Shown here: one piece after another, positions 1 through 64,000 of the stretch
Layout: each line of letters begins with the position of its first letter
Numbering within the stretch: position 1 is the first letter of the stretch
Assembly: GCA_965223865.1 (NCBI GenBank)
Contig: OZ245020.1
Coordinates: 512,001 to 576,000, forward strand
Source: Nitrosarchaeum sp.
GTDB lineage: Archaea; Thermoproteota; Nitrososphaeria; Nitrososphaerales; Nitrosopumilaceae
Direction of reading: 5' to 3'
DNA: 64,000 nucleotides
Made by a program: the position numbers and the translations under genes
Notes under the pieces: model-generated
The model's database searches: none
Told to the model about the DNA's origin: nothing
The model's input: only the letters and a program-made list of their open reading frames with translations

Positions 1-8
1 AGAATCAA

Positions 9-497
9 ATGAAAAAATCTGACGAACCATTACCAGATAAAATGGTCTTTACTCTATTGGCAAGTGAGAAGATTGAATTTCCATTAACAGCATATACAAG
101 AAGCGAAGACTTTCAGGTAGATTTGTCTTGGGATCCATTAGACATACAACCTGGTGTAAAGACAAATTTTGTTTTTACAATAAGAAATGGGGCAACAGGT
201 GAACCTATGAGAAGTTCTGACTATACCTTTGTGATAATCCAAAACGGAAAGGAGATCCACAGAACAACTGGGATTGCTCAAGTAGGAGGAGATTTTGAAT
301 CATACGAATTTGGTGAGGATCAAACAGGTCCAACTGTTATTCGTTTTGAAAACATTAGAAATACCGGACAAGAAACTGAATTTGGAATAGTAGTTGCTCC
401 TGAATTTGGTTCAATAGCATTACTGATTCTGGTGATATCTATAGTTGGTGTAATTTTCATTTCAAGACAAAAATTATTTATTTTAAAAACTTCCTAA
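9..497 (+). CDS. PEFG-CTERM sorting-domain surface protein (3' part; gene probably begins upstream of the window)
   Basis: C-terminal APEFG + hydrophobic helix + basic tail; reading frame open to window edge. Confidence 0.8.
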   Translation: MKKSDEPLPDKMVFTLLASEKIEFPLTAYTRSEDFQVDLSWDPLDIQPGVKTNFVFTIRNGATGEPMRSSDYTFVIIQNGKEIHRTTGIAQVGGDFESYEFGEDQTGPTVIRFENIRNTGQETEFGIVVAPEFGSIALLILVISIVGVIFISRQKLFILKTS

Positions 498-649
498 AGC
501 GTTGCGAGTTTAACAGCATCCATGTTTTTGTTTGTCTGAAAGTCCCTAGTCATTGTAGATACTTTTTCAGCTTGTTGGAACAATTGTTTTGTTGTCAATT
601 GGTCTTTTTGCAGGTACAATAGGAATACGAGCAACAAGAATCTTATCAA
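494..649 (-). CDS. possible 51-aa small protein (MIRFLLLVFLLYLQKDQL...), not in ORF track
   Basis: TTG start overlaps the TGA of the copCD gene (TTGA); open frame fills the whole gap; hydrophobic N-terminus. Confidence 0.35.
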   Translation of the reverse strand: MIRFLLLVFLLYLQKDQLTTKQLFQQAEKVSTMTRDFQTNKNMDAVKLATL

Positions 650-3423
650 GAAATCATTAATGAATTTAGTCTTCTCTTATCTTTAATATTTTTAACATAA
701 AACAAAGAAGTTGCAATAATTCCTAATGCAATTAATGGTGATGCAATCTCTGTATATTTTAGCTCAATTCTGCTGGTAGGCTCTACAGTTGATGCTATAC
801 TTGGAATTTCAGTAATCTTTACCATTGCTAATTTGTTGCCTTGTTGCTCTACAAACCAAACATTGTCATTGGTATCTGCTGTTGTAAATTGAGCAAATGA
901 GGTTACAGTTGGAATTGGAACTTCAATTAGATCATCATTGTCTGGATCATAAGCTCCAATACTATCTACGGTATGTTGTGCAAACCAAATATTCCCATAT
1001 CTATCAAATGACATTCCATATGGTAATGCCTCTTGATTTGGTACGGGAATTCTCTCAAAGGTCTCTAAAATTGGATTAAATTTTGCTATGGCTAATCCTG
1101 TATGCTCTGCAATCCAGAGACTTCCATCGTCATCAAAAAGCAAGGCTTCAGGTGCCCCTAGCGGGATACTTGGAGCAAATTCTTTGATACTATTATCTTC
1201 TGGATTGATATAGCCAATTCTTCCTGTTTTGGATTCTGTAAACCAAATCTTACCGTCTTCATCAATTGTTAATGCAAATGGAAGAGATTCTTTTTCAGGA
1301 AGACGTACCTCTTCAAATGTTTTTTCTTTTTGATCATACTTTAGAATGACATCTTTATTGATTATGGCAATCCAGATATTGCCTTCAAAATCAGATTGAA
1401 TAAAGGTACCAATATTATCTGAAATGATTGGTTGAATCTTTGGCAGAGTAATAGTTGAAATTTCATTTGTTTTTGGATCAATGTATCCTATTTGATTTCG
1501 GGGAGTATCTGTAAACCAAATCTTACCTTCATTATCCTTGGTTAGAATCATAGTAGTTAATCCATCAAAGGAAAACGATTCAAACTCTTCTGACTCTAAA
1601 TCAAATCTCCAAATTTTTGGTGCAGAAGGATCACTGATCCAAATCGAATTTTTCCCATCAAACAATGGGTATAGAGGTTTTGCTGATTCTGGTAATTCAT
1701 ATTCACTTATTTCAGTTTGAAGATCCATCAATCTTGGTTTGATTAACAGCATTAACAAAACTGATTCATTTGCATTCTTAGTTCGTTGTGCTTCAACTTC
1801 TACTTGCCACTGTCCAGAAAATCCAAACGTTAACTCTCCTTTGAATTCTCTTGGTCCTTCTTCTTGCTCAGTTGTTTCGATAGGAATCTCTATTGGTGAG
1901 ATATTTTTTTGAGGATTTGAAATTTTTATTTTGAGTTCATTAGAATCATAAAGTGAATTATTTTCAAAGTCACTTACTTTAACAAAAATTGAATTTGTTC
2001 CACTGGTAAATGGAGTAATTTCAATATCAAATCTTGCATTTTCTGTGTATTCTATTGTTCTAAATCCATATGTAATATCTTGTGCATCTGCTTTTTGAAT
2101 TTCTCCTGCAGGCAATGTGCCATTTGCCAATAAAGCAACAACACCTAGTAGGATAATTCCTAGTGACGCATCAAACTTTAATGATCTCTTTAATTTTTTA
2201 TGGACTGAAATTGATTTTGATTCCAGAGCCTTCTCTCCTGCTTTTTGAACTCTAAACTGAAAGAATCCTCCCAACCCTACCATAACTGCAGCAATTGCAA
2301 TCTTTGCTATGATCAATTTTCCATATGTGGATTCAGTAATTATTCCAACATCACTTTCTAGGAGCCACATTAGGGTTGGCCCTGAAATTATTACAATTCC
2401 TACGGCAATCACAAATGCAATGGAAAATCTTGGAATCATTACCAATGACATTTTCTCCATTTTTATTTTTTCGAGTCTTGAAAATGTTGGAAGTAGCGTA
2501 AAGACAAAGTAAATTATTCCTCCTATCCATACTGCAGCAACCAAATTGTGTACATAATCAAGGACAACTGCTGCCATTTGGCCACTAGCAGCGCCATGTC
2601 CTATCATAGTTGAGGTTCCAATCAAAACTAATGATAAAACAAGCATTGGGATGTAATTGTACTTTGTAATCTGTTTTTTCCTGTCCATCCAAAACCAAAT
2701 TCCAAGAAGCATTACAGTAATTATCATTCGAATAAGCCAAGAAGTACCAAATGTTGTTTGGATAGCCTCGATTGCAGAGGTTTCTAATCTCAAAGTTTGA
2801 ACTGCAAGCATTATAATGTTTGAGGCAAAAACTAACATCAAGCCAATTCCGGTAATGGTCATAAATCGCCCATGATGAACAGTGTCGATTTTTTCAAACT
2901 CTTTTCTGATTAACTCTTTGTTTTGTGTTCCCCAAATTAGCAGAGATGCAATTACAGAACCTAGAATAATTGTTTGTCCAACAAGTCCAGGAAATCTAGC
3001 TCCTGCTTCTGGAAAGAACAATAACTCTGATGTAGACTTTTCAGAAACATCAATGTCAATCTTGACATCTCCTACTGCAAAGATAAAAGCACCATCTACC
3101 AAGTGACCATCAACTTTAGAGAGTACTTTGCTTGTTCCAGTATAGACTCCCTCTTCTAATGGTGGTGTAGTGACAATAAGAGAGGTTTCACCTTCATAAT
3201 ATCTAGTGTCCCTATTGTCAATTTGATCACCATTACTATCATAAATTTTCAAAGAGCTAAAATCTAATTCTACAGGTTCTGAAAATATAACGTAAACTTC
3301 AGTAATTCCTACAGGTGCATTAAGTGAGGAACTTGGATTTGTCTCTAGTGTAAATGGATGAGCTGAAGCATATGGAATCCCAATTGCTAAAATTAAAAGA
3401 AAAACAAATAGAAATTTTCTCAT
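646..3423 (-). CDS. copper uptake/resistance CopC-CopD fusion with Ig-like linker and Vgb-like (virginiamycin B lyase-type) beta-propeller, C-terminal TM anchor
   Basis: signal peptide then H1 (ASA|HPF), CopC motifs FSEPVE and SKVDGH; CopD TM region GHGAA, HNLVAAVWIGG, STYGKLIIAKI; repeats DxxGxIWFTE. Confidence 0.9.
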   Translation of the reverse strand: MRKFLFVFLLILAIGIPYASAHPFTLETNPSSSLNAPVGITEVYVIFSEPVELDFSSLKIYDSNGDQIDNRDTRYYEGETSLIVTTPPLEEGVYTGTSKVLSKVDGHLVDGAFIFAVGDVKIDIDVSEKSTSELLFFPEAGARFPGLVGQTIILGSVIASLLIWGTQNKELIRKEFEKIDTVHHGRFMTITGIGLMLVFASNIIMLAVQTLRLETSAIEAIQTTFGTSWLIRMIITVMLLGIWFWMDRKKQITKYNYIPMLVLSLVLIGTSTMIGHGAASGQMAAVVLDYVHNLVAAVWIGGIIYFVFTLLPTFSRLEKIKMEKMSLVMIPRFSIAFVIAVGIVIISGPTLMWLLESDVGIITESTYGKLIIAKIAIAAVMVGLGGFFQFRVQKAGEKALESKSISVHKKLKRSLKFDASLGIILLGVVALLANGTLPAGEIQKADAQDITYGFRTIEYTENARFDIEITPFTSGTNSIFVKVSDFENNSLYDSNELKIKISNPQKNISPIEIPIETTEQEEGPREFKGELTFGFSGQWQVEVEAQRTKNANESVLLMLLIKPRLMDLQTEISEYELPESAKPLYPLFDGKNSIWISDPSAPKIWRFDLESEEFESFSFDGLTTMILTKDNEGKIWFTDTPRNQIGYIDPKTNEISTITLPKIQPIISDNIGTFIQSDFEGNIWIAIINKDVILKYDQKEKTFEEVRLPEKESLPFALTIDEDGKIWFTESKTGRIGYINPEDNSIKEFAPSIPLGAPEALLFDDDGSLWIAEHTGLAIAKFNPILETFERIPVPNQEALPYGMSFDRYGNIWFAQHTVDSIGAYDPDNDDLIEVPIPTVTSFAQFTTADTNDNVWFVEQQGNKLAMVKITEIPSIASTVEPTSRIELKYTEIASPLIALGIIATSLFYVKNIKDKRRLNSLMIS

Positions 3424-3517
3424 ATTATTTTCATTTTACAACTCTTAATTTAAACAATTTAGATTTTGTTCGATGATTGTACCAAATCTAGTAAAGATAA
3501 TAACGTGTTACAATAAA

Positions 3518-4162
3518 ATGATAGTCGTGAATGTTTTAATTTTTGGATTAATTGCAATATTAATTTCTGCAGGGATTACATCTCAAGCCTTTGCTCATAC
3601 TACAGTTCATGTTGAACAGTATGAAATTGAAGTAGGTTGGGGAATAGAACCACCCATTGTTGAATATAGAAATGATTTTGTTTTTGAAATTAGTGAACCT
3701 GGAGAAAATCCAGGAGTTAAAATTGGAGTAAAGAATGCGTTTAAGAATTTAGAAGCAACTGCAAAATTTGGTGGTGTTACTAAAATTTTAGATATAGGCT
3801 CTGATCCAAGACCAGGTCACTACTTTTCACACGTGATTCCAACAAAGACAGGCTCAATTTCAATACTATTAGAGGGAGAAATTAATGGAGTTCCAGTAAA
3901 TATTGATATTCCAGTTGAAGATGTTGAGACAACTGCAGTTTTAGATTTTCCTCCTACTAGTGGTTCATCTTCAGATCAAGATGTTTCAGCTTTGAAAAAT
4001 GCAATATCTCAACTACAAAGAGATGTTTCAGAAATTAAGACAGGTTCTGGAATCGAAGTCAAATCAGATACTGGTGCAGCATATGACTTTGCCGTTCTTG
4101 GTCTATCAATTGGTGCAGCGGCAATTATCTTAGCTGTTATTGCTTTAGTAAAAAGAAAATAG
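3518..4162 (+). CDS. secreted, membrane-anchored His1 protein, putative copper-binding
   Basis: AFA|HTTVH after signal peptide, GWGIEPP, PGHY; C-terminal TM + KRK; start at 3518 chosen by signal-peptide length. Confidence 0.75.
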   Translation: MIVVNVLIFGLIAILISAGITSQAFAHTTVHVEQYEIEVGWGIEPPIVEYRNDFVFEISEPGENPGVKIGVKNAFKNLEATAKFGGVTKILDIGSDPRPGHYFSHVIPTKTGSISILLEGEINGVPVNIDIPVEDVETTAVLDFPPTSGSSSDQDVSALKNAISQLQRDVSEIKTGSGIEVKSDTGAAYDFAVLGLSIGAAAIILAVIALVKRK

Positions 4163-4177
4163 AAAAAGAGTGAATTC

Positions 4178-5065
4178 CTAAAGTCTTGGAATAACTCTAG
4201 ATTTGGCAGTTACTGCTATGATGCTTATGATTGAAACAGCGAGTATCATCATTGCAATTGTTCCAAATTCAGGAACAACGTTTGAGAATACTACTTCTTC
4301 ACCAATTGGTCCAGTTTTTTCATCTACACCATACCCTTGGAAGGTAATGGTAACATCTACTGGATCAGAGGAATCAAGAGCTTGTGTCATGTGTGATCCT
4401 TTTCCCTCATGGTGATGTGCACCCATATCATCTAGCACTGTATTGCCATTTTGTGTGACTTTGATGTCATGATTGACATGTTCTGAATCTTCGAATACAA
4501 CATTGATCTCCATCATTTCACCAGCAGTTGGTGCAGAGGTCCAAATTGAAACAGTTGTACCGTCTGACAACATTCCTGTTGCTGTTGCATCACCTTCCAT
4601 TTCCATCATTTCACCGTTGTCCATATGCATCTCTTCGTCATCGTGTTCGTCTTTCATTTCTTCAGCACCTGCTTCCTGAACAACTACAATTCCTTGCATC
4701 CATGGATGAACCATGCAGAAGTAGTCGTAGTTACCAGGTTCGTAACCGTCGAACTTGACAGAAAATGTAGATCCTGCCATGAACAAGCTACTATCAAATA
4801 GACCATCAGGTCCATCAGCTGGAGTTCCAGATGTTACAGTATGTGCTGCAGTGTCATCATTTGTCCATGTGACTTCACCACCAACATCGATTGTTACCTC
4901 GTATGGAAGATAACATTCGTTTGTTTCTTCACATCCTGGAACTGAGGTACCTGCAGGAGTACTAACAGTTGCAGTCGGATGATCTGCAAAAGCAGGATTT
5001 GCTGCAGTCACTCCAGCTACAATAGCGAGTAATACGAAGAGAGAGCCTATAGCTATAGTCTTCAT
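4178..5065 (-). CDS. plastocyanin/azurin-family blue copper protein with His-rich second domain and PEFG-CTERM
   Basis: WTNDDTAAHTVTSG and YFCMVHPWMQG type-1 Cu ligands; HVNHD...HHHEG; VPEFG-TM. Confidence 0.92.
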   Translation of the reverse strand: MKTIAIGSLFVLLAIVAGVTAANPAFADHPTATVSTPAGTSVPGCEETNECYLPYEVTIDVGGEVTWTNDDTAAHTVTSGTPADGPDGLFDSSLFMAGSTFSVKFDGYEPGNYDYFCMVHPWMQGIVVVQEAGAEEMKDEHDDEEMHMDNGEMMEMEGDATATGMLSDGTTVSIWTSAPTAGEMMEINVVFEDSEHVNHDIKVTQNGNTVLDDMGAHHHEGKGSHMTQALDSSDPVDVTITFQGYGVDEKTGPIGEEVVFSNVVPEFGTIAMMILAVSIISIIAVTAKSRVIPRL

Positions 5066-5187
5066 TAGATCTTGTACTTGTTCGGATACATAAAAACCTC
5101 ACTGGCATTTTCAGGTTGAATATTCCACTTTCTTTAGTACAAGTTCTTAAAGATAACAAGAGATCGTTAGAATACGTGGAGTAAAAT

Positions 5188-5325
5188 CATAATTGACTTA
5201 AAAATCTATGACTGGATCTTCATTATTCCTTCTTTGATCAAGAATTGTATTCCTTGAACAAAGGAGTTATCATCAATGTAGCCATTTGCCCACCAGCCTG
5301 CGTTGTTCTTAATCCATTCAGGAAT
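5188..5325. repeat. 138-bp inverted repeat, left arm (pairs with 8639-8776)
   Basis: reverse complement matches 8639-8776 with 1 mismatch, including 18 nt beyond the stop codon. Confidence 0.92.
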
Positions 5326-5964
5326 AGTCATTTTTGTATCATTAGGTTGCAATATTTCTATATTGTCCATGTCGACTACTTTGATGGCATCCTCAAAGTA
5401 ATTTTTTACAGCATTTCTCCTTTCATCCCATATGTTGGTCATTATTGTAATATTGTTCAATACTGTTGTTGGCTCAAACTCAAAAATTATAATCTTAAAC
5501 CCATCTTCATTTTCTGCACTAATATTCACCTTTCGTAAAAGGTTATCATCATCATAAATACCGATTATTTTATCATCAAATTTGTTATCCCATACTAAAT
5601 GAGCTACGGATTTCTCTACTAGCACACCACTTATGAGTTCTTCATATGGTGCAAAATGTAATTCTACATGAGAAACGGCTGTTGCACCTTCGTTTTCAAA
5701 AATTTTTAACATAATTGTAGTTTTTCCATCTTTGTTTAGTATTTGGGTTGGAATAGTCTGACTATAATGATCCACATCAAAAGATACAGAGTTAATTGAA
5801 AGGCCTGCTCATGGTAGTGGAGGATGTGGAAGTGATTGTACACCTCCTACACTAGGTGTAGACAAAGATGGCAGAATTAGAGTAGAAGGAGCATAAGCAG
5901 ATGTGACCCCAGTTATTGTAATTAATAATGCTATAACTATACTTACAAGAATTTTTATTTTCAT
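5206..5964 (-). pseudogene. secreted His1 protein with C-terminal [12 protein letters not shown] repeat, interrupted by a 78-bp internal inversion (in-frame TGA at 5809-5811)
   Basis: ATG at 5964 encodes signal peptide MKIKILVS...SAYA in frame with ORF 5206-5775; the + strand of 5807-5893 encodes AHGSGGCGSDCTPPTLGVDKDGRIRVEGA. Confidence 0.8.
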
Positions 5965-6000
5965 TTGTTTCTTCTAATCTTTTTTTGTAATTTAAACAAA

Positions 6001-6023
6001 TGGTATATTTGAAGCTTGTACCA
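6001..6023. promoter_or_regulatory. putative TF site TGGTATAT-N7-TTGTACCA next to TATA (tttaaa 5991-5996)
   Basis: 20/23 identical to the palindrome at 18071-18093. Confidence 0.55.
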
Positions 6024-6108
6024 CTATTTTTTAATCCAAAAAATAATTTCTCATAATACCATATGAAAAAATATAATCTATCTTTAGGTCTTAGTGGCAG
6101 TACTTTGA

Positions 6109-6933
6109 TTATGGACGTAAAATCTTGATAGTTTTTAGAATTCCAAATACAGGAATTCCAACATACATTCCAATATTTAGAAGAAGCATTGAGATTCCAT
6201 AACCCAAAACTTCTTGTTCAGAATCCATATTTACATGATTTAGAATTGATAGCGATGAAATCATTGGAGTCAGTGCAATTTTTACAGTCTCTTTGAATAA
6301 AGGACTTTGGCGTTCCATATCTGCAATTGCTGGTGAGAATGAATAGTAAAACTGATTGAATCCGGCCATAAATGAAGATCCAGATTCTGTTGCAAGAAGG
6401 TTGTTGTCTCTTAGTTCTCTTAGTTGTTGTACTTGTGGTGCCATTTCAGAACCATATGTTGCAGTAGCAATAAGACAACCTCCACCTGGAGGCTCTTCTG
6501 AACCGTTATTTACTGAAACTGATGGTTCAGCATTTGCTTGCCCAACTATAACATCAAAGGAAACAGTTTCTATAGGTATTGGTTGAAATAATATTCCCTC
6601 TACTTCAAAGTCAACTGAATAAAGACCTTCATCATTAAACTCAACGGGAATCTTTACAGATCCTAATGATGTGTGAGTAAGTGGAATTGGACCGAAAATT
6701 GTTCCTCCATCTTTGAACACTGTTATCCTATAATCGATATGCTCTTGAACTTTTTGTGTTTGCGGATTTATAAAATCAATATTCAGTCTTGTTTGCTGAC
6801 CTGGAACTATATCATCATAAGACAATTTCACATCTAGTGTTCCTTTATCAGTTGGCAAAGTTTCAGAATTTGTTTGAGCAAATGCAGGAGTAACTAAAAG
6901 TGGAATTAATAATAAAGCAATAAAATACTTCAT
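6109..6933 (-). CDS. secreted protein with CFI-box-CTERM domain
   Basis: signal peptide MKYFIALLLIPLLVTPAFA; GGGCLIATATYGSEMAPQVQQLRELRDN; C-terminal TM; QEHIDY/HTS motifs. Confidence 0.85.
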   Translation of the reverse strand: MKYFIALLLIPLLVTPAFAQTNSETLPTDKGTLDVKLSYDDIVPGQQTRLNIDFINPQTQKVQEHIDYRITVFKDGGTIFGPIPLTHTSLGSVKIPVEFNDEGLYSVDFEVEGILFQPIPIETVSFDVIVGQANAEPSVSVNNGSEEPPGGGCLIATATYGSEMAPQVQQLRELRDNNLLATESGSSFMAGFNQFYYSFSPAIADMERQSPLFKETVKIALTPMISSLSILNHVNMDSEQEVLGYGISMLLLNIGMYVGIPVFGILKTIKILRP

Positions 6934-7045
6934 GTGTTTTCTTTTTTTTAGACCATAAATAAAATTTGCATTTATTATCATTTGAAATACACACGCATGA
7001 GAATTCAATACCATCTTTAAATATGGAATTAGTTCAATTCAATCA

Positions 7046-8758
7046 TTGTACCAGTATACAATACTTTTTGCTCTATTGGCAATTAGCGTTCCATTTTTAG
7101 TAACAGATGCGTTTGGTCATGGACTAGGTGGTGATCAAGCTGAACCCTTATCCTTTGGTGACATGGAAGTTACAGTTAGAACAGAACTTTCACCATCTGA
7201 TATTACAGTAGGCGATATTGATGACATCAACATGAGTGTACGTTTCTTTGATACCATAACTGATGAAACTTTGGATAAGGTAACTTATAGAATCGAAGTA
7301 TGGCAAAGTGGTGAACTCTTAGCTAGAAATTTGTTTTATGACTTAGACGGTAAACTAGATGTTAAGATTAATCCAAAAACGGGCTGTGCTGAAGGTGAAT
7401 TATGGAAATGCACGGTATATGGAGGTTCTGAACATGTAACTGCACCAGGAGCATTATATGTCCATGGTGAAGCATGTGATGATACTAATTTAGATACTTG
7501 TGCTAGACCAACAATTACTGGTCCTTTGTTTGTGAAAGGGGGACTGTATAACATTAGAGTCGATATTGAAGGAGCCACTAGTCCAAAAACTGTTCTAGCT
7601 ACACTACTAAGCTATGATACTTTTGTTTCAGTTGCACAAGAACAAAACTTTATGTTTCAAACTGCAAATGCTGAAGAAATACCAGTAATTATTAAAACAT
7701 ACTATGATGATGTTGATAATTTTAAATTTGATGAATCAGACAACTCAATTTCATTTGATATGCCATTTGATTGGAGTCCAGATTATGTAGACTTGGTACA
7801 AGTAGTACATGAAGAAGTAAGAGTTCCAAAAACATTTATGCCATATGCAGAAGGAAAACAATTCAAAGGATATGTTAACGGTGTAGAAATCGATCAGAGG
7901 GCCTTACTTAACGATCCCTATTCATATGATGATACCAATATTGTTCATTTCCTAATTACAAACACTGAACTGCAAAAAATTAACGAAACGCTGGGACCAG
8001 ATAATTATGATAACCCAAAAATGGATTTGAAATTAGTTCCACTTGATGAAGTATCAAAAAGTTCAACTGAATTTTATCTAGTTGATACTACAAACTACGA
8101 GCAGGTCCCAACTACAGTGAATGTTTCTTGGGATGGAAGTTATGGTGCAGGAGATAATGTTCCGTTTGAAATAACATTCTTTGATGAAAACAGAGAATTG
8201 ATACGTGACATAAAATACGCAGTTTCATTTATTGATGAAAATAATCAGGAATTAGAAAGATTCACAGGAGATGATCCTCAAAATCCTGGTATTACTGCTA
8301 TAGAAGGAATTGATTATCAAAAAATCTTCATCCCTTCACAGGGTCAATACCGAATTGATATTCTAGTTTATGGAACAGGATTTGACTATGATCCAACCTA
8401 TGCTGGAATTGGTTCAGGAATTATTGAGATTGGACCTAGCCTTCCAAAAACTACACCATCTACACCTGAAGTACAACCACCTGCTGCAATTCCTGAATGG
8501 ATTAAGAACAACGCAGGCTGGTGGGCAAATGGCGACATTGATGATAACTCCTTTGTTCAAGGAATACAATTCTTGATCAAAGAAGGAATAATGAAGATTC
8601 CTCCAACGACACAAGGCGAAGGTGCTGGATCTAATGAAATTCCTGAATGGATTAAGAACAACGCAGGCTGGTGGGCAAATGGCGACATTGATGATAACTC
8701 CTTTGTTCAAGGAATACAATTCTTGATCAAAGAAGGAATAATGAAGATCCAGTCATAG
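7046..8758 (+). CDS. secreted His1 protein with two thaumarchaeal [13 protein letters not shown]-terminal repeats
   Basis: DAFG|HGLGGD; TYYDD..FDMPFDW..VVHEEV core shared with 12335-13900. Confidence 0.85.
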
Positions 8759-8776
8759 ATTTTTAAGTCAATTATG
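8488..8776 (+). repeat. 111-bp identical direct repeat (8488-8598, 8638-8748); second copy extends to 8776 as the right arm of the inverted repeat
   Basis: nucleotide-identical copies at 150-bp period. Confidence 0.92.
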
Positions 8777-8789
8777 GGTTAAAGAAACA

Positions 8790-8996
8790 ATGAAAGACAT
8801 CAATGACATCATGCCCAAAATTCCAAACATGAGATGGGGAGCTTTGATGAACAAAGCTCCAACTAGTAAAAAAGTTGAAGAAATGAATAAAATTTTTCCT
8901 AGCAATGGAAAATGGCATACTATCTTTGAGGAAAAAGAATCAGTTACAATTGATGGAAAGCAAATTTGGAAAAAAGATCCAAACAAATGGACCTAA
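8790..8996 (+). CDS. small hypothetical protein
   Basis: 68-aa ORF with ATG, protein-like composition, abuts neighbours. Confidence 0.7.
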   Translation: MKDINDIMPKIPNMRWGALMNKAPTSKKVEEMNKIFPSNGKWHTIFEEKESVTIDGKQIWKKDPNKWT

Positions 8997-9436
8997 TCTC
9001 TGAATTTATCAAATTTTACTTTGCATTCTCTATTTAGATCTTTTACTATCATAAAATAAGTGAAAACAAGTATTGCAATTGAAATTACTCTGAGAGGAAT
9101 CTCAAAATTTGTAAGAAATGAAGTAGCAACACCTCCAGCAGCCCCAAAAATAGAGATTAAGGCAATACCTATTCCACCACAACAAGCTCCAGCACCTGCA
9201 CCAATTATAGAACCTAAAAGTCCAGTACGGAGTTTCTTGGTACTAGCTTGGAGGAATCTAATTCGATAACTTGACATGCTAATTACTAGACCAGTTAAAG
9301 CACAAATTACCACAATTGACAAAAAATTAAGAATTTCATATTCTGCAACATAAAACAGGAGATATGGTTCAAAGAATAGATATTCAGTTACATAAATTAG
9401 TGGTAAAAACAAGCTAGCAAAAAAAACCACAAACAA
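8993..9436 (-). CDS. membrane protein with GACCGG motif (5' end uncertain)
   Basis: 3-4 TM helices, vicinal Cys in a TM segment; frame stays open ~20 codons upstream of the TTG. Confidence 0.75.
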   Translation of the reverse strand: MFVVFFASLFLPLIYVTEYLFFEPYLLFYVAEYEILNFLSIVVICALTGLVISMSSYRIRFLQASTKKLRTGLLGSIIGAGAGACCGGIGIALISIFGAAGGVATSFLTNFEIPLRVISIAILVFTYFMIVKDLNRECKVKFDKFRD

Positions 9437-9503
9437 AGCCAGATATCTAAAATTTGAAAATACTATCTTTAGAGCTAACTCATGTTTTTCAAAAAAAGTA
9501 AAT

Positions 9504-10424
9504 TCAACTCATCTCCCTAATTACAGCTTCAAAAATCATGGGAGGTTGTGAACCCACAATTTTTTCACTTTGCCCATCTGGTCCTACAACAAAAAATGTG
9601 GGTGTTCCAACAACACCATGAGCTAATGCTACCTTTTTGTTATAATCAACTCTTAATGCTTGTTGATTCCAAAAAATACATTTATCAAATTCATCAGCAT
9701 CCAAACTCAACCCATTTGCATATCCTACAAGTGCATCTAAACTAGCCCATCCATTTTGAACACCTGCATATTTTTTATTTAACACATCAAGATATTCAAA
9801 ATAACTTCCTTGTTCTTGAGCACAATAGGTTGCCTCAGCAGCAGATATCGAATCTTCACCTAACATAGGATAATCAATAACAAAGAATTTTGCAATACCT
9901 GAATTTATCAAATTCTCATCAAGTATTTTTTTTTCATGCAATAACCACTTTACACATTTCTCACATTGATGATCACTGAACATAATAATTGTAAACAAGG
10001 CATCTGTTTTTCCTTCAAATGGACCTGCATTACTTAAATCAAAACCTCCAATCATCAAATCTTCATTTGAAACCTCATTACTAGCTCCCACAGAAACAAT
10101 TCCTACTGAGATTAAATGTTGGATTCCATTAAGAAAATCTGCATCACCAATAGAGCCTTCAGCCCACCAGCCTGCAGTATTTTTTATCCAGGAGGGTATT
10201 TCATCTGATTTTTTATTTACTACAGAATCACTATCAACATGAATAATCTCTTCATTAACTAAAAATTCAATTCCTTTTACAAAATCTGCATCACCAATAG
10301 AGCCTTCAGCCCACCAGCCTGCAGTATTTTTTATCCAAGATGGAACATCTTGTGCAAAAACACTTGTTGTTACTGGAAAAACTATCAAAAAACTTAGAAT
10401 AATAAAATACTTCATAAATTTCAT
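9504..10424 (-). CDS. secreted DsbA/thioredoxin-fold protein with two PSWIKNTAGWW repeats
   Basis: FSDHQCEKC (CxxC), GVVGTPTFF cis-Pro motif, signal peptide. Confidence 0.88.
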   Translation of the reverse strand: MKFMKYFIILSFLIVFPVTTSVFAQDVPSWIKNTAGWWAEGSIGDADFVKGIEFLVNEEIIHVDSDSVVNKKSDEIPSWIKNTAGWWAEGSIGDADFLNGIQHLISVGIVSVGASNEVSNEDLMIGGFDLSNAGPFEGKTDALFTIIMFSDHQCEKCVKWLLHEKKILDENLINSGIAKFFVIDYPMLGEDSISAAEATYCAQEQGSYFEYLDVLNKKYAGVQNGWASLDALVGYANGLSLDADEFDKCIFWNQQALRVDYNKKVALAHGVVGTPTFFVVGPDGQSEKIVGSQPPMIFEAVIREMS

Positions 10425-10552
10425 GCTGCTCTTAGTACTAAAAATACAAATCATAATTTCCATAAATGAAAATTATTCGATAAACATACTATACAATCAA
10501 ATCTGAAAATAATATTTGCACCTTTTATAGGAAAAAATTAGCTTATTATGCA

Positions 10553-12249
10553 ATGAAATTAACAGCCCTAGCGGTACTATTTGCAGTAACAATTCTACTA
10601 ACCGGTACAATATTTACATCTGTTTCAACACAATATACTGAAGCTGTCAAAGGTCAAGGAGTTTCTAGTTCACAATATGGTTCCCAAACAAAAGGAACGG
10701 TATGTGGTGATAGACTTTGTTCAGAAATCCCTGGTGGAAGAGAAGCATGGGAGAGACAACAAATCACTCCTTCTGCTGTAATTCCAAAATATGGTATGGA
10801 ACAGAAAGGATTGCCTTTATCTCCTGAAACAGTTCATGAGAAAAGATCTCAAGGAATTACTTGTCAATGCGGTCCAGACGGATGTAATTGTCCTGGTTGT
10901 ACATGCAGTCAAGATGGAATCTGTACTTGTCATGGTGATGCTCATCAATGTTCTTGTGGTGGACATGATGGAAAACATGGAGCCTGTGCTTCATGTGGTA
11001 TGTCAGGCCATGGTTATCATGGAATGAGTGGTCATGAGATGAAATCAGTTACTGGAACAATTCAATCAGAAACTGATCCAGGTATGGGACATAAAGAACA
11101 TCAACTTGCAGTATTATTGCCACCATCAAATAAAATGTACAAAGGTATTCTGACTTACTCGGCATCTACAGATGTTCAGCTTGTTGCACTTCACGGACCA
11201 TTAGATAAAGATGAGGTTATGGACCAAACTATCTGGACTCCAGATAATGAGAAGACAAATTATGCCTTAACAGTAGTTAATCCAGAAAGTAATATGGGTA
11301 CCTGGGTTTTTGCTGGCAATGCATTAGCAGTTCATTCATTTGAGAAGGAACCATTTGATGTCACTTATTCGCTTTATTATGCAAAAATTGCTGACGGTCA
11401 TGCTATGTATGGAACTTGTCAATGTGCAAAGGATGCTCTTGTGATCAAGACGGATCTTGCATCTGCTCAGGTGAAGTTGGACCATGTATGTGCGGACCAA
11501 ACTGCACTTGTGGAGATTCTATGAAACATGGTTCTCATGGAATGAAATGCAATTGTAGTGAAGACGGAACATGTTCTTGTGGTGCAGGATGCACTTGCTC
11601 TAGTGAGCACTGTTCATGCAGTGAAACTGGAGAGTGTACTTGTGGTGCAGGATGTGACTGTGCTGGACCATCAGGTCATGGTGATATGAAACATGGTGAA
11701 ACTTGTACATCTTGTGGAAGTTATCATGATGCTCATAAAATGAGTGATCATGCAATGAAAGCCTATTCTGGAACAATCCAATCGGAAGATTATTCAAATC
11801 TTGAACAAGAACAATACCAACTTACTGTATTATTACCTCCAAGCTCAGATATACATGCTGGAGTAGTAACTTACTCGGCATCTACAGATGTTCAGGTTGT
11901 TGTACTCCACGGACCGTTAACTAAAGGTGAAGTTAAAGGACAAAATATCTGGACACCAGATGATAAGACAAATTATGCATCAACCGTTAACCCCGCAAAT
12001 AAAATGGGAAGCTGGATGTTTGCTGGCAATGCATTAGCAGTTAAAGCATCTGGTTCTGATCCATTTGATATCACTTATTCCATTGTAACAATGGGAGGTG
12101 GTCAATCAATGCCAGTTCATGAGAAAAGATCTCATGGTGTAACATGCGATTGTGCAGAAGAATGCTCTTGTGATCAAGACGGATCTTGCATCTGTTCAGG
12201 TGAAGTTGGACCATGTATGTGCGGACCAAATTGTAACTGTGGCGAATAA
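10553..12249 (+). pseudogene. secreted Cys/His-rich metallothionein-like multidomain protein split by a 1-nt frameshift near 11428-11430 (ORFs 10553-11524 and 11416-12249)
   Basis: TGT GCA AAG GAT GCT versus the paralogous 3' copy TGT GCA GAA GAA TGC TCT; one extra base joins both ORFs into 565 aa. Confidence 0.8.
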
Positions 12250-12334
12250 TCCACTTTCTTTTTATTTTTAGGATTACAATTTCAGAATCAATTAATCTAG
12301 ATTTTTAAATAGAAAACAAAGGAACAAGAACTAC

Positions 12335-13900
12335 TTGAAGAAAATATTCTATGTTGTAATTACTCTTTTTGTATTGTCCATTATGATATCATCAACCATT
12401 TCTTCTTCATTTGGTCATGGTGTTGGAAGTGAAACATTTCCTCCAGTTGATTTAGATGGTAAACTTGTAACACTAGAAGTTTCTTCGTCTACTAATAATC
12501 CTGAAGAGAGTAGTGACCAACAAATTTCTATCTCTATGATTGATTTTGATTCTAAAATTACATTAAGAGATGTTACTTTTTTGATTAAGTCAGAACGTGG
12601 AGAACAATTTCTGTTTGAAAAAGAATTTCAGGCTGATAATGGTTTTTTAGTCTTTAATTTTGTCTCAGAAGACACTGAAAAAATTCTGATTGAAGAAGAA
12701 AGTGGAGGTGATTTTTTTGGATCTTTATTGGGTCTTGAAAGTAGAAAAATAAATGTAATAGGACCAAGCCTTAGTGAAGGAGGACTTTACACCTTTGATG
12801 TTAGTATTCTTACTGCAGATGGCTATTCAAAAAAACTAGATAAACCCCTAGTGTTTAATGCCGGAATTTCAATTGCTCAAACAACCAAACACGAAATAAA
12901 TGATCCAAATTTTGGCAGTCAAACAATTGATGTAATAACATACTATGACGAAATCAATGATTTTAGTTACAATCCTAATTTAAAAGAAATAAAATTTTCT
13001 ATGCCATTTGAATGGAGTGAAACAAATGTTAATCAAACATCAGTGGTTCACGAAGAATTAGTAATACCAAAAACATTTGGAGATTTACTTGTTTCAGGAT
13101 TTTCAATGTACGTCAATGACATCAAATTATCTGATGATATTGTAACAATTGATGATTTTTTCTCTGAAGGTAGAGTTGTTCATTTTATTGTCAATCAAAA
13201 AGAATTATGGAATATTCTTGAAGAATACGAAAATCAAAATGGAATGAATTTTGTTATAAAGCCTAGTTCAGAGAAAATTCAGCTAAGCTCTGTAACAGAT
13301 AACGGACAATTTCGTTTACTTGTTTCATGGGAACCAGAAATTCTTAAATCAGATTCTCAAGCAAAAATTATTTTTGATATTACAGATATTTTCTTAAAGA
13401 ATAGACCTGTTGCTGTTAATTATGATTTTTCCATAACTCAAAATGAAAGAATTATCCATACACAAAGTGGTTTTAGTACAGATTCTAGAGATGAGCATAA
13501 TATAGCTAAATTTTTCATTCCTGAAGATGTTTCCGGTATTATTCATTTGAATTTCCAAAATTTAGATGATAACAATTTAGCAAAAACATCAATTCCTGTT
13601 GTAGTTGACCCTATTACAAATACAAAAAACACAATTGCAATTCCAGAATGGATTCGTAACAATGCTGCATGGTGGTCAGAAGAACAAATAGATGATAAAA
13701 CCTTCATTCAGGGAATAGAATATCTTATCAAAAATGATATAATTGTAATTCCAAAAACTGCTCAATCTGAGTCTGACACTAAAGAAATTCCTTCATGGAT
13801 TCGTAACAACGCAGGCTGGTGGGCTGAACAACAAATAGATGATGAAACCTTTGTCCAAGGTTTACAATACTTAATACAAAAAGGAATACTTCTTGTTTGA
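12335..13900 (+). CDS. secreted His1 protein, paralog of 7046-8758, with two IPxWIRNNAxWW repeats
   Basis: SSFG|HGVGSE; TYYDE..FSMPFEW..VVHEEL. Confidence 0.85.
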   Translation: MKKIFYVVITLFVLSIMISSTISSSFGHGVGSETFPPVDLDGKLVTLEVSSSTNNPEESSDQQISISMIDFDSKITLRDVTFLIKSERGEQFLFEKEFQADNGFLVFNFVSEDTEKILIEEESGGDFFGSLLGLESRKINVIGPSLSEGGLYTFDVSILTADGYSKKLDKPLVFNAGISIAQTTKHEINDPNFGSQTIDVITYYDEINDFSYNPNLKEIKFSMPFEWSETNVNQTSVVHEELVIPKTFGDLLVSGFSMYVNDIKLSDDIVTIDDFFSEGRVVHFIVNQKELWNILEEYENQNGMNFVIKPSSEKIQLSSVTDNGQFRLLVSWEPEILKSDSQAKIIFDITDIFLKNRPVAVNYDFSITQNERIIHTQSGFSTDSRDEHNIAKFFIPEDVSGIIHLNFQNLDDNNLAKTSIPVVVDPITNTKNTIAIPEWIRNNAAWWSEEQIDDKTFIQGIEYLIKNDIIVIPKTAQSESDTKEIPSWIRNNAGWWAEQQIDDETFVQGLQYLIQKGILLV

Positions 13901-13964
13901 TCGCTTGCCACTTCGAAGTATGAACCAGTCTCTTTAAATTAATAAAAAAATAATTTTCATTGAA

Positions 13965-14357
13965 TTGTTTCGACCACAAAGCATAGTTGAACGAAAATCA
14001 GCATTATTCTCTATAGTTGTTACTGGAATTATTGCAATTTTGGCAATTCCTGTAATAATGCCTCATATTTTACATGGATTTCATATTGCTCATATTTTCT
14101 TACATATAGGTGGAATTACACTTGCAGTATTCATTACAATTCTTGCAACATTAGCCTATGCAAAATTAAAAACAAAACGACTCTTGCTTAGTGCAATTGC
14201 CTTTGGGAATTTTATTGGAGCAGAGACTGTATTATTAATAGATGCCACATGGCCAACTGTCTTTGATCTAAAGGATATGCCTCTATTAGAAGTAGGACAT
14301 TTATTGACGTTTAGCACACTGGGACTATTAGCTTTGGGAGTTTTTAGAAATGATTGA
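13965..14357 (+). CDS. His-rich integral membrane protein
   Basis: 4 TM helices; PHILHGFHIAHIFLH; overlaps the downstream regulator gene. Confidence 0.8.
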   Translation: MFRPQSIVERKSALFSIVVTGIIAILAIPVIMPHILHGFHIAHIFLHIGGITLAVFITILATLAYAKLKTKRLLLSAIAFGNFIGAETVLLIDATWPTVFDLKDMPLLEVGHLLTFSTLGLLALGVFRND

Positions 14358-14850
14358 TAGAAATTTAAAATTACAACAAATAATTGAACAAAACCCAGGA
14401 ATTCAATTCAGAGAAATCATGCGATCCTCTGGGCTAAAAAATGGTGTTCTTAGCCATTATCTAAGTAAATTAGAAAAAAGTGGAATTATCAAAGCAGAAC
14501 GAGGTCCAAGACAAACAAGATTTTATCCACCAAAAATTACAGAAGATGAATCCAAAGTAATCAAATCATTACGCAGACAAACTCCTAGAGACTTGTTACT
14601 TGCACTTGTAAAAGAAGATGGTTTAGAATTTAATCAACTAGTAAAAGAAGTTGGAAAATCACCGTCAACTGTGTCACTTTATTTATCACAAATAGTTAAC
14701 GACGGTCTTGTTGAGATAAAAATAGAGAATCTAAAAAAGAAATATTACATTAAAACAAGAGATTTGATAGATCAATTAATTGAAGATTATAGACCAAGCT
14801 TAATTGAAAAACCAACATCTGGATTCGAAGATATATTCAATTCTTTGTAG
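14350..14850 (+). CDS. double winged-helix (ArsR-like) transcriptional regulator
   Basis: NPGIQFREIMRSSGLKNGVLSHYLSKLEKSG and second HTH KSPSTVSLYLSQI. Confidence 0.88.
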   Translation: MIDRNLKLQQIIEQNPGIQFREIMRSSGLKNGVLSHYLSKLEKSGIIKAERGPRQTRFYPPKITEDESKVIKSLRRQTPRDLLLALVKEDGLEFNQLVKEVGKSPSTVSLYLSQIVNDGLVEIKIENLKKKYYIKTRDLIDQLIEDYRPSLIEKPTSGFEDIFNSL

Positions 14851-14971
14851 ATTTTCTAAAATATTACGAAATTTTTTTGATAAAAAATTATTTTTGTATA
14901 TTCAAAATAATCTAATAATTGTCATTCTCAAAGTTTAGATTATGTTAGTAAAATAATTTCTAATGTTATAC

Positions 14972-14994
14972 CAGTACAATTTGTAAATGTACCA
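14972..14994. promoter_or_regulatory. putative TF site CAGTACAA-N7-ATGTACCA just upstream of TATA (ttataa 15001-15006)
   Basis: GTAC-N11-GTAC spacing as at 6001 and 18071. Confidence 0.55.
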
Positions 14995-15029
14995 AATTCG
15001 TTATAATTAAAATTCAAAGAAGGAATTCA

Positions 15030-15635
15030 ATGAACAAAAAACGTCTATTCATTCCAGCAGTAATTGCTGCAATTGCAATAGGAGCACTTGGTTATATCGG
15101 AGCACAAGAGGCAGATGCTCACCAAAGAATTACTGGCTTGAGCTTCGGTACAATCATCATAGGACATGAGGCTGAACCAGCGTTTGGTCATGAAAAAGGT
15201 GTTTGGCTTGGAAAACACCCTACTGAAGTATTCTTACGTGATGCAGACAATAATCCAATCATAGACCTCCAAGGACTCAAAGTAGACAAGTACTACTTCA
15301 AAAATGTTAAAAAATACAACAAAGCAGATTCATTATTTGACGCAACAGCAAAATCTCTCGGAAATGACTTGAGACAAGTATTTGGCGAACCTGGAACATA
15401 TCATAGTGATCAGATAATCGAACCTGGCATTTATGGATATAGGGTATACGGAGATGTTAATGGCCATTCACTTGATGTAACCTTGTTTTGTGCTGCCGAT
15501 GGAATGGATGATCCAACAAAATTTGAAGATACTGCTGATGGTGAACCAGCTAGAGAATTTGGATGTCCAAGAGACATAAATGACATCAAATTCCCGCCTG
15601 ATAACAGCAAGAACAACCACGACGACGATGATTAA
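15030..15635 (+). CDS. secreted His1 protein, distant paralog of 3518-4162
   Basis: EADA|HQRI; GHEAEP; EPGTY...YGDVNG resembles RPGHY...EGEING. Confidence 0.75.
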   Translation: MNKKRLFIPAVIAAIAIGALGYIGAQEADAHQRITGLSFGTIIIGHEAEPAFGHEKGVWLGKHPTEVFLRDADNNPIIDLQGLKVDKYYFKNVKKYNKADSLFDATAKSLGNDLRQVFGEPGTYHSDQIIEPGIYGYRVYGDVNGHSLDVTLFCAADGMDDPTKFEDTADGEPAREFGCPRDINDIKFPPDNSKNNHDDDD

Positions 15636-15736
15636 TCACATCATTTCTTTTTCTTTTTTATTGTATAGGATAAACTTGAATTCTGTTTTAGATGAGTGTA
15701 ATTTCAAATTATTTAATGAGATTTTGGGATAAAAAA

Positions 15737-16135
15737 ATGAAAGAAAATAATGCACAAGAGCTTGCTTTTTGGGGATTACGTTTCTCTATTGGAATTTTGT
15801 TTGTTACTGTAGGATTAGATAAATTCAATGAATCATTTGCAAAGTATTTGTTAGATATAGGATTGCCATTAGAATTACAGATACCAATAGCATTAGCAGA
15901 ATGCATTGGAGGAATTTTATTAATATTAGGATTTATGACGAGAATTTCAGCAGGAGTTTTGGCTACAATAATGCTTGGCGCAATTATTATAAAACAAATA
16001 TCTTTACCGTTTGAGATAGCAACTATTGAAATGGATCTTATCCTTTTAAGCGTGTGCATTTTAATCTTAGTGGTAGGATCTGGAAAAGTATCATTGGCAA
16101 AAAAAATTGAAAACATCCCAAACATCCTAAATTAA
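15737..16135 (+). CDS. DoxX family membrane protein
   Basis: LRFSIGILF..GLDKF, AECIGGILLILGFMTR, GSGKVSL. Confidence 0.85.
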   Translation: MKENNAQELAFWGLRFSIGILFVTVGLDKFNESFAKYLLDIGLPLELQIPIALAECIGGILLILGFMTRISAGVLATIMLGAIIIKQISLPFEIATIEMDLILLSVCILILVVGSGKVSLAKKIENIPNILN

Positions 16136-16380
16136 TTCTTATGTTACTAAATAAAATTAAGTCGCATTATATAGATAGTTCACTATTTTAACTACTATTA
16201 CAGTTTACACATAAAATATTCCAATTTTATTTTTACCTATTATTGAATAGCATTACTATGCAAATCATGATAGGACGAGAAATGAAGGAGTTATACGGTT
16301 CATCTTTTACCTGTTTCTCTTTTTTTTAATTCTTTTTTGAACAATCTTATTATAGAATTTTCATTCAAGCTAAACATCTA

Positions 16381-17157
16381 ATGTTTCCACTAAGAGATGA
16401 GAATCCACATCCACCTGGATTCAAACCAAAGGTAACTTACGCATTAATGATAATCAATATCATTGTATTTTTTATCGAAGTTGTATACACTGGACAATTC
16501 TTTGATTTTTCAAATCAAAATGCATTTAATTTATTTTATAATTGGGGTGCTGTTCCAAATTGTATAACAGGTGGTACTGTACTTAATGTTGATTTTGGTG
16601 CAGGGCCATTACGTGTATCGTGCCCTGATGTACCATATGTATCTCTGATTAGTTCTATCTTTTTGCATGGTGGTTTGATGCATCTTGGAGGAAACATGTT
16701 GTTTTTGTGGATCTTTGGAGATAATATTGAACAAAAGTTTGGAAAAGTAAAGTATCTTGGAATTTATCTGATGTGGGGAGTAGTTGCTGGATTAATACAT
16801 ATCTATGGTGATACAAACAGCGCCATTCCTGCAGTTGGAGCATCAGGAGCAATATCTGGAATATTAGGTGCTTATCTTGTAATTTTTCCAAGAGCTAGAA
16901 TTCAAACTTTCATGATGCTAGGCTTCTTTTGGCGAATGATGCATATACAAGCAAGATGGTTTTTGCCATTTTGGTTAATTTTCCAGAACTTACTTCCATT
17001 TTTTATTGGAGGATTTGGTGTTGCAGGTGGAGGAGTAGCCTATCTTGCACATATTGGAGGTTTTGTTATAGGGCTTGCAACAGGCTACCTATACAAAAAG
17101 ACACATACCTCAGACTTTACTTATGGAACAAGATACGGCTATAGACCCGATTACTAG
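16381..17157 (+). CDS. rhomboid family intramembrane serine protease
   Basis: FLHGGLMHLGGNM, VGASGAI, AHIGGF. Confidence 0.93.
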   Translation: MFPLRDENPHPPGFKPKVTYALMIINIIVFFIEVVYTGQFFDFSNQNAFNLFYNWGAVPNCITGGTVLNVDFGAGPLRVSCPDVPYVSLISSIFLHGGLMHLGGNMLFLWIFGDNIEQKFGKVKYLGIYLMWGVVAGLIHIYGDTNSAIPAVGASGAISGILGAYLVIFPRARIQTFMMLGFFWRMMHIQARWFLPFWLIFQNLLPFFIGGFGVAGGGVAYLAHIGGFVIGLATGYLYKKTHTSDFTYGTRYGYRPDY

Positions 17158-17196
17158 TTTTTAAAGAATAAATCAACCAAATCAAACAAACTATTC

Positions 17197-17373
17197 ATGC
17201 CTTTGATTACTGTATCAATGTATCCAGGAAGATCACAAGAACAAAAAGATGAATATGCAAAAGCAATTACAAAAGCTGCTGTAGATATTCTCAAAACAAA
17301 AGAGAATCATGTAATTGTTGTTTTTGAGGATAATCCAAAGGAGAATTGGTTTTTGGCAGGAAGCCAACTGTAA
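17197..17373 (+). CDS. 4-oxalocrotonate tautomerase family protein (58 aa, not in ORF track)
   Basis: MPLITVSMYPGRSQEQKDEYAKAIT...ENWFLAG; N-terminal catalytic Pro. Confidence 0.85.
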   Translation: MPLITVSMYPGRSQEQKDEYAKAITKAAVDILKTKENHVIVVFEDNPKENWFLAGSQL

Positions 17374-17634
17374 ACAGACCTGTCATTTTCCTCTTTTTTG
17401 TAAATGCAAATGGTGATAACCATCATCTGCTTTATTATGAAATTTTAATGTATGTTCATAATCCTTACAAGGTTGCTCACTCACAGATTTTCACAATAAT
17501 TCATATGTAAAAACAATCTATGCATCAACCAAAAATACGACAAGAAAATTTCACTAAACGAAATAGAATATGTAAACCAAAATTATACTCTGGTTAATTT
17601 TACTCAACTCTGTTATTTTTTTGTAATCTAGTAA

Positions 17635-17871
17635 GTGTATTCTATGGGTTATCATGAAAAATATGAGCAAGAAGATGCTTATTGGTGCTTAGTCCATAAC
17701 TATTGGGAACCTCATAACCAACATTGTCTTCATCAAAAAGAATTACATATTCTACTTGAAGAGATCAATCATCCTCTTTCAACCTTAGAACATATAGTGG
17801 AAAATGCTGTTAGACACTCAATCATCCAATCAGGACACATACTTCATGACCACCTAATTCATAAACACTAA
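17635..17871 (+). CDS. small His-rich protein
   Basis: 14 His in 78 aa; opposite-strand frames are closed. Confidence 0.5.
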   Translation: MYSMGYHEKYEQEDAYWCLVHNYWEPHNQHCLHQKELHILLEEINHPLSTLEHIVENAVRHSIIQSGHILHDHLIHKH

Positions 17872-17970
17872 CAAAAATTCACTCAATTTTGTAACTAATA
17901 CACATCTTCTCAATTAAAAAATCTTGTAAATTTTATCAATTTATGGTAGTAATTCAACTTTAATTATTTT

Positions 17971-18006
17971 TAAAAAAAGAAAACAACTGGATTTTTTCCT
18001 CCAGTC
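17971..18006 (-). terminator. hairpin (ACTGGA/TCCAGT) followed by T-tract on minus strand
   Basis: minus strand reads actgga-N8-tccagt-tgttttcttttttt. Confidence 0.4.
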
Positions 18007-18070
18007 ACAGGAATAGACATACACACATTGGTCGATACCCAAATTATACATAAATAAAATAATAACAAAA

Positions 18071-18093
18071 TGGTACATTTGATGCATGTACCA
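18071..18093. promoter_or_regulatory. perfect palindrome TGGTACAT-N7-ATGTACCA, putative TF site
   Basis: 8-bp perfect inverted arms; near-identical copy at 6001. Confidence 0.6.
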
Positions 18094-18139
18094 GATTTGT
18101 TTGTGTATATTTTTATTATAATTTCAAACTAGAAAATTT

Positions 18140-18946
18140 ATGAAAGCTGCTATTGTACAATTCAACGCATCAACAAACAAAGAAACAAATCTAAAAAAAA
18201 TTATAGATTACATTACCAAAGCAGCAAAAAACAAAGCAAGCTTAATTGCTTTTCCGGAATTTATGATGTTTTACACAAATTCATCACAAACACCAAAACA
18301 ACTTGCAGATTTAGCAGAAACAATTACTGGGAATTTTGTTACCACTATTGCAAAAACTGCAAAAGAAAATCATATTCAAGTTATAGGTTCTTTTTATGAA
18401 AAGAGTAATAAAAAAGATCGTGTATATGATACTTCATTTATAATTGATAAATCAGGTAAAGTTATCTCAACTTATAGAAAGATTCATCTCTATAATGCAT
18501 TAGGATTTCGAGAATCAGATAAGATAGTGTCAGGTTCAAAAATTACAAAACCAGTAAAAACATCAATTGGTAAAATAGGTATGATGATTTGTTATGACTT
18601 GAGATTTCCTGAAATGGCAAGATCCCTTGCAGTATCTGGTTCTGAAATTTTGGTTGCACCATCTGCATGGGTAAAAGGAAAAGGAAAAGAAGATCATTGG
18701 ATTACAATAAACAAAACACGTGCAATGGAAAATGGTTGTTATGTGATTGCCCCTGATCAAGTTGGAAACATATACTGTGGTAGAAGTATTGCAGTAGATC
18801 CATTTGGTCAAGTCTTACTTGACATGCAAAAAAAACAAGGAATTGCTTATGTTGAAATTGAATTAAACAAAGTAAAACAAACCCGCAAAGTTTTACCGTT
18901 ACTAAAAAACAGAAGAACAGACATATATCCTACTTTGAAGACTTAG
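18140..18946 (+). CDS. carbon-nitrogen hydrolase (Nit1-like amidase)
   Basis: FPE, YRKIHL, ICYDLRFPE catalytic triad motifs. Confidence 0.92.
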   Translation: MKAAIVQFNASTNKETNLKKIIDYITKAAKNKASLIAFPEFMMFYTNSSQTPKQLADLAETITGNFVTTIAKTAKENHIQVIGSFYEKSNKKDRVYDTSFIIDKSGKVISTYRKIHLYNALGFRESDKIVSGSKITKPVKTSIGKIGMMICYDLRFPEMARSLAVSGSEILVAPSAWVKGKGKEDHWITINKTRAMENGCYVIAPDQVGNIYCGRSIAVDPFGQVLLDMQKKQGIAYVEIELNKVKQTRKVLPLLKNRRTDIYPTLKT

Positions 18947-19397
18947 GTTTTCTGCTATTACAATTAAAGTTTGAACATTGTTTTGTCCATTTTTGATTTT
19001 TGGAATATCTAAAAATAACAATTGGCCAACTACAAACATTACAAGCTTTCTTTGTTGCCCGAAGCTTGGCTTTCTGTAAAAGTGGAGATGAAGCTTTACA
19101 TCCACCGTAAAAATTCGAGCACCCAATGAAACGTTTTCTTGTTGCTCTGGATCTGATTATCATTAATTGTCCTAATTTACATTCAGGACATTCAACAAGT
19201 CCTTTCTTTGGAGAATTTGTTCCCAAAATCATATACTTTTTGTCTTTTGATGACCACGAAAGAAATCCATTGGCATCTAGATACTGTGTGATCTCTTTCT
19301 TGAAAACATTGGTCTTTGACTTTGTATTTTTTACAACATGTCTGTTTGTTTTCTTTTTGACTTGAATTGTCTGAAGTTGAGTCTTTTTTAGCAACAT
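18930..19397 (-). CDS. stand-alone topoisomerase I C4 zinc-finger domain protein
   Basis: CPECK..L..R....FIGCSNFYGGC; second CxxC/CSNFNC module. Confidence 0.82.
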   Translation of the reverse strand: MLLKKTQLQTIQVKKKTNRHVVKNTKSKTNVFKKEITQYLDANGFLSWSSKDKKYMILGTNSPKKGLVECPECKLGQLMIIRSRATRKRFIGCSNFYGGCKASSPLLQKAKLRATKKACNVCSWPIVIFRYSKNQKWTKQCSNFNCNSRKPKSSK

Positions 19398-19452
19398 TTC
19401 CTATGATGAATTTACTAAAACGATTTTTATAGGGATTAAGTCATGGAGATTT

Positions 19453-20607
19453 GTGGAAAAGGTTTGTGTTCTTGGTGCCGGTAGCACGAAATATGGAAAA
19501 TTACCTGATAGCATTGCAGATATCACTACTCAGGCGTCAGTTTCAGCAATAGAAAGCGCAGGAATTGACCCAAAAGAAGTCAAAGCATCCTATATTTCTA
19601 ATGTATTTGGAGTTGCTGATAAACAGGTACATATCGGACCTGTTTTAATGAGTAGGCTGGGAATTCCAGATAAACCATCTTTAACAATAGAATCTGCCTG
19701 TGGAAGCGGCTCAGTATCATTTAGAGAAGCTTATGCAAATGTTGCGGCAGGATTTTATGATTGTCTACTTGTAACTGGAGTTGAAAAAGTAACTCATACT
19801 GGAACCGAATGGACAACAACATACTTTGCATATTGTTCAGACTTTTTCTACGAAGGTCAAGCTGGTGCATCATTTCCTGGATTGTTTGCATCGATGGCAA
19901 GAGCTTACTTAACAGAGTTTGATGCAACTGAAGAAGACTTTGCAAGAGTTGCAGTAAAAAATCATGACAATGGCGTACTAAATCCAAAAGCTCACATGCA
20001 GAAGAAAATTACAGTTGATGATGTAATGAATTCTGCAGTTGTTGCTAGTCCTCTAAAACTTTATGATTGCTGTCCATTTTCAGATGGTGCAAGTTCTGTA
20101 ATATTGTGTTCAGAAAAGTTTGCAAAAGAACACGGTGGAGATTATGTTGAAGTAATTGGTTCAGGTAGGGGTGGTTCACCAGCTGCATTACAAGGTCGTG
20201 AACATATGACTACAATTCCAAGTACAAAGATTGCAGCTGAATCTGCATACAAGATGGCAGGAATTACTCCAAAAGATGTTGACTTTGCAGAAGTACATGA
20301 CTGCTTTACAATTGCAGAAGTTGTAGATACAGAGGACTTGGGATTCTTTGAAAAAGGAAAAGGTATAGAAGCTGTTCGTGAAGGTAAAACAAAATTAAAT
20401 TCTGACATTTCAATAAATCCATCAGGAGGTTTAAAATCAAAAGGACATCCAATCGGAGCTACAGGTGTAGGTCAAGTAGTAGAAGTATTCGATCAACTAA
20501 CTGGTAAAGCTGGTGAAAGAACTGTTAAAGATGCAAAGATTGGTTTAACCCATAACTTTGGTGCAACTGGAGCAAGTTGCGCTGTTCATGTATTCCAGAG
20601 TGTATAA
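19453..20607 (+). CDS. acetyl-CoA acetyltransferase (archaeal thiolase)
   Basis: ESACGSG, AEVHDCF, KGHPIGATG. Confidence 0.93.
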   Translation: MEKVCVLGAGSTKYGKLPDSIADITTQASVSAIESAGIDPKEVKASYISNVFGVADKQVHIGPVLMSRLGIPDKPSLTIESACGSGSVSFREAYANVAAGFYDCLLVTGVEKVTHTGTEWTTTYFAYCSDFFYEGQAGASFPGLFASMARAYLTEFDATEEDFARVAVKNHDNGVLNPKAHMQKKITVDDVMNSAVVASPLKLYDCCPFSDGASSVILCSEKFAKEHGGDYVEVIGSGRGGSPAALQGREHMTTIPSTKIAAESAYKMAGITPKDVDFAEVHDCFTIAEVVDTEDLGFFEKGKGIEAVREGKTKLNSDISINPSGGLKSKGHPIGATGVGQVVEVFDQLTGKAGERTVKDAKIGLTHNFGATGASCAVHVFQSV

Positions 20608-20608
20608 A

Positions 20609-20974
20609 ATGTCTATTGAAGAGCAATTGATTGAAATTGCTAAGCAAGGTAAACTCCTAACTCACAAATGTACTAACTGTGGTTATCTACATTTATCTAC
20701 TGCCTATTATTGTCTAAAATGTGGTAGTAAGGGATTTGAGGATGTCATTTTAGAGGGTACAGGTACTGTTGCTACTTATACCATAATTACCGTCGCTCCT
20801 GCAGGCTTTGAAAAATACACACCTTATGCCTTTGTAGTACTCAAATTAGATAATTCAGACCTTAGAATTTCAGGATTTATGGGAGGAATTTCCACTCCTG
20901 CAGATCTTCCAGTTGGAACAAGGGCAAAAATCACCGGTTTTGATGAACGCGGTATCCTAATGGAAAAGCAGTAA
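20609..20974 (+). CDS. DUF35 Zn-ribbon/OB-fold thiolase partner
   Basis: CTNCG...CLKCG, GTVATYT; directly follows thiolase. Confidence 0.88.
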   Translation: MSIEEQLIEIAKQGKLLTHKCTNCGYLHLSTAYYCLKCGSKGFEDVILEGTGTVATYTIITVAPAGFEKYTPYAFVVLKLDNSDLRISGFMGGISTPADLPVGTRAKITGFDERGILMEKQ

Positions 20975-21044
20975 AATTATTTGTTTGAATTATTAAAAAA
21001 ATTCTGAATCGATTCTTAATTATTTTGAAAATTTGATTATTTTC

Positions 21045-21206
21045 ATGTCTGTTGAAGTAACATGTGGAAAGTGTGGAGAAAAGATCACAAACATGAAGAT
21101 GCTAAAATCATTAAAAGATGTAATGAATCCCTATAGTGGAAAATGTCCATCCTGTGGACAGAAGTTATCAAATACTGAATTTTCTCTTGATGTCCAAGAA
21201 AACTGA
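21045..21206 (+). CDS. small Zn-ribbon protein (53 aa, not in ORF track)
   Basis: MSVEVTCGKCG...KCPSCGQKL. Confidence 0.8.
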   Translation: MSVEVTCGKCGEKITNMKMLKSLKDVMNPYSGKCPSCGQKLSNTEFSLDVQEN

Positions 21207-21357
21207 TCTAAATACTTTTCCTATTTGATTACTATAAACTTCAAATGTTATACAAAAATTTTGATTGAAACCAAAACTGATCTAAATACTTTTCCTATTT
21301 GATTACTATAAACTTCAAATGTTATACAAAAATTTTGATTGAAACCAAAACTGATCT
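21199..21357. repeat. 74-bp perfect tandem duplication (2.1 copies)
   Basis: aaaactgatct starts at 21199, 21273 and 21347; intervening sequence identical. Confidence 0.92.
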
Positions 21358-21499
21358 TAAAGTTTTCTTTTTTGATCTTTGAGAATATAAAATATATTAA
21401 AAAATTTTTGAAATTTTGTTTTCTGATCTAAAACTGATCAAAATTCTACTAATATGATCTAGTCACAAATCTTATTTAGTCCTAATTTTTAGCAAAAGC

Positions 21500-23590
21500 A
21501 TGGTATTGAGTGAAGTAACAGAACCAAAGAGAAGTGGAATTCTCCAATCAACATCAAAACGTGTTAGAATGATCTTTTCTGTAATGGCAAGTCCTAACAG
21601 AATAGATATTTTGAGAATATTAAATTCCAAAGGACCTTTGACTTATTCAGAATTAAAATCCCTAGCTGGATTCAAATCAAAAAAAGAGAGTGGTAAATTT
21701 GCCTATCACTTAAGAAAACTATTGAGACAATCTCTTGTTGCCCTAAACAAGTCTGAAAGAAGATACACAATCACAAATCTTGGAAAACTTGTTTTAAGCT
21801 TGGCAAGACAGATTGAAGAAAGATCAATTATTGAAAGCGGAAAAATGTATGTCCGAACTTCACATGAATCAATTGAAGAATTTAATTCTCATAAGATCAT
21901 ACAATCACTTGTCAGAGAAGGAAGTCTTCCATTAGAATTAGCACAAAAAATTACTGAAGAAGTTGAAAATAGAATTTACAAATATCAGACTACCTATCTT
22001 ACAGGCTCACTTATTAGAGAAATGGTCAATTCTGTGCTACTAGAGCATGGTCATGAGGAATATCGTAACAAATTGGCACGCCTAGGCCTGCCTGTTTATG
22101 ATGTTCAAGAGATGCTGACAAATCTAGATAATGTTGATAATGGAGCAGAATGTCTGCTTTTCAATACTGGTCAAAGAGTATTCGCTGAACATCTTCTTAC
22201 AAACATATTGCCAAAAGATGTTGCAGATTCTCATCTTTCAGGAGATTTACATATTACAAATCCAGGAATTTGGTCAATGATTCCTGATACGATATTTGTT
22301 AATGTTAAAGAATTAATTGATGACGGAATTGATCTTGGAGGAAAATATCTTGATGTATCAAGAATTCCCACATCAAAATCACTTGATGAAATTACTTCTT
22401 CACTATCTGTTATTATTTCTCTTCTTTCAAAAGAAGCATCACAAGAGATCGTACTAGAAGGAATTACTCAATTATTTACGAAACATTCAAAAAATCTTGA
22501 AGAACTAGAACAAAAACTTACAAACACATTTGCTACTGCTTCTACAACATCAAAATATAGCAAAGAAAGTACTCATGTTTCAATTAGATTACAACTAGGC
22601 TCCGATACAAAGATCATTAATGCAATTATTAATGCATACAAAAATTACACAAAGATTACACCAAACCCAAAGATTGGTTTGATCATTGATTATGAAAAAG
22701 GAAAAATCTTTGATGTATCAGAAGTACTTGCTGAAATCATCTCAATTGGTGGTAAAGTAATGTTTGCTAAAGGACAAGTATCAAGTCATGGTATAACAAA
22801 TCCTACAACAAAGAGCTCTGGCCCCTTATCAATAACATTACAATCAGTTTCAATTAATCTTCCAAGACTTGCATTTGAATCTAACAAAGATGAAACATAC
22901 TTTAGAGCAAGACTCGCACTATTAATGAAACCAGCATTAGCATCAATGGCATTAAGAAAGAAAGAGATATCTGACCTTACTAGAAGAGGACTCAATCCAA
23001 TACTTGCAAAGAATACTCAATTTATGCAAAGAAGTTCAATGTCACTAAATGTTAATCTCGTTGGTCTAAAAGAAGCTGTATACAATATTCTTGGTTTTCA
23101 AGATAACAAAGAAGGAAAAGAAATTCTTCACAAGGTAATTGAGACTGCAGTAGATGTTGGTGCTAAAAAGGGCAAAGAGATTGGAGATCCTGTAGCCATA
23201 TCCATGACTGAAACTGAAGGCTCTGTGAGGTTTGCCAGTCTTGACGGTGAGAAATACGGCAAGAATTCTGCCCTCAACTCTATGGAAGGCGACTCTTATT
23301 CACAAGGTATAGTAATTAATGCCTCTGAAATAGCCGAATTTACGAACAAAAGTGAGCCTATTGCTGAATGTAACAAATTATCTAAACTGCTTAATGGTGG
23401 TTTACTTGTTACCTTACAAATAGACAAGGATGTCAAATCTGCTGATATCAAAAAATTTATTGAAAAGGCATCAGAGATAACAAATTCATTCCAACCTAAA
23501 AAACATGTGGCAATTTGTGGTGAGTGTGGTTTCAAAGATGAACCATTTGAAGACAAATGTCCAAAGTGTAAATCACCTTACGTTGTCTGA
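21500..23590 (+). CDS. wHTH + ATP-cone + NrdD-like (class III RNR) domain protein lacking the glycyl-radical loop; putative regulator
   Basis: ASPNRIDILRIL..YHLRKL HTH; VRTS..EEFNSHKIIQSL ATP cone; HLSGDLHI, SINLPRLA, VGLKEA, RFA..D.EKYG, NGG, CGECG..CPKC then stop. Confidence 0.8.
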   Translation: MVLSEVTEPKRSGILQSTSKRVRMIFSVMASPNRIDILRILNSKGPLTYSELKSLAGFKSKKESGKFAYHLRKLLRQSLVALNKSERRYTITNLGKLVLSLARQIEERSIIESGKMYVRTSHESIEEFNSHKIIQSLVREGSLPLELAQKITEEVENRIYKYQTTYLTGSLIREMVNSVLLEHGHEEYRNKLARLGLPVYDVQEMLTNLDNVDNGAECLLFNTGQRVFAEHLLTNILPKDVADSHLSGDLHITNPGIWSMIPDTIFVNVKELIDDGIDLGGKYLDVSRIPTSKSLDEITSSLSVIISLLSKEASQEIVLEGITQLFTKHSKNLEELEQKLTNTFATASTTSKYSKESTHVSIRLQLGSDTKIINAIINAYKNYTKITPNPKIGLIIDYEKGKIFDVSEVLAEIISIGGKVMFAKGQVSSHGITNPTTKSSGPLSITLQSVSINLPRLAFESNKDETYFRARLALLMKPALASMALRKKEISDLTRRGLNPILAKNTQFMQRSSMSLNVNLVGLKEAVYNILGFQDNKEGKEILHKVIETAVDVGAKKGKEIGDPVAISMTETEGSVRFASLDGEKYGKNSALNSMEGDSYSQGIVINASEIAEFTNKSEPIAECNKLSKLLNGGLLVTLQIDKDVKSADIKKFIEKASEITNSFQPKKHVAICGECGFKDEPFEDKCPKCKSPYVV

Positions 23591-23804
23591 AATCCGTAAA
23601 TGAAAAACTTGTTCCGATCTTTTCAGAAAAGATTTTGATCCTTTTCAGATGTCCGATCATCGTTATTTATTAACAAAGTTATGCCATTATGAAATTCATA
23701 GTAGCGGTGTAAAAAATATTGACTCATGAACGCGACAAGATCAAAATTTTTCGAGCACACAAGTTATATCCACATTCATCATATGCCTTGCGGGGAGATT
23801 ATAA

Positions 23805-26456
23805 TTGGATAATTCACAAATAGAAAATACTATCAATGAGATCCGTAAGCGCAGTGGCGCAGTAACGGCTTTCAATAAAGATAAAATTTCAAATGCCATT
23901 TACAGGGCATTGGCAGCCACCTCTAAAGCCGATCGTGGCCTGGCTGATCAACTCGCAGCAAAAGTTGTTGATAAATTAGTAGAACAAGGATTTACAAGCT
24001 CGCGAACACCTAGTGTTGAAGATATTCAAGATATTGTAGAATCAACTTTAATCGATAGCGGTAACAGCGATATCGCAAAAGCATACATCGTCTATAGACA
24101 TGAAAGAAGAAAATTAAGAGATGAAAAAATGAAAATCTTAAACGCAAAGAATCTAGATCCAGTATCCAAGAAATTTGATCTAAACTGCTTGAGAGTATTA
24201 GCATCTAGATATCTTTTCAGAAATGGAAAAAATGAGATCATTGAGACACCGACTGAAATGTTTGAAAGAGTGGCAATTTTAGTTGGTATAGGTGACCTAT
24301 TGTATGATGCTCAATTATTTGACAAGTCAGGGAACATTACTCAAAACATCGATGAAGCAACAACATACCTTGAAAAACTAGACAACTTTAATTACAAATT
24401 CAAAATTGGCAACTACTTTCTAAACAAGTGGCATTTCCGATCCTTGATCAATCATTATGTTACTCTTGCTAGCAAGGGTCAGATGAAAATGAGTTTCAAA
24501 GATCTCTTGACAATGATTGCAGCCAAGAAATTCGATAATTACGAAGATAAAATTACCGAATACTTTGATCTGATGACCTCTCAAGATTTCCTGCCAAACT
24601 CACCAACAATGATGAATGCTGGTGGAAGACTAGGTCAGCTTTCTGCATGTTTTGTACTTGGAATGGAAGATGGAATGGAAGAGATCATGAAATCAACCTC
24701 TGATGCAGCTCTGATCTTCAAATCAGGAGGTGGAGTCGGAATTAATTACTCCGATCTACGTGAAGAGGGTGATATCGTAGCATCAACATCGGGCGTTGCA
24801 TCAGGACCAGTGTCTTTCATGAATATTATCAACACTGTTACTGAAGTTGTCAAACAAGGTGGTAAGAGAAGAGGAGCCAATATGGGCATTATTGAGGCAT
24901 GGCATCCCGACGTTGAAAAGTTCATTACAAACAAAACTGAACCCGGTGTTCTTGAGAACTTTAATGTTAGTGTTGGAGTTTGGGAAGACTTTTGGCATGC
25001 ACTTGTAAACACTGATGACGGTAAGTACATTCTTAGAAGTCCACGTGATAAAAAACCTGTTAGAGAAATTAATGCACACCAACTAATTGATTTGATTGCA
25101 TTATCTGCATGGAAAAGTGCAGAACCTGGATTGATCTTCTTTGATCAAATTAACAAATACAATGTGTTTGCAAAAGCAAGACAAAATCCACTAAGAGCAA
25201 CAAATCCATGTGGAGAACAAAGTCTCTATCCATACGAATCATGTAATCTTGGTTCTATCAACTTGGTAAATCTTGTAAAAAGAAAAGCTGATGGAGAATA
25301 CGAATTTGATTGGCAGAGATATGAAGAAACAATTAGAAAGACCACAAGATTCCTAGATAACATTATTGATGTAAATCATTATCCAGTACCAGAAATTAAT
25401 GTAGCATCAAAAGAATCAAGAAGAATTGGATTAGGTGTAATGGGGGTTGCAGATTTACTATACAAACTACGAATTCCATACAACTCTAAAGAAGGATATG
25501 ATCTACAATCAAAATTATCTGAAGCACTAACATACTATTCCATGGAAGAAAGTGTTGCCCTTGCAAAATCTCGTGGTGAATTCCCACTATGTTCCAAGAC
25601 AGAATATCCTGAAGGAAAGATCCCTGTTGCAGGTTATTATGAAAAGCCAAAAGAACTACACTCCTACGAATGGGATGCACTAATTGAAAAAATCAAGAAA
25701 CATGGAATTAGAAATGTTCTGACAACAACTGTTGCTCCAACAGGTACACTGTCTATGATTGCAGATTGTTCAAATGGAATGGAACCTGCATTTGCTTTAG
25801 TGTTTGAAAAGAGAGTTACTGTTGGAAGATTTTTCTATACTAACAAAATCATTGAAGAAGTCCTTAAAGAAAATGGTCTATACACAGATGAAATATTAGC
25901 CAAAATTGCAGACAATTATGGTTCTCTTAAAGGAATTCCTGAAATTCCAGAATGGATGCAAAAAGTCTTTGTAACTGCAATGGATATTCATTGGGCAGAT
26001 CATCTCATAGCACAATCTGTATGGCAAGATTGGATTGGAAATGCAATAGCCAAGACCATTAACATGCCTTATGATGTTACTGCAGAAGATGTAAAATCTG
26101 CATATCTATTGGCTCATGAACTAGGTCTAAAAGGAATTACAGTATATCGTGATGGCTCGAGACACAAACAAGTACTCCACATGACAAGTGAAAATGCAGA
26201 AAAAACATTTGATGTAACGCCAAGTCAATACGTTACAGATTATGTTACCACAAAAATAACAAATCCATATATCAAATCCCAAGTTAATGCTGCACTTGCA
26301 TTAAAAATTCATGATGAGGAAATCAAATCAGAATCTCATCAAACTGAAGAAATCTCTGAAGAACGCTTATGTCCAACATGCAAAAACAATCTTGTCTTTG
26401 TAGAAGGTTGCAGTATTTGCATTGAATGTGGATTTAGTGGTTGTACTTCAGGATAG
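23805..26456 (+). CDS. nrdJ: adenosylcobalamin-dependent class II ribonucleotide reductase with N-terminal ATP cone
   Basis: PNSPTMMNAG, LSACFV, TNPCGEQ, CNLGSINL, APTGT, C-terminal CPTC..CIECG. Confidence 0.95.
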   Translation: MDNSQIENTINEIRKRSGAVTAFNKDKISNAIYRALAATSKADRGLADQLAAKVVDKLVEQGFTSSRTPSVEDIQDIVESTLIDSGNSDIAKAYIVYRHERRKLRDEKMKILNAKNLDPVSKKFDLNCLRVLASRYLFRNGKNEIIETPTEMFERVAILVGIGDLLYDAQLFDKSGNITQNIDEATTYLEKLDNFNYKFKIGNYFLNKWHFRSLINHYVTLASKGQMKMSFKDLLTMIAAKKFDNYEDKITEYFDLMTSQDFLPNSPTMMNAGGRLGQLSACFVLGMEDGMEEIMKSTSDAALIFKSGGGVGINYSDLREEGDIVASTSGVASGPVSFMNIINTVTEVVKQGGKRRGANMGIIEAWHPDVEKFITNKTEPGVLENFNVSVGVWEDFWHALVNTDDGKYILRSPRDKKPVREINAHQLIDLIALSAWKSAEPGLIFFDQINKYNVFAKARQNPLRATNPCGEQSLYPYESCNLGSINLVNLVKRKADGEYEFDWQRYEETIRKTTRFLDNIIDVNHYPVPEINVASKESRRIGLGVMGVADLLYKLRIPYNSKEGYDLQSKLSEALTYYSMEESVALAKSRGEFPLCSKTEYPEGKIPVAGYYEKPKELHSYEWDALIEKIKKHGIRNVLTTTVAPTGTLSMIADCSNGMEPAFALVFEKRVTVGRFFYTNKIIEEVLKENGLYTDEILAKIADNYGSLKGIPEIPEWMQKVFVTAMDIHWADHLIAQSVWQDWIGNAIAKTINMPYDVTAEDVKSAYLLAHELGLKGITVYRDGSRHKQVLHMTSENAEKTFDVTPSQYVTDYVTTKITNPYIKSQVNAALALKIHDEEIKSESHQTEEISEERLCPTCKNNLVFVEGCSICIECGFSGCTSG

Positions 26457-26494
26457 AAAATTGCATTCGAAAATTTGAGTTATCACGTATACTT

Positions 26495-26584
26495 GATAAC
26501 CGGTAGGCGGTTAAGATCTGCGAGTTAAGGATTGGTAATCCGGTTGCAGGTTAATCCAAGCCAAAGGAGCCACCTACCATTATC
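26495..26584. ncRNA. candidate structured RNA
   Basis: GC-rich island in an intergenic gap; nested stems ggtaggcgg/ccacctacc, atctgcga/ttgcaggt, ggatt/aatcc. Confidence 0.4.
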
Positions 26585-26686
26585 TTGATTACAAATCTTA
26601 CAATTTACTTCAATAAAGGTACTGTGCATATTTTTCGATCACTATAATCATAACTTTTTTAGACCAACCATTCAGTCTGAGTTCAT

Positions 26687-27805
26687 ATGGATAAAAAGAT
26701 CCTAGGTATTGGTACAGGAATTGCAATAATAATTGCAATAATTGCTATAACCATGAGTACTCCAGCATCAGAACCAATAACAACTCAAACTAATGAAAAA
26801 ATTGGTCTGGTAATCAATCCACCAAATCAATCTGTATCATTACAACAAATTGATGAAATTTTTTCAGAGGCAGCATCAACTGGTATAGGAAGAAGTAATG
26901 CCTACCTCTTTTGGAATATTATGGAACCACAAAAGGGAAAATTTGATTGGAGTCAATCTGATGTTATTATGGGATTAAATGAAAAAAATAATCTCAAAGT
27001 TACACTTTACTTTTCAATAATTAACGGAGATACTCTAGGTCCATTTCCAGATTGGATTGGAAAACCATCTATTAACGCAATAAGTGAAGATAGTCTTGTA
27101 AATGTTCTTGATGCAATTCTTATGAGATATCATATTGTTGACACAGTAATCATTGCAGGTGAGACAGAATCTCAATTTCGTTACTATGAACAAAACATTC
27201 CAGTATACAAGGAGCTATTTTCTAGAGTTTATGAGAAACTAAAACAAAAATATCCTGATGTAAAATTTGGAAATTCTTTTGCATTACATCATGTAGTAAA
27301 CAAAAATTTACAGCATATTGTCACTGATTTGGCAATAGGTGATTTTGTGGCATTTTCGTATTCTCCTGTAGATAGTCTAAATGAGATTGTAAAAACCTCT
27401 CAAGAAGCAAAAAAAGATCTGAACAAAATATTTGAATTGTCTCCAAACAAAAAAGTAGGATTTTTTGAGATTAGTTGGAGCACGTCAGATTTTGTGAATG
27501 GAACTCCTGAATCTCAGAAAGATTTCCTAGAAAAATCATTTGAATTTTACTCTGAAAATGAATCAGAGATAGAATTTTTTACATGGTATAGACAATATGA
27601 CAGACCAGAAGGAACATGTGTTACTGAACAACAAGATGTTGGTGGTACTAGTATTAGTGTTGGAGGAGGTTCTGGTTTGGGTAGCAGCGAATATGTTATT
27701 GAAAGATTAAACTACTACGTTTGCAATGCTGGTATGATTGATGTTAATGGAAATCAAAAACCTGGATGGAATGAATTTAAAAATCAAATAGAAATGATCA
27801 ACTAA
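26687..27805 (+). CDS. membrane-anchored glycoside-hydrolase-like TIM-barrel protein
   Basis: N-terminal TM; WNIMEPQKGKFDWS, DFVAFSYSP, FFEISWS. Confidence 0.6.
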   Translation: MDKKILGIGTGIAIIIAIIAITMSTPASEPITTQTNEKIGLVINPPNQSVSLQQIDEIFSEAASTGIGRSNAYLFWNIMEPQKGKFDWSQSDVIMGLNEKNNLKVTLYFSIINGDTLGPFPDWIGKPSINAISEDSLVNVLDAILMRYHIVDTVIIAGETESQFRYYEQNIPVYKELFSRVYEKLKQKYPDVKFGNSFALHHVVNKNLQHIVTDLAIGDFVAFSYSPVDSLNEIVKTSQEAKKDLNKIFELSPNKKVGFFEISWSTSDFVNGTPESQKDFLEKSFEFYSENESEIEFFTWYRQYDRPEGTCVTEQQDVGGTSISVGGGSGLGSSEYVIERLNYYVCNAGMIDVNGNQKPGWNEFKNQIEMIN

Positions 27806-27806
27806 A

Positions 27807-28475
27807 ATGATTTCTCTAATCCTTGCAGAATCTTCCTTAGAGCTAGTGCCTGAAGAATTGGAATCTCGTCCTTCAGTAATTTCACATGCACAAAAACTTG
27901 GCAAGAAATCCTCTGAAATCTTACTTGATAATTCTTGGCACTTTGCAGCAATGAAAGGAATAAAAAATGAAATCAAACGAGGAAGACCTGATCTTGTTCA
28001 TTTTTCTATCTTAGAAGCAACGACAATTCCTCTATACTTCCAGAAAAGAATCAAAGTTTTCATCCATACAATTAATGATAAAGTAATTGAAATTGGTGAA
28101 AATGTCTACATTCCCAAATCATATCATAGATTTGCAGGTTTGTTTGAAAAATTATTTTCTGAAAAAATCATCAAAGTAGATAATCAAGAGCTATTATCAA
28201 TAAAAGATCAATCATTTTCAGAGTTAATTGATAAAATAAATCCCTCACAAATTATTGGATTGTCAACTACAGGAAAACCAAGTACATTTGAAAAAGTTAG
28301 TACCAATCTAACAGATAAATCATGTATTGTGGTAGGTGGATTTCAAAAAGGGCATTTTTCTGATTCAATCAAAAACAAATTTTCTCATGTATTTTCTGTT
28401 GGAGATATATCTTTAGAAGCACATGTGGTAGTAGCTAGAATGCTTTACGAGTATGAAAAAACCATTTTTATGTAG
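27807..28475 (+). CDS. nep1: 16S rRNA pseudouridine N1-methyltransferase Nep1/EMG1
   Basis: LAESSLELVP, RGRPDLVH, PKSYHRF, VGGFQKGHF. Confidence 0.9.
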   Translation: MISLILAESSLELVPEELESRPSVISHAQKLGKKSSEILLDNSWHFAAMKGIKNEIKRGRPDLVHFSILEATTIPLYFQKRIKVFIHTINDKVIEIGENVYIPKSYHRFAGLFEKLFSEKIIKVDNQELLSIKDQSFSELIDKINPSQIIGLSTTGKPSTFEKVSTNLTDKSCIVVGGFQKGHFSDSIKNKFSHVFSVGDISLEAHVVVARMLYEYEKTIFM

Positions 28476-28497
28476 GAAAAAAAATTTGATTTTTTGT

Positions 28498-28571
28498 GCA
28501 GTCATAGTATAGCCTGGTTAGTATTCGGGGTTTCCAACCCTGTGACGCGGGTTCGAATCCCGCTGACTGCA
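28498..28571 (+). tRNA. tRNA-Gly(TCC)
   Basis: acceptor GCAGTCA/TGACTGC, D-loop AGCCTGGTTA, anticodon loop TTTCCAA, T-loop GTTCGAATC. Confidence 0.95.
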
Positions 28572-28616
28572 TATCTTAAAGATAACCAATTTTTAGGTGT
28601 AAATTGAATAATTACC

Positions 28617-28919
28617 ATGAAACCCGCAATTAGAGCAATTGCACTTGAAAGAATGCAAATTCTAATTGACAATGCAATTTCTAATGTAATAACAAATCCA
28701 AAACTTTCTCAACGTCAAGCTTTACTTGCTCGCAAGATTAGCATGAGACACAAGATCCAAATGCCCTATGATCTTAGAATGGTTTTCTGTAAAAAATGTA
28801 AATCATTTATCGCTCCAGGAATAAATTCAAAAATTCGTCTAGGACGAACATCAATTAAGTCGATCAGAATTTCCTGTAACTTATGTGGCCATACCTATCG
28901 GAAAATAATATCTCAATGA
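28617..28919 (+). CDS. rnp4: RNase P protein subunit Rpp21
   Basis: IALERMQIL, CKKC..PG, CNLCG. Confidence 0.88.
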   Translation: MKPAIRAIALERMQILIDNAISNVITNPKLSQRQALLARKISMRHKIQMPYDLRMVFCKKCKSFIAPGINSKIRLGRTSIKSIRISCNLCGHTYRKIISQ

Positions 28920-28950
28920 TTTATAAGACGATTATCGATTTTTTTTCTTC

Positions 28951-29403
28951 ATGGCAAAGGTATACGACGTTCCGGCTGACGTATTAATTGGAAAACTGGC
29001 AGAGATTTTGAAGAATGAGGACATCCCTGCCCCATCTTGGATTCCATTTGTAAAAACTGGAGCTCATGCAGACAAGCCTCCTCAAGATAGAGAATGGTGG
29101 CATACTAGGTGTGCATCAATTTTGAGAAAAATTTACCTTCATGGTCCAATTGGAATAAATGAATTAAGAAAAGATTATGGTGGTGGTAAACCATCAGGAT
29201 ATGGTGCTGCTCATCACAAAGATGCAGGTGGTGCAATAATTCGAAATGCAATTCATGGGTTAGAAAAACTTGGTTATGTTGAAAAAGTTGAAAAGAAAGG
29301 CCGTGTTGTTTCAAAACAAGGAATGCAAAAACTAGACAGATTAGCAACAGAAATTCTTAGTGAGTTAGTAGCTGAAAATCCACAGCTAAAAGTCTACTCT
29401 TAG
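28951..29403 (+). CDS. rps19e: 30S ribosomal protein S19e
   Basis: VYDVPA, FVKTG, WWHTRCASILRKIY. Confidence 0.95.
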   Translation: MAKVYDVPADVLIGKLAEILKNEDIPAPSWIPFVKTGAHADKPPQDREWWHTRCASILRKIYLHGPIGINELRKDYGGGKPSGYGAAHHKDAGGAIIRNAIHGLEKLGYVEKVEKKGRVVSKQGMQKLDRLATEILSELVAENPQLKVYS

Positions 29404-29410
29404 ATTAAAA

Positions 29411-29692
29411 ATGAGTTCTCCTGAGTCTGATGATTTTCAGGAAAAACAAAATAGTCAAGATCTATCAGCACAAAAAGAACAGATTCTTAAACAAATTTTG
29501 GCACCTGGAGCAAGAATGAGATTAAATAACATCAAGATGGTAAAACCTGAACTTTCAGACCTTGTTGAACAATATCTAATCGGATTAGCTTCTCAAGGAA
29601 AAATGCACTCTCAAATCTCCGACGATCAACTCAAGCAAATCTTGCTTTCAATCCAACAACCTAAACGAGATTTTAAGATAAATCGAATATGA
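29411..29692 (+). CDS. PDCD5-like DNA-binding protein
   Basis: ARMRLNNIKMVKPE..VEQYLI; follows rps19e. Confidence 0.88.
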   Translation: MSSPESDDFQEKQNSQDLSAQKEQILKQILAPGARMRLNNIKMVKPELSDLVEQYLIGLASQGKMHSQISDDQLKQILLSIQQPKRDFKINRI

Positions 29693-29733
29693 TCTAAGAT
29701 AAAATATAATTATGGGCAAGGCTTCGAAAAAAT

Positions 29734-30813
29734 ATGAAAGCCGTAGTATACAATGAATACGCACCAGATGATAATTATGCTAAAATCCTCAAAGTCCAGG
29801 ATATAGATGAACCAAAACCTAAAGCTGATGAAGTCATTTTCACCAACAAGGCATCCGCCCTAAATTACAACGATATTTGGGGTATGAGAGGAGTTCCTGT
29901 TGCAGTTCCTCTTCCACACGTATCAGGCTCTGATGTTGCCGGTGATGTAATCGCAGTGGGTGAAGATGTCAAGAATTTCAAAGTGGGAGATAGAGTTGTA
30001 TCTCATTCTAATTTAGCATGCAGAGTATGTAAAGCATGTACAGACGGAAGAGAATTTGACTGTGTTAAGAGACAGGTTTGGGGATTCCAAACAGGACCTC
30101 TTTGGGGAGCTTATTCTGAACAGATTCATTTACCAGAAGTCAACGTTTCAAAAATTCCAGACAATCTGTCATATGATGAAGCAGCAGCTGCATCCATGAC
30201 TATTCTTACGGCATGGCACATGCTTGTAGGTCGTGCAAAGATCACCCCAGGACAAACTGTCCTAATCATGGGTGGTGGTTCTGGTGTTGGAAGCTTTGGA
30301 ATTCAAATCGCAAAGTTATACCAATGTGATGTTATTGCAACTGCAAGTCCAGACAAACTGGATAAATGTTTAGAACTTGGTGCAGATTATGCAGTAGACC
30401 ACAGAAAAGACGACTGGAGCAAAGAAGTTTTCAAGATCTCCAAAGAAATTGCCAAAACAAAAGGTGAAGCACCTGGAATTGATGTTACATTTGATCATAT
30501 TGGTGAAACTCACTTCAACAAGCAACTAACATTACTCAAGTATGGTGCATCTCTTGTCTCATGTGGTGCTACCACAGGTTATGACGCAAAAATAGATCTT
30601 AGACACATATTCTTCAAAGGAATTAACGTCTTAGGCTCAACACAAGGAACAAAAGCCGAACTTGATCAAGGCTTGTATTGGATGGGTCAAGGAAAGATTA
30701 AGGCTGCCATTGACTCTGTCTATACATTTGAGCAAGCAGCAGAGGCACATACTAAGATGGTGACCGGAAAAGGTCTCTTTGGCAAAATCTTAATGAAGCC
30801 AGAGGGCGCTTAG
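29734..30813 (+). CDS. MDR-family zinc-binding oxidoreductase (candidate acryloyl-CoA reductase-like)
   Basis: LNYND, GSDVAG, structural Zn CRVCKAC..C, GGGSGVG. Confidence 0.85.
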   Translation: MKAVVYNEYAPDDNYAKILKVQDIDEPKPKADEVIFTNKASALNYNDIWGMRGVPVAVPLPHVSGSDVAGDVIAVGEDVKNFKVGDRVVSHSNLACRVCKACTDGREFDCVKRQVWGFQTGPLWGAYSEQIHLPEVNVSKIPDNLSYDEAAAASMTILTAWHMLVGRAKITPGQTVLIMGGGSGVGSFGIQIAKLYQCDVIATASPDKLDKCLELGADYAVDHRKDDWSKEVFKISKEIAKTKGEAPGIDVTFDHIGETHFNKQLTLLKYGASLVSCGATTGYDAKIDLRHIFFKGINVLGSTQGTKAELDQGLYWMGQGKIKAAIDSVYTFEQAAEAHTKMVTGKGLFGKILMKPEGA

Positions 30814-30820
30814 TCATTTA

Positions 30821-31675
30821 ATGACACAGCTTTTCCGGAGTCTCATTTTTGTTCCAGGGAACAATTCTAGATTCCTAGAAAAAGCTAAAACCCTCAAAGC
30901 AGACATTGTATGTTTTGATTTGGAGGATTCAGTTCCAGATTCAGAAAAAAGAAATGCCAGACAACTAATCAAGACTGCACTGAAATCTCGTTCATCTTAT
31001 TTGTCCTCAATTTTTGTTAGAACAAATTCCCCCTTTTCAGGTAGAATACCTGATGATCTTAAAGAAATTATACAAAAAGGAATTGATGGAATTGTCGTAC
31101 CAAAAGTTAACAATGTTACAGAGATGAAAAAAATTGAAAAAATTATTTCAAAATTAGAAAAATCAAGAAAATTAAAACCAATACAAGTTATTCCATCAAT
31201 CGAGTCAGCTGAAGGTGTCGTCAATACCTACAATATTGCTTCATTTAGCAAACGAGTTTCCGCAATTGTGTTTGGTGTTTTTGATCTATTAAATGATCTA
31301 GGAATTGAATATACAAAAAATCCTGAAGGTGGGAAATATTCTCGTTCAAAGATACCTGTTGATGCAAAAGCAGTAGGCATTGCATCTATTGATGCAATTT
31401 GGCAAGACCTTAAAGATCTTAAAGGTTTGGAAAAAGATTGTAAAATTGGAAAAAGTTTAGGTTATACTGGAAAAAGCATTATACATCCAGACCAAATTGA
31501 AATAACTCATAAAATATTTCATCCGACCAAAACTGAAATCCTGTGGGCAGAAAAAGTTTGCCAGACATACGAGAAATCTATCAAAAAAGGAAAGGGCGCA
31601 ACTACAATAGAAGGAAAAATGATTGATGAGGTTCATTACAAGCAAGCCAAAGCCGTTCTTGAATTAGTAAAATAA
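30821..31675 (+). CDS. CoA ester lyase (CitE/HpcH family)
   Basis: RSLIFVPG, DLEDSV, GKSIIHPDQ, GKMIDEVH. Confidence 0.9.
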   Translation: MTQLFRSLIFVPGNNSRFLEKAKTLKADIVCFDLEDSVPDSEKRNARQLIKTALKSRSSYLSSIFVRTNSPFSGRIPDDLKEIIQKGIDGIVVPKVNNVTEMKKIEKIISKLEKSRKLKPIQVIPSIESAEGVVNTYNIASFSKRVSAIVFGVFDLLNDLGIEYTKNPEGGKYSRSKIPVDAKAVGIASIDAIWQDLKDLKGLEKDCKIGKSLGYTGKSIIHPDQIEITHKIFHPTKTEILWAEKVCQTYEKSIKKGKGATTIEGKMIDEVHYKQAKAVLELVK

Positions 31676-31887
31676 TTTAACTTGAAATTTTAGCTATAGA
31701 TATATCCAAAAATTGATAGTCTAAATTTGAATATATTTTTAAATTAAATTTCAAAAAATATACTTCTATAGATACAGACTCTGGTTGTTATCTTGTCTTT
31801 AATAGAATAGAATAAAGGCAATAAAATTCTATTATTTTATGATTAAAACTGATAAATCTACTTGATCCAACTGCAATTATTACTAGA

Positions 31888-32556
31888 ATGTTTGAAGCAG
31901 AAAAATATGATGACATGCTAGTTTATTGTAAAAAACTACTTGAAAACAACCCTGAAGATATGCTTGGTCTTCAAAACACTGCTTTGTCTTTATTATATCT
32001 AGAAAGATTTGATGAAGCAATTATTTATGCTGATAAAGTTTTAGAAATAAAAAATTCTGACATCTACGCATTAAAAAATAAAATCTATGCACTTGAAAAA
32101 TTAAAAAAATACCAAGAAGCAATAGATTGCTGCAAACAAATTCTTGAAATTTCTAAAGATGATATTTGGACTTTGAACAGCATAGGTTTGTCACTAAATA
32201 AATTGGATAGACATGATGATGCCATCAGTTATTATGATATGGTATTAAAATTAGATGAACATGATATTACAGCACTGATGAATAAGGCTATCTCACTTGA
32301 TCATTTAGAAAAAATTAAAGAATCAATAGAATATTATGACAAAGCACAGATATCAGATCCTAAATCAAAGGAAGCCTCTATTGCAAAATCAAAGGCATTT
32401 CAAAAACTAGGTCTAGACGATGAGGCATTTTTAGCTGCTCAAGGAGTTCTGTTAAAGGATATGGAAAAAATCAAAATTGATGCAAAAAATAACAAATGTA
32501 CAGTATTTCATCAATTCTGTGAAAATGAATTTGCATATTTAGAATCTAAAAAATAA
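31888..32556 (+). CDS. TPR repeat protein
   Basis: repeated A...YD..L..D helical pairs. Confidence 0.85.
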   Translation: MFEAEKYDDMLVYCKKLLENNPEDMLGLQNTALSLLYLERFDEAIIYADKVLEIKNSDIYALKNKIYALEKLKKYQEAIDCCKQILEISKDDIWTLNSIGLSLNKLDRHDDAISYYDMVLKLDEHDITALMNKAISLDHLEKIKESIEYYDKAQISDPKSKEASIAKSKAFQKLGLDDEAFLAAQGVLLKDMEKIKIDAKNNKCTVFHQFCENEFAYLESKK

Positions 32557-32607
32557 TTTTATTGTCCAACTAAATCAATTTATAAAAGAATTTTTCAAAA
32601 AAAAACA

Positions 32608-33192
32608 ATGTTTACTGGAATTGTTGAAGGAATAGGAAAAGTAGAAAAAATAACAAAAAATACCAAAAATAGAAGTGCAATACAAATGACGGTAAATCTT
32701 GGCAAGCATTCAAAAGGATTGAAAATTGGACAGAGTGTTGCTCTAAATGGAGTTTGCCTTACTGTTACAAAATTATCAAAACCTAACTGCATTTTTGAGA
32801 TGATTGAAGAAACTACCAAGAAAACTGATCTTGGTAATCTTAAACCAGGAGGAATTGTAAATATTGAACGGAGTTTAAAGGCAGGAGATAGACTTGAAGG
32901 ACATTTTGTATTAGGTCATGTTGACGGAGTGGGAATAATAAAGAAAATCCAAAAGAAACCAAAAGAAGTTCAAGTTTGGTTTGAAGTTCCAAAAAGTTTA
33001 GCAAAATATGTTGTTAAAAAGGGTTCAATTGCATTTGATGGAATTAGTTTAACAGTGGTAGATGTAAAAAATAATCTTGCATCTGTTTGCTTAATTCCAC
33101 ATACAATTGAGATCACAAACTTTCAAACAAAGAAAGTAGGCGACAAAGTTAATATTGAAACTGACATTCTTGGCAAATACATTCTAAAATAA
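32608..33192 (+). CDS. ribE: riboflavin synthase (bacterial-type alpha chain)
   Basis: MFTGIVE, NGVCLTV, GHFVLGHVDG, DGISLTV. Confidence 0.93.
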   Translation: MFTGIVEGIGKVEKITKNTKNRSAIQMTVNLGKHSKGLKIGQSVALNGVCLTVTKLSKPNCIFEMIEETTKKTDLGNLKPGGIVNIERSLKAGDRLEGHFVLGHVDGVGIIKKIQKKPKEVQVWFEVPKSLAKYVVKKGSIAFDGISLTVVDVKNNLASVCLIPHTIEITNFQTKKVGDKVNIETDILGKYILK

Positions 33193-33272
33193 AATCTATA
33201 ATCTACTACTTCTTTAGTAATTACAATAATTTTAGTAAACTTTATAATCTGTTCAAAGTCGATTTTTCATAC

Positions 33273-33938
33273 ATGTCACTTGAATCTGGTCTTCAATCAT
33301 TAAAAAGAGGAGAATTTGTATTACTATTTGATTCTGCAGGCCGAGAAAATGAAATTGATATGGTGGTGGCAGCAGAATTTGTTACACCAGAACATGTAGC
33401 TAGAATGAGACAACATGCTGGAGGTCTTTTATGTATTGCAGTGGACAATAATTTTGCAAATTCATTAGATTTAAGATACATGCACGAGATTTTGGCTAAT
33501 TCTGACATTTCAACCAAAGAAATGATTATGGGCTTGGCACCTTATGGTGATCATCCGACATTTTCAATTTCTGTAAATCACTATCAAACTTATACTGGAA
33601 TTACAGACAAGGACAGATCATTGACCATTAGGGAATTGGCCAATATTTATAATGTTGATAATCAAAAGAAAAAGTTTGTTTCATCTTTTAAAACTCCAGG
33701 ACATATTCCATTACTTATTGCATCTAAAGGATTATTAAATACTAGACAAGGTCATACTGAAATGTCAGTTTACCTTGCTCAAACTGCTAACTTGACTCCA
33801 GTTACTGCTATTTGTGAAATGATGGATGCTGAAACCTATGCCGCATTATCTATAGAAAAGGCAGAAAAATATGCAAAACAAAATGGAATTCCATTGATTG
33901 ATGGAAAAGAACTTTTAGAATACGCAAAGGTGCATTAA
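33273..33938 (+). CDS. ribB: 3,4-dihydroxy-2-butanone 4-phosphate synthase
   Basis: RENEIDMV, TGITDKDR, RQGHTE, ICEMM. Confidence 0.93.
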   Translation: MSLESGLQSLKRGEFVLLFDSAGRENEIDMVVAAEFVTPEHVARMRQHAGGLLCIAVDNNFANSLDLRYMHEILANSDISTKEMIMGLAPYGDHPTFSISVNHYQTYTGITDKDRSLTIRELANIYNVDNQKKKFVSSFKTPGHIPLLIASKGLLNTRQGHTEMSVYLAQTANLTPVTAICEMMDAETYAALSIEKAEKYAKQNGIPLIDGKELLEYAKVH

Positions 33939-33940
33939 CT

Positions 33941-34357
33941 TTGAATATTGCTGTAGTGGTTTCGGAATTTAATGAAGAAGTGACGTCTAGAATGCTTTTA
34001 GTAGCTCAAGAAAAAGCAAAAAAAATGAAATTAAAAATCAAACATACATGTAATGTTCCAGGTGCTTATGATATGCCTATAATTGTGGATGCGTTATTAC
34101 AAAAAAAGTATATTGACGGTGTAATCACATTAGGTGCAATCATTAAAGGACAAACAAAACACGATGAAGTAATTGCAAATTCAACTGCTCAGGCATTAAC
34201 TAATCTTTCCTTAAAATATCAAAAACCTGTCTCATTAGGAATTACTGGACCTGGAATGCAAGAAAGACATGCATATGCTAGAATACGTCCGGTAGCTGAA
34301 AGAGCAGTTGAGGCTATTGTAAAGATTTCAGATGAATTAGATCGGATTCAGAAATGA
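33941..34357 (+). CDS. ribH: 6,7-dimethyl-8-ribityllumazine synthase
   Basis: VVSEFN, VPGAYDMP, LGAIIKGQTKH. Confidence 0.93.
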   Translation: MNIAVVVSEFNEEVTSRMLLVAQEKAKKMKLKIKHTCNVPGAYDMPIIVDALLQKKYIDGVITLGAIIKGQTKHDEVIANSTAQALTNLSLKYQKPVSLGITGPGMQERHAYARIRPVAERAVEAIVKISDELDRIQK

Positions 34358-35103
34358 TTCAGATAAGCATTTTGAAAATTAATGGATATGGACCTTGGAC
34401 CCTTACTCTAGGAAGTGATAGAGAGCATGAACTACAAATGCTTCAGGCATCATTATACAAGGAGATTCAGAGATTATTTTCAGAAAATAATTGCCTAGTT
34501 TTCTTAAATAGATCTGATGAATTTTTTGTAGTCTCAAATGGTCTAGGATTAGATGAACACATAAAAATCCAAAAATCACTAGAAAAATCTTTTGATATTC
34601 GACTTTCAATATCTATTGGATATGGAGATTCCCCATTTGCAGCTAATCTAAAAGCTTATGATGGAAAAAAAAATGAAATCATTCTCAGTAAAGAACACAA
34701 TATTTTTGGTTATCTCACCAAATCTCCACTATCAGTTTCTATAATGCATCTTGATGTAGATGATCTTACATCCCAAAGAAAAACAAACTCTCCATATGAG
34801 ATTTCCTCAATAATCTTTAGTCTTTATTCAAAAATGTCAAAATATTTTATAGAAAAAAATTCTTTGACATTTTACGTGGGTGGAGATAATTTTATGGTTG
34901 TTGCAAGTGAGGAGGGAAAAAATTCAGTTAAGGAGTTTATTGAATCTGCAAAAAATGAAGATCAAATAATTTTGAATTGTGGAATTGGAAATGCTAAAAC
35001 TGCCAGAGAAGCTGTTAAACTTGCCACAAAATCTCTTGATACGATAAGAGAAATTAGAGATTCAGGTAAAGAAAAGCCTGATGTTTATGAATTATCATGT
35101 TGA
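34354..35103 (+). CDS. gch3: GTP cyclohydrolase IIa (III)
   Basis: GYGPWTLTLGSDREHELQMLQ, FYVGGDNFM. Confidence 0.9.
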   Translation: MIQISILKINGYGPWTLTLGSDREHELQMLQASLYKEIQRLFSENNCLVFLNRSDEFFVVSNGLGLDEHIKIQKSLEKSFDIRLSISIGYGDSPFAANLKAYDGKKNEIILSKEHNIFGYLTKSPLSVSIMHLDVDDLTSQRKTNSPYEISSIIFSLYSKMSKYFIEKNSLTFYVGGDNFMVVASEEGKNSVKEFIESAKNEDQIILNCGIGNAKTAREAVKLATKSLDTIREIRDSGKEKPDVYELSC

Positions 35104-36287
35104 TAAAAAATGCAAGTATTCTGTTAGGAAAAGAATTAGACTTTATTTCAAATACTAACATAAAGATTCAAAATAATAGATTCAAACGAATTCAACCAAA
35201 AATTAGAGCTAGTTCCAAAGAAGAAATTATTGATGTTGAAGGTTTATTGATAATTCCTGGCTTTGTAAATTGTCATACTCATATTGGTGATTCCATTGGA
35301 AAAGATGTTACACTAAATACATCGGTGAATAAAAAAATTCATCCTGTTTTTGGAGCAAAATCAAAAATTCTCAATAAAACTAACAAAGAAATTCTTGGAA
35401 GCTTTATGAAAAATTCATGTAATTCTATGTTAACAAAAGGAATTACTACTTTTGTTGATTTTAGAGAGGGAGGCATAGATGGTGTATTACTTCTTAAAGA
35501 AATACTGAAAAAATCTCCAATACGCTCAATAGTTCTTGGTAGACTAGATTATTACCAAAATCCCAATGAAATACGAAAAAATATCTCCTTGCCTAAATCA
35601 AAGCTACAAAATCTTGAAGAATTACTAAAAAAATGTGATGGCCTTGGAATCAGCGGAGCCAATGAAAACAGTACATCCGTGTTAAATCAGTATTCAAAAA
35701 CATCAAAAATTAGAGCAATTCATGCCTCTGAAACTAAACAAAGCGTTTTAGCGTCAAAGAAAATGACTCGAAAATCAGAAACCATACGTGCCTTGACCCT
35801 AAAACCTCATTTTCTAATACACATGACTTATGCTTCTTTAGGAGATCTACATGCCGCATCAAAGAGAACTAGAGGCATAGTAATTTGTCCTAGAGCAAAT
35901 GCCTCTCTAGCAGAAGGAATTCCAGATATTGAATTGATGAAAAAAGCTGGTTGTACTTTAGCATTGGGCACAGACAACGTTATGGTTAATTCTCCTGATA
36001 TGTTCAGAGAAATGGATTATCTGTGGAAAGCAACTATGGCAATTCACAAAAAAAGAATCAATCCAAAAGAAATTCTAAAAATGGCTACAGTAAATGGTGG
36101 AAAACTTTTGAGAAAAGATATTGGTGTAATAGAAAATGGAAAACTTGCAGATGGTATATTTATTGAAAAACATTCACTAGACTTGGAACCTATGCATAAT
36201 CCTCATGCCTCAATTGTACATAGAGCTTCACAATCAACAATTCGTGCAGTAATGATAGGAGGCAAAATAGTTCATGGACAAATCTAA
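35097..36287 (+). CDS. metal-dependent amidohydrolase/deaminase
   Basis: PGFVNCHTHIGD, IHASE, LGTDN. Confidence 0.88.
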   Translation: MLIKNASILLGKELDFISNTNIKIQNNRFKRIQPKIRASSKEEIIDVEGLLIIPGFVNCHTHIGDSIGKDVTLNTSVNKKIHPVFGAKSKILNKTNKEILGSFMKNSCNSMLTKGITTFVDFREGGIDGVLLLKEILKKSPIRSIVLGRLDYYQNPNEIRKNISLPKSKLQNLEELLKKCDGLGISGANENSTSVLNQYSKTSKIRAIHASETKQSVLASKKMTRKSETIRALTLKPHFLIHMTYASLGDLHAASKRTRGIVICPRANASLAEGIPDIELMKKAGCTLALGTDNVMVNSPDMFREMDYLWKATMAIHKKRINPKEILKMATVNGGKLLRKDIGVIENGKLADGIFIEKHSLDLEPMHNPHASIVHRASQSTIRAVMIGGKIVHGQI

Positions 36288-36930
36288 CTTGCACATTATT
36301 CTTAGCGCAGCCATTTCTTTAGATGGAAAAATTGCAACCTATGCTGGTGATTCAAAATTATCTTCAAAAAAAGATATTATTAGATTACACAAACTTCGTT
36401 CAAAAGTTGATGCAATTCTAATTGGAAAAAATACTGTAATTAAAGACAATCCATTACTTACTGTAAGATTTTCAAAAGGAAAAAATCCAGTTCGCGTTGT
36501 ACTTGATTCTCAGGGAAAAATTTCTGAAAAATCCAAAATCCTTCAGACATCAAATAAAATACCTACAATAATTGCTGTTTCAAAAAAAATCAGTCCAGAA
36601 AATTTAAAAAATTTAAAAAAATTTCCTGTTGATATTATTGTTTCTGGAAAAAAAACAATCAACATAAAATCTCTAATTAAAGAACTTGAAAAAAGAGGAA
36701 TTCAAACCATTCTTGTAGAAGGTGGTGGAACAATTAATTGGCAATTTATCAAAGATAATTTGTTTAATGAAATATTTCTAACTATATCTCCCTTTATTAT
36801 CGGAGGAGTTAATGCAATATCTTTGGTTCAAGGAAAAGGATTTAAAAAAATTATAAACTCACCTAAACTCAAATTAGATTCCATAAAGAGACTTGAAAAT
36901 TACCTTGTTTTACATTATATCAAAGTGTAA
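36274..36930 (+). CDS. 2,5-diamino-6-ribosylamino-4(3H)-pyrimidinone 5'-phosphate reductase (RibD C-terminal type)
   Basis: SLDGKIA, DNPLLT, LVEGGG. Confidence 0.9.
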   Translation: MDKSNLHIILSAAISLDGKIATYAGDSKLSSKKDIIRLHKLRSKVDAILIGKNTVIKDNPLLTVRFSKGKNPVRVVLDSQGKISEKSKILQTSNKIPTIIAVSKKISPENLKNLKKFPVDIIVSGKKTINIKSLIKELEKRGIQTILVEGGGTINWQFIKDNLFNEIFLTISPFIIGGVNAISLVQGKGFKKIINSPKLKLDSIKRLENYLVLHYIKV

Positions 36931-36966
36931 GTTATTATACTTAATTTAGAATAAAACTACAAGAAA

Positions 36967-37239
36967 TTGGTAGTAAAAAAGAAATCTCTAACAAAGAAAA
37001 AAGTTGCAGCAAAAAGAAAAACTGTATCTAAGGTTACAAGAAAAAAAATGGTAACAAGTCAAAAACAAAATCAACTAAATCTAGCTTCTAACAAAAAAGC
37101 ATTTGGAGGTTATGCAATTAGTTTTGCAGGACGAAAAGAAACTATTGAACAAGTTTTTGGTAAGAAACCTATTGCACCAAGTGAAATGACCAAAAAGATC
37201 TGGACATTTGTTAAAGAAAACAGTCTTTCAAACCGTTAA
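36967..37239 (+). CDS. Lys-rich protein with partial SWIB-like domain
   Basis: basic N-tail; EQVFGKKPIAPSEMTKKIWTFVKENSL. Confidence 0.65.
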   Translation: MVVKKKSLTKKKVAAKRKTVSKVTRKKMVTSQKQNQLNLASNKKAFGGYAISFAGRKETIEQVFGKKPIAPSEMTKKIWTFVKENSLSNR

Positions 37240-37331
37240 AAAATCAGTTAACGATTTATTCGTTAACTAATTTTATCTCTTTTAGCTAAATTAAAAAAAG
37301 ATATAGATATGTCACCTTTGTCGTAAGTAAT

Positions 37332-37889
37332 ATGTCAACTGCATCATTACGAAAGGATCATGATCTTATTGAAAAGGTCATTAAAGCTATGGAGTCCACA
37401 ATTGAATTATTAACTAATAATAAACAAATTCCGGAATCTATTTTATTACCTGTAATCGATTTTTCAAAAAACTTTACTGATGTATGCCATCATAGCAAAG
37501 AAGAGAACTCATTGTTTCCTGCTCTTGAACAAGCAGGAATGCCAAGAAACATGGGGCCTATTGCTATGATGTTAATGGATCATGAACGCTCAAGAGAAAT
37601 TGGAAAACATATGGAAGAATCAGCAAGAGAATATCTTTCTTCTGGAAATTCTGAAAATCTGATTAATGATATGAAACAATATGTTGAACATATTATAGAA
37701 CATTTGTGGAAAGAAAACAATAGATTATTTATGATGGCCGAAGCTCGTTTACAATACGTTTCTGAAAAAGTCGATAAAGAACTTAATGAAATTGAACAAG
37801 CTAAACTCAAGGAGACTGGAAAAACCCGAGAGCATTATGAAAAACTAGTTGAAGACTTAACAAGAGATGTTTCTGAACAAGGATCCTAA
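37332..37889 (+). CDS. hemerythrin-domain protein
   Basis: DHDLI, HHSKEENSLFP, DHE, HLWKENNRLF. Confidence 0.9.
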   Translation: MSTASLRKDHDLIEKVIKAMESTIELLTNNKQIPESILLPVIDFSKNFTDVCHHSKEENSLFPALEQAGMPRNMGPIAMMLMDHERSREIGKHMEESAREYLSSGNSENLINDMKQYVEHIIEHLWKENNRLFMMAEARLQYVSEKVDKELNEIEQAKLKETGKTREHYEKLVEDLTRDVSEQGS

Positions 37890-38227
37890 GTTTGCCTCAG
37901 TATTTTTGGTCAGGTATTAGGTGTAAGAAAATAAGCAAATGACGATATAGAGGTCGATTTTTGTCACTAAGATGAAAATTACATAGTATCGATATTCACT
38001 AGATCCTAAAAAATTGAGCAATTTTCCAAAATAACTGGTTGAAACTCTGGATACCTTAACATCAGATATCTGTGTTGAGATATATTTTGGAGAAGATGAA
38101 AATTTAAGTCATATGGAATTAGAAGCAGTGATTATGATAGTGAAGATGAAGAACTTGACTATGAATAATCTTCTCAAAATTCAAAATTTTGAATATTTTT
38201 AGAGACTTTTTATGGTATTGTAGAAAA

Positions 38228-39619
38228 TTATTCTACATAGTGATGATGTGTCAAATTATCATAAAATCTCACAGACTTTATGTTTACAAACTCCAGCATT
38301 CCATATCTTGATAGTTCTCTTCCAAACCCACTATGTTTAATACCACCAAATGGAATTCTTGGATCTGAAATCACTACATTATTCACACTAACAATTCCAG
38401 ATTCAATACGTCTTGACATTTTTCCTGCTTTTCCAAGATCTTTTGTCCAAATACTTGCACCCAAACCAAATTCAATATCATTTGCAAGCTTGATTGCTTC
38501 ACTCTCATTTTCAACTACGGTAATTGGAGCTACTGGACCGAATGTTTCTTCCTTTGCTATTCGCATATTTGGTTTAATGTTTGTAAGAATGGTAGGTTGA
38601 TAAAAATATCCCTCCCCATCAATTTTAGAACCTCCTAAAAGAATTTCAGCTCCTTTTTCTTTTGCATCTTCTACAATTTCAGATATGGTATCTAAGCTTT
38701 CTTTACTTGACAGCGGACCTAAATCAGTCTCTATTGATGTGGGGTCTCCTACTTTTAGTTGAGATGCTTTTTTAATAAATAATTCAATAAAGTTTTCAGC
38801 AATATTTTTTCCAACAAAAAACCTTTTTGATGCAACACAACTTTGTCCACAATTGATGAATCTTCCTTTAACTGCTCCTTCAGCTGCCTTCTCAATTATT
38901 GCATCATCAAGTACAATGAAAGGATCACTTCCTCCAAGTTCTAAAACACACTTTTTTAGATTCATAGCAGCGCGTTCACCGACCTTAGCTCCTGCATTCG
39001 TGCTTCCTGTAAAAGTTACGGCATTTACTTCAGAATCAATAAGATGATTTGCTGAATCTACACTACCTACAACTGTCTGAAATATACCATCTGGAATTCC
39101 TGCTTCTGCAAAGGCTTTTTCAATTTCTATGCCTGATTGTAAAGTGATTCTTGATGGTTTCATTACTATTACATTGCCTGCCATCAAGCATGGTGCTGCA
39201 AATCGTAAAGCTTGCCAATATGGAAAATTCCATGGCATAATTGAGCCAATAATTCCAAGTGGCTCAAAAGTCAGGAAACTTTTTCTTGCATCTGTATTTA
39301 GAACTTCATCTGAGAGAAAACTATCTCCATGATCAGCATAAAATTCTAAAGCCCATGCACATTTTTCAACTTCGCCAATTGACTCTTTAAGGGCTTTACC
39401 CATTTCATCTGTAGCTATTTTTGCCAGTTCAGTTTTGTTCTTTTTTAAATATTCAACTAAATTGTAAACATAACTCCTTCGTTTCTCATAATCCTTTTTC
39501 CACTCTGGAAATGCTCTCTTCGCTTTTCCCACCATTTGAAAAACTTGATCTCTATTCATTGCATCATATTTTGCAATTTCTTCTCCTGTTGCAGGATTTA
39601 CTGTTGCTATTTGACTCAA
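38228..39619 (-). CDS. NAD(P)-dependent aldehyde (succinate-semialdehyde) dehydrogenase
   Basis: PWNFP, FTGS, LELGGSD, GQSC, EETFGP. Confidence 0.92.
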   Translation of the reverse strand: MSQIATVNPATGEEIAKYDAMNRDQVFQMVGKAKRAFPEWKKDYEKRRSYVYNLVEYLKKNKTELAKIATDEMGKALKESIGEVEKCAWALEFYADHGDSFLSDEVLNTDARKSFLTFEPLGIIGSIMPWNFPYWQALRFAAPCLMAGNVIVMKPSRITLQSGIEIEKAFAEAGIPDGIFQTVVGSVDSANHLIDSEVNAVTFTGSTNAGAKVGERAAMNLKKCVLELGGSDPFIVLDDAIIEKAAEGAVKGRFINCGQSCVASKRFFVGKNIAENFIELFIKKASQLKVGDPTSIETDLGPLSSKESLDTISEIVEDAKEKGAEILLGGSKIDGEGYFYQPTILTNIKPNMRIAKEETFGPVAPITVVENESEAIKLANDIEFGLGASIWTKDLGKAGKMSRRIESGIVSVNNVVISDPRIPFGGIKHSGFGRELSRYGMLEFVNIKSVRFYDNLTHHHYVE

Positions 39620-39792
39620 GGATCAAACAAAATATTACTCCATATTTAATTTAGTACCCTCGTTTTCAACTTTTTAGAATACTTTGAAATCATTTCTACA
39701 TTTGGGTTTCTTTTAATTAGGTTACAAGTTAGTTATGGATTTCTCAGTCATAGTAATTACAACTGATTTCTAATTAACATATTTTGCAATTA

Positions 39793-40287
39793 TTATTTCA
39801 CTATAATCACAGGACATTTGGCCTTGTGAATCACATAGTTTGAAACACTTCCAAGAACCATTTCCGTAGTAGGACCTTTGCCTCTTGAACCAATAACAAT
39901 AAAATCAATTTCGTTTTTGTTTAGATTTGAAAATTTTACAATATCGTAACCTGGATTTCCTTTAAGGATTTGGCTAGAAAATTTTGTTTTATTTTTTTCA
40001 CAAATCTCTTTTGCATTATTGATAATTTTCGTTCCATATTTGAGAACTTTTTTTTGGAATCCAATTGGTCTAAGTGATGATAAAGGTTGTAATATTTCAA
40101 TGAGAGGAAGTGATGAAATATCTTTTGGAATCACATAAATTCCAACAATTTGTGAATCTGTGAATTTAGCTAGGTTTATAGCTTCTCTTAAAGCACGTAA
40201 AGAATTTCTTGATCCATCAAGTGGGACTAAAATTTTTTTAATTGATTTTTTAGAAATTTCTTTTTTTGTATGTTTTTTTCTAATCAA
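39793..40287 (-). CDS. universal stress protein
   Basis: ILVPLDGS, IVIGSRG, LGSVS. Confidence 0.9.
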   Translation of the reverse strand: MIRKKHTKKEISKKSIKKILVPLDGSRNSLRALREAINLAKFTDSQIVGIYVIPKDISSLPLIEILQPLSSLRPIGFQKKVLKYGTKIINNAKEICEKNKTKFSSQILKGNPGYDIVKFSNLNKNEIDFIVIGSRGKGPTTEMVLGSVSNYVIHKAKCPVIIVK

Positions 40288-40313
40288 ATACTTTCCTCTT
40301 TAAAACATTAATG

Positions 40314-40829
40314 CTAAAATGTTTGCTGCATATCTTTTTTGATCTCATCAATTTTCTTCGAATATGCTTTCTTTGATTTATCATTCTTTTTTAAATTTAA
40401 AACATTACCACAAGACGGACACTTGAACATTCCTTCTAATGCATCCTCAAAGGTTACTCTTGGACAATCTTCATTTCCACAATGATAAAAATCGGAAGCA
40501 TTCTCATAATCCAATCGCTGTTGGAGTCTTTCGATGATTTTCTTTTTTTGGTTTTCAATAAAGTTTTCAACTTCCTCTCTTCTTGTTCTCCATCGATAAA
40601 CGAACCAACCTTTTCGTTCATCCTTAACCCTAATTCCTGTGATTAGGGATTTTCCAAAAAGATCATACAGTACCTTTCTCACCATGTTAATTCTCAATCC
40701 CGTAGAACTAGCAATTTCTTCATCAGTAGCGTCCTCTGCCTTCAAAAGTGATCTTGCTACTTTGAGGTATTCATCACCCCCAATCATGGAGGCTATTCGA
40801 ACAAAAGGATCTTCGTATTTGTCTACCAA
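40314..40829 (-). CDS. tfe: transcription factor E (TFE alpha)
   Basis: TDEEIA, VRKVLYDL, GWFVYRW, Zn ribbon FKCPSCG. Confidence 0.92.
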   Translation of the reverse strand: MVDKYEDPFVRIASMIGGDEYLKVARSLLKAEDATDEEIASSTGLRINMVRKVLYDLFGKSLITGIRVKDERKGWFVYRWRTRREEVENFIENQKKKIIERLQQRLDYENASDFYHCGNEDCPRVTFEDALEGMFKCPSCGNVLNLKKNDKSKKAYSKKIDEIKKDMQQTF

Positions 40830-40855
40830 CTCTAATGACTCCTAATTTTCTACTA

Positions 40856-41389
40856 TTAATCCCTTGTTTCCTCTACCTGAACATTTTTTCCTTTTTTTGC
40901 AGGTATTATCCTTCTTTTTCCACCAAAAAATTTCCTTTCAAATTGTTGTCCTCTCTGAATTCTGTCTAAAAGTATTGCTAAGGCACTAATTTCTGAATGT
41001 GGCTGACTACCAATTCCAACATTATAATCAGCTAGTTCATAAATTTCCCTTGGCACTTTTTCAGCACCTACTACAATAAGCAAATTCTCTTCTTTTTCAA
41101 TTTTTTTTTGTGTCTCATTGATATTTTCTCCGTACATTGTAAGATGAACAATTTTGTAGTTATCGTTTTTTTTCTTTTTAATAATGGATTTCCAATTATC
41201 AATAAACTCAACAACAAAATTTCCTCCCCATGTTGTGTTTATTTTTTTTAAGGTCTCTTTTATTTCTGGATTAACTTTAGTCATGAATATTTTTGATGCT
41301 CCAAAGGCACGAGAAACTAAGGCAACATGTGTTGTTACTCTATCATCTCTAATTACTCTTTGACCAATTCTTACAACCTCAATTACCAT
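40856..41389 (-). CDS. tRNA (cytidine56-2'-O)-methyltransferase
   Basis: [35 protein letters not shown]. Confidence 0.9.
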
Positions 41390-42482
41390 ATGTAATTTCC
41401 TTTTTGAATTGAGATAATTTTTGATTTCCTATGATGTTTCTGATAAGTTTTTTGAGATTATTTACATTTTCTCCTGTTTTTGAAGAAACAGTAATTCTTT
41501 TTCTGTTATCTTTTAAGTTAAGAATTTCAATTTTTTCATCTATTTGCTCTTTTGATAATAAATCTGATTTATTGAAAGTAAAAATTATTCTATCTCTTTC
41601 AACTCCTAGATCACTTAATGTTCTCATACAACTCTTAAATTTTTTTTTCAAATCAAAAATAGAATCACTTATGTCAACTACAAGAATGATTATGTCCGTA
41701 TGAATCATTTCTTCTAATGTAGACTTGAATGCATCAATCATGTAGGCTGGAAGTTTACTGATAAATCCTACCGTGTCGGCAATCAAAAACGGTTCACGGT
41801 TTATAGTTACTCTTCTAGTAGTAGTCGAAAGAGTGGTGAATAATTCCTGGCTTTGTTCCCGTGATTCACCTGTCATTTTATTAAATAATGTGGTCTTACC
41901 AGCAGAAGTATATCCTGCAAGTGAAATTGTTTTAAATCCAAGTCTTTTTCTTCCTTGACGGTGTAATTCTCTTTGTTTTCCAGCTTTTTCTAGTTTTGAT
42001 CTAATTGTTTGCATTCTATGCTTGATATCATTATAGTAAACATCTACCTCAAATTTTCCTATCCCCATAAATCCTGGTTGTTCTCCCATGCTTGAAAGAC
42101 GAACTTTTTCTTTTGCTCTTGCCATCTCATATCTTAATTGAGCGAGTTTCACTTGGAGTTTGGATTCAGCACTAGATGCCCTACTTTCAAAGATTTCAAG
42201 AATCAATGCTTCTCTATCTAAAATTTCCCTATGAAGAATAGAAGCCAAATTGTAATTTTGACTTGGTTTTAGGATCTCATCAAAAATTATGACATCCGGT
42301 CTTAATCGCTCAGTAATTTCCTCTAATTTTTCTAAAATCCCACCACCAATTCCATATTTTGGCTTTTTGAGAAAATTTTGCTTGACCATATGTACAATTT
42401 CATATCCTGCAGCGTCACATAGTCCAGTAGCTTCTGTCACGGCATCCTCTTTATCATATGTAATTAAAATTGCAGATTTCAT
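41379..42482 (-). CDS. hflX: GTPase HflX
   Basis: [33 protein letters not shown]. Confidence 0.93.
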
Positions 42483-42540
42483 TCTCAATATTTTCTCAAA
42501 ATTCACTCAAGTTTAAACTTCTGCCCTTAAAATGAAAAAT

Positions 42541-43587
42541 TTAGCTAGTTTTCTTCAAAGCCTTTTCAATGTTCATATTTAAAACAATTTCCGCAATGTC
42601 ACTTGCATACTCTGCAATTCTTCGAATATTTTCAGCAATTCTTCTGATTCTGTAAATCTCTTCATCGTCTTTAAGTGATTTTAAAGCATCTCTTATCTTT
42701 TTTTCATATTTTGAAATTAAGCTAGTTTTCTTAATTGTTTTTTCTGCTTGAGCATAATCTTCTTTGAATAAAGAAAGACAAGATTCATCTAAAACTGAAA
42801 GTGAGAATTCACTCATTTCTTGAATTTTATCTATAATTTCTTTTTTAATAGGTTTTTTAAATTCTATAATGTCTTTTGCAACAAATGCTGCATGATCTCC
42901 AGTCCTTTCAATATTTTTTACAACAAGTCTATATCCCAAACAATTCCTTACATTTCTGAAACCCATTTCTTTTAACATATGTTCATTTTGAATTGCTATC
43001 TTTAATTGACGAATAATGTAAAAACCAAATCTGTCTACTTCGTCATCGGTATTGATTACTTCCTCAGCCAGATCCAAATTATTTTCCTTAACTGCAAGAA
43101 TAGCATCGCTTGTCATAGATTTTGCCAGATGAATCATTCTCTTAAATGCGCCATCTACTGACAACTCTAACAAATTCACTAAAACCTGTACTGTTATTCC
43201 TCCACTGGAATCTGAAATGATTTCAGAACCCATAAGCATTCTTTTTACAGCTTCTTTTACAGTATTACGTTGGTTTGGACTTAATCTCCCGGTTTTGGGT
43301 TTAACATTAATTGTTTTGAATCCTAAAAAATACAGTGAAATTAATTTTCTAACAATTGAAGATGCCTCTTCTTCAATATCTATCTCTACTGTAGCATCTT
43401 CTTTTTTCTGAATACGAATTTCAACTTTTGGTGGATATAATTCTAGTGTGGATGATCCTTTCCTGATCATCCTAATTTGATCACCTTGTTTTAATCCAAG
43501 ATCTGTAATCCATTGTTTTGGCAAAGAAATAATATATGATGATTTACCTGTAAATTGAATTTTCCTGGTTTCTTCTCTTTCTTCCAT
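42541..43587 (-). CDS. AbrB/PhoU-domain phosphate uptake regulator
   Basis: RKIQFTGKSSYIISLPKQW; DDEVDRF; IERTGDHA. Confidence 0.9.
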   Translation of the reverse strand: MEEREETRKIQFTGKSSYIISLPKQWITDLGLKQGDQIRMIRKGSSTLELYPPKVEIRIQKKEDATVEIDIEEEASSIVRKLISLYFLGFKTINVKPKTGRLSPNQRNTVKEAVKRMLMGSEIISDSSGGITVQVLVNLLELSVDGAFKRMIHLAKSMTSDAILAVKENNLDLAEEVINTDDEVDRFGFYIIRQLKIAIQNEHMLKEMGFRNVRNCLGYRLVVKNIERTGDHAAFVAKDIIEFKKPIKKEIIDKIQEMSEFSLSVLDESCLSLFKEDYAQAEKTIKKTSLISKYEKKIRDALKSLKDDEEIYRIRRIAENIRRIAEYASDIAEIVLNMNIEKALKKTS

Positions 43588-43678
43588 AAACTAAAGATAA
43601 AAATACTGTCTATATAGTTTAGGTTAGAAAATATATTCTAACATTGAACTAATATTTAGAAAAGATCGGACTATTGAT

Positions 43679-44152
43679 ATGGATCACCATCTAAAGTTAA
43701 AACATACAATTGATGCATTATTTGGAAATGGAGTATCGAAATATTTACCTAAAGATATCGAAATGACTTTTTCAAAAAAGAATGGAAGGCTCAAAACTGT
43801 TTCTCATCACGGAAAATTATTATGCACATTGAGAATTGATGGTGGTCTAGCAATCAGTCCCTATTTTGCACAGATGTTATTAAAAAGCAAAAAATTCAAA
43901 GAAAATTGTTTGGAAGTAAATCAAGAGGCAGCCCCCTTTATTGAGGAAGGAAGGTCAGTATTTTGTAAACATGTTGTTTGGTGTGGCAAAAATCTTCAAA
44001 TTTCATCTGATACACCAGTATTATTCCAAGATAAAGTAATTGCAGTGGGTAAATCTGTATTATCTTCAGAAATGATTTCTGATTTTGATAGAGGATTAGC
44101 AGTTAAAATCAGAGATAGTTTAAAAAGTCGTAAAGGAGAAATATTCTCATGA
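43679..44152 (+). CDS. PUA-domain RNA-binding protein (archaeosine TGT C-terminal-like)
   Basis: TLRIDGG, GRSVFCKHV, AVKIR. Confidence 0.8.
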   Translation: MDHHLKLKHTIDALFGNGVSKYLPKDIEMTFSKKNGRLKTVSHHGKLLCTLRIDGGLAISPYFAQMLLKSKKFKENCLEVNQEAAPFIEEGRSVFCKHVVWCGKNLQISSDTPVLFQDKVIAVGKSVLSSEMISDFDRGLAVKIRDSLKSRKGEIFS

Positions 44153-44490
44153 TGCGAGGCGGCAACCGTGAAATGCGAAGAATGATGGATAAAATGGGAT
44201 TAGATATGAAGGAGATCTCAAATGTCCAAGAGGTTATTATTAAGACTGACAAAAAGGAAATAATTGTTTCAAAACCCTCAGTAACTGAGATGAAAGCCAA
44301 GGACAATTCAATTTTTACAGTTACTGCGGATTCTTACGAGGAAAGAGAATTAGAAGTTCCTGTATTTTCAGAGGAAGATATCCAACTTGTTAGTCAACAA
44401 GCAGGAGTTGACGAAGAAAAGGCAAAAAATGCACTTGAGGAAGCAAAGGGCGATCTAGCACGAGCAATTTTACTTTTGACAACAGGATAA
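44149..44490 (+). CDS. nac: nascent polypeptide-associated complex protein
   Basis: MRRMMDKMG, EEDIQLV..QAGV, GDLARAIL. Confidence 0.92.
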   Translation: MMRGGNREMRRMMDKMGLDMKEISNVQEVIIKTDKKEIIVSKPSVTEMKAKDNSIFTVTADSYEERELEVPVFSEEDIQLVSQQAGVDEEKAKNALEEAKGDLARAILLLTTG

Positions 44491-44570
44491 ATGCTAGGCG
44501 ATCTGAATTTTATCAAAAATTTGTTAAAACTGAATGATTTAAGTAATGGATTTGAAGGATTAAAAATATA

Positions 44571-44906
44571 ATGAGCAGCATGGCTGAATCAAAGGTTACA
44601 GGTATTATTCAATCTCTGAGTGGACTAGAAAACGACTTGGACTCTCTTAATACCACTGTTGCCGATATGAAAAAACAGCTCTCTCTAAAAACCCAAACTG
44701 AAATTGATAAACTTCTTGAAAAAACTCGAGAAATGGCTACTAAAGAGGCTGAGATCATAATAAATGCCTCCAAGGACAAAGCTAATGCAGAATCTACAAG
44801 AATTACCCAAGAAGGAGAAACAAAATTGGCTGAAATTCAATCAAATATCGAGGCTAATTTTGATGAGGCAGTAAAGCATGTTGTGTTAACTGTTTTGAAG
44901 GCATAA
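44571..44906 (+). CDS. coiled-coil hypothetical protein (A-ATPase stalk subunit-like)
   Basis: all-helical E/K/A-rich sequence. Confidence 0.6.
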   Translation: MSSMAESKVTGIIQSLSGLENDLDSLNTTVADMKKQLSLKTQTEIDKLLEKTREMATKEAEIIINASKDKANAESTRITQEGETKLAEIQSNIEANFDEAVKHVVLTVLKA

Positions 44907-44948
44907 ACCTAAATCACACATTTCCTCTCTTATATTATCGAATCTTTA

Positions 44949-45590
44949 CTAAATACTCGTATTGGAATTGCAACTACTTACGGCAAACCATACTACAGAT
45001 TTGCAAATTTTCTGAAAATCCTTAATCTTTCCTTTGATTCAATTTTACCTGGGGAAATTCAGAATTATGATGGTCACCTAGTTTTAACAACCATTAAGGA
45101 AGCCCCAATTGAATGTAAAAAACCAATGCTTCATGAAGATATTTTTGAAAAACATCCTACTGTAATACGTGGATTGATGATGCAGAAACTAAATTTGGAA
45201 TTTAATCAGGAAGAATTAGTGATTGGGATTGATCCTGGACAACGAATTGGATTGTCAATATTTTATTATGACTACGAAATTGAGAGTTCATTTTACCCCT
45301 CAATAGAGGAATTAGTGACGCATATTATCCAAGTTCTAGGAGGTTTGAGGGCTAAACGCAAAATTGTCAAAGTAGGTGATGGAAACATGGATATTGCAAA
45401 AGAAATTAAAAATATGCTAAATCTGAAATTTTGTTCTTCTTTTGAATTCGAATTTGTTGATGAAAGAAAAACTAGCCTAAAAATTAAAAATTTTAATCAA
45501 AGGGGTAAACGCGACATGCTATCTGCAAAATATATTTCTCAAAGAGATGGTTATAGACACTCAATTTTGCCTCTATCAATTACTGGATAA
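44949..45590 (+). CDS. hypothetical protein with RNase H-like (YqgF-type) motifs; true start upstream of 45126
   Basis: IGIDPG, VGDG, VDE; frame open at least 59 codons upstream of the ATG. Confidence 0.65.
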   Translation, partial: LNTRIGIATTYGKPYYRFANFLKILNLSFDSILPGEIQNYDGHLVLTTIKEAPIECKKPMLHEDIFEKHPTVIRGLMMQKLNLEFNQEELVIGIDPGQRIGLSIFYYDYEIESSFYPSIEELVTHIIQVLGGLRAKRKIVKVGDGNMDIAKEIKNMLNLKFCSSFEFEFVDERKTSLKIKNFNQRGKRDMLSAKYISQRDGYRHSILPLSITG

Positions 45591-45901
45591 GCAGATAATT
45601 TTCGTTTATGGGGTATAGAATTTCTTGAAATAATTTATCTTTTTATGACAAAATTGTTTCTTTATTTTTTTTGAAATAATTGAAATTTTTATTAGAACAT
45701 TATTACATGAATTATTATTTTACTAAAAAATTTGAATTTTTATAAAACTATACATATTTATTGAAGATTTTTCCGTTTTCATTAAAACAAATAATACTGA
45801 TCGACTTTTTTATTATAATTTTTATACAAAATTTATAAAATTCATCAAAAAATTCTCGATCCATCCTTATATACTTATGAATTATATATAAAACTACAAA
45901 G

Positions 45902-46354
45902 ATGACTTGTAAAGGAATTTGCGTTAGATACAAGGCTCAAAAGCCAGTAGGAACCGGAAGATATGCTTCTGGACAACGTCGATGCCAAATTTGTGAAATA
46001 TTCATCAAATGGGAAGGTCTTTGGTGTCCATGCTGTGGATATAGACTACGAACAAAACCACGTAATCTCAAATACAAAGCAAAACTTCGCGCAAGAGTAG
46101 AAGCTGATTCAATTGAAGCAAAAGCTATTACTGAAACCCACGAAGTTGAAACTGAGGAATTAGCAGAGATTAAAGCAAAACCTAAAACAAAAACAACTAA
46201 AACAAAAACAACTAAAACCAAAGAAAAAACTCCATGCCAACATTGTAGCAAGCTGTTTGTAAATACTGACAAACATGAAAAGCGTTGCAAGAAAAATCCA
46301 AATGCTGAAGTTAAAGCCTCTCAAAATACTGAATCAATAGCAATAAAAGCATAA
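45902..46354 (+). CDS. Zn-finger hypothetical protein with Lys/Thr-rich linker
   Basis: CKGIC, CQIC, CPCCG, CQHC..H...C. Confidence 0.8.
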   Translation: MTCKGICVRYKAQKPVGTGRYASGQRRCQICEIFIKWEGLWCPCCGYRLRTKPRNLKYKAKLRARVEADSIEAKAITETHEVETEELAEIKAKPKTKTTKTKTTKTKEKTPCQHCSKLFVNTDKHEKRCKKNPNAEVKASQNTESIAIKA

Positions 46355-46368
46355 GATTTGTTCAAAAG

Positions 46369-46710
46369 TTGTTGAACTCTCCAAATGGGTTTTCTAAAAA
46401 AACTGTAAATTTGGAGAGTCGTAGTTTTTCTTTACGTATTCAAAAATTTGATAATGGATATTTTGTTTCTATATCTGAGGGAAATAATAAACTGGGTTCT
46501 ATGGTTATTTCATTAGCTACTGGCCCTACTCCTGTTACATCCACTATAATTCCATCCGTATATGAATCTCTTTTTCTAAAATTGACAGCTGAAAAAATTA
46601 GCACAAAAATAAGGGGCATTGCCATCGTATCTTCATTTACTCATAAAGAATTAGATTCTGATACTGCAAAGGCCTTAATGTCAGAAATCATGGAGATGAT
46701 TCAGAATTGA
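46369..46710 (+). CDS. hypothetical protein (proteasome chaperone PAC4-like)
   Basis: KLGSMVISL, beta-rich small domain. Confidence 0.55.
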   Translation: MLNSPNGFSKKTVNLESRSFSLRIQKFDNGYFVSISEGNNKLGSMVISLATGPTPVTSTIIPSVYESLFLKLTAEKISTKIRGIAIVSSFTHKELDSDTAKALMSEIMEMIQN

Positions 46711-48038
46711 CTGATTTAAGAAATTACTTATCACTTGTAAAAAAATTTTGTGAATTAAAAACCGTAAAAAAACCTGTTTCTACTAAATATGAAATTGCTG
46801 GAATTACAGCAAAACTCGACGGTTCTTATGCCATTTTATTTGAGAATATCAAAAAAAGTAATTTTAATCTAGTATCAAATTTAGTAGGTACAAGAAAAAG
46901 ATTTGCACTTGCGGTTAATAGTTCTGAAGATAATATACATCAGAATATAATCAAATCAATCAAACACGCAAAAAAACCCAAAGTTATCTCTTCGGGTAAA
47001 TTCATGGAAAACAAATCTAGAGATTTATCTATTCTTCCTATAGTAACTCACTTTGAAAAAGAATCAGGTCCTTTCATTACTTCTTCAATTGCATATGCAA
47101 AAAATCCAGAAACTGGAAAACAGAACTCCTCCTTTCATAGATTGATGCCTATAGATAAAACTCATTTTTCCATTAGAATGGTTGAAGGAAGACATTTGCA
47201 CAGATGTTTTGTGAATGCAAAAGAGCATGGGGAAGATCTAAAGATTGCTATAACTGTAGGTGTACATCCTGCAGTATCCATAGCAGGAGCATATCAAGCT
47301 GAATGGGGCAAGGATGAAATTGATATTGCAAATTCCATTTTAAGAAGAAACCTTACTCTCGCAAAACTTCCTTTTTCAGGATTGAATGTACCATCTGGTG
47401 CAGAAATTGTTATGGAGGGAAAAATTCTTCGTGATAAAAACCACCCTGAATGGATGGTAGAAATGCTTCAAACATATGATCATCATCGTTCTCAACCAGT
47501 CTTTGAATTAGAAAATCTTTTTTTTAGAAATAATCCTATTTATCATGATGTATTATCTGGTTTTTCAGAACATAGATTATTGATGGGAATGCCCATAGAA
47601 TCTAAATTAAACGGGGAATTGAAAAAAGCATTTTCACAAACAATTCAAGCATCAATGACTAATGGGGGTTGCAATTGGTTGCATGCTGTAGTACAGATAA
47701 AAAAGAAAACAGAGTCTGATGTAAAAAAAATTATCAAAAAAACATTTGAATCCCATCGCTCACTTAAACAAGTTACCGTTGTAGATGAGGATATAGATCC
47801 AAATAATGCCGAATCAGTTGAGTATGCTTTGGCAACAAGATTCCAAGCTGATAAAGATCTAATAATCTTGAAAAAGGTTAGAGGTTCCAGCTTGGATCCA
47901 TCTAGCGATCAAAAAAATCTAAAAACTGCAAAAATTGGCATCGACGCTACAAGATCTTTATCTAAGAGACCTGAGGGATTTGAATTAGCAAAAATTCCTA
48001 ATATTGATAAAATACAATTAAAAAATTACTTCAAATAG
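46707..48038 (+). CDS. UbiD-family prFMN-dependent decarboxylase
   Basis: GPFITS, SFHR, EIVMEG, VVDEDID, GSSLDPS, KIGIDAT. Confidence 0.9.
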   Translation: MTDLRNYLSLVKKFCELKTVKKPVSTKYEIAGITAKLDGSYAILFENIKKSNFNLVSNLVGTRKRFALAVNSSEDNIHQNIIKSIKHAKKPKVISSGKFMENKSRDLSILPIVTHFEKESGPFITSSIAYAKNPETGKQNSSFHRLMPIDKTHFSIRMVEGRHLHRCFVNAKEHGEDLKIAITVGVHPAVSIAGAYQAEWGKDEIDIANSILRRNLTLAKLPFSGLNVPSGAEIVMEGKILRDKNHPEWMVEMLQTYDHHRSQPVFELENLFFRNNPIYHDVLSGFSEHRLLMGMPIESKLNGELKKAFSQTIQASMTNGGCNWLHAVVQIKKKTESDVKKIIKKTFESHRSLKQVTVVDEDIDPNNAESVEYALATRFQADKDLIILKKVRGSSLDPSSDQKNLKTAKIGIDATRSLSKRPEGFELAKIPNIDKIQLKNYFK

Positions 48039-48091
48039 AAAAAATCTCCAAAAAATGATTAAATTAATGGGATGATTTCTAAACAATTAGA

Positions 48092-48517
48092 TTGGAAAAC
48101 AAAACTGAAGATTATTTTAAACAATATCTAAAAAATGTAACAAATGAACAACTAAACCAGTTTTATGATGATGTAGAGTGGACTCCTTTTCCAGTTCTTG
48201 TGATAAAAGAGTACCAACGTAGATTTAATCAAAAAAACAAGAAAGAGGTTATTGAAAAATTAAAGATGCACGCTGAACTCGCCAAGGAAAAAACTAGAGA
48301 ATTACGTTCCAAGGCAAAAAATCGAAGTTCCAAGGTATCAAAAAAAATTCAAAATAAAAAAGAAAAATTATCTAAATCTATTAAGGACACCAATCGTTTT
48401 GCATCATCTGAAAAGAATCTTGCAATTTTAGAAAAATTAGGAGAATTAAATAAAAAAGGAATAATCACAAATAAAGAATTTCAAGATAAGAAAAAGGAAA
48501 TATTAAAACGAATTTAA
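48092..48517 (+). CDS. hypothetical protein with C-terminal SHOCT domain
   Basis: LEKLGELNKKGIITNKEFQDKKKEIL. Confidence 0.75.
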   Translation: MENKTEDYFKQYLKNVTNEQLNQFYDDVEWTPFPVLVIKEYQRRFNQKNKKEVIEKLKMHAELAKEKTRELRSKAKNRSSKVSKKIQNKKEKLSKSIKDTNRFASSEKNLAILEKLGELNKKGIITNKEFQDKKKEILKRI

Positions 48518-48518
48518 A

Positions 48519-49010
48519 ATGACATCAAAGATTTCTATAAAACCAAAGAAAAGTCCAGAGGAATCTCATGCAGAAGTAATAGTTAGAATGTTTCCTTCTG
48601 ATGCTAATCCTGCAGGAAATGTATTTGGGGGAGAGATTTTAAAACATATTGATATGGTTGCAGGAATAGTTGCTCAAAGACATTCTCAATCAAATGCAGT
48701 CACGGTTAGTATGGATAGTGTAAATTTTATCAAGCCTGTCTATGTTGGTAATGTTCTAAAACTCAATGCCAGAATAAACTATGTTCATAATTCCTCAATG
48801 GAGATTGAAGTAAAAGTTGAAGCTGAAGATATTGTCACAGGAATCCGCACAATTACTGGTACCGCATTTGTTACTTTTGTTGCATTAGAAAAAAAGGGAA
48901 AACCTACAACAGTCCCTAAATTAATGCTAAAAACAGACAAAGACCGAAAAAAATTTGAAGAAGGAAAATTAAGAATGCAAGAAAGATTGAAACATCGTCA
49001 AAAACCATAA
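48519..49010 (+). CDS. hotdog-fold acyl-CoA thioesterase
   Basis: DANPAGNVFGG, TVSMDSVNF, FVTFVAL. Confidence 0.9.
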   Translation: MTSKISIKPKKSPEESHAEVIVRMFPSDANPAGNVFGGEILKHIDMVAGIVAQRHSQSNAVTVSMDSVNFIKPVYVGNVLKLNARINYVHNSSMEIEVKVEAEDIVTGIRTITGTAFVTFVALEKKGKPTTVPKLMLKTDKDRKKFEEGKLRMQERLKHRQKP

Positions 49011-49061
49011 TTTTATCCTTAATAGATCAGTTTAAGAGTCACAAAAGTATTCAATAAGTCA

Positions 49062-49475
49062 ATGTCGGAAGAAGAAACAAATGAATGGGATTCCCTATGG
49101 CAAGAATATTCTAAATCTCTAGAAAACTGGAAAACACTTTTTGAACAAATTCAAAACGCAAGTAGTGATATGCAGAATAAATTTAATGAAGTTTGGGAAA
49201 AAGCAACAAAAGAATCAAGTTCGGAAACTATGAAATTATTTACAGAAAATTGGCAAAAGGCACTTGCTGATGCTGGAATGAAATCATATAAGGAATTTGG
49301 TGAATCTTGGCAAAAAACACTAAATGATTCTAGCGCCAACGCCTTCAAACAATTTGCAGAAAATTGGCAAAAAACTTTTAGTTCTTCAGGAATGGAGCAA
49401 ATGCAAGCTTATGGTGAAATAATGAAAAAATTTGCTGAAACTTGGAATTCAATGTGGCCAAAATCCCAATCTTAA
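49062..49475 (+). CDS. Trp-periodic helical protein (paralog of 53808-54293)
   Basis: repeats F.E.WQK. Confidence 0.7.
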   Translation: MSEEETNEWDSLWQEYSKSLENWKTLFEQIQNASSDMQNKFNEVWEKATKESSSETMKLFTENWQKALADAGMKSYKEFGESWQKTLNDSSANAFKQFAENWQKTFSSSGMEQMQAYGEIMKKFAETWNSMWPKSQS

Positions 49476-49481
49476 ACTGAA

Positions 49482-49703
49482 TTGAGAAAAAATCCTCTCA
49501 TTCTTTGTTCTTGTATTGGTTTAGAAATAATGACTTCTGTTGGTGTTACAACATATTTGTTATTTCTCAGAGAACCAATTTTGGCTCTTATTTCATCTAT
49601 TGTTTTTGCAAAAATAATCATTTTTCATTTTGTTATGGAATATTTCGACAAAAAGGTATCTTGTAATAAATTTCAAAAAAATTTTAACTGTGTGATAAAA
49701 TAA
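49482..49703 (+). CDS. small membrane protein
   Basis: two hydrophobic segments. Confidence 0.5.
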   Translation: MRKNPLILCSCIGLEIMTSVGVTTYLLFLREPILALISSIVFAKIIIFHFVMEYFDKKVSCNKFQKNFNCVIK

Positions 49704-49726
49704 AACAAAGTAAATTCTATTAAATT

Positions 49727-49924
49727 TTATCTTACTGAAGCACGCTTTTTAGTAACTTTTCGCGCTGATTTAGAAGGTCTTGTGGTTTTTAGTTTGGATT
49801 TATCCGTAGTCAAACTCTTGCCCTTTTTTTGAGCTTTACGTCTTGCTGCATTTCTTGTCTCTTCTTCTTTTTGTAATTTTTCTAGTTTCTCAGAACTGAT
49901 TTTGCGTGTTTTAACCGAAGTCAT
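49727..49924 (-). CDS. small basic protein
   Basis: K/R-rich 65 aa with ATG. Confidence 0.6.
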   Translation of the reverse strand: MTSVKTRKISSEKLEKLQKEEETRNAARRKAQKKGKSLTTDKSKLKTTRPSKSARKVTKKRASVR

Positions 49925-50014
49925 ATAATATAAAATAAAACAAGTGAAATTAATAAAATTTTATGGAAAAAATTTTGAAAGAATAAAAATAGCTTTTAAT
50001 CTAATAAGGCATTA

Positions 50015-50689
50015 ATGTTACAAAATCAATGCTTTATTGAATTACATATCTTTAATGATTTAGCAAGATTTGTTTGCGCTTTTAGAGAATATCCTCTTAG
50101 AGTTTTTTCTCACGATCTACATGGAACCAGAGTTTTATCTAGCAGATTATCCCTTTCAAATACTCTTCTCTTATTCTATGTCCCTATGACAAAATTTGGA
50201 AGATACATTTCTTATCAAGCATCTACTGGAAAAGAATACTGTGATGTTGTCGAATCAACTAAGAATATTTCTACATATGCACCAATTATTCATATGGAGT
50301 CCGAAATTTCACCACTTCCAATTAAATCCGAAAAAATATCTGATACGTTTCATCCCATTAGAGTAAAAGATATTGGAAGTTTAGCGAGACTTACCTATGA
50401 TCCTGAACTTCCAGATAAACCAAATCTTACATTATATGTAATTCCTCACAAAAATTCTTGGTTAATGGGGTATCTTACCTCATTAGAAATGGATAATGTT
50501 TACTATCAATTCAATTACGTTGAATTGAATTCAGAACCACTAAAACCATTTGTAAAATATAAAGGACATGAGGGAAAGGATCCAGAACTGTCTGACAACT
50601 TTGAACATGGTTTTTCTTATCTACCAATAATCAAAATAAAATCAGAACATGAAATTTTTGGATTTAATAGAACAACAAATAATCAATAA
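50015..50689 (+). CDS. hypothetical protein
   Basis: 224-aa ORF. Confidence 0.7.
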   Translation: MLQNQCFIELHIFNDLARFVCAFREYPLRVFSHDLHGTRVLSSRLSLSNTLLLFYVPMTKFGRYISYQASTGKEYCDVVESTKNISTYAPIIHMESEISPLPIKSEKISDTFHPIRVKDIGSLARLTYDPELPDKPNLTLYVIPHKNSWLMGYLTSLEMDNVYYQFNYVELNSEPLKPFVKYKGHEGKDPELSDNFEHGFSYLPIIKIKSEHEIFGFNRTTNNQ

Positions 50690-50691
50690 AT

Positions 50692-51375
50692 TTAACTCCA
50701 TTCAGTCAGTTCTCTTATTTTCTGTCTTGAATCACTTACAAATCTCTTTAAAATTGGTATGTATATTTCAGAAGCATAAGAAATTTCAAATTCTTCATTC
50801 CCATTAATTTTCATAAAAGTAGATGCAATAACTTGGTTTTGGTTAACTTTTGGTTCATTATTTAATTTTCTTTTATTGTTGATAATCTCTAAAAAAATTG
50901 GAAGATTTTTTTTAATTTCGACATTTAATTCCTCTTTAGATCTTAATTTACCATCTGTCAATTTTGCTACAATCTCTTGATTAACATCTTTAGAGTATCT
51001 TTGTTTAGCTCGTATCATTATTTCAATTTTTGGTAATTTGTTAAATTTTTTTTGAAAATCAATTACATCTTTTATAAATTTTGGATAAGGAGGCCTATGC
51101 TCGATTTTATTTTTTTTTTCAAACCAATCTAAAAATTGTAATGCTTTTCCATCTTGTTTTGTCAAAGCTTTTTTGAGAAATTTTCCTTTATCACAATCCA
51201 TTAAAACAAACAAGCCAAAATCATTATTTGCTTCTTCAAAAATTCCATCATATACCTGTTTTACTGATTTGATAAATAAACCAAAAAAATAATTAACATA
51301 AAATGGATCCGGATCAAAATACCTAATCTGGTTTAAATTGAATATGCATTCTTCTATACTCTCTTCAACATTCAT
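50692..51375 (-). CDS. hypothetical protein
   Basis: 227-aa ORF. Confidence 0.7.
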   Translation of the reverse strand: MNVEESIEECIFNLNQIRYFDPDPFYVNYFFGLFIKSVKQVYDGIFEEANNDFGLFVLMDCDKGKFLKKALTKQDGKALQFLDWFEKKNKIEHRPPYPKFIKDVIDFQKKFNKLPKIEIMIRAKQRYSKDVNQEIVAKLTDGKLRSKEELNVEIKKNLPIFLEIINNKRKLNNEPKVNQNQVIASTFMKINGNEEFEISYASEIYIPILKRFVSDSRQKIRELTEWS

Positions 51376-51380
51376 TATTC

Positions 51381-51764
51381 TTAAGTAGGTTTTTCATTTC
51401 TAAATTTAGATTGTGTTTTTAATTTCATAGATAATTCTTTGAAAATTTCATTAACACTAACATCTACAAGATTTATTGTTGCATTTTCAATTACTATTTG
51501 CTTTTCAAATTTTTCTTTTATTGCAAACGAAACTGATGACCAATGAAGTATTCCCTTTAACTGTTCTTCTACCGTTGCATTTGTAGTTGGAAAGTTTGCT
51601 GGCGAAAATACAATTCCATTCGTCCATTGCATTGTAGGAATAGCTCCTCCTGAAGATCTTGTACTAAATGCAATCTGCTTTACCCAGTCATCAAATTTGT
51701 ATTCAATTACTTCATGAATTACTAATTTTTTCCAAGGTTCAATCGAAATTTCCATTTTATACAA
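51381..51764 (-). CDS. hypothetical protein
   Basis: 127-aa ORF. Confidence 0.7.
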   Translation of the reverse strand: MYKMEISIEPWKKLVIHEVIEYKFDDWVKQIAFSTRSSGGAIPTMQWTNGIVFSPANFPTTNATVEEQLKGILHWSSVSFAIKEKFEKQIVIENATINLVDVSVNEIFKELSMKLKTQSKFRNEKPT

Positions 51765-52313
51765 AGATTATGAACCAATTATAACCGTATTTTTTGAGCT
51801 CAAGCCTATCTCAACATCCCTTGTCTCCCAAAATCTAGATTTTATTTAATTTATTGTATTTTTGATAGAAATCTCAATTGCTTATAAAAAATGTTCCAAT
51901 CAAGTACTTATCTTTACTCTCAAATTATTTAATTTCGACATTTATTTCTCTGAATTCATACTTTCAAATAGGTAATTTAAAATTCTAATGAATAGATTTT
52001 TTATCAAATCTATTTTAAAATTAAATTTAAAATAACCGTTTATAGAATATTTTCTCGATATATCAAATACCATATAATTTGCAAATTCCAATTAAAAATT
52101 TTATTTTTTGCAGTTTGAATATTTCATTAGAATGATCTAATTTATTATGTCAAACTTTACTTGTGATTTGATTATTATATAATTGATTTCTTTACATCCT
52201 CTGTAATTTTTTCATTTTTTAAAAGTATCATGATTTTATCAAAATACTCTTCTTAAATTAAAAATCAGACAATGTTATTGCTTATTTAGTAGAAATTTAT
52301 CAGTTCTTTTTAT

Positions 52314-53375
52314 ATGAGTAAATGGGCAGATTTTGTAATTTCTGAAGTAAGTTATGATTCAAACCATTTAATTTCTAAAGCTAAGCGACACAGAGATTCT
52401 GATAATGGAATAGAGGAAGGAAAAATTGTTGATAGGCTTACTATTGCTTCAGATATAAAAAATGGTTTGTCATACATAACAATTTACAGTGGTCTTTCAT
52501 CTTGGAAACAAGGTCAAAAAATTCGAAAATTTCGGATTGGCGGACAACCTTATCTTAGAATCGATGATAATAAAGTAGAGTTAGACAATTTGGGAGATTT
52601 ACCTCAAGTATTAGATACTCCAGAACCAATTGCTGAGGAAGAAGCTACTCCAGAACCAATTGCTGAGGAAGAAGCTACTCCAGAACCAATTGCTGAGGAA
52701 GAAGCTACTCCAGAACCAATTGCTGAGGAAGAAGCTACTCCAGAACCAATTGCTGAGGAAGAAGCTACTCCAGAACCAATTGCTGAGGAAGAAGCTACTC
52801 CAGAACCAATTGCTGAGGAAGAAGCTACTCCAAAACAATTAACCCGATTAGAACAATTAGAAGAACAAATTCAAAAATTAGAATCACAGCCTGAAAAACC
52901 ACTTCCCAGTCCAAGAGGTTCACTTCCCAAAGAAGCAGCAAAAGAGCTTCCACAAGAACTAGATCTTGCTCCAGAACCAATTGCTGAGGAAGAAGCTACT
53001 CCAGAACCAATTGCTGAGGAAGAAGCTACTCCAGAACCAATTGCTGAGGAAGAAGCTACTCCAGAACAATTAACCCGATTAGAACAATTAGAAGAACAAA
53101 TTCAAAAATTAGAATCACAGCCTGAAAAACCACTTCCCAGTCCAAGAGGTTCACTTCCCAAAGAAGCAGCAAAAGAGCTTCCACAAGAACTAGATCTTGC
53201 TCCAGAACCAATTGCTGAGGAAGAAGCTACTCCAGAACAATTAGAGACTATAAGTGAATCAGAAAATGAAAATAAAAAAATCGAGACTACTGAAATTGAG
53301 CATGAAATAATTCGAACATTACGAAAACAAATTCAAAAATTAAATGAGATTGAGAACCAACTTCAAAATCTATAA
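52314..53375 (+). CDS. DUF3892-like N-terminal domain with acidic PEPIAEEEAT tandem repeats and coiled coil
   Basis: YLRIDDNKVELDNLGDLP; repeats. Confidence 0.75.
   Translation: MSKWADFVISEVSYDSNHLISKAKRHRDSDNGIEEGKIVDRLTIASDIKNGLSYITIYSGLSSWKQGQKIRKFRIGGQPYLRIDDNKVELDNLGDLPQVLDTPEPIAEEEATPEPIAEEEATPEPIAEEEATPEPIAEEEATPEPIAEEEATPEPIAEEEATPEPIAEEEATPKQLTRLEQLEEQIQKLESQPEKPLPSPRGSLPKEAAKELPQELDLAPEPIAEEEATPEPIAEEEATPEPIAEEEATPEQLTRLEQLEEQIQKLESQPEKPLPSPRGSLPKEAAKELPQELDLAPEPIAEEEATPEQLETISESENENKKIETTEIEHEIIRTLRKQIQKLNEIENQLQNL
52616..53240 (+). repeat. in-frame 30-bp tandem arrays (7x, 3x, 1x) nested in a 231-bp-period duplication
   Basis: identical tactccagaaccaattgctgaggaagaagc units. Confidence 0.95.
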
Positions 53376-53437
53376 AAATTAGAAAAACCAAATTAACAAG
53401 TAAAGTTTGTAAATCTATCAAATTATTGGAGATTTAA

Positions 53438-53803
53438 TTGAATTTGCAAAAATTAATTGTAATGATTTTGCTAGCAATTAGCATTACCGGATTAATTGGA
53501 ATTCCAATGGGTGATCCAAAATTTTTAATTCAGGCAATCAGTCTTGAATTAATTTTTCTTGTATTAACAATTCTATCTATTAAAAAAATTCGTTATATTT
53601 TGATCCCAAACATAATTATTGGAATAGTTATAATAACAGGAAATACTTTATCATCTCAGCACATTGACATAATGTTTTCTTTTACCCCTTTTGAGAATGC
53701 AGTTATTTTGATTATTGGAGGATATATTCTTCAGGTGCTACTTATCTTTTTAAGCATACTTTTCTTGATAAAAAATAATTCAATTAAAATTACTAAAAAG
53801 TAA
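53438..53803 (+). CDS. membrane protein
   Basis: 4 TM helices. Confidence 0.7.
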   Translation: MNLQKLIVMILLAISITGLIGIPMGDPKFLIQAISLELIFLVLTILSIKKIRYILIPNIIIGIVIITGNTLSSQHIDIMFSFTPFENAVILIIGGYILQVLLIFLSILFLIKNNSIKITKK

Positions 53804-53807
53804 GTTT

Positions 53808-54293
53808 CTAAATTTGGTTTGTTTGCCAAGCTTCATTGAATCGTTTAATGGCTTCTTGGTAAGCCTTAATTGAATCATCGCCGGAAGTTTTTAGAAATTT
53901 TTCCCATTGATCGTTAAATTTTTTGATAGATTCAATGTTTGTTTCCTTGAAAATATTTTCAATCATTTTTTTCTGTTGTTTGATGTATTCTGGTCCGATT
54001 TCTTCCCAAGTCTCTTCCCAACTTGAACTAACTTTTCTCAACAACTCTGTATCTGATTCAAGAGCTTTTTGACAAGCATCATGATATGTCATTAATGTAT
54101 CATTTGTGGCTTTTTGCCATTGAGCAAGAGACTCTTTCCATACGCTTAATGCAGTATTATATTCCCTCCAAGCTTTTTCAAATTCTGGTTTTGATGAAGA
54201 TCCTGATTTTTTCTTTGATTTTGCTACTGGTTTTTTTTCTTTTGATTCTTTTCTTTCTGTTTTCTTGGTAACCGTATCTTTTTTGGCAGCCAT
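53808..54293 (-). CDS. Trp-periodic helical protein with basic N-tail
   Basis: WREY..AL..WK; FNDQWEK; FNEAWQ. Confidence 0.7.
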   Translation of the reverse strand: MAAKKDTVTKKTERKESKEKKPVAKSKKKSGSSSKPEFEKAWREYNTALSVWKESLAQWQKATNDTLMTYHDACQKALESDTELLRKVSSSWEETWEEIGPEYIKQQKKMIENIFKETNIESIKKFNDQWEKFLKTSGDDSIKAYQEAIKRFNEAWQTNQI

Positions 54294-54616
54294 AACTTTG
54301 TTTTAAAATAGTAGATGTTAAATCTTTCAATAATTCCAAGTATTAAAAATCTTCATTACGAATTTTCATTTAAATTTTGAAGCCTTGGTAAAATTTACCT
54401 TATGTTTTTCATCCTTATTTAGGAATAATTTATAATGATATTCACAAAGATTTCTTTTTTCTTTAAATCCAATATTTACTAACTCGAAAGATTTCATTTT
54501 GCACTCTGAAATACTACAATACACGTTCCTTTCTATTTTTATTAATTTATAAAATTTTGAAATTGTATTATTACCAATATTGCTAACTTTTTATGATTCT
54601 AGACTAACAAAAAATC

Positions 54617-54826
54617 ATGTCTGAAGATGAAAAAGGAAAACGATTCTTAGAATTAATTGATAAACAAAACAATATTCAATGGAGCATTATTTCAAAGTTA
54701 AATGCACTAGTAAAATCAGAATGGAATTCAACAAGTATCAAAAATGAACTTGAATCATTAGTTAATCAACACTCTGAAATAACAAAAGAATTGAACAGCT
54801 TGGATCAGAAAAACAGTCTTCTATAA
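54617..54826 (+). CDS. small coiled-coil hypothetical protein
   Basis: 69-aa ORF with ATG. Confidence 0.65.
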   Translation: MSEDEKGKRFLELIDKQNNIQWSIISKLNALVKSEWNSTSIKNELESLVNQHSEITKELNSLDQKNSLL

Positions 54827-55750
54827 TGCCGAATCAATCATTAATGCTATAAATAAAACTGCCAAGTATGGACTAGAAAATTTGAATAATGTCCATGATG
54901 CCTTTTCCATTGGTTTTGCTATTACCCATACAGATAAAATTATCATTAAAGCCCCAGAAGCAATAGCAGTCCACAAATATATTGGTCCAACCATTGGATC
55001 TCCATTTTCTGTTGTTAAAAAGAATGGTACGATTGAAAATAATACCATTACAAAAGTTGAAATTGCAATAGTTCTTGCAGATGTTTTCTCAGATTGAACA
55101 GCAGTTAACATTGGAACATTAACTTTGTTATAATCTTCTTTGAAATGCAAAGTTAGAGCCCAAATATGCATTGGAATCCATATGAAAACTAATCCTGCCA
55201 TAACCAATCCCATTGTCCATAAATCCGACATTGTCACAGCAACCCAACCAATCATTGGAGGAGACCCACCACATAATCCTCCTAAAATTATATTGGTCCT
55301 TGAGTTTCGTTTAAGTGCGTACGAATACACGAGAACATTGTTTAATAAACCAAATGCGATAAAGGCCGTAGCCCAAGCGCCTTGTTCTAACGTAGTCGTA
55401 AACGAAATTCCAAATGCTAATACAAGTGATATTCCCGCCAAAGCTAATCCAAAGTTTCTTGCTTTTTCAGCTGGATAGATCCTTTTTGATGGAAGCGGTC
55501 TTCCTTTTGTTCTTTCCATGATTGCATCTATGTCTCTATCATGATAATTTGTCAAAGTATTTGCAGCTGCAGAACCTGCTGCAACGGAAAACAACATTAA
55601 GATCCATGTTGCAGGTGACACCTCAATATCATAGATATTAGCTGCAGTTAGGGTTGCCCCAAAAGCAGTAAAAACAAGTAGATACCATATCTTTGGTTTT
55701 GTTAACTCATAATAAACTGCAATACGGGATTCTGATTTTTGTTTCTGCAC
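54821..55750 (-). CDS. cyoE: protoheme IX farnesyltransferase (heme o synthase)
   Basis: ELTKPKI, DRDIDAIMERTKGRPLP, WIPMHIWAL. Confidence 0.93.
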   Translation of the reverse strand: MQKQKSESRIAVYYELTKPKIWYLLVFTAFGATLTAANIYDIEVSPATWILMLFSVAAGSAAANTLTNYHDRDIDAIMERTKGRPLPSKRIYPAEKARNFGLALAGISLVLAFGISFTTTLEQGAWATAFIAFGLLNNVLVYSYALKRNSRTNIILGGLCGGSPPMIGWVAVTMSDLWTMGLVMAGLVFIWIPMHIWALTLHFKEDYNKVNVPMLTAVQSEKTSARTIAISTFVMVLFSIVPFFLTTENGDPMVGPIYLWTAIASGALMIILSVWVIAKPMEKASWTLFKFSSPYLAVLFIALMIDSAL

Positions 55751-55752
55751 TG

Positions 55753-56220
55753 CTAGTCACTATCCTTTGATGGCATATATGGCATTGCTTTTGCTCGTGT
55801 TTTCATCTCTATGAATGACTCTGATGATTGTATGCCATCTATTCGTCCTATGCGTTCTGAAACCATTTTGTGCATCTGATCTAGAGATCTCGCATACATA
55901 GTTACTAGAATATCAAATCTACCAGTAACTTCAGCAATCTCCCTTACACCCTCAATTTTAAAAAGTTCATCAATAACATGATCTCTTTTCTTAGTATCCA
56001 TATTTATTCCAGTCAATGCTTTTACATTGTAACCTAGCTCAGCATCATTAACAACTATTGTAAATCGCTCAATTAACTTTCGTTTAACAAGTCTTTTGAT
56101 TCGAGAATATACCACAGACGAATTTATATTGATTTTTTTTGAAAGTCTTGGAACTGAAATTGATGCATCATTTGATAATTCAGATAAAATTTGTAAATCT
56201 AAATCATCAACTTTGACCAT
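55753..56220 (-). CDS. Lrp/AsnC transcriptional regulator
   Basis: DDLDLQIL, RIKRL, VTGRFDI. Confidence 0.92.
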   Translation of the reverse strand: MVKVDDLDLQILSELSNDASISVPRLSKKININSSVVYSRIKRLVKRKLIERFTIVVNDAELGYNVKALTGINMDTKKRDHVIDELFKIEGVREIAEVTGRFDILVTMYARSLDQMHKMVSERIGRIDGIQSSESFIEMKTRAKAMPYMPSKDSD

Positions 56221-56289
56221 TAAAATCCCTGAGACGATCTAGATTTCTGGTTCTTATAAAGTTATTATTGAAAAAATTGCAAAAAATTT

Positions 56290-57366
56290 CTAGATTTTTC
56301 CTTTTTTGTAAAGCATTTCAGCCAACAAAACAGCACCTTTAGCTGAACCCATTTTCTTGTTGTGTGAAAATAGCATATACTTTAGGCCATTATCAAATAA
56401 TTCTTCTTTTTCAACTCTACCAATAGTTGTAGTCATTCCTCCACCGATCTCTCTTTCTATTCTTGGTTGTGGTCGTGTGGGATCTTCATGAAATGCATAA
56501 TAGTCTTTTGGTGCTGAAGGCAAACCTGCTACTGATATGTCTTTGTTGTATTGATTATAGGTATCCTTTGCTAAAGTTGGATCAATCTCCTTTTCTGTTT
56601 CAACAAATACTGATTCAGTATGACCATCAATAACTGGCACACGTGTACATGTACAACTTACTCTAATGTCTGCCTCTTCAATCTTACCATCTTTTAATTT
56701 GCCCAAAATCTTTCTTGTTTCGGTTCTAACTTTATCCTCCTCCTTTGGAATGTAAGGAATTATGTTATCAGTAATTCCCATTGCAGATACACCAGTTTTT
56801 CCACCACCTGAAATAGCTTGCATTGAAGTCATCATGACTTTCTTTGCACCATATTTTTCAAGTAATGGTTTTAGTGTTATCGCAAGACCCGTTGTAGTAC
56901 AATTTGGAAGTGGTGCTACCCAACCTTTCCAATTACGATTCTTCTTTTGTGTCTCAAGAAGTTCTACTTGTTCATCATTAATACCTGGAATTAAAATCGG
57001 AACATCCTCTTCATATCTATAAGCGGAACTGGTTGAAATTACAGGAACTTCAGCTGCAACTTTAGTTTCAATATCTCTTGCAGCAACTGATTCAATTGAT
57101 GAAAACACCAAGTCTAGATGTGAAGTATCTAACTCGTCAATTTTTTTTACCGTCATATCTTTGATATATTCTGGAATCTCTCCACCAACATCCCATGCAA
57201 CAATTCCACTTTCATTTCTTATGGCGTCCAGATATTTTTTACCAGCAGTACGCTCAGATGCAGCAATTTGAGTTACCTCAAACCATGGGTGATTATGTAA
57301 AGATTGAACAAATTCTTGGCCCACAGCACCAGTTACGCCTATGATTGCTACTCTTTTCTTCTCCAT
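56290..57366 (-). CDS. asd: aspartate-semialdehyde dehydrogenase
   Basis: GVTGAVGQ, PNCTT, QAISGGG, RVPVIDGH. Confidence 0.92.
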   Translation of the reverse strand: MEKKRVAIIGVTGAVGQEFVQSLHNHPWFEVTQIAASERTAGKKYLDAIRNESGIVAWDVGGEIPEYIKDMTVKKIDELDTSHLDLVFSSIESVAARDIETKVAAEVPVISTSSAYRYEEDVPILIPGINDEQVELLETQKKNRNWKGWVAPLPNCTTTGLAITLKPLLEKYGAKKVMMTSMQAISGGGKTGVSAMGITDNIIPYIPKEEDKVRTETRKILGKLKDGKIEEADIRVSCTCTRVPVIDGHTESVFVETEKEIDPTLAKDTYNQYNKDISVAGLPSAPKDYYAFHEDPTRPQPRIEREIGGGMTTTIGRVEKEELFDNGLKYMLFSHNKKMGSAKGAVLLAEMLYKKGKI

Positions 57367-57448
57367 GTCTTATTCAATACAAATTTCAATTAATAATCGT
57401 TATTAGCATTACCAAAAGATACTATATTGCATAATCTTACTTGGAATT

Positions 57449-58531
57449 GTGAAAATAAAGGCAAAACCTTCGATCGAGGCACATAACCCAGTTATTCATG
57501 GGGGAATATTCTCAAAAAATCTCCCTTATTCTGGAATTTTGGATTTCAGTTCCAACTTGACACCATTAGGAATACCTGATCAAGTAAAAAGAACTATAAA
57601 AAATAAAATTGAAAAAATTGAAAACTATCCAGACATTAATTCTTCTGAATTACTATTATCCCTCAGAAAATATACCAAACTATCAGAATTAAACTTGATA
57701 GTTGGAAATGGAGCAATAGAAATCATATATGATTTTTGCAATGCCTTTTTATCAAAGAATACTCCGGTATTGATTCCCATTCCTACATTTGGCGAATATG
57801 AAGCAGCTTCAAAATTACATACTTCAAAAATCTCATTTTTTAAAACAATGGACTTGACAAAAAATCTAAATTTATTTATTTCAAAAATACCCAAGAATGG
57901 CTGTATCTTTATTTGTAATCCAAACAATCCTACAGGAAAATTAATTTCAAAAAAAAATTTACTTCAAATAGTTCGTAGAGCAAAAAAACAAAATTGCATA
58001 ATCTTTGTTGATGAATGCTTTATAGAATTAGTACCACAATCTAATGAATCAATAATTTCAAATGTGACAAAATTTGATAATCTAGTTGTTCTTAGATCCC
58101 TTACAAAATCCTTTGGACTTGCTGGTATTAGAATTGGATATGCTGCATCATCAAAGTATTTTATTTCTATTTTGAAAAAAATCAAAATACCTTGGAGCGT
58201 AAACTCTATGGCTCAACTTGCAGGAATATATGCATTAAAAAATAAATCTCATATTACTAAATCAAATAATATTATAAAAAAAGAATATGATTTTTTAAAA
58301 AATAAAATTACAATGATTGATGGATTTGAATGTCTTGATTCCTCTACAAATTTTATTTTAATAAAAACAAAACAAGATTCAACAAAATTACAAAAAAAAT
58401 TACTTGAAAAGCAAGTCTTCATACGAGATTGCAAAAATTTCCGTGGACTGGATAAGCATTTTATTCGAGTTGCAGTGAAATCCCATAAAGACAATCTTAG
58501 ACTTGTAAAAACATTAGAGGAAATCAAATGA
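57449..58531 (+). CDS. cobD: threonine-phosphate decarboxylase (PLP class I/II)
   Basis: HGG..DFSSN, CNPNNPTG, RSLTKSFGLAGIRIGY; cob cluster context. Confidence 0.85.
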   Translation: MKIKAKPSIEAHNPVIHGGIFSKNLPYSGILDFSSNLTPLGIPDQVKRTIKNKIEKIENYPDINSSELLLSLRKYTKLSELNLIVGNGAIEIIYDFCNAFLSKNTPVLIPIPTFGEYEAASKLHTSKISFFKTMDLTKNLNLFISKIPKNGCIFICNPNNPTGKLISKKNLLQIVRRAKKQNCIIFVDECFIELVPQSNESIISNVTKFDNLVVLRSLTKSFGLAGIRIGYAASSKYFISILKKIKIPWSVNSMAQLAGIYALKNKSHITKSNNIIKKEYDFLKNKITMIDGFECLDSSTNFILIKTKQDSTKLQKKLLEKQVFIRDCKNFRGLDKHFIRVAVKSHKDNLRLVKTLEEIK

Positions 58532-59367
58532 AATCCTTAATGATTCAAGGTACTTCATCAGGGGCAGGTAAAACAATACTTGTTACGGCATTATGCAGGA
58601 TTTTTTCAGACAAAGGATTTTCTGTTGCACCTTTTAAATCCCAGAATATGTCAAATTATTCGTATTTAGGAAAAAATTTTGAAATATCTCGTGCCCAAGC
58701 CATTCAAGCCATAGCTGCAAGATGTGAAATCACGCCTGATCTTAATCCAATCTTACTAAAACCGCTTGGAAATTACTACAGTACGGTATATGTTCATGGA
58801 AAAAGACTTAAGAAAATGCATGCGTCAGAATATTATAAAAAATTTGTAAAAACTAAAGGATTGAATCTAGCTACAAAGTCATTTCATTATTTAAAAAAGA
58901 ATTACGATATAATAATCTTGGAAGGAGCTGGTTCTCCTGCAGAAATTAATCTCGAAAAATTTGATATCGCAAATATGAAAATGGCGGAAAAAGCAAAATC
59001 CCCTGTATTGTTGATTTCTGATATAGATAGAGGCGGGTCATTTGCGAGTATAGTTGGAACATTATCTCTCTTGGATAAACATTATCAAAAACTAGTCAAG
59101 GGTTTTGTACTTAATAAATTCAGAGGAGATGTTAATATCTTAAAGCCCGGATTTAAAAAAATTAAAGAAAAAACAAAACGTCCTATATATGGTGTAATCC
59201 CTATGATGAATTTTGATCTACCTGAAGAAGACTCTCTAAATGTAAAGGCAAAAAATATGTCATGGACAAAAAAAAATATTGATAAAATTGATTTAGAAAT
59301 TCAAAAGATTAGTAAATTGATTATTAAAAATTTGAATATAAAAGAAATTGAGAGGTTAATAGAATGA
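58528..59367 (+). CDS. cobQ: cobyric acid synthase, synthetase domain only
   Basis: QGTSSGAGKT, PFKSQNMS, EGAGSPAEINL, NKFRGD, LPEEDS. Confidence 0.88.
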   Translation: MKSLMIQGTSSGAGKTILVTALCRIFSDKGFSVAPFKSQNMSNYSYLGKNFEISRAQAIQAIAARCEITPDLNPILLKPLGNYYSTVYVHGKRLKKMHASEYYKKFVKTKGLNLATKSFHYLKKNYDIIILEGAGSPAEINLEKFDIANMKMAEKAKSPVLLISDIDRGGSFASIVGTLSLLDKHYQKLVKGFVLNKFRGDVNILKPGFKKIKEKTKRPIYGVIPMMNFDLPEEDSLNVKAKNMSWTKKNIDKIDLEIQKISKLIIKNLNIKEIERLIE

Positions 59368-60335
59368 TAGTAGAATCAATTTTGGTTATATTTTTTACAC
59401 TCGTGTTGGATTTTTCATTAGGTGATCCAAAAAATAAATTTCATCCAACCGTTTGGATTGGTTCATTAATTGCAAAACTTACACCTCTCTCAAAAAACTC
59501 CTCAATAAATTTAGAAAAGATTGGAGGAATATTTCTTATTTTAACCTCATGTGGAATTGTTTTATCTTTATTGATCTTGTTAGAATTTGGAATTGATCTT
59601 ATCACAGTAGACTATGTTTCAACAATTATTTCTGTTTTTGTTGGAACCATTTTATTAAAGATGACTATTGCCATCAAAGGAATGGAAAGACATGCATTGG
59701 CTGTTCTTGATTGTTTAAAAAGAGGGGATATTTACTCTGCCCGAAATAATCTATCGATGATTGTTAAAAGAAATACAAAAAATTTGGACAAAAATCATGT
59801 GATTTCAGGTGCTATAGAGAGTATAAGTGAAAATACTGTAGATGGTATTACTGCACCCCTATTCTATTTTGGTTTATTTGGTCTTCCAGGCGCGTTTGTT
59901 TATAGAGTAATTAATACTGCAGATTCTATGATAGGATACAAAACAAATATTTTCAAAAATATTGGTTGGTTTGGAGCAAATTGTGACAACATTCTGAATT
60001 TCATCCCTTCAAGACTTACTGCTTTAACAATGATTCTAACTGCGATTATTCTTAAAATCAATTGGAAAGAATCATACAAAATAATGATTAGAGATGGTAA
60101 CAAAACTGAGAGCCCAAATGCAGGATACCCTATGGCAGCTGTTGCAGGTGCATTAGGTAAAAAATTCGAAAAAATTGATCACTATTCACTGGGAGATGGA
60201 GACATAATTTTTTCCGTTGAACATATTAAATCAGCAATTACCTTAATGAAAATTACTTCAATTATTTTTGTAGGAATTGTGGTAGTTCCAATTATTTTGA
60301 TCCTATCTTATTTTGGATGGTGGATTTATGCTTAA
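59364..60335 (+). CDS. cbiB: adenosylcobinamide-phosphate synthase
   Basis: GDP..HP, ESISENTVDG, NTADSMIGY, SPNAGYP. Confidence 0.92.
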   Translation: MIVESILVIFFTLVLDFSLGDPKNKFHPTVWIGSLIAKLTPLSKNSSINLEKIGGIFLILTSCGIVLSLLILLEFGIDLITVDYVSTIISVFVGTILLKMTIAIKGMERHALAVLDCLKRGDIYSARNNLSMIVKRNTKNLDKNHVISGAIESISENTVDGITAPLFYFGLFGLPGAFVYRVINTADSMIGYKTNIFKNIGWFGANCDNILNFIPSRLTALTMILTAIILKINWKESYKIMIRDGNKTESPNAGYPMAAVAGALGKKFEKIDHYSLGDGDIIFSVEHIKSAITLMKITSIIFVGIVVVPIILILSYFGWWIYA

Positions 60336-61053
60336 AGAACTAGGTTCTGTATTTTCATTTTTAACAATTATACCAACAGGTAATGCAAATCTTGAAACAA
60401 TTGCAAAATACATGTATTTTTTTCCTCTTGTTGGAATTGTAATGGGGCTGATTATTGGTTCTATTGGGTTTGGCTTATCATTATTTCTAGATCCTCTGAT
60501 AGTAAGTTTGTTAGTTGTTGCATCCATCACGATTGTTACTGGAATTCATCATACTGATGGATTGGCAGATTTTGCTGATGGCTTGATGGTTAAAGGAACC
60601 AAAGAAAAAAAACTTGTGGCAATGAAGGACCTTTCAACCGGTTCTGCTGGAATTACCGCAATAGTATTGTATATTGTAGGTCTAATCATTGCTCTTTCAT
60701 TTTCTTCTGGATATCAGTTATTTGTAGCAATTTTACTAAGTGAAATTTTAGCAAAATTTTCCATGGTATTGATGGCCAGTATTGGAAGATCTGCTTCTAT
60801 GGGATCAAATTCTCCATTTGTTGAGTTGATGAAAAATCGAAAAAAACTTGTAACAGCATCTGTTATTACTTTAATTCCTCTAGTTCTGCTTGGTGGAACT
60901 TCAGGTTTAGTAATATTTGGTTTTGGAATTGCCTTGACAATTTTCATAGTAGGATTATCCACACGTAGCTTTGGTGGAATAACAGGTGATGTTTTAGGTG
61001 CAACAAATGAACTTACCAGATTAGCATCTATTCTAATTTTTGTATCGATATGA
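60328..61053 (+). CDS. cobS: adenosylcobinamide-GDP ribazoletransferase
   Basis: FLTIIP, TGIHHTDGLADFADG, GGITGDVLGA. Confidence 0.92.
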   Translation: MLKELGSVFSFLTIIPTGNANLETIAKYMYFFPLVGIVMGLIIGSIGFGLSLFLDPLIVSLLVVASITIVTGIHHTDGLADFADGLMVKGTKEKKLVAMKDLSTGSAGITAIVLYIVGLIIALSFSSGYQLFVAILLSEILAKFSMVLMASIGRSASMGSNSPFVELMKNRKKLVTASVITLIPLVLLGGTSGLVIFGFGIALTIFIVGLSTRSFGGITGDVLGATNELTRLASILIFVSI

Positions 61054-61634
61054 TTGGGATTGTTATGGCAGGTGGCAAAGGAAGTAGAATGTCTTTGCCT
61101 AAAGAAAAATTATTGCTTGAATACAAAAAACCAATCATCCTACATGTAATAGATGCACTAAAAGAATCAAAATGTTTTTCAAAAATTATCGCAATTACAA
61201 GTTCTAATTCACCTGAAACAAAAAAATTGCTTCAGCAAAATAAGATTGAATTGTTTGATTCATCAGGAGATGGTTATGTTCAAGATCTTAATCAGGTCCT
61301 AAAAAAAATAAATGATACAGTTCTAATAACTTCAGGTGACTTACCACTTTTAGATGGTGAAATAATTCAAAGACTTGTTAAAGAATACAATTCTGAAAAA
61401 ATTTGGACAAGTTTTCTTGTGACTAGGAAATTACTTAATTCATTAAAAATATCAGCAGATCATGAAGTTGATTATAAAGATCAACATTGTTGCTATACTG
61501 GTATTTCTTTAGTTAACGCAGAAAAAATATCCAATTTGGAAAAAATACCTGAAAATTTTGTTATTTTAGATGATAAGAGAATAGCCTTTAATCTAAACAC
61601 AAAAGAAGATTATGATTTACTCTGCACTACCTGA
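61050..61634 (+). CDS. cobY: adenosylcobinamide-phosphate guanylyltransferase
   Basis: MAGGKGSRM..EK, GDLP, NLNTKED; cob cluster context. Confidence 0.85.
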   Translation: MIGIVMAGGKGSRMSLPKEKLLLEYKKPIILHVIDALKESKCFSKIIAITSSNSPETKKLLQQNKIELFDSSGDGYVQDLNQVLKKINDTVLITSGDLPLLDGEIIQRLVKEYNSEKIWTSFLVTRKLLNSLKISADHEVDYKDQHCCYTGISLVNAEKISNLEKIPENFVILDDKRIAFNLNTKEDYDLLCTT

Positions 61635-61814
61635 GATCTTGCCATTGATCTTTGCCTTTGAACCTGTAGGCTCAGCAATATTATTTCCACAGGAATTACA
61701 AGCTACTCTTTGTGAAGCATGAGAATATACAATCTGAAGCTCACCGCATTCATTGCAGTTAACTTTTTGGAATTTACTTGAGGGTTTTGGAATTTCAATA
61801 TGATCCTTTTTCAT
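61617..61814 (-). CDS. rps27e: 30S ribosomal protein S27e
   Basis: PSSKFQKVNCNECG..CNSCG..PTGSK. Confidence 0.92.
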   Translation of the reverse strand: MKKDHIEIPKPSSKFQKVNCNECGELQIVYSHASQRVACNSCGNNIAEPTGSKAKINGKISGSAE

Positions 61815-62092
61815 GCTGCCATCAACTCAAATTTCTTAATTCTAATCCCTAGTTTATTGTATTTCTTCTTACATACAGTACAAGTCATAATAGGAGTAAC
61901 TTTCTTTGTAACTTTTGCAGGCTTGGCTAGCTTTGGGAATTTTTGTCCACCATACCCTTGTTTTCGTTCTGCATGTCTACGCTCACCTCTTGCAGAACCA
62001 CGTCTTTTTCCAGCCTTGTAAATTGAAACTTTTTGTTCAGTATGTGTCTTGCATTTTGCGCAATACTTTCTGATCGTCTTGGGTATGTTCAC
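61811..62092 (-). CDS. rpl44e: 50S ribosomal protein L44e
   Basis: YCAKCKTHT, GYGGQKFP, CTVC. Confidence 0.93.
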   Translation of the reverse strand: MNIPKTIRKYCAKCKTHTEQKVSIYKAGKRRGSARGERRHAERKQGYGGQKFPKLAKPAKVTKKVTPIMTCTVCKKKYNKLGIRIKKFELMAA

Positions 62093-62162
62093 AACAAAAA
62101 AACCGCTTCAACGGTAATTTAAGCATTGAATCTATAATAGGCTCAAAAGATAACTATAATTC

Positions 62163-63926
62163 GTGAATTCAACCCTTGCAGATTCTATTTCCTTATTAAA
62201 TTCAGTCGCAATTGGAGATAAGAAAGCCGATATAATTTTGCAAAATTGTTCTTTAATGTCAGTGTATACTAGAGAAATAATTCCTAAAACTCAGATTGCA
62301 ATAATAAAGGATAGAATTGCATATGTTGGCCCAGATGCAAGCCATACAATTGGACCAAAAACAATCATTATTGATGTAAAAGGAAAATTTGTTGCGCCAG
62401 GATTTGCAGATCCTCATGTGCATATAGATCAATTTGTATTACCATCAGAACTAGCAAAAAAATCTCTTTTATGTGGGGTCACAACTCTTTTTTCTGATCC
62501 AATTGACGTTGTTAGCGTAACTGGATACAAGGGATTTCAGGAATTTTTAAAACTTGGCGAAGATCTACCAATTAGAATTTTTCAAGTGGTTCCAGGTGGT
62601 CTTCCTGTAGATGGAAAATTTAGCAACAGCAAAAAGTTGTCGTTATCCCAAGAAAAAACTGCCATAAAACATCCACATGTTCTAGGATTAGGAGAAGTTT
62701 TTTCATGGACTAAGGTTACTCTTCGTGATCCAAAGACCATGAAATCATTGTCTTCTATGTTGGAAGCAGATTGCATAATCAATGGACATACAGCAGGTGC
62801 AAGTGAAAAAAAATTAAATGCATATGTCTCTTCTGGAATTTTATCTTGTCATGAACCAATCAATTTTGATCAAGTACTAGAAAGATTACGTTTAGGAATG
62901 TGGATAATGATCAGAGAGGGTTCTATTAGACGTGACTTGGGAGAAATTATTCCACGAGTTATGTCACATGGAACTTATCGTAGTCAACTGATGTTTTGTT
63001 CTGACGGACTTGATCCTCTGGATATAACAAAATATGGCCACATAGATCATTGCATAAGAGAATCAATTACTCTCGGATTAGAACCCATAGATGCAATTAC
63101 AATGGCTTCCAAAAACTGCTTTGATTATTATAACATGGGAAAAAATTTAGGAGGTATTGCTCCAGGCAAGTTAGCTGATATTCTTATTTTTGATGACTTA
63201 AAATCGATTAAACCTTCCAAAGTATTCGTAGGCGGAAAATTAGTTGTTTCAAACGGCCGAATTGTTACTACGATTAAGAAAAAATCAATTTCTCCATGGA
63301 TAAAAAATACTGTTAAACTAAAAAAATTCGCTCCAAGTGACTTTATTATTAAATCAAAAATGGACAAAGTTGATGTAAATACCATCTATATGCAAACTGA
63401 AATCATAACAAAATTGGGAGATGCAAACCTAAACGTTGAGAAAGGAGACGTTTTGACTTCTCGTGAAAAAGATGTTTGGAAGGTTGCAGCCTTTGATCGA
63501 ATTTATGGTACAAAAAAACACTCAATTGGATTTCTTGAAAACTTTGGAGCAGACATTGGCGCCTTTGCCTCAACTTGGAGCTTTCATGAAAATGATTTGA
63601 TCATAATTGGTTCAGATAATTCAGATATGGCATATGCTGCAAATACTCTCATAAAAAATCAAGGTGGATTAGTAGTTGTTAAATCTGGTAAGGTTCAAGC
63701 ATCTCTTCCTTTACAATTTGCAGGAATCATATCAACTGATTCATTTGAAAAAGTGTCTTCTAATTTTAAGAAAATTAATGACTCTATAGTTGATTCTGGT
63801 TGCAAATTCGAGAGACCTCATCTTATTCCATTATTCTTGCCATTTTTAGCTCTACCTTCTGTAAGAATTCTCTCGAATGGAATCGTTGATGTGAAAAATA
63901 GATCCTATGTCAATCCGATCAAGTAA
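62163..63926 (+). CDS. ade: adenine deaminase
   Basis: PGFADPHVHI, GLGEV, GH, SCHE, IREGS, CSDG. Confidence 0.88.
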   Translation: MNSTLADSISLLNSVAIGDKKADIILQNCSLMSVYTREIIPKTQIAIIKDRIAYVGPDASHTIGPKTIIIDVKGKFVAPGFADPHVHIDQFVLPSELAKKSLLCGVTTLFSDPIDVVSVTGYKGFQEFLKLGEDLPIRIFQVVPGGLPVDGKFSNSKKLSLSQEKTAIKHPHVLGLGEVFSWTKVTLRDPKTMKSLSSMLEADCIINGHTAGASEKKLNAYVSSGILSCHEPINFDQVLERLRLGMWIMIREGSIRRDLGEIIPRVMSHGTYRSQLMFCSDGLDPLDITKYGHIDHCIRESITLGLEPIDAITMASKNCFDYYNMGKNLGGIAPGKLADILIFDDLKSIKPSKVFVGGKLVVSNGRIVTTIKKKSISPWIKNTVKLKKFAPSDFIIKSKMDKVDVNTIYMQTEIITKLGDANLNVEKGDVLTSREKDVWKVAAFDRIYGTKKHSIGFLENFGADIGAFASTWSFHENDLIIIGSDNSDMAYAANTLIKNQGGLVVVKSGKVQASLPLQFAGIISTDSFEKVSSNFKKINDSIVDSGCKFERPHLIPLFLPFLALPSVRILSNGIVDVKNRSYVNPIK

Positions 63927-63970
63927 GTAATGTTAAAAAGGGGGATTTAGGGGATTGATGCTGAATCTAA

Positions 63971-64000
63971 ATGGCATCAATCCAACAAGGACCAAATGGA
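63971..64000 (+). CDS. 5' end of a gene running off the window (possibly thermosome subunit)
   Basis: ATG..MASIQQGPNG; only 10 codons visible. Confidence 0.4.
   Translation, partial: MASIQQGPNG

Follow-up and report, generated by a model that had tools for sequence, protein, structure and literature searches.

The window analysed here (the whole stretch of 64,000 nucleotides, whose position numbers are used throughout) belongs to a 2.01-Mb genome, rated 99.98% complete, of an ammonia-oxidising archaeon of the family Nitrosopumilaceae. A gene for a cysteine-rich protein lies on its plus strand, at the edge of a cluster that encodes a CopC/CopD fusion, a PEFG-CTERM cupredoxin, a CFI-box protein and a DsbA-like thioredoxin. 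The neighbourhood is copper-related, which supports part of the interpretation that a first-pass annotation of this DNA had given.

The gene is divided between two reading frames. ORF1 (10553-11524, plus strand, 323 aa) encodes a signal peptide, a CGDRLC motif, a first cluster of 12 cysteines and an intact domain, called domain A here; it ends with CQC and then an out-of-frame tail of about 30 aa. The exact ORF1 sequence was found on one contig in the protein collection. ORF2 lies in the -1 frame relative to ORF1, overlaps it and stops at 12249. Counted from its ATG, this downstream frame (11521-12249, plus strand) has 242 codons, 24 of them for Cys, and no signal peptide; it has been gene-called as P0143. 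The ATG overlaps the stop codon of ORF1 (ATGA), with GGAG 5 nt upstream, and to judge from the sequence the 242-aa frame may possibly be translated. The first-pass annotation had joined the two ORFs into one protein of 565 aa with 48 Cys. Read-through of 10553-12249, with X at codon 293, indeed gives these values, together with 25 His, 21 Met and 21 CxC, and the cysteines are laid out as that annotation described: two in CGDRLC, followed by blocks of 12, 24 and 10.

All parts of the protein are encoded on the plus strand. The putative Sec-type signal peptide (10553-10645) is the sole hydrophobic segment, has no twin Arg and ends with T-E-A, the presumed cleavage site; hydropathy and sequence thus favour the proposed secretion. 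The CGDRLC motif (10703-10720) is common to six ORFs of this genome with signal-like N-termini, most of them Cys-poor, and probably forms a structural disulfide. In these six ORFs, which encode unrelated secreted proteins, the signal peptide and KxxG...YGS...VCGDRLCSE make up a common N-terminal module, possibly a sorting or docking tag. Cys cluster 1 (10862-10996) contains 10 + 2 Cys. Domain A (11039-11389), about 115 aa without Cys, is a predicted jelly-roll beta-sandwich with a His triad (H180, H183, H261) and Asp/Glu residues. Cys cluster 2 (11417-11715) contains 10 + 12 + 2 Cys, and its 12-Cys block is CxC-x5-CxC-x3-CxC repeated twice. In domain A' (11761-12096) the His triad is lost: the motifs GH..H, LHGP and ALAVH are all present in domain A, as previously listed, and the first and the last of them are missing from A'. 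Cys cluster 3 (12145-12240) contains 10 Cys and is, as had been noticed, a near-copy in DNA of the first module of cluster 2 (75 of 81 bases identical). The first-pass annotation did not recognise this architecture, and our searches agree with it: neither ORF is covered by a Pfam or NCBIfam family, nor is the intact ortholog, the best result being one sub-threshold zinc-finger match.

The single-nucleotide deletion

The change of frame is due to a 1-nt deletion at 11428-11429 (plus strand), seen in independent contigs. A missing G is evident against two references, namely the syntenic intact ortholog in genome G004 and the gene's own cluster 3. G004 belongs to the same genus, and its ortholog (602 aa, 58 Cys) is the closest relative. 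Within about 17 kb shared with G004, the deletion is the only uncompensated frame-changing gap well within an aligned gene body; the other frame-changing gaps compensate each other or fall in uncertain 5' extensions.

Sequencing data near 11428-11430 were examined in the contigs of four runs (X1, X2, X6 and X7) out of the 24 listed, and three of the four carry the break in exact contigs. These gap-free contigs span 11428 in X1, X2 and X6 at depths of 16, 257.5 and 22.9, with 34 bases to the right of the break, and come from three studies, though X1 is possibly the source sample itself, a single campaign may lie behind the studies, and rare variants are lost from contigs. For X7, no exact piece across the break is among those listed. 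An assembly error is rejected on account of the bridging contigs and is, in our opinion, extremely improbable. Contigs of X6 and X7 that have G at 11428 join 12042 back to 11354, and therefore represent the C-terminal cluster of another haplotype that was placed on the repeat; they are no intact allele. X1, X2 and X6 also contain a second haplotype, marked by G004-like substitutions (window 10400-12400), so the broken allele and a relative co-occur. Cover along the gene, taken from contig depth, is uneven, and X6 has no cover of 11472-11940. A shorter haplotype might account for both observations, though contig depth is unable to show this.

Thus the first-pass wording, a giant protein hidden by a frameshift, is right about the frameshift and wrong about the hiding: the deletion is a real allele, and therefore the giant protein is probably not produced in this strain. 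Intact homologs, a search for which that annotation had suggested, are present. Six full-length two-domain genomic orthologs are open (G004, G079, G380, G384, G415 and G424; 493-655 aa), a 362-aa metagenome copy is open as well, and four further copies examined run off contig ends. We consider it quite probable that truncation or decay explains the break; comparison of the sequences points most likely to recent decay that leaves a secreted stub of 323 aa. In favour of decay, dN/dS against G004 is the same before and after the break (0.24), the six orthologs are intact and the core of the promoter box described below is mutated. The product would likely retain the signal peptide, the 12-Cys cluster and the intact domain A, and natural one-domain forms of 362-380 aa (P0014, P0017, P0019) resemble it.

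Alternatively, programmed -1 slippage at GCA-AAG could restore the frame, or the gene could be functionally split into a secreted half and a cytosolic 24-Cys half, the latter produced by reinitiation at ATGA. The allele occurs in three runs with no corrected variant at the break, and the 3' half is free of stops and has the same dN/dS against G004 as the 5' half (0.24 on both sides). A slippery heptamer is absent (there is only A-AAG), as is a downstream stimulator (fold z -0.39), and the break occurs in no relative; the relatives examined read through in one frame. The core of the promoter box described below is mutated too. The ATGA overlap and its GGAG speak for a split, and ATGA-type overlaps couple translation in archaea according to a passage of PMC6728339. 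However, of 537 possible deletion sites in the G004 gene, which is intact, 268 have ATGA as the first stop in the shifted frame, 66 of them together with an SD-like word; chance alone would thus produce the overlap, and it is not evidence of design. We consider both versions unlikely: programmed frameshifting lacks heptamer, stimulator and conservation alike, and ATGA reinitiation as a designed feature is rejected as a chance expectation in this gene.

Several observations accompany these results. A hairpin over ATGA had z -2.56 in one of three folds tried. P0282, a strain variant, was called from the same internal Met on a contig of 1337 bp, the end of which may cut it. The fraction of words present in RNA runs was only 0.08-0.13. 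Elsewhere, the database proteins P0008, P0016, P0127-P0129 and P0141 have tails that appear to be out of frame, and a CGDVLC-type secreted paralog in this genome (G000:C1:1502956-1504254, L131 5957-7255), 76% identical to an intact copy of 443 aa, has an in-frame TAG after codon 140.

The cysteine-rich family and the His-triad domain

The Cys-rich proteins form a real family that has no name and is patchily distributed. Homologs in Nitrosopumilaceae do exist: the Cys-rich form occurs in 12 of the 401 genomes searched. A search of 5.8 billion proteins gave 229 matches among 8000 candidates scored. Among the best 120 of these matches, the top 19 are Cys-rich (32-72 Cys), and those of them that are named are hypothetical Nitrosopumilus proteins; the lower-ranked listed matches that were inspected are Cys-poor tandem-A proteins. 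We found no account of the family or of its gene cassette in the literature searched, which was mostly open-access.

Family members range from about 135 aa (a signal peptide and one 10-Cys module) to 655 aa, with up to 72 Cys. In the mini forms (G175, which is a complete genome, and P0121-P0125), only the signal peptide, CGDRLC and either one 10-Cys module or two are present. Across the family, duplication and shuffling have affected modules of 10, 12 and 2 Cys, and the number of modules varies freely. The same CxC module stands at the C-terminus of P0133, a secreted Met/His-rich protein of 210 aa, which points to module shuffling. The spacing of cysteines across the family is almost exclusively CxC (448 CxC vs 1 CC), and the linkers between clusters are rich in His and Met. 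The total of cysteines is even in every protein, and nearly all modules are even. The pattern CxC-x5-CxC-x3-CxC occurs 41 times in 17 of the 21 family proteins, including two occurrences in the window. AlphaFold gave no confident apo fold for the Cys clusters (mostly pLDDT < 50, with a shallow alignment of 20).

The first-pass annotation called the protein metallothionein-like. The clusters themselves have the Cys-rich CxC composition with few aromatics that is typical of metallothioneins: 26.5% Cys, 18.9% Gly, 0.4% Tyr and about zero Phe and Trp. The name is appropriate for this spacing, which resembles that of Cu-thioneins, but not for the protein as defined by metallothionein standards. Metallothioneins are small and Cys-only, with neither a folded domain nor an export signal, whereas the protein and its ortholog have 565-602 aa, a signal peptide, two jelly rolls and, over the whole protein, 8.5% Cys. 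The mini forms of about 135 aa are nearer to metallothionein size but keep the signal. With E up to 1, Pfam gave no metallothionein family for the intact ortholog, for five Cys-rich homologs or for the 242-aa half, and NCBIfam gave no metallothionein match either. Elsewhere in the genome, a 47-aa ORF without a signal (G000:C1:1854952-1855095, minus strand; 9 Cys, 4 CxC) is a candidate small cytosolic metallothionein.

Domain A is common by itself, being present in 37 of 61 genomes. It is a nameless mobile His-triad domain (L014, L015, L017, L019, L044, L020; P0145, P0149, P0186) that also forms tandem pairs, and elsewhere there are fusions with cupredoxin, with Kazal and DUF7482, and with further secreted domains. 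Among 377 domains the three His are 95-97% conserved, the Asp 95% and two Glu 90% and 85%. In a structural model of a tandem homolog, domain A is predicted to be all-beta (pLDDT about 98), and the order of strands suggests that the three His meet at one end of the sandwich. Domain A' has lost exactly these three residues, as would be expected if they form one site; the loss is found in the window and in G004, and the triad is kept in the other family members examined.

Comparison of the model with known structures gave Z scores of 6.7-8.3, including Ena1 (Z 8.3, rmsd 2.6, 89 residues aligned), Ena2A (8.2), PirA and GOLD, where Z of about 8 is the level of a common arrangement and Ena1 is tied with unrelated jelly rolls. 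Domain A thus appears to have a jelly-roll fold in common with GOLD domains and with Ena1 and Ena2, the subunits of Bacillus endospore appendages. It differs from them in its sequence (7-15% identity), in having the His triad and in lacking Cys. In fibres of the Ena1 type, cysteines of the jelly roll accept links between subunits; domain A has no Cys for such links. Foldseek found weak double jelly rolls only, e.g., PHM (TM 0.26-0.30). A PDB sequence search with domain A gave nothing useful, and the best score of an Atlas search, 0.82, is a lead only.

The redox cassette and its promoter

The Cys-rich gene stands head-to-head with a gene on the minus strand (9504-10463) for a divergent DsbA-like thioredoxin that has a signal peptide, Trp-rich repeats, a CEKC active site and a GTP cis-Pro loop. 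The protein matches Thioredoxin_4 with E 1e-16, and its residues C28, C31, T148 and P149 are invariant. The next gene (8993-9505, minus strand, start codon uncertain) encodes a membrane protein of four helices that contains GACCGG and in which the C-terminal Cys is invariant. The same order, Cys-rich gene, DsbA-like gene (CEKC, CERC or CGKC) and membrane gene, is found in 11 of the 12 genomes with the Cys-rich form, which represent four genera, and on the metagenome contig L042; related genomes are not independent observations. The loci are those of the window, G004, G079, G094, G127, G175, G221, G380 (where the membrane gene sits on the next contig), G384, G415, G424 and L042. G006, the twelfth genome with a Cys-rich protein, has one copy cut at a contig end and a syntenic cassette that is decayed in all three genes: at about 5900-6500 of L145 (G006:C85) the catalytic part of DsbA is gone and the membrane gene and a mini Cys gene contain stops. 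At 12 loci of Cys-poor homologs, some of them on short contigs, the membrane gene was never found (0 of 12) and there was one distant DsbA-like match. The mini form keeps the cassette, so the likely client of the enzyme is the Cys module and not domain A.

The membrane gene family as a whole is present in 360 of the 401 genomes, often adjoining a DsbA-like gene; the core pair is near-universal in Nitrosopumilaceae. A paralog with at least 72% identity to the cassette copy occurs in only 12 genomes; 11 of them carry the Cys-rich protein, and the G209 copy lies at a contig end. The genome studied has four copies (in the window and at G000:C1:733729, C1:1689648 and C3:7735), the motif being GACSCG in core copies and GACCGG in the cassette copy. 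According to structure prediction, the DsbA-like domain and the membrane protein are likely to bind each other. The predicted complex scored 0.69 vs 0.01 for the best of three controls, the mark being passed by 116 of 157 solved pairs and by 2 of 215 mismatched ones and only roughly valid with custom alignments. At least 89% of the contacts agree between runs, with a partner pLDDT of at least 65. The predicted interface is formed by the active-site helix and an outer loop, and the CC pair is absent from the contacts listed.

No match to DsbB, VKOR or Csp/DUF326 was found in this genome, which has one DsbD_TM. Among 33 members of the membrane family there was no Pfam or NCBIfam match to DsbB, VKOR or DsbD/ScsB and no named family; a PDB sequence search with the membrane protein yielded nothing useful, nor did a plasmid search with the mini protein and the membrane protein yield a match. 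Compared with six MerT sequences, the membrane protein gave an HHalign probability of 58 and E 1e-4, a score that 1 of 60 local shuffles of the MerT profiles also reached. The intramembrane CC, the next helix and the C-terminal Cys are in register in this alignment. MerTP_fusion matched 2 of the 33 members at E 0.1, and Pfam MerT none (0 of 33). The membrane protein differs from MerT by two additional N-terminal helices and by pairing with a DsbA-like protein instead of MerP, and we treat this sequence likeness as a lead only.

The spacer between the divergent genes contains a TATA box, TTTTATA (10523-10529, plus strand), about 27 nt before the start of ORF1 and conserved in all 12 aligned spacers. 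Upstream of it lies a degenerate TTC-N7-YGTACYA box (10476-10491, plus strand) with the core ATAC; GTAC is intact in G004. Base 10486 of the box was also looked at in the run contigs, and in this strain the mutation of the core goes in step with the broken gene. Genes induced by copper limitation in N. viennensis have TTCSGSMTTTGWACYANT in common, as a passage of PMC7785015 states. In the window, boxes that resemble it lie ahead of copC/D, of the cupredoxin gene and of the pair of CFI and 570-aa genes; in the spacers of this copper cluster, TTC/TTA-N7-TGTACYA boxes are located at 3469-3484, 5135-5150 and 7038-7053. The pattern has 83 matches genome-wide, 38 of them outside long ORFs. The full box was found in 3 of 12 cassette spacers vs about 1% per shuffled spacer, with a pattern that was set post hoc. 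A GTAC core at -69 to -73 occurs in 7 of the 12 cassette spacers, and 4 of the 11 spacers of relatives are without the core. The published motif exceeds background in one spacer only (15 of 18 positions), equalled by 8 of 1359 upstream regions. Around the copies of Nitrosopumilus and of G079, the 4-20 kb analysed show no linkage to copC/D.

Possible functions and known systems

Energy metabolism of ammonia-oxidising archaea depends on copper, and to our knowledge little has been established about how marine and estuarine species capture and hold it. The relevant passage of one survey (PMC9723733) gives only CopC/CopD as found in marine ammonia-oxidising archaea. We lean, with moderate confidence, towards the intact protein being an extracytoplasmic Cu(I)-thiolate buffer that is serviced by the DsbA-like enzyme and its membrane partner. 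The protein would be exported by Sec and would remain soluble between the membrane and the S-layer. Its 10- and 12-Cys CxC modules are expected to fold round Cu(I) as thiolate clusters and so to buffer or store copper for the copper-dependent ammonia oxidiser. By analogy with fungal Cu-thioneins, the capacity would be about 0.7 Cu per Cys, i.e., about 30 Cu for 46 Cys, and would vary with the number of modules. Domain A would add a three-His site that could capture copper or pass it on; the mini forms lack it, so it appears dispensable. The DsbA-like enzyme, docked on its membrane partner, may keep or return the thiols in the reduced state, may free copper by oxidation, or both, and the membrane protein may relay electrons or carry metal. 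The cassette, absent from the first-pass annotation, is the best clue to mechanism, and it also feeds the alternative reading of the cysteines as disulfides.

According to that alternative, the modules are disulfide-bonded beta-hairpin ladders (CxC-turn-CxC) made by the DsbA-like oxidase, and they rigidly space or cross-link a surface scaffold on which the His domains are displayed; the membrane protein would be a new re-oxidising partner. A substitute re-oxidant would be needed, since no DsbB or VKOR was found in the genome. Even Cys totals and almost uniformly even modules agree with disulfides and count against a copper store, but evenness follows trivially from CxC units. The xDG turns between CxC pairs suit hairpins, and a dedicated DsbA-like neighbour is a classic sign of oxidative folding. 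Moreover, disulfide-bonded Kazal domains occupy the same slot in sibling proteins, hence the compartment makes disulfides. The best fold match of domain A is a disulfide-linked appendage subunit, Ena1, but at a Z score common to this arrangement, and domain A has no Cys for cross-links. In the mini forms there is nothing to space, and the His/Met-rich linkers and the copper-type box are left unexplained. The copper store has further points against it: the fungal unit's seventh Cys is missing throughout, the box pattern is post hoc with its core lacking in some relatives, and the copC/D linkage is not universal. Gene linkage fits the copper and the disulfide readings alike. What tips the balance to copper is the spacing, together with the His/Met linkers, the mini forms and the promoter box, and we regard the scaffold, although it is the main rival, as rather unlikely.

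Two other explanations seem less probable still. The protein could sacrifice its thiols to oxidants or to soft metals other than copper (Zn, Cd, Hg, Ag) and be recycled by the DsbA-like enzyme, the membrane protein being a MerT-like carrier. A patchy family, lost or decayed in two Nitrosarchaeum genomes, suits niche defence, and the MerT alignment is in line with such a carrier; but a shuffled profile scored as high, Pfam MerT matched no member, the spacing is almost only CxC and the promoter box points to a copper regulon, which makes this explanation improbable. It is also conceivable, though we give it very little credence, that the tandem His-triad jelly rolls constitute a copper enzyme or an electron-transfer unit, loosely like peptidylglycine monooxygenase, for which the Cys clusters are a private reservoir of copper or electrons. 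The high conservation of the His and of the Asp/Glu residues over 377 domains, the cupredoxin fusions and the weak PHM matches are consistent with such an enzyme. Against it, the Foldseek matches are generic double jelly rolls, mini forms without domain A keep the cassette, and the triad of A' is lost in this lineage.

The copper store, which we prefer, also has a stronger version that we put forward tentatively, as possible rather than probable. In it the three genes are a copper-regulated cassette, the secreted protein is an expandable Cu(I)-thiolate store with up to about 70 Cys per chain, the DsbA-like enzyme, docked on a member of a new family of Cys-bearing membrane proteins, loads and unloads it, and the core pair is an undescribed extracytoplasmic thiol relay or copper gate. 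If the copper reading is true, a secreted metallothionein-like store with its own redox servicing would be a new solution and would extend metallothionein-type chemistry to the exterior of the archaeal cell. With only about 135 aa, the mini form lends itself to simple tests. Should the cysteines prove to form disulfides instead, the missing partner of DsbB/VKOR type could still be supplied by the DsbA-like/membrane pair. The frameshift by itself is ordinary.

Known systems resemble parts of this arrangement. In Salmonella (ScsB/ScsC-CueP) and Corynebacterium (DsbA-CueP), as is proposed here, an extracytoplasmic thioredoxin-fold enzyme and a membrane partner service a Cys-containing copper protein. 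A passage of PMC10907172 reports that ScsB/ScsC hand Cu+ to CueP, and one of PMC4546943 that a monomeric DsbA reduces CueP; release of Zn from metallothionein by DsbA is mentioned in PMC7113584, in a passage citing earlier work. The archaeal pair differs in that its four-helix partner belongs to no named family and is not DsbD/ScsB, and its client has tens of Cys. In its proposed role the protein is analogous to Csp1 of Methylosinus trichosporium OB3b, which is exported and stores Cu(I) on its Cys residues for a copper membrane monooxygenase; Csp has also been noted in N. viennensis. Csp1 is a four-helix bundle tetramer exported by Tat (according to a passage of PMC7558416), whereas the family described here has a Sec-type signal and beta folds, without a helical bundle or DUF326: PF03860/DUF326 had no match in the protein or the genome.

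The closest likeness of the modules is to fungal Cu-thioneins (the Neurospora unit, Cryptococcus CnMT1/2), which have the same tandem Cys boxes with spacers and grow by module duplication. A passage of PMC4755600 shows the first six Cys of the Neurospora/Cryptococcus unit in the pattern CXC-X5-CXC-X3-CXC, which is that of the family; there, a 7-Cys box holds Cu5, and Cu4 is assumed for a 6-Cys box. Tremella TmMT is likewise a modular fungal Cu-thionein (257 aa, 57 Cys). Unlike the fungal unit, the 10- and 12-Cys modules have no seventh Cys, and the full pattern CXC-X5-CXC-X3-CXC-X2-C has no match in the 21 family proteins. No homology to fungal Cu-thioneins was detectable, so the likeness may be convergent. 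The family further departs from them in being archaeal, in its signal peptide, interleaved folded His domains and Dsb cassette, and in having up to 72 Cys. [quoted passage not shown]

Follow-up and report, generated by a model that had tools for sequence, protein, structure and literature searches.

The window, that is the whole stretch of 64,000 nt analysed here, contains the only ribonucleotide reductase (RNR) gene of the genome, nrdJ, and directly upstream of it a gene whose 696-aa product joins a winged helix-turn-helix (wHTH), an ATP-cone, an apparently dead NrdD-like body and a Zn ribbon (Table 1). We label this protein REG. The nrdJ product scores 724 bits with TIGR02504 (cut-off 399.95), 491.8 bits with the Pfam barrel and 79.1 bits with the ATP-cone, and it is the single match to the class I/II barrel PF02867 in searches of the whole genome, which is 2.01 Mb in size and 99.98% complete. 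A small ORF of 57 aa lies upstream of REG in 30/30 close and 9/20 diverse loci (L045, L050, L051, L058-L063; tblastn), and all its Pfam matches are below threshold. Fragments with 90-99% similarity to REG and nrdJ occur in two metatranscriptome contig sets (X19, X20), and one of them spans the REG stop codon into the spacer; these contigs come from relatives, may contain DNA and reveal neither a transcription start nor co-transcription.

Table 1. Features of the REG-nrdJ locus (nucleotide positions in the window; residues of REG).
Feature	Position	Strand	REG residues	Evidence and remarks
Small 57-aa Zn-ribbon ORF upstream of REG	21033..21206	+		ORF call; membership of the system uncertain
REG promoter region	21199..21479	.		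Seven GATC boxes at 21205, 21279, 21353, 21374, 21425, 21436, 21456
TATA-like TCTTATTTAG	21470-21479			~26 nt before REG ATG; putative promoter element
REG gene	21500..23590	+	696 aa	ORF call; Pfam domains; AF2 model
ArsR-like winged helix-turn-helix (DUF7347/HTH_20)	21572..21814	+	25-105	
DUF7347			25-99	Pfam, 40.8 bits (cut-off 27.6)
HTH_20			29-81	Pfam, 33 bits (cut-off 27)
Divergent ATP-cone	21845..22063	+	116-188	Invariant V118-R119, then T-S
ATP-cone PF03477			116-188	Pfam, 33.9 bits (cut-off 25.8); 38.5 bits in genome search
NrdD-like alpha/beta barrel body without catalytic residues	22097..23479	+		MAFFT alignment with E. coli NrdD and 5 Bathyarchaeia NrdDs
NRDD PF13597			441-692 (best stretch)	90.2 bits (cut-off 26.2); profile positions 275-529/562
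C-terminal Zn ribbon and stop codon	23516..23590	+	C673, C676, C687, C690	Glycyl-radical loop absent after ribbon
REG-nrdJ spacer	23591..23804	.		GATC boxes at 23616, 23637, 23655, 23739 (spacing 21, 18, 84)
Palindrome TATGAAATTCATA	23688-23700			REG-nrdJ spacer
TATA-like TTATATCC	23764-23771			REG-nrdJ spacer; putative promoter
GGGGAG	23792-23797			REG-nrdJ spacer; putative RBS
nrdJ, adenosylcobalamin-dependent class II RNR	23805..26456	+		883 aa; own canonical ATP-cone

The REG translation carries, in this order, the motifs HLSGDLHI, SINLPRLA, VGLKEA, RFASLDGEKYG, NGG and CGECG...CPKCKSPYVV, followed by the stop. The AF2 model of REG has a mean pLDDT of 87.8 and a pTM of 0.77, and class III RNRs head its Foldseek matches (E 6e-20 to 1e-12, TM 0.5-0.66). 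A profile of the REG family matches the NrdD structures of T4 (1h78), T. maritima (4coi), P. copri (8p23) and S. thermophilus (9d3x) with E values of 4e-39 to 3e-31; a profile search was required, the single REG sequence being near-insignificant in the PDB (E 0.1). At the level of the model, the ten-stranded alpha/beta barrel fold of NrdD is confirmed for the REG body. The N-terminal domain resembles ArsR/SmtB factors in passing the Pfam cut-offs for HTH_20 and DUF7347, and has weak PDB matches to SmtB, ArsR, MarR and HlyU. It differs from them in missing the NCBIfam metalloregulator cut-off (23.7 vs 55) and in being fused to ~590 more residues.

REG and NrdD are homologous over the whole body and, like many NrdDs, REG has an N-terminal ATP-cone and a C-terminal four-Cys Zn ribbon. 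REG differs from NrdD in its extra N-terminal wHTH, in the loss of the radical Cys, the beta-A Cys, the HxHD motif and the glycyl loop, and in a genome without activase. The radical cysteine C384 of E. coli NrdD (PMGCRSF) aligns with the Ile of SSHGIT in REG; MGCR and MCCR are described as the two dominant finger-loop motifs in 1,375 class III sequences, and the beta-A cysteine as conserved in 92.6% of class III sequences (PMC9669993). The latter residue (C175 in E. coli NrdD) is replaced by Thr. The HxHD motif, which according to one report holds the substrate triphosphate in NrdD (PMC11226230), is HYHD in E. coli NrdD and HITN in REG. A counterpart of E. coli G681 is missing from the alignment: REG ends 7 residues past the last CxxC of the Zn ribbon (CPKCKSPYVV), and its PF13597 match lacks the final 33 profile positions, which correspond to the Gly-radical loop with its R-x-x-G-Y motif. 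The preliminary description had read the finger loop as SSHGIT and the radical loop as absent, and the alignment with E. coli NrdD agrees on both.

These losses recur among the relatives. HxH[DE] and the beta-A Cys are kept in 0/22 REG-like rows of the alignment, the finger-loop Cys in 3/22 and the Gly in 5/22, with both together in none, whereas all four catalytic features are present in 6/6 rows of bona fide NrdDs in the same alignment. In the comparison of the family profile with PDB entries, the consensus g-l-r aligns to G-C-R of 9d3x and 8p23. The NCBIfam NrdD equivalogs score far below cut-off on REG (best TIGR02487, 83.5 bits vs 326.35). The remainder of an anaerobic system was sought genome-wide. 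A second NrdD was not found, since the NRDD locus is single in the whole genome and is REG itself. The window had been noted to lack nrdG, and the genome search likewise finds no NrdG over cut-off (TIGR02495, best 48.2 bits vs 131.15; TIGR02491, best 35.1 vs 126.1); the best TIGR02495 match is a radical-SAM ORF of 237 aa, whose neighbouring ORF we take, by eye, to be GTP cyclohydrolase I. The PF01228 Gly_radical domain was not found either, so that neither a separately encoded radical domain nor an activase turned up in the genome, and NrdR (TIGR00244) has no match in it. Judged from sequence, REG is a catalytically dead class III RNR, as first proposed, and every test run supports this. Databases label REG anaerobic ribonucleoside-triphosphate reductase, and entries so labelled number thousands. 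Together with the sub-cut-off NrdD scores, the labels bear out the suspicion of routine mis-annotation, and every test run likewise supports reading the label of REG as a mis-annotation.

Inactivation has not been followed by decay. REG is found in 182/201 genomes of the class and in 160/161 high-quality ones (a tally that includes one unpublished genome, G132), and its identity to close relatives is 85-97% along the entire protein. Against 23 Nitrososphaeria-type representatives, mean identity is 76% in the wHTH, the most conserved part of REG, 66% in the ATP-cone and 30-41% in the barrel. Across 58 sequences, invariant columns are concentrated in aa 65-248; they include G65, Y69, H70, Y89 and G95 of the wHTH. 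The four-Cys Zn ribbon, a NrdD feature that REG possesses, is invariant in the same 58 sequences (C673, C676, C687, C690). Because of the near-universal presence, the full-length identity, the domain conservation and the clustering of invariant columns, we judge that REG is under selection and is not a decaying pseudogene. The family is wider than Nitrosopumilus and spans the whole class plus Bathyarchaeia, where most long relatives keep a degenerate radical tail, and the REG-like proteins form a single clade of their own (SH-aLRT 99).

The ATP-cone is divergent. Where NrdJ and a Bathyarchaeia NrdD read VRKRDG, REG has VRTSHE, with T-S in place of the K-R pair, and the last helix carries a 7-residue deletion before YR relative to the cones of NrdJ, Bathyarchaeia NrdD and E. 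coli NrdD, in an alignment of six sequences only. In P. copri NrdD, Lys7 and Arg8 together with basic and aromatic residues of the last helix are reported to hold ATP/dATP (PMC11226230). Since the K-R pair is replaced and seven helix residues are lost, canonical ATP/dATP sensing by the REG cone appears doubtful. The earlier suggestion of dNTP sensing through the cone is thus the part of the first interpretation that the sequence favours least: a cone that passes the Pfam cut-off is present, but the K-R pair and the seven residues are missing.

The proximity of REG to nrdJ, claimed for this locus, extends to its relatives. nrdJ is directly downstream of REG in 30/30 close loci and lies at most 6 kb away in 15/20 diverse loci (10 co-directional, 4 convergent and 1 divergent); in the other 5/20 it is absent within 6 kb. 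In Bathyarchaeia, a full NrdD adjoins the REG relative in 17/80 loci (481-643 bits, profile positions 1 to 560-562/562), in one locus followed by a radical-SAM gene. pyrB is a commoner neighbour there (47/80 loci). The linkage of REG to an RNR gene persists through inversions and a change of RNR class. As the partner is nrdJ in one case and a real nrdD in the other, the partner class changes and the linkage to nucleotide metabolism stays.

Both intergenic regions are rich in GATC boxes. Upstream of REG, the spacings are 74, 74, 21, 51, 11 and 20 bp, and the ORF-free segment 20975-21499 holds 8 GATC in 525 bp, which ranks 2nd of 935 such segments; for GATC[AT]AAA boxes, the REG promoter segment holds most of any ORF-free segment. 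These boxes are conserved in 27 relatives. The REG-nrdJ spacer ranks 5th of the 935 segments for GATC and contains an inverted AAAGATTTTGATC / GATCAAAATTTTT; in 22 aligned spacers, blocks at least 90% conserved occur and the boxes are kept in position. The two promoters have only boxes of the GATCAAAAT type in common, with 3 copies of GATCAAAAT in the 739 bp of the two spacers compared with 18 in all 334,119 ORF-free bases; a palindrome present in both was sought and not found. Distances between GATC boxes favour multiples of ~10.5 bp, with vector strengths of 0.44 and 0.56 compared with 0.02 genome-wide, although the phasing figures, like those for conservation, overstate the support because related genomes are not independent. 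The motif that we claim is GATC plus A/T flanks only. A richer motif was rejected, as a position matrix around GATC mostly reflects the orienting of sites by A-richness in an AT-rich genome. Three further candidates were set aside: shared exact words such as AAACTGATC, which in this genome are present upstream of REG and absent upstream of nrdJ; genome-wide GATC density with coding DNA counted in, which is not discriminating; and a CACAAGT-TATA element common to both promoters, which is unsupported in this genome. A search of the spacers for known RNAs or riboswitches gave no Rfam match at E up to 1.

Outside Nitrosopumilaceae, no GATC boxes were seen in 20 diverse loci, despite a well-conserved wHTH. 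This leaves two options: an operator other than the boxes, or drift in recognition. Seven of these loci (L045, L047, L048, L050, L051, L058, L063) have ATTTTACAAAGTnnTTTTAAT upstream of REG, which is probably a core promoter.

REG as a reductase that obtains its radical by another route, e.g., from a separately encoded radical domain or adenosylcobalamin, would fit the database name and the few Bathyarchaeia relatives that retain either GCR or the tail Gly. It would have to work with all four catalytic features missing from REG, in a genome that lacks NrdG, a Gly_radical domain and a second NrdD; moreover, no relative examined has Cys and Gly together, and the barrel is the least conserved part of REG. 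Surviving reductase activity is therefore highly improbable and, on these sequence grounds, close to refuted. REG might also act on proteins, as a nucleotide-binding pseudo-subunit that modulates or scaffolds RNR (e.g., in a heterodimer with Bathyarchaeia NrdD) or as a nucleotide buffer, with the winged helix as a protein-contact module. Pseudoenzymes often regulate active paralogues, a paralogous NrdD adjoins REG relatives in some Bathyarchaeia (the 17/80 loci above), and the barrel is full-length with a high-confidence NrdD fold. However, Nitrososphaeria lack an NrdD partner and their NrdJ is of a different class. Furthermore, it is the wHTH that is most conserved, some residues being invariant in its helix and wing, the elements with which ArsR-type factors contact DNA, and repeated conserved boxes are present in both promoters. 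We regard a purely protein-directed role as distinctly unlikely.

A broader alternative leaves REG as a regulator and moves its targets: it may control a wider or different regulon (DNA replication, pyrimidine or nucleotide metabolism) with nrdJ as one target or none, or the boxes may be those of another factor and REG merely a member of the regulon. Among the ORF-free segments of the genome, the one richest in GATC separates the divergent genes for GINS (Sld5, 39.8 bits) and the RFC small subunit, where a CGGATCGATCAATTC...GAGATCAATTGATCCT element is conserved in ~22/30 Nitrosopumilaceae genomes (counted by eye) and GATCAATTGATC is single-copy in the genome. This conserved GATC-rich element suggests that the boxes might belong to a replication-wide factor other than REG, and the more frequent neighbourhood of pyrB than of nrdD in Bathyarchaeia (47 vs 17 of 80 loci) also points beyond RNR. 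On the other hand, the RFC element (GATCAATT) resembles the nrd boxes (GATC[AT]AAA) in little beyond GATC(A), the REG promoter is the ORF-free segment richest in GATC[AT]AAA, and the RNR linkage persists over two archaeal classes. We consider this alternative unlikely.

The reading that we favour is that REG is a pseudo-RNR transcription factor for RNR genes and an analog of NrdR, which we hold to be probable with DNA binding, box targets, ligand and sign of regulation all inferred. From sequence, a regulator role is strongly suggested because the wHTH is the best conserved part, the RNR linkage persists and phased GATC boxes lie in both promoters, and also because the genome lacks NrdR. The regulator that the preliminary description had envisaged stands in these respects, with its DNA binding and ligand as putative elements.

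According to one report, most bacteria but only some archaea possess NrdR, which senses nucleotides through its ATP-cone (PMC9110341). NrdR boxes are described as a pair of 16-bp sites separated by a 15-16 bp linker (PMC13584703) and as dependent on helix phase (PMC12051234). REG would resemble NrdR in the proposed job, in a DNA-binding module combined with an ATP-cone, in its place beside RNR genes and in repeated promoter boxes that are helically phased. The two are not homologous as wholes: NrdR has ~150 aa with an N-terminal Zn ribbon and an ATP-cone, whereas REG has 696 aa with a wHTH at the N-terminus, a Zn ribbon at the C-terminus only and a complete dead RNR body. Moreover, the REG cone lacks the K-R pair, and its boxes are GATC-centred and not NrdR boxes. 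Another parallel is RbkR, described as a bifunctional archaeal riboflavin kinase fused to a DNA-binding domain (PMC5397151). It combines a metabolic enzyme fold with a DNA-binding domain that controls genes of its own pathway, as proposed for REG, but it is still an enzyme, whereas REG has lost its chemistry and has another fold. A full-text search, with most subscription journals and supplements outside its reach, found no literature on a wHTH-NrdD fusion, DUF7347 or a Nitrosopumilus 'anaerobic RNR', and neither the RNRdb paper nor the one on RNR gene transfer makes mention of these organisms.

The following course of events seems probable to us. An ancestral archaeal NrdD with an ATP-cone may have acquired an N-terminal ArsR-like winged helix and lost its radical chemistry, and in Nitrososphaeria the whole glycyl-radical tail as well. 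REG would then consist of the DNA-binding head, an altered ATP-cone and the barrel; by homology, the barrel has probably kept its ability to dimerise, and its former effector or substrate sites may still accept nucleotides. REG would occupy the phased box arrays of two promoters, its own and that of the neighbouring RNR gene (nrdJ, or nrdD in Bathyarchaeia), and RNR expression would be set through REG by the nucleotide state of the cell, as NrdR does in bacteria. A bolder version, which we offer tentatively and hold to be rather doubtful, makes REG the master switch of a DNA-synthesis regulon (its own gene, nrdJ, perhaps GINS/RFC) in ammonia-oxidising archaea. It would read the dNTP pool through the allosteric pockets of the dead RNR and not through a canonical ATP-cone. 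REG would then be an ancient archaeal counterpart of NrdR that arose from NrdD before the Bathyarchaeia/Nitrososphaeria split and may also occur in Asgard and DPANN.

Ammonia-oxidising archaea are among the most abundant microbes of sea and soil, and nrdJ is their sole route to DNA precursors. To our knowledge, the control of RNR expression in archaea is largely unknown, and a near-universal and well-conserved candidate regulator derived from an inactivated RNR would provide a concrete, testable object for its study. The anaerobic RNR label wrongly credits obligate aerobes with an anaerobic route to dNTPs, and metabolic reconstructions of these archaea can be led astray by it. If the proposed role is true, REG would clearly illustrate how an enzyme scaffold can be turned into a sensor.

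REG, the product of the ORF upstream of nrdJ, and nrdJ itself are the two genes of the interval and share a strand. NrdJ, which scores 724 bits on TIGR02504 (cut-off 399.95), is an unremarkable class II reductase of the adenosylcobalamin-dependent type and has a canonical ATP-cone. The motifs cited for REG in the preliminary description are all present in the translation in the order stated, and its observation of a dead NrdD body with a winged helix and an ATP-cone beside nrdJ is confirmed by domains, alignment and genome searches. The AlphaFold2 model of REG, built from a 58-sequence alignment, is a confident prediction (mean pLDDT 87.8, pTM 0.77), and its top Foldseek matches are class III reductases from S. 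thermophilus, T. maritima, P. copri and T4 (E 6e-20 to 1e-12).

Features at the REG-nrdJ locus and elsewhere in the source genome (G000; C1 and C4 are its contigs)
Feature	Position	Strand	Details
Thiolase, then ChsH2/DUF35-type gene	19453-20974		384 aa; 138 aa, Zn-ribbon + OB-fold; upstream of REG
Small ORF	21033-21206	+	57 aa, two CxxC pairs, Zn-ribbon-like
Perfect tandem duplication	21199-21346		74 nt, upstream of REG
Seven GATC boxes	21205 to 21456		upstream of REG
REG	21500-23590	+	ORF, 696 aa
REG winged helix	aa 25-99		ArsR-like; DUF7347, also HTH_20 (Pfam)
REG ATP-cone	aa 116-188		Pfam
REG NrdD-like body			PF13597, 90.2 bits (Pfam)
REG Zn ribbon			four cysteines; stop 7 residues after ribbon
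nrdJ	23805-26456	+	ORF, 883 aa; TTG start
GINS/RFC segment	G000:C1:109212-109348 (loci L149/L150)		outside window
Third ATP-cone ORF	G000:C1:1272164-1273090 (locus L148:1381-2307)		308 aa; outside window
Repeated ORF-free segments	G000:C4:602-10265		outside window

REG is predicted not to be an enzyme. Its PF13597 match stops at profile position 529 of 562, and none of the NCBIfam NrdD equivalogs reaches its cut-off with REG (best 83.5 bits versus 326.35). REG and its relatives were aligned with E. coli NrdD and five Bathyarchaeia NrdDs; the key positions of the E. coli protein (C175, C384, G681 and four zinc cysteines) all carry the expected residues. In REG, the radical cysteine (PMGCRSF in E. 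coli) is an isoleucine within SSHGIT, the beta-A cysteine is a threonine, HYHD reads HITN and the glycyl loop is absent, so that the loss of the loop and of the finger-loop cysteine, claimed from inspection, is also seen in the alignment. A profile of the 58-member family matches solved NrdDs with E 4e-39 to 3e-31 and places its consensus g-l-r on their G-C-R. PMC9669993 describes an MGCR or MCCR finger loop as a defining feature of class III and the beta-A cysteine as present in 92.6% of class III sequences; PMC11226230 assigns HxHD to holding the substrate triphosphate. In the source genome (2.01 Mb, 99.98% complete), whole-genome searches found a single NRDD locus, one class I/II barrel, which is nrdJ, and no Gly_radical domain. 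The lack of nrdG noted for the window extends to the whole genome, where no NrdG exceeds the cut-off; the best match (48.2 bits versus 131.15) is a 237-aa radical-SAM ORF, probably QueE because it adjoins what looks by eye like GTP cyclohydrolase I.

Neither does REG appear to be a decaying remnant. It is found in 182 of 201 genomes of the class Nitrososphaeria (a tally that counts one unpublished genome, G132) and in 160 of the 161 high-quality ones; one family, f7, is mostly without it (2 weak matches, 14 genomes). Relatives in a large protein collection number more than 4,128, and each of the best 120 has the same four domains. These 120 are named either 'helix-turn-helix domain-containing protein' or, as suspected earlier, 'anaerobic ribonucleoside-triphosphate reductase'. 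Mean identity between REG and 23 Nitrososphaeria-type representatives is 76% for the winged helix, 66% for the ATP-cone, 33% for the zinc ribbon and 30-41% for the barrel parts, a pattern opposite to that expected of an enzyme. Columns invariant among 58 sequences concentrate at residues 65-248; those outside are N453, D582 and the four zinc cysteines.

A representative search returned 1,214 matches at E up to 1e-3, many of them 700-800 aa long, with winged helix and cone as in REG and an NRDD match extending to profile positions 538-562. When these long forms were aligned and used to scan species genomes, 80 loci emerged, 73 of them Bathyarchaeia or Bathyarchaeota by record title. The long-form tails are radical-loop-like and decayed (RSSATY, RISNKF, RVMSIY and others). 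Among 22 aligned REG-like rows, none retains HxH[DE] or the beta-A cysteine, three retain the finger-loop cysteine, five the glycine at the aligned column, and none cysteine and glycine together; bona fide NrdDs retain all four features (6/6). A quickly built maximum-likelihood tree (34 rows) groups all 28 REG-like rows in a single clade (SH-aLRT 99), within which the tail-less Nitrososphaeria type branches by a long stem from among the long forms; the tree samples bona fide NrdDs sparsely, and its E. coli branch is long. HTH + NRDD clusters listed in the ESM Atlas for Promethearchaeota and Nanobdellota are leads only. A full-text literature search of partial coverage found no description of the REG family.

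The ATP-cone is also altered. NrdJ, a Bathyarchaeia NrdD and E. coli NrdD carry the motif V-(R/M)-K-R-D-G, REG and its relatives V-R-T-S, and the REG cone is without 7 residues ahead of the terminal Y-R. In P. copri NrdD, two dATP are held by Lys7, Arg8, Arg87, Arg91 and Tyr83 (PMC11226230); Lys7/Arg8 correspond to the cone position altered in REG. V-R-T-S is nearly invariant across the family, and the site is therefore conserved but changed. REG may respond to a ligand other than ATP/dATP, or sensing may reside in the barrel; the unusual cone speaks against equating REG simply with an 'archaeal NrdR'. Besides REG and NrdJ, a third ATP-cone protein is encoded in the genome. Its cone (28.2 bits) is accompanied by an AF1548-like domain at the C-terminus and by a weak match to the Mrr_cat nuclease (20.4 bits, narrowly below the cut-off of 21), a make-up that would couple an ATP-cone to a nuclease-like fold.

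Candidate cis elements flank REG on both sides. The upstream GATC boxes, two of them within the tandem duplication, are followed by a TATA-like element ~26 nt ahead of the ATG. Each copy of the duplication contains a AAAACTGATCTAAA box; a repeat of this kind, with slight divergence, is also present at the locus of the closest relative (L015), which suggests that the box array grows by duplication. In the REG-nrdJ spacer, four GATC boxes are accompanied by a palindrome of 13 nt and a TATA-like element, and GGGGAG precedes the nrdJ TTG. By GATC enrichment, these regions come 2nd and 5th of 935 ORF-free segments. Five GATC[AT]AAA boxes lie upstream of REG, the most of any ORF-free segment, and GATCAAAAT has 3 copies in the 739 bp of both regions versus 18 in all 334,119 ORF-free bases. 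An attempted fuller box motif is biased by the chosen site orientation. Across 27 related loci, which are kin rather than independent samples, each region has 3-11 GATC; boxes sit in blocks at least 90% conserved with variable sequence between (22 spacers of simple length), and neighbouring-box distances concentrate at 10-11, 20-21, 32, 42, 51, 74 and 84 bp (for a period of 10.5 bp, vector strength is 0.44 and 0.56, against 0.02 for the genome). In the window these distances are 74, 74, 21, 51, 11 and 20 bp upstream of REG and 21, 18 and 84 bp in the spacer. The phasing is similar to that of NrdR boxes, and a same-face layout of this sort would suit a DNA-binding protein that oligomerises. Among diverse loci of the class, no GATC boxes were seen outside Nitrosopumilaceae. 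In seven loci outside this family (L045, L047, L048, L050, L051, L058, L063), ATTTTACAAAGTnnTTTTAAT is strongly conserved ~40-60 nt before the REG start codon and is probably a core promoter, though unusually invariant.

The synteny with nrdJ, proposed as a check in the preliminary description, is kept in all close and most diverse loci. nrdJ lies directly downstream on the same strand in all 30 close loci (in one, only its first 23 residues precede the contig end) and within 6 kb in 15 of 20 diverse loci of the class. It is co-directional in 10 of the 15 (one a weak match, at 32%), convergent in 4 and divergent in 1; the remaining 5 loci have no nrdJ within 6 kb. Many Nitrososphaeria genomes also have the thiolase and ChsH2/DUF35-type pair next to REG. 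By tblastn, the 57-aa ORF is flanked by the OB-fold gene and REG in 30/30 close and 9/20 diverse loci, and its Pfam matches all fall below threshold.

A dead RNR turned regulator of an RNR gene is the best-supported explanation for REG, and we consider it probable. That REG is still an active enzyme is highly improbable, given that radical cysteine, beta-A cysteine, HxHD and glycyl loop are missing, that the genome lacks NrdG and Gly_radical, and that the winged helix is far better conserved than the barrel. Control of a wider or different regulon is unlikely but draws on a segment away from nrd, the most GATC-enriched of all ORF-free segments in the genome: it has 5 GATC in 137 bp between divergent genes for a Sld5-family GINS protein (183 aa) and for the small subunit of RFC. 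The palindrome GATCAATTGATC inside it occurs once in the genome, and the element with this palindrome is conserved in ~22/30 Nitrosopumilaceae genomes, counted by eye. This peak counts against REG as a simple 'archaeal NrdR'; the element may belong to a regulon that covers DNA synthesis more broadly, or to another factor with a further role at nrd. On contig C4, four identical 1,912-bp ORF-free segments with a period of 2,584 bp indicate a large tandem repeat.

Action of REG at the protein level, as a modulator, seems distinctly improbable. In Bathyarchaeia, a second, full-length NrdD adjoins the REG-like gene in 17 of the 80 loci (481-643 bits, profile positions 1 to 560-562), in one case followed by a radical-SAM/Fer4_12 gene. 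The family's neighbouring RNR belongs to class II in aerobes and to class III in anaerobes, which is easier to reconcile with a regulator than with a subunit of either enzyme. Furthermore, pyrB (aspartate carbamoyltransferase) lies within 47 of the 80 REG-like loci (L065-L144), and pyrI is present in L065. With RNR and pyrB as neighbours, the REG family accompanies nucleotide-synthesis genes and is linked both to RNR and to pyrimidine synthesis.
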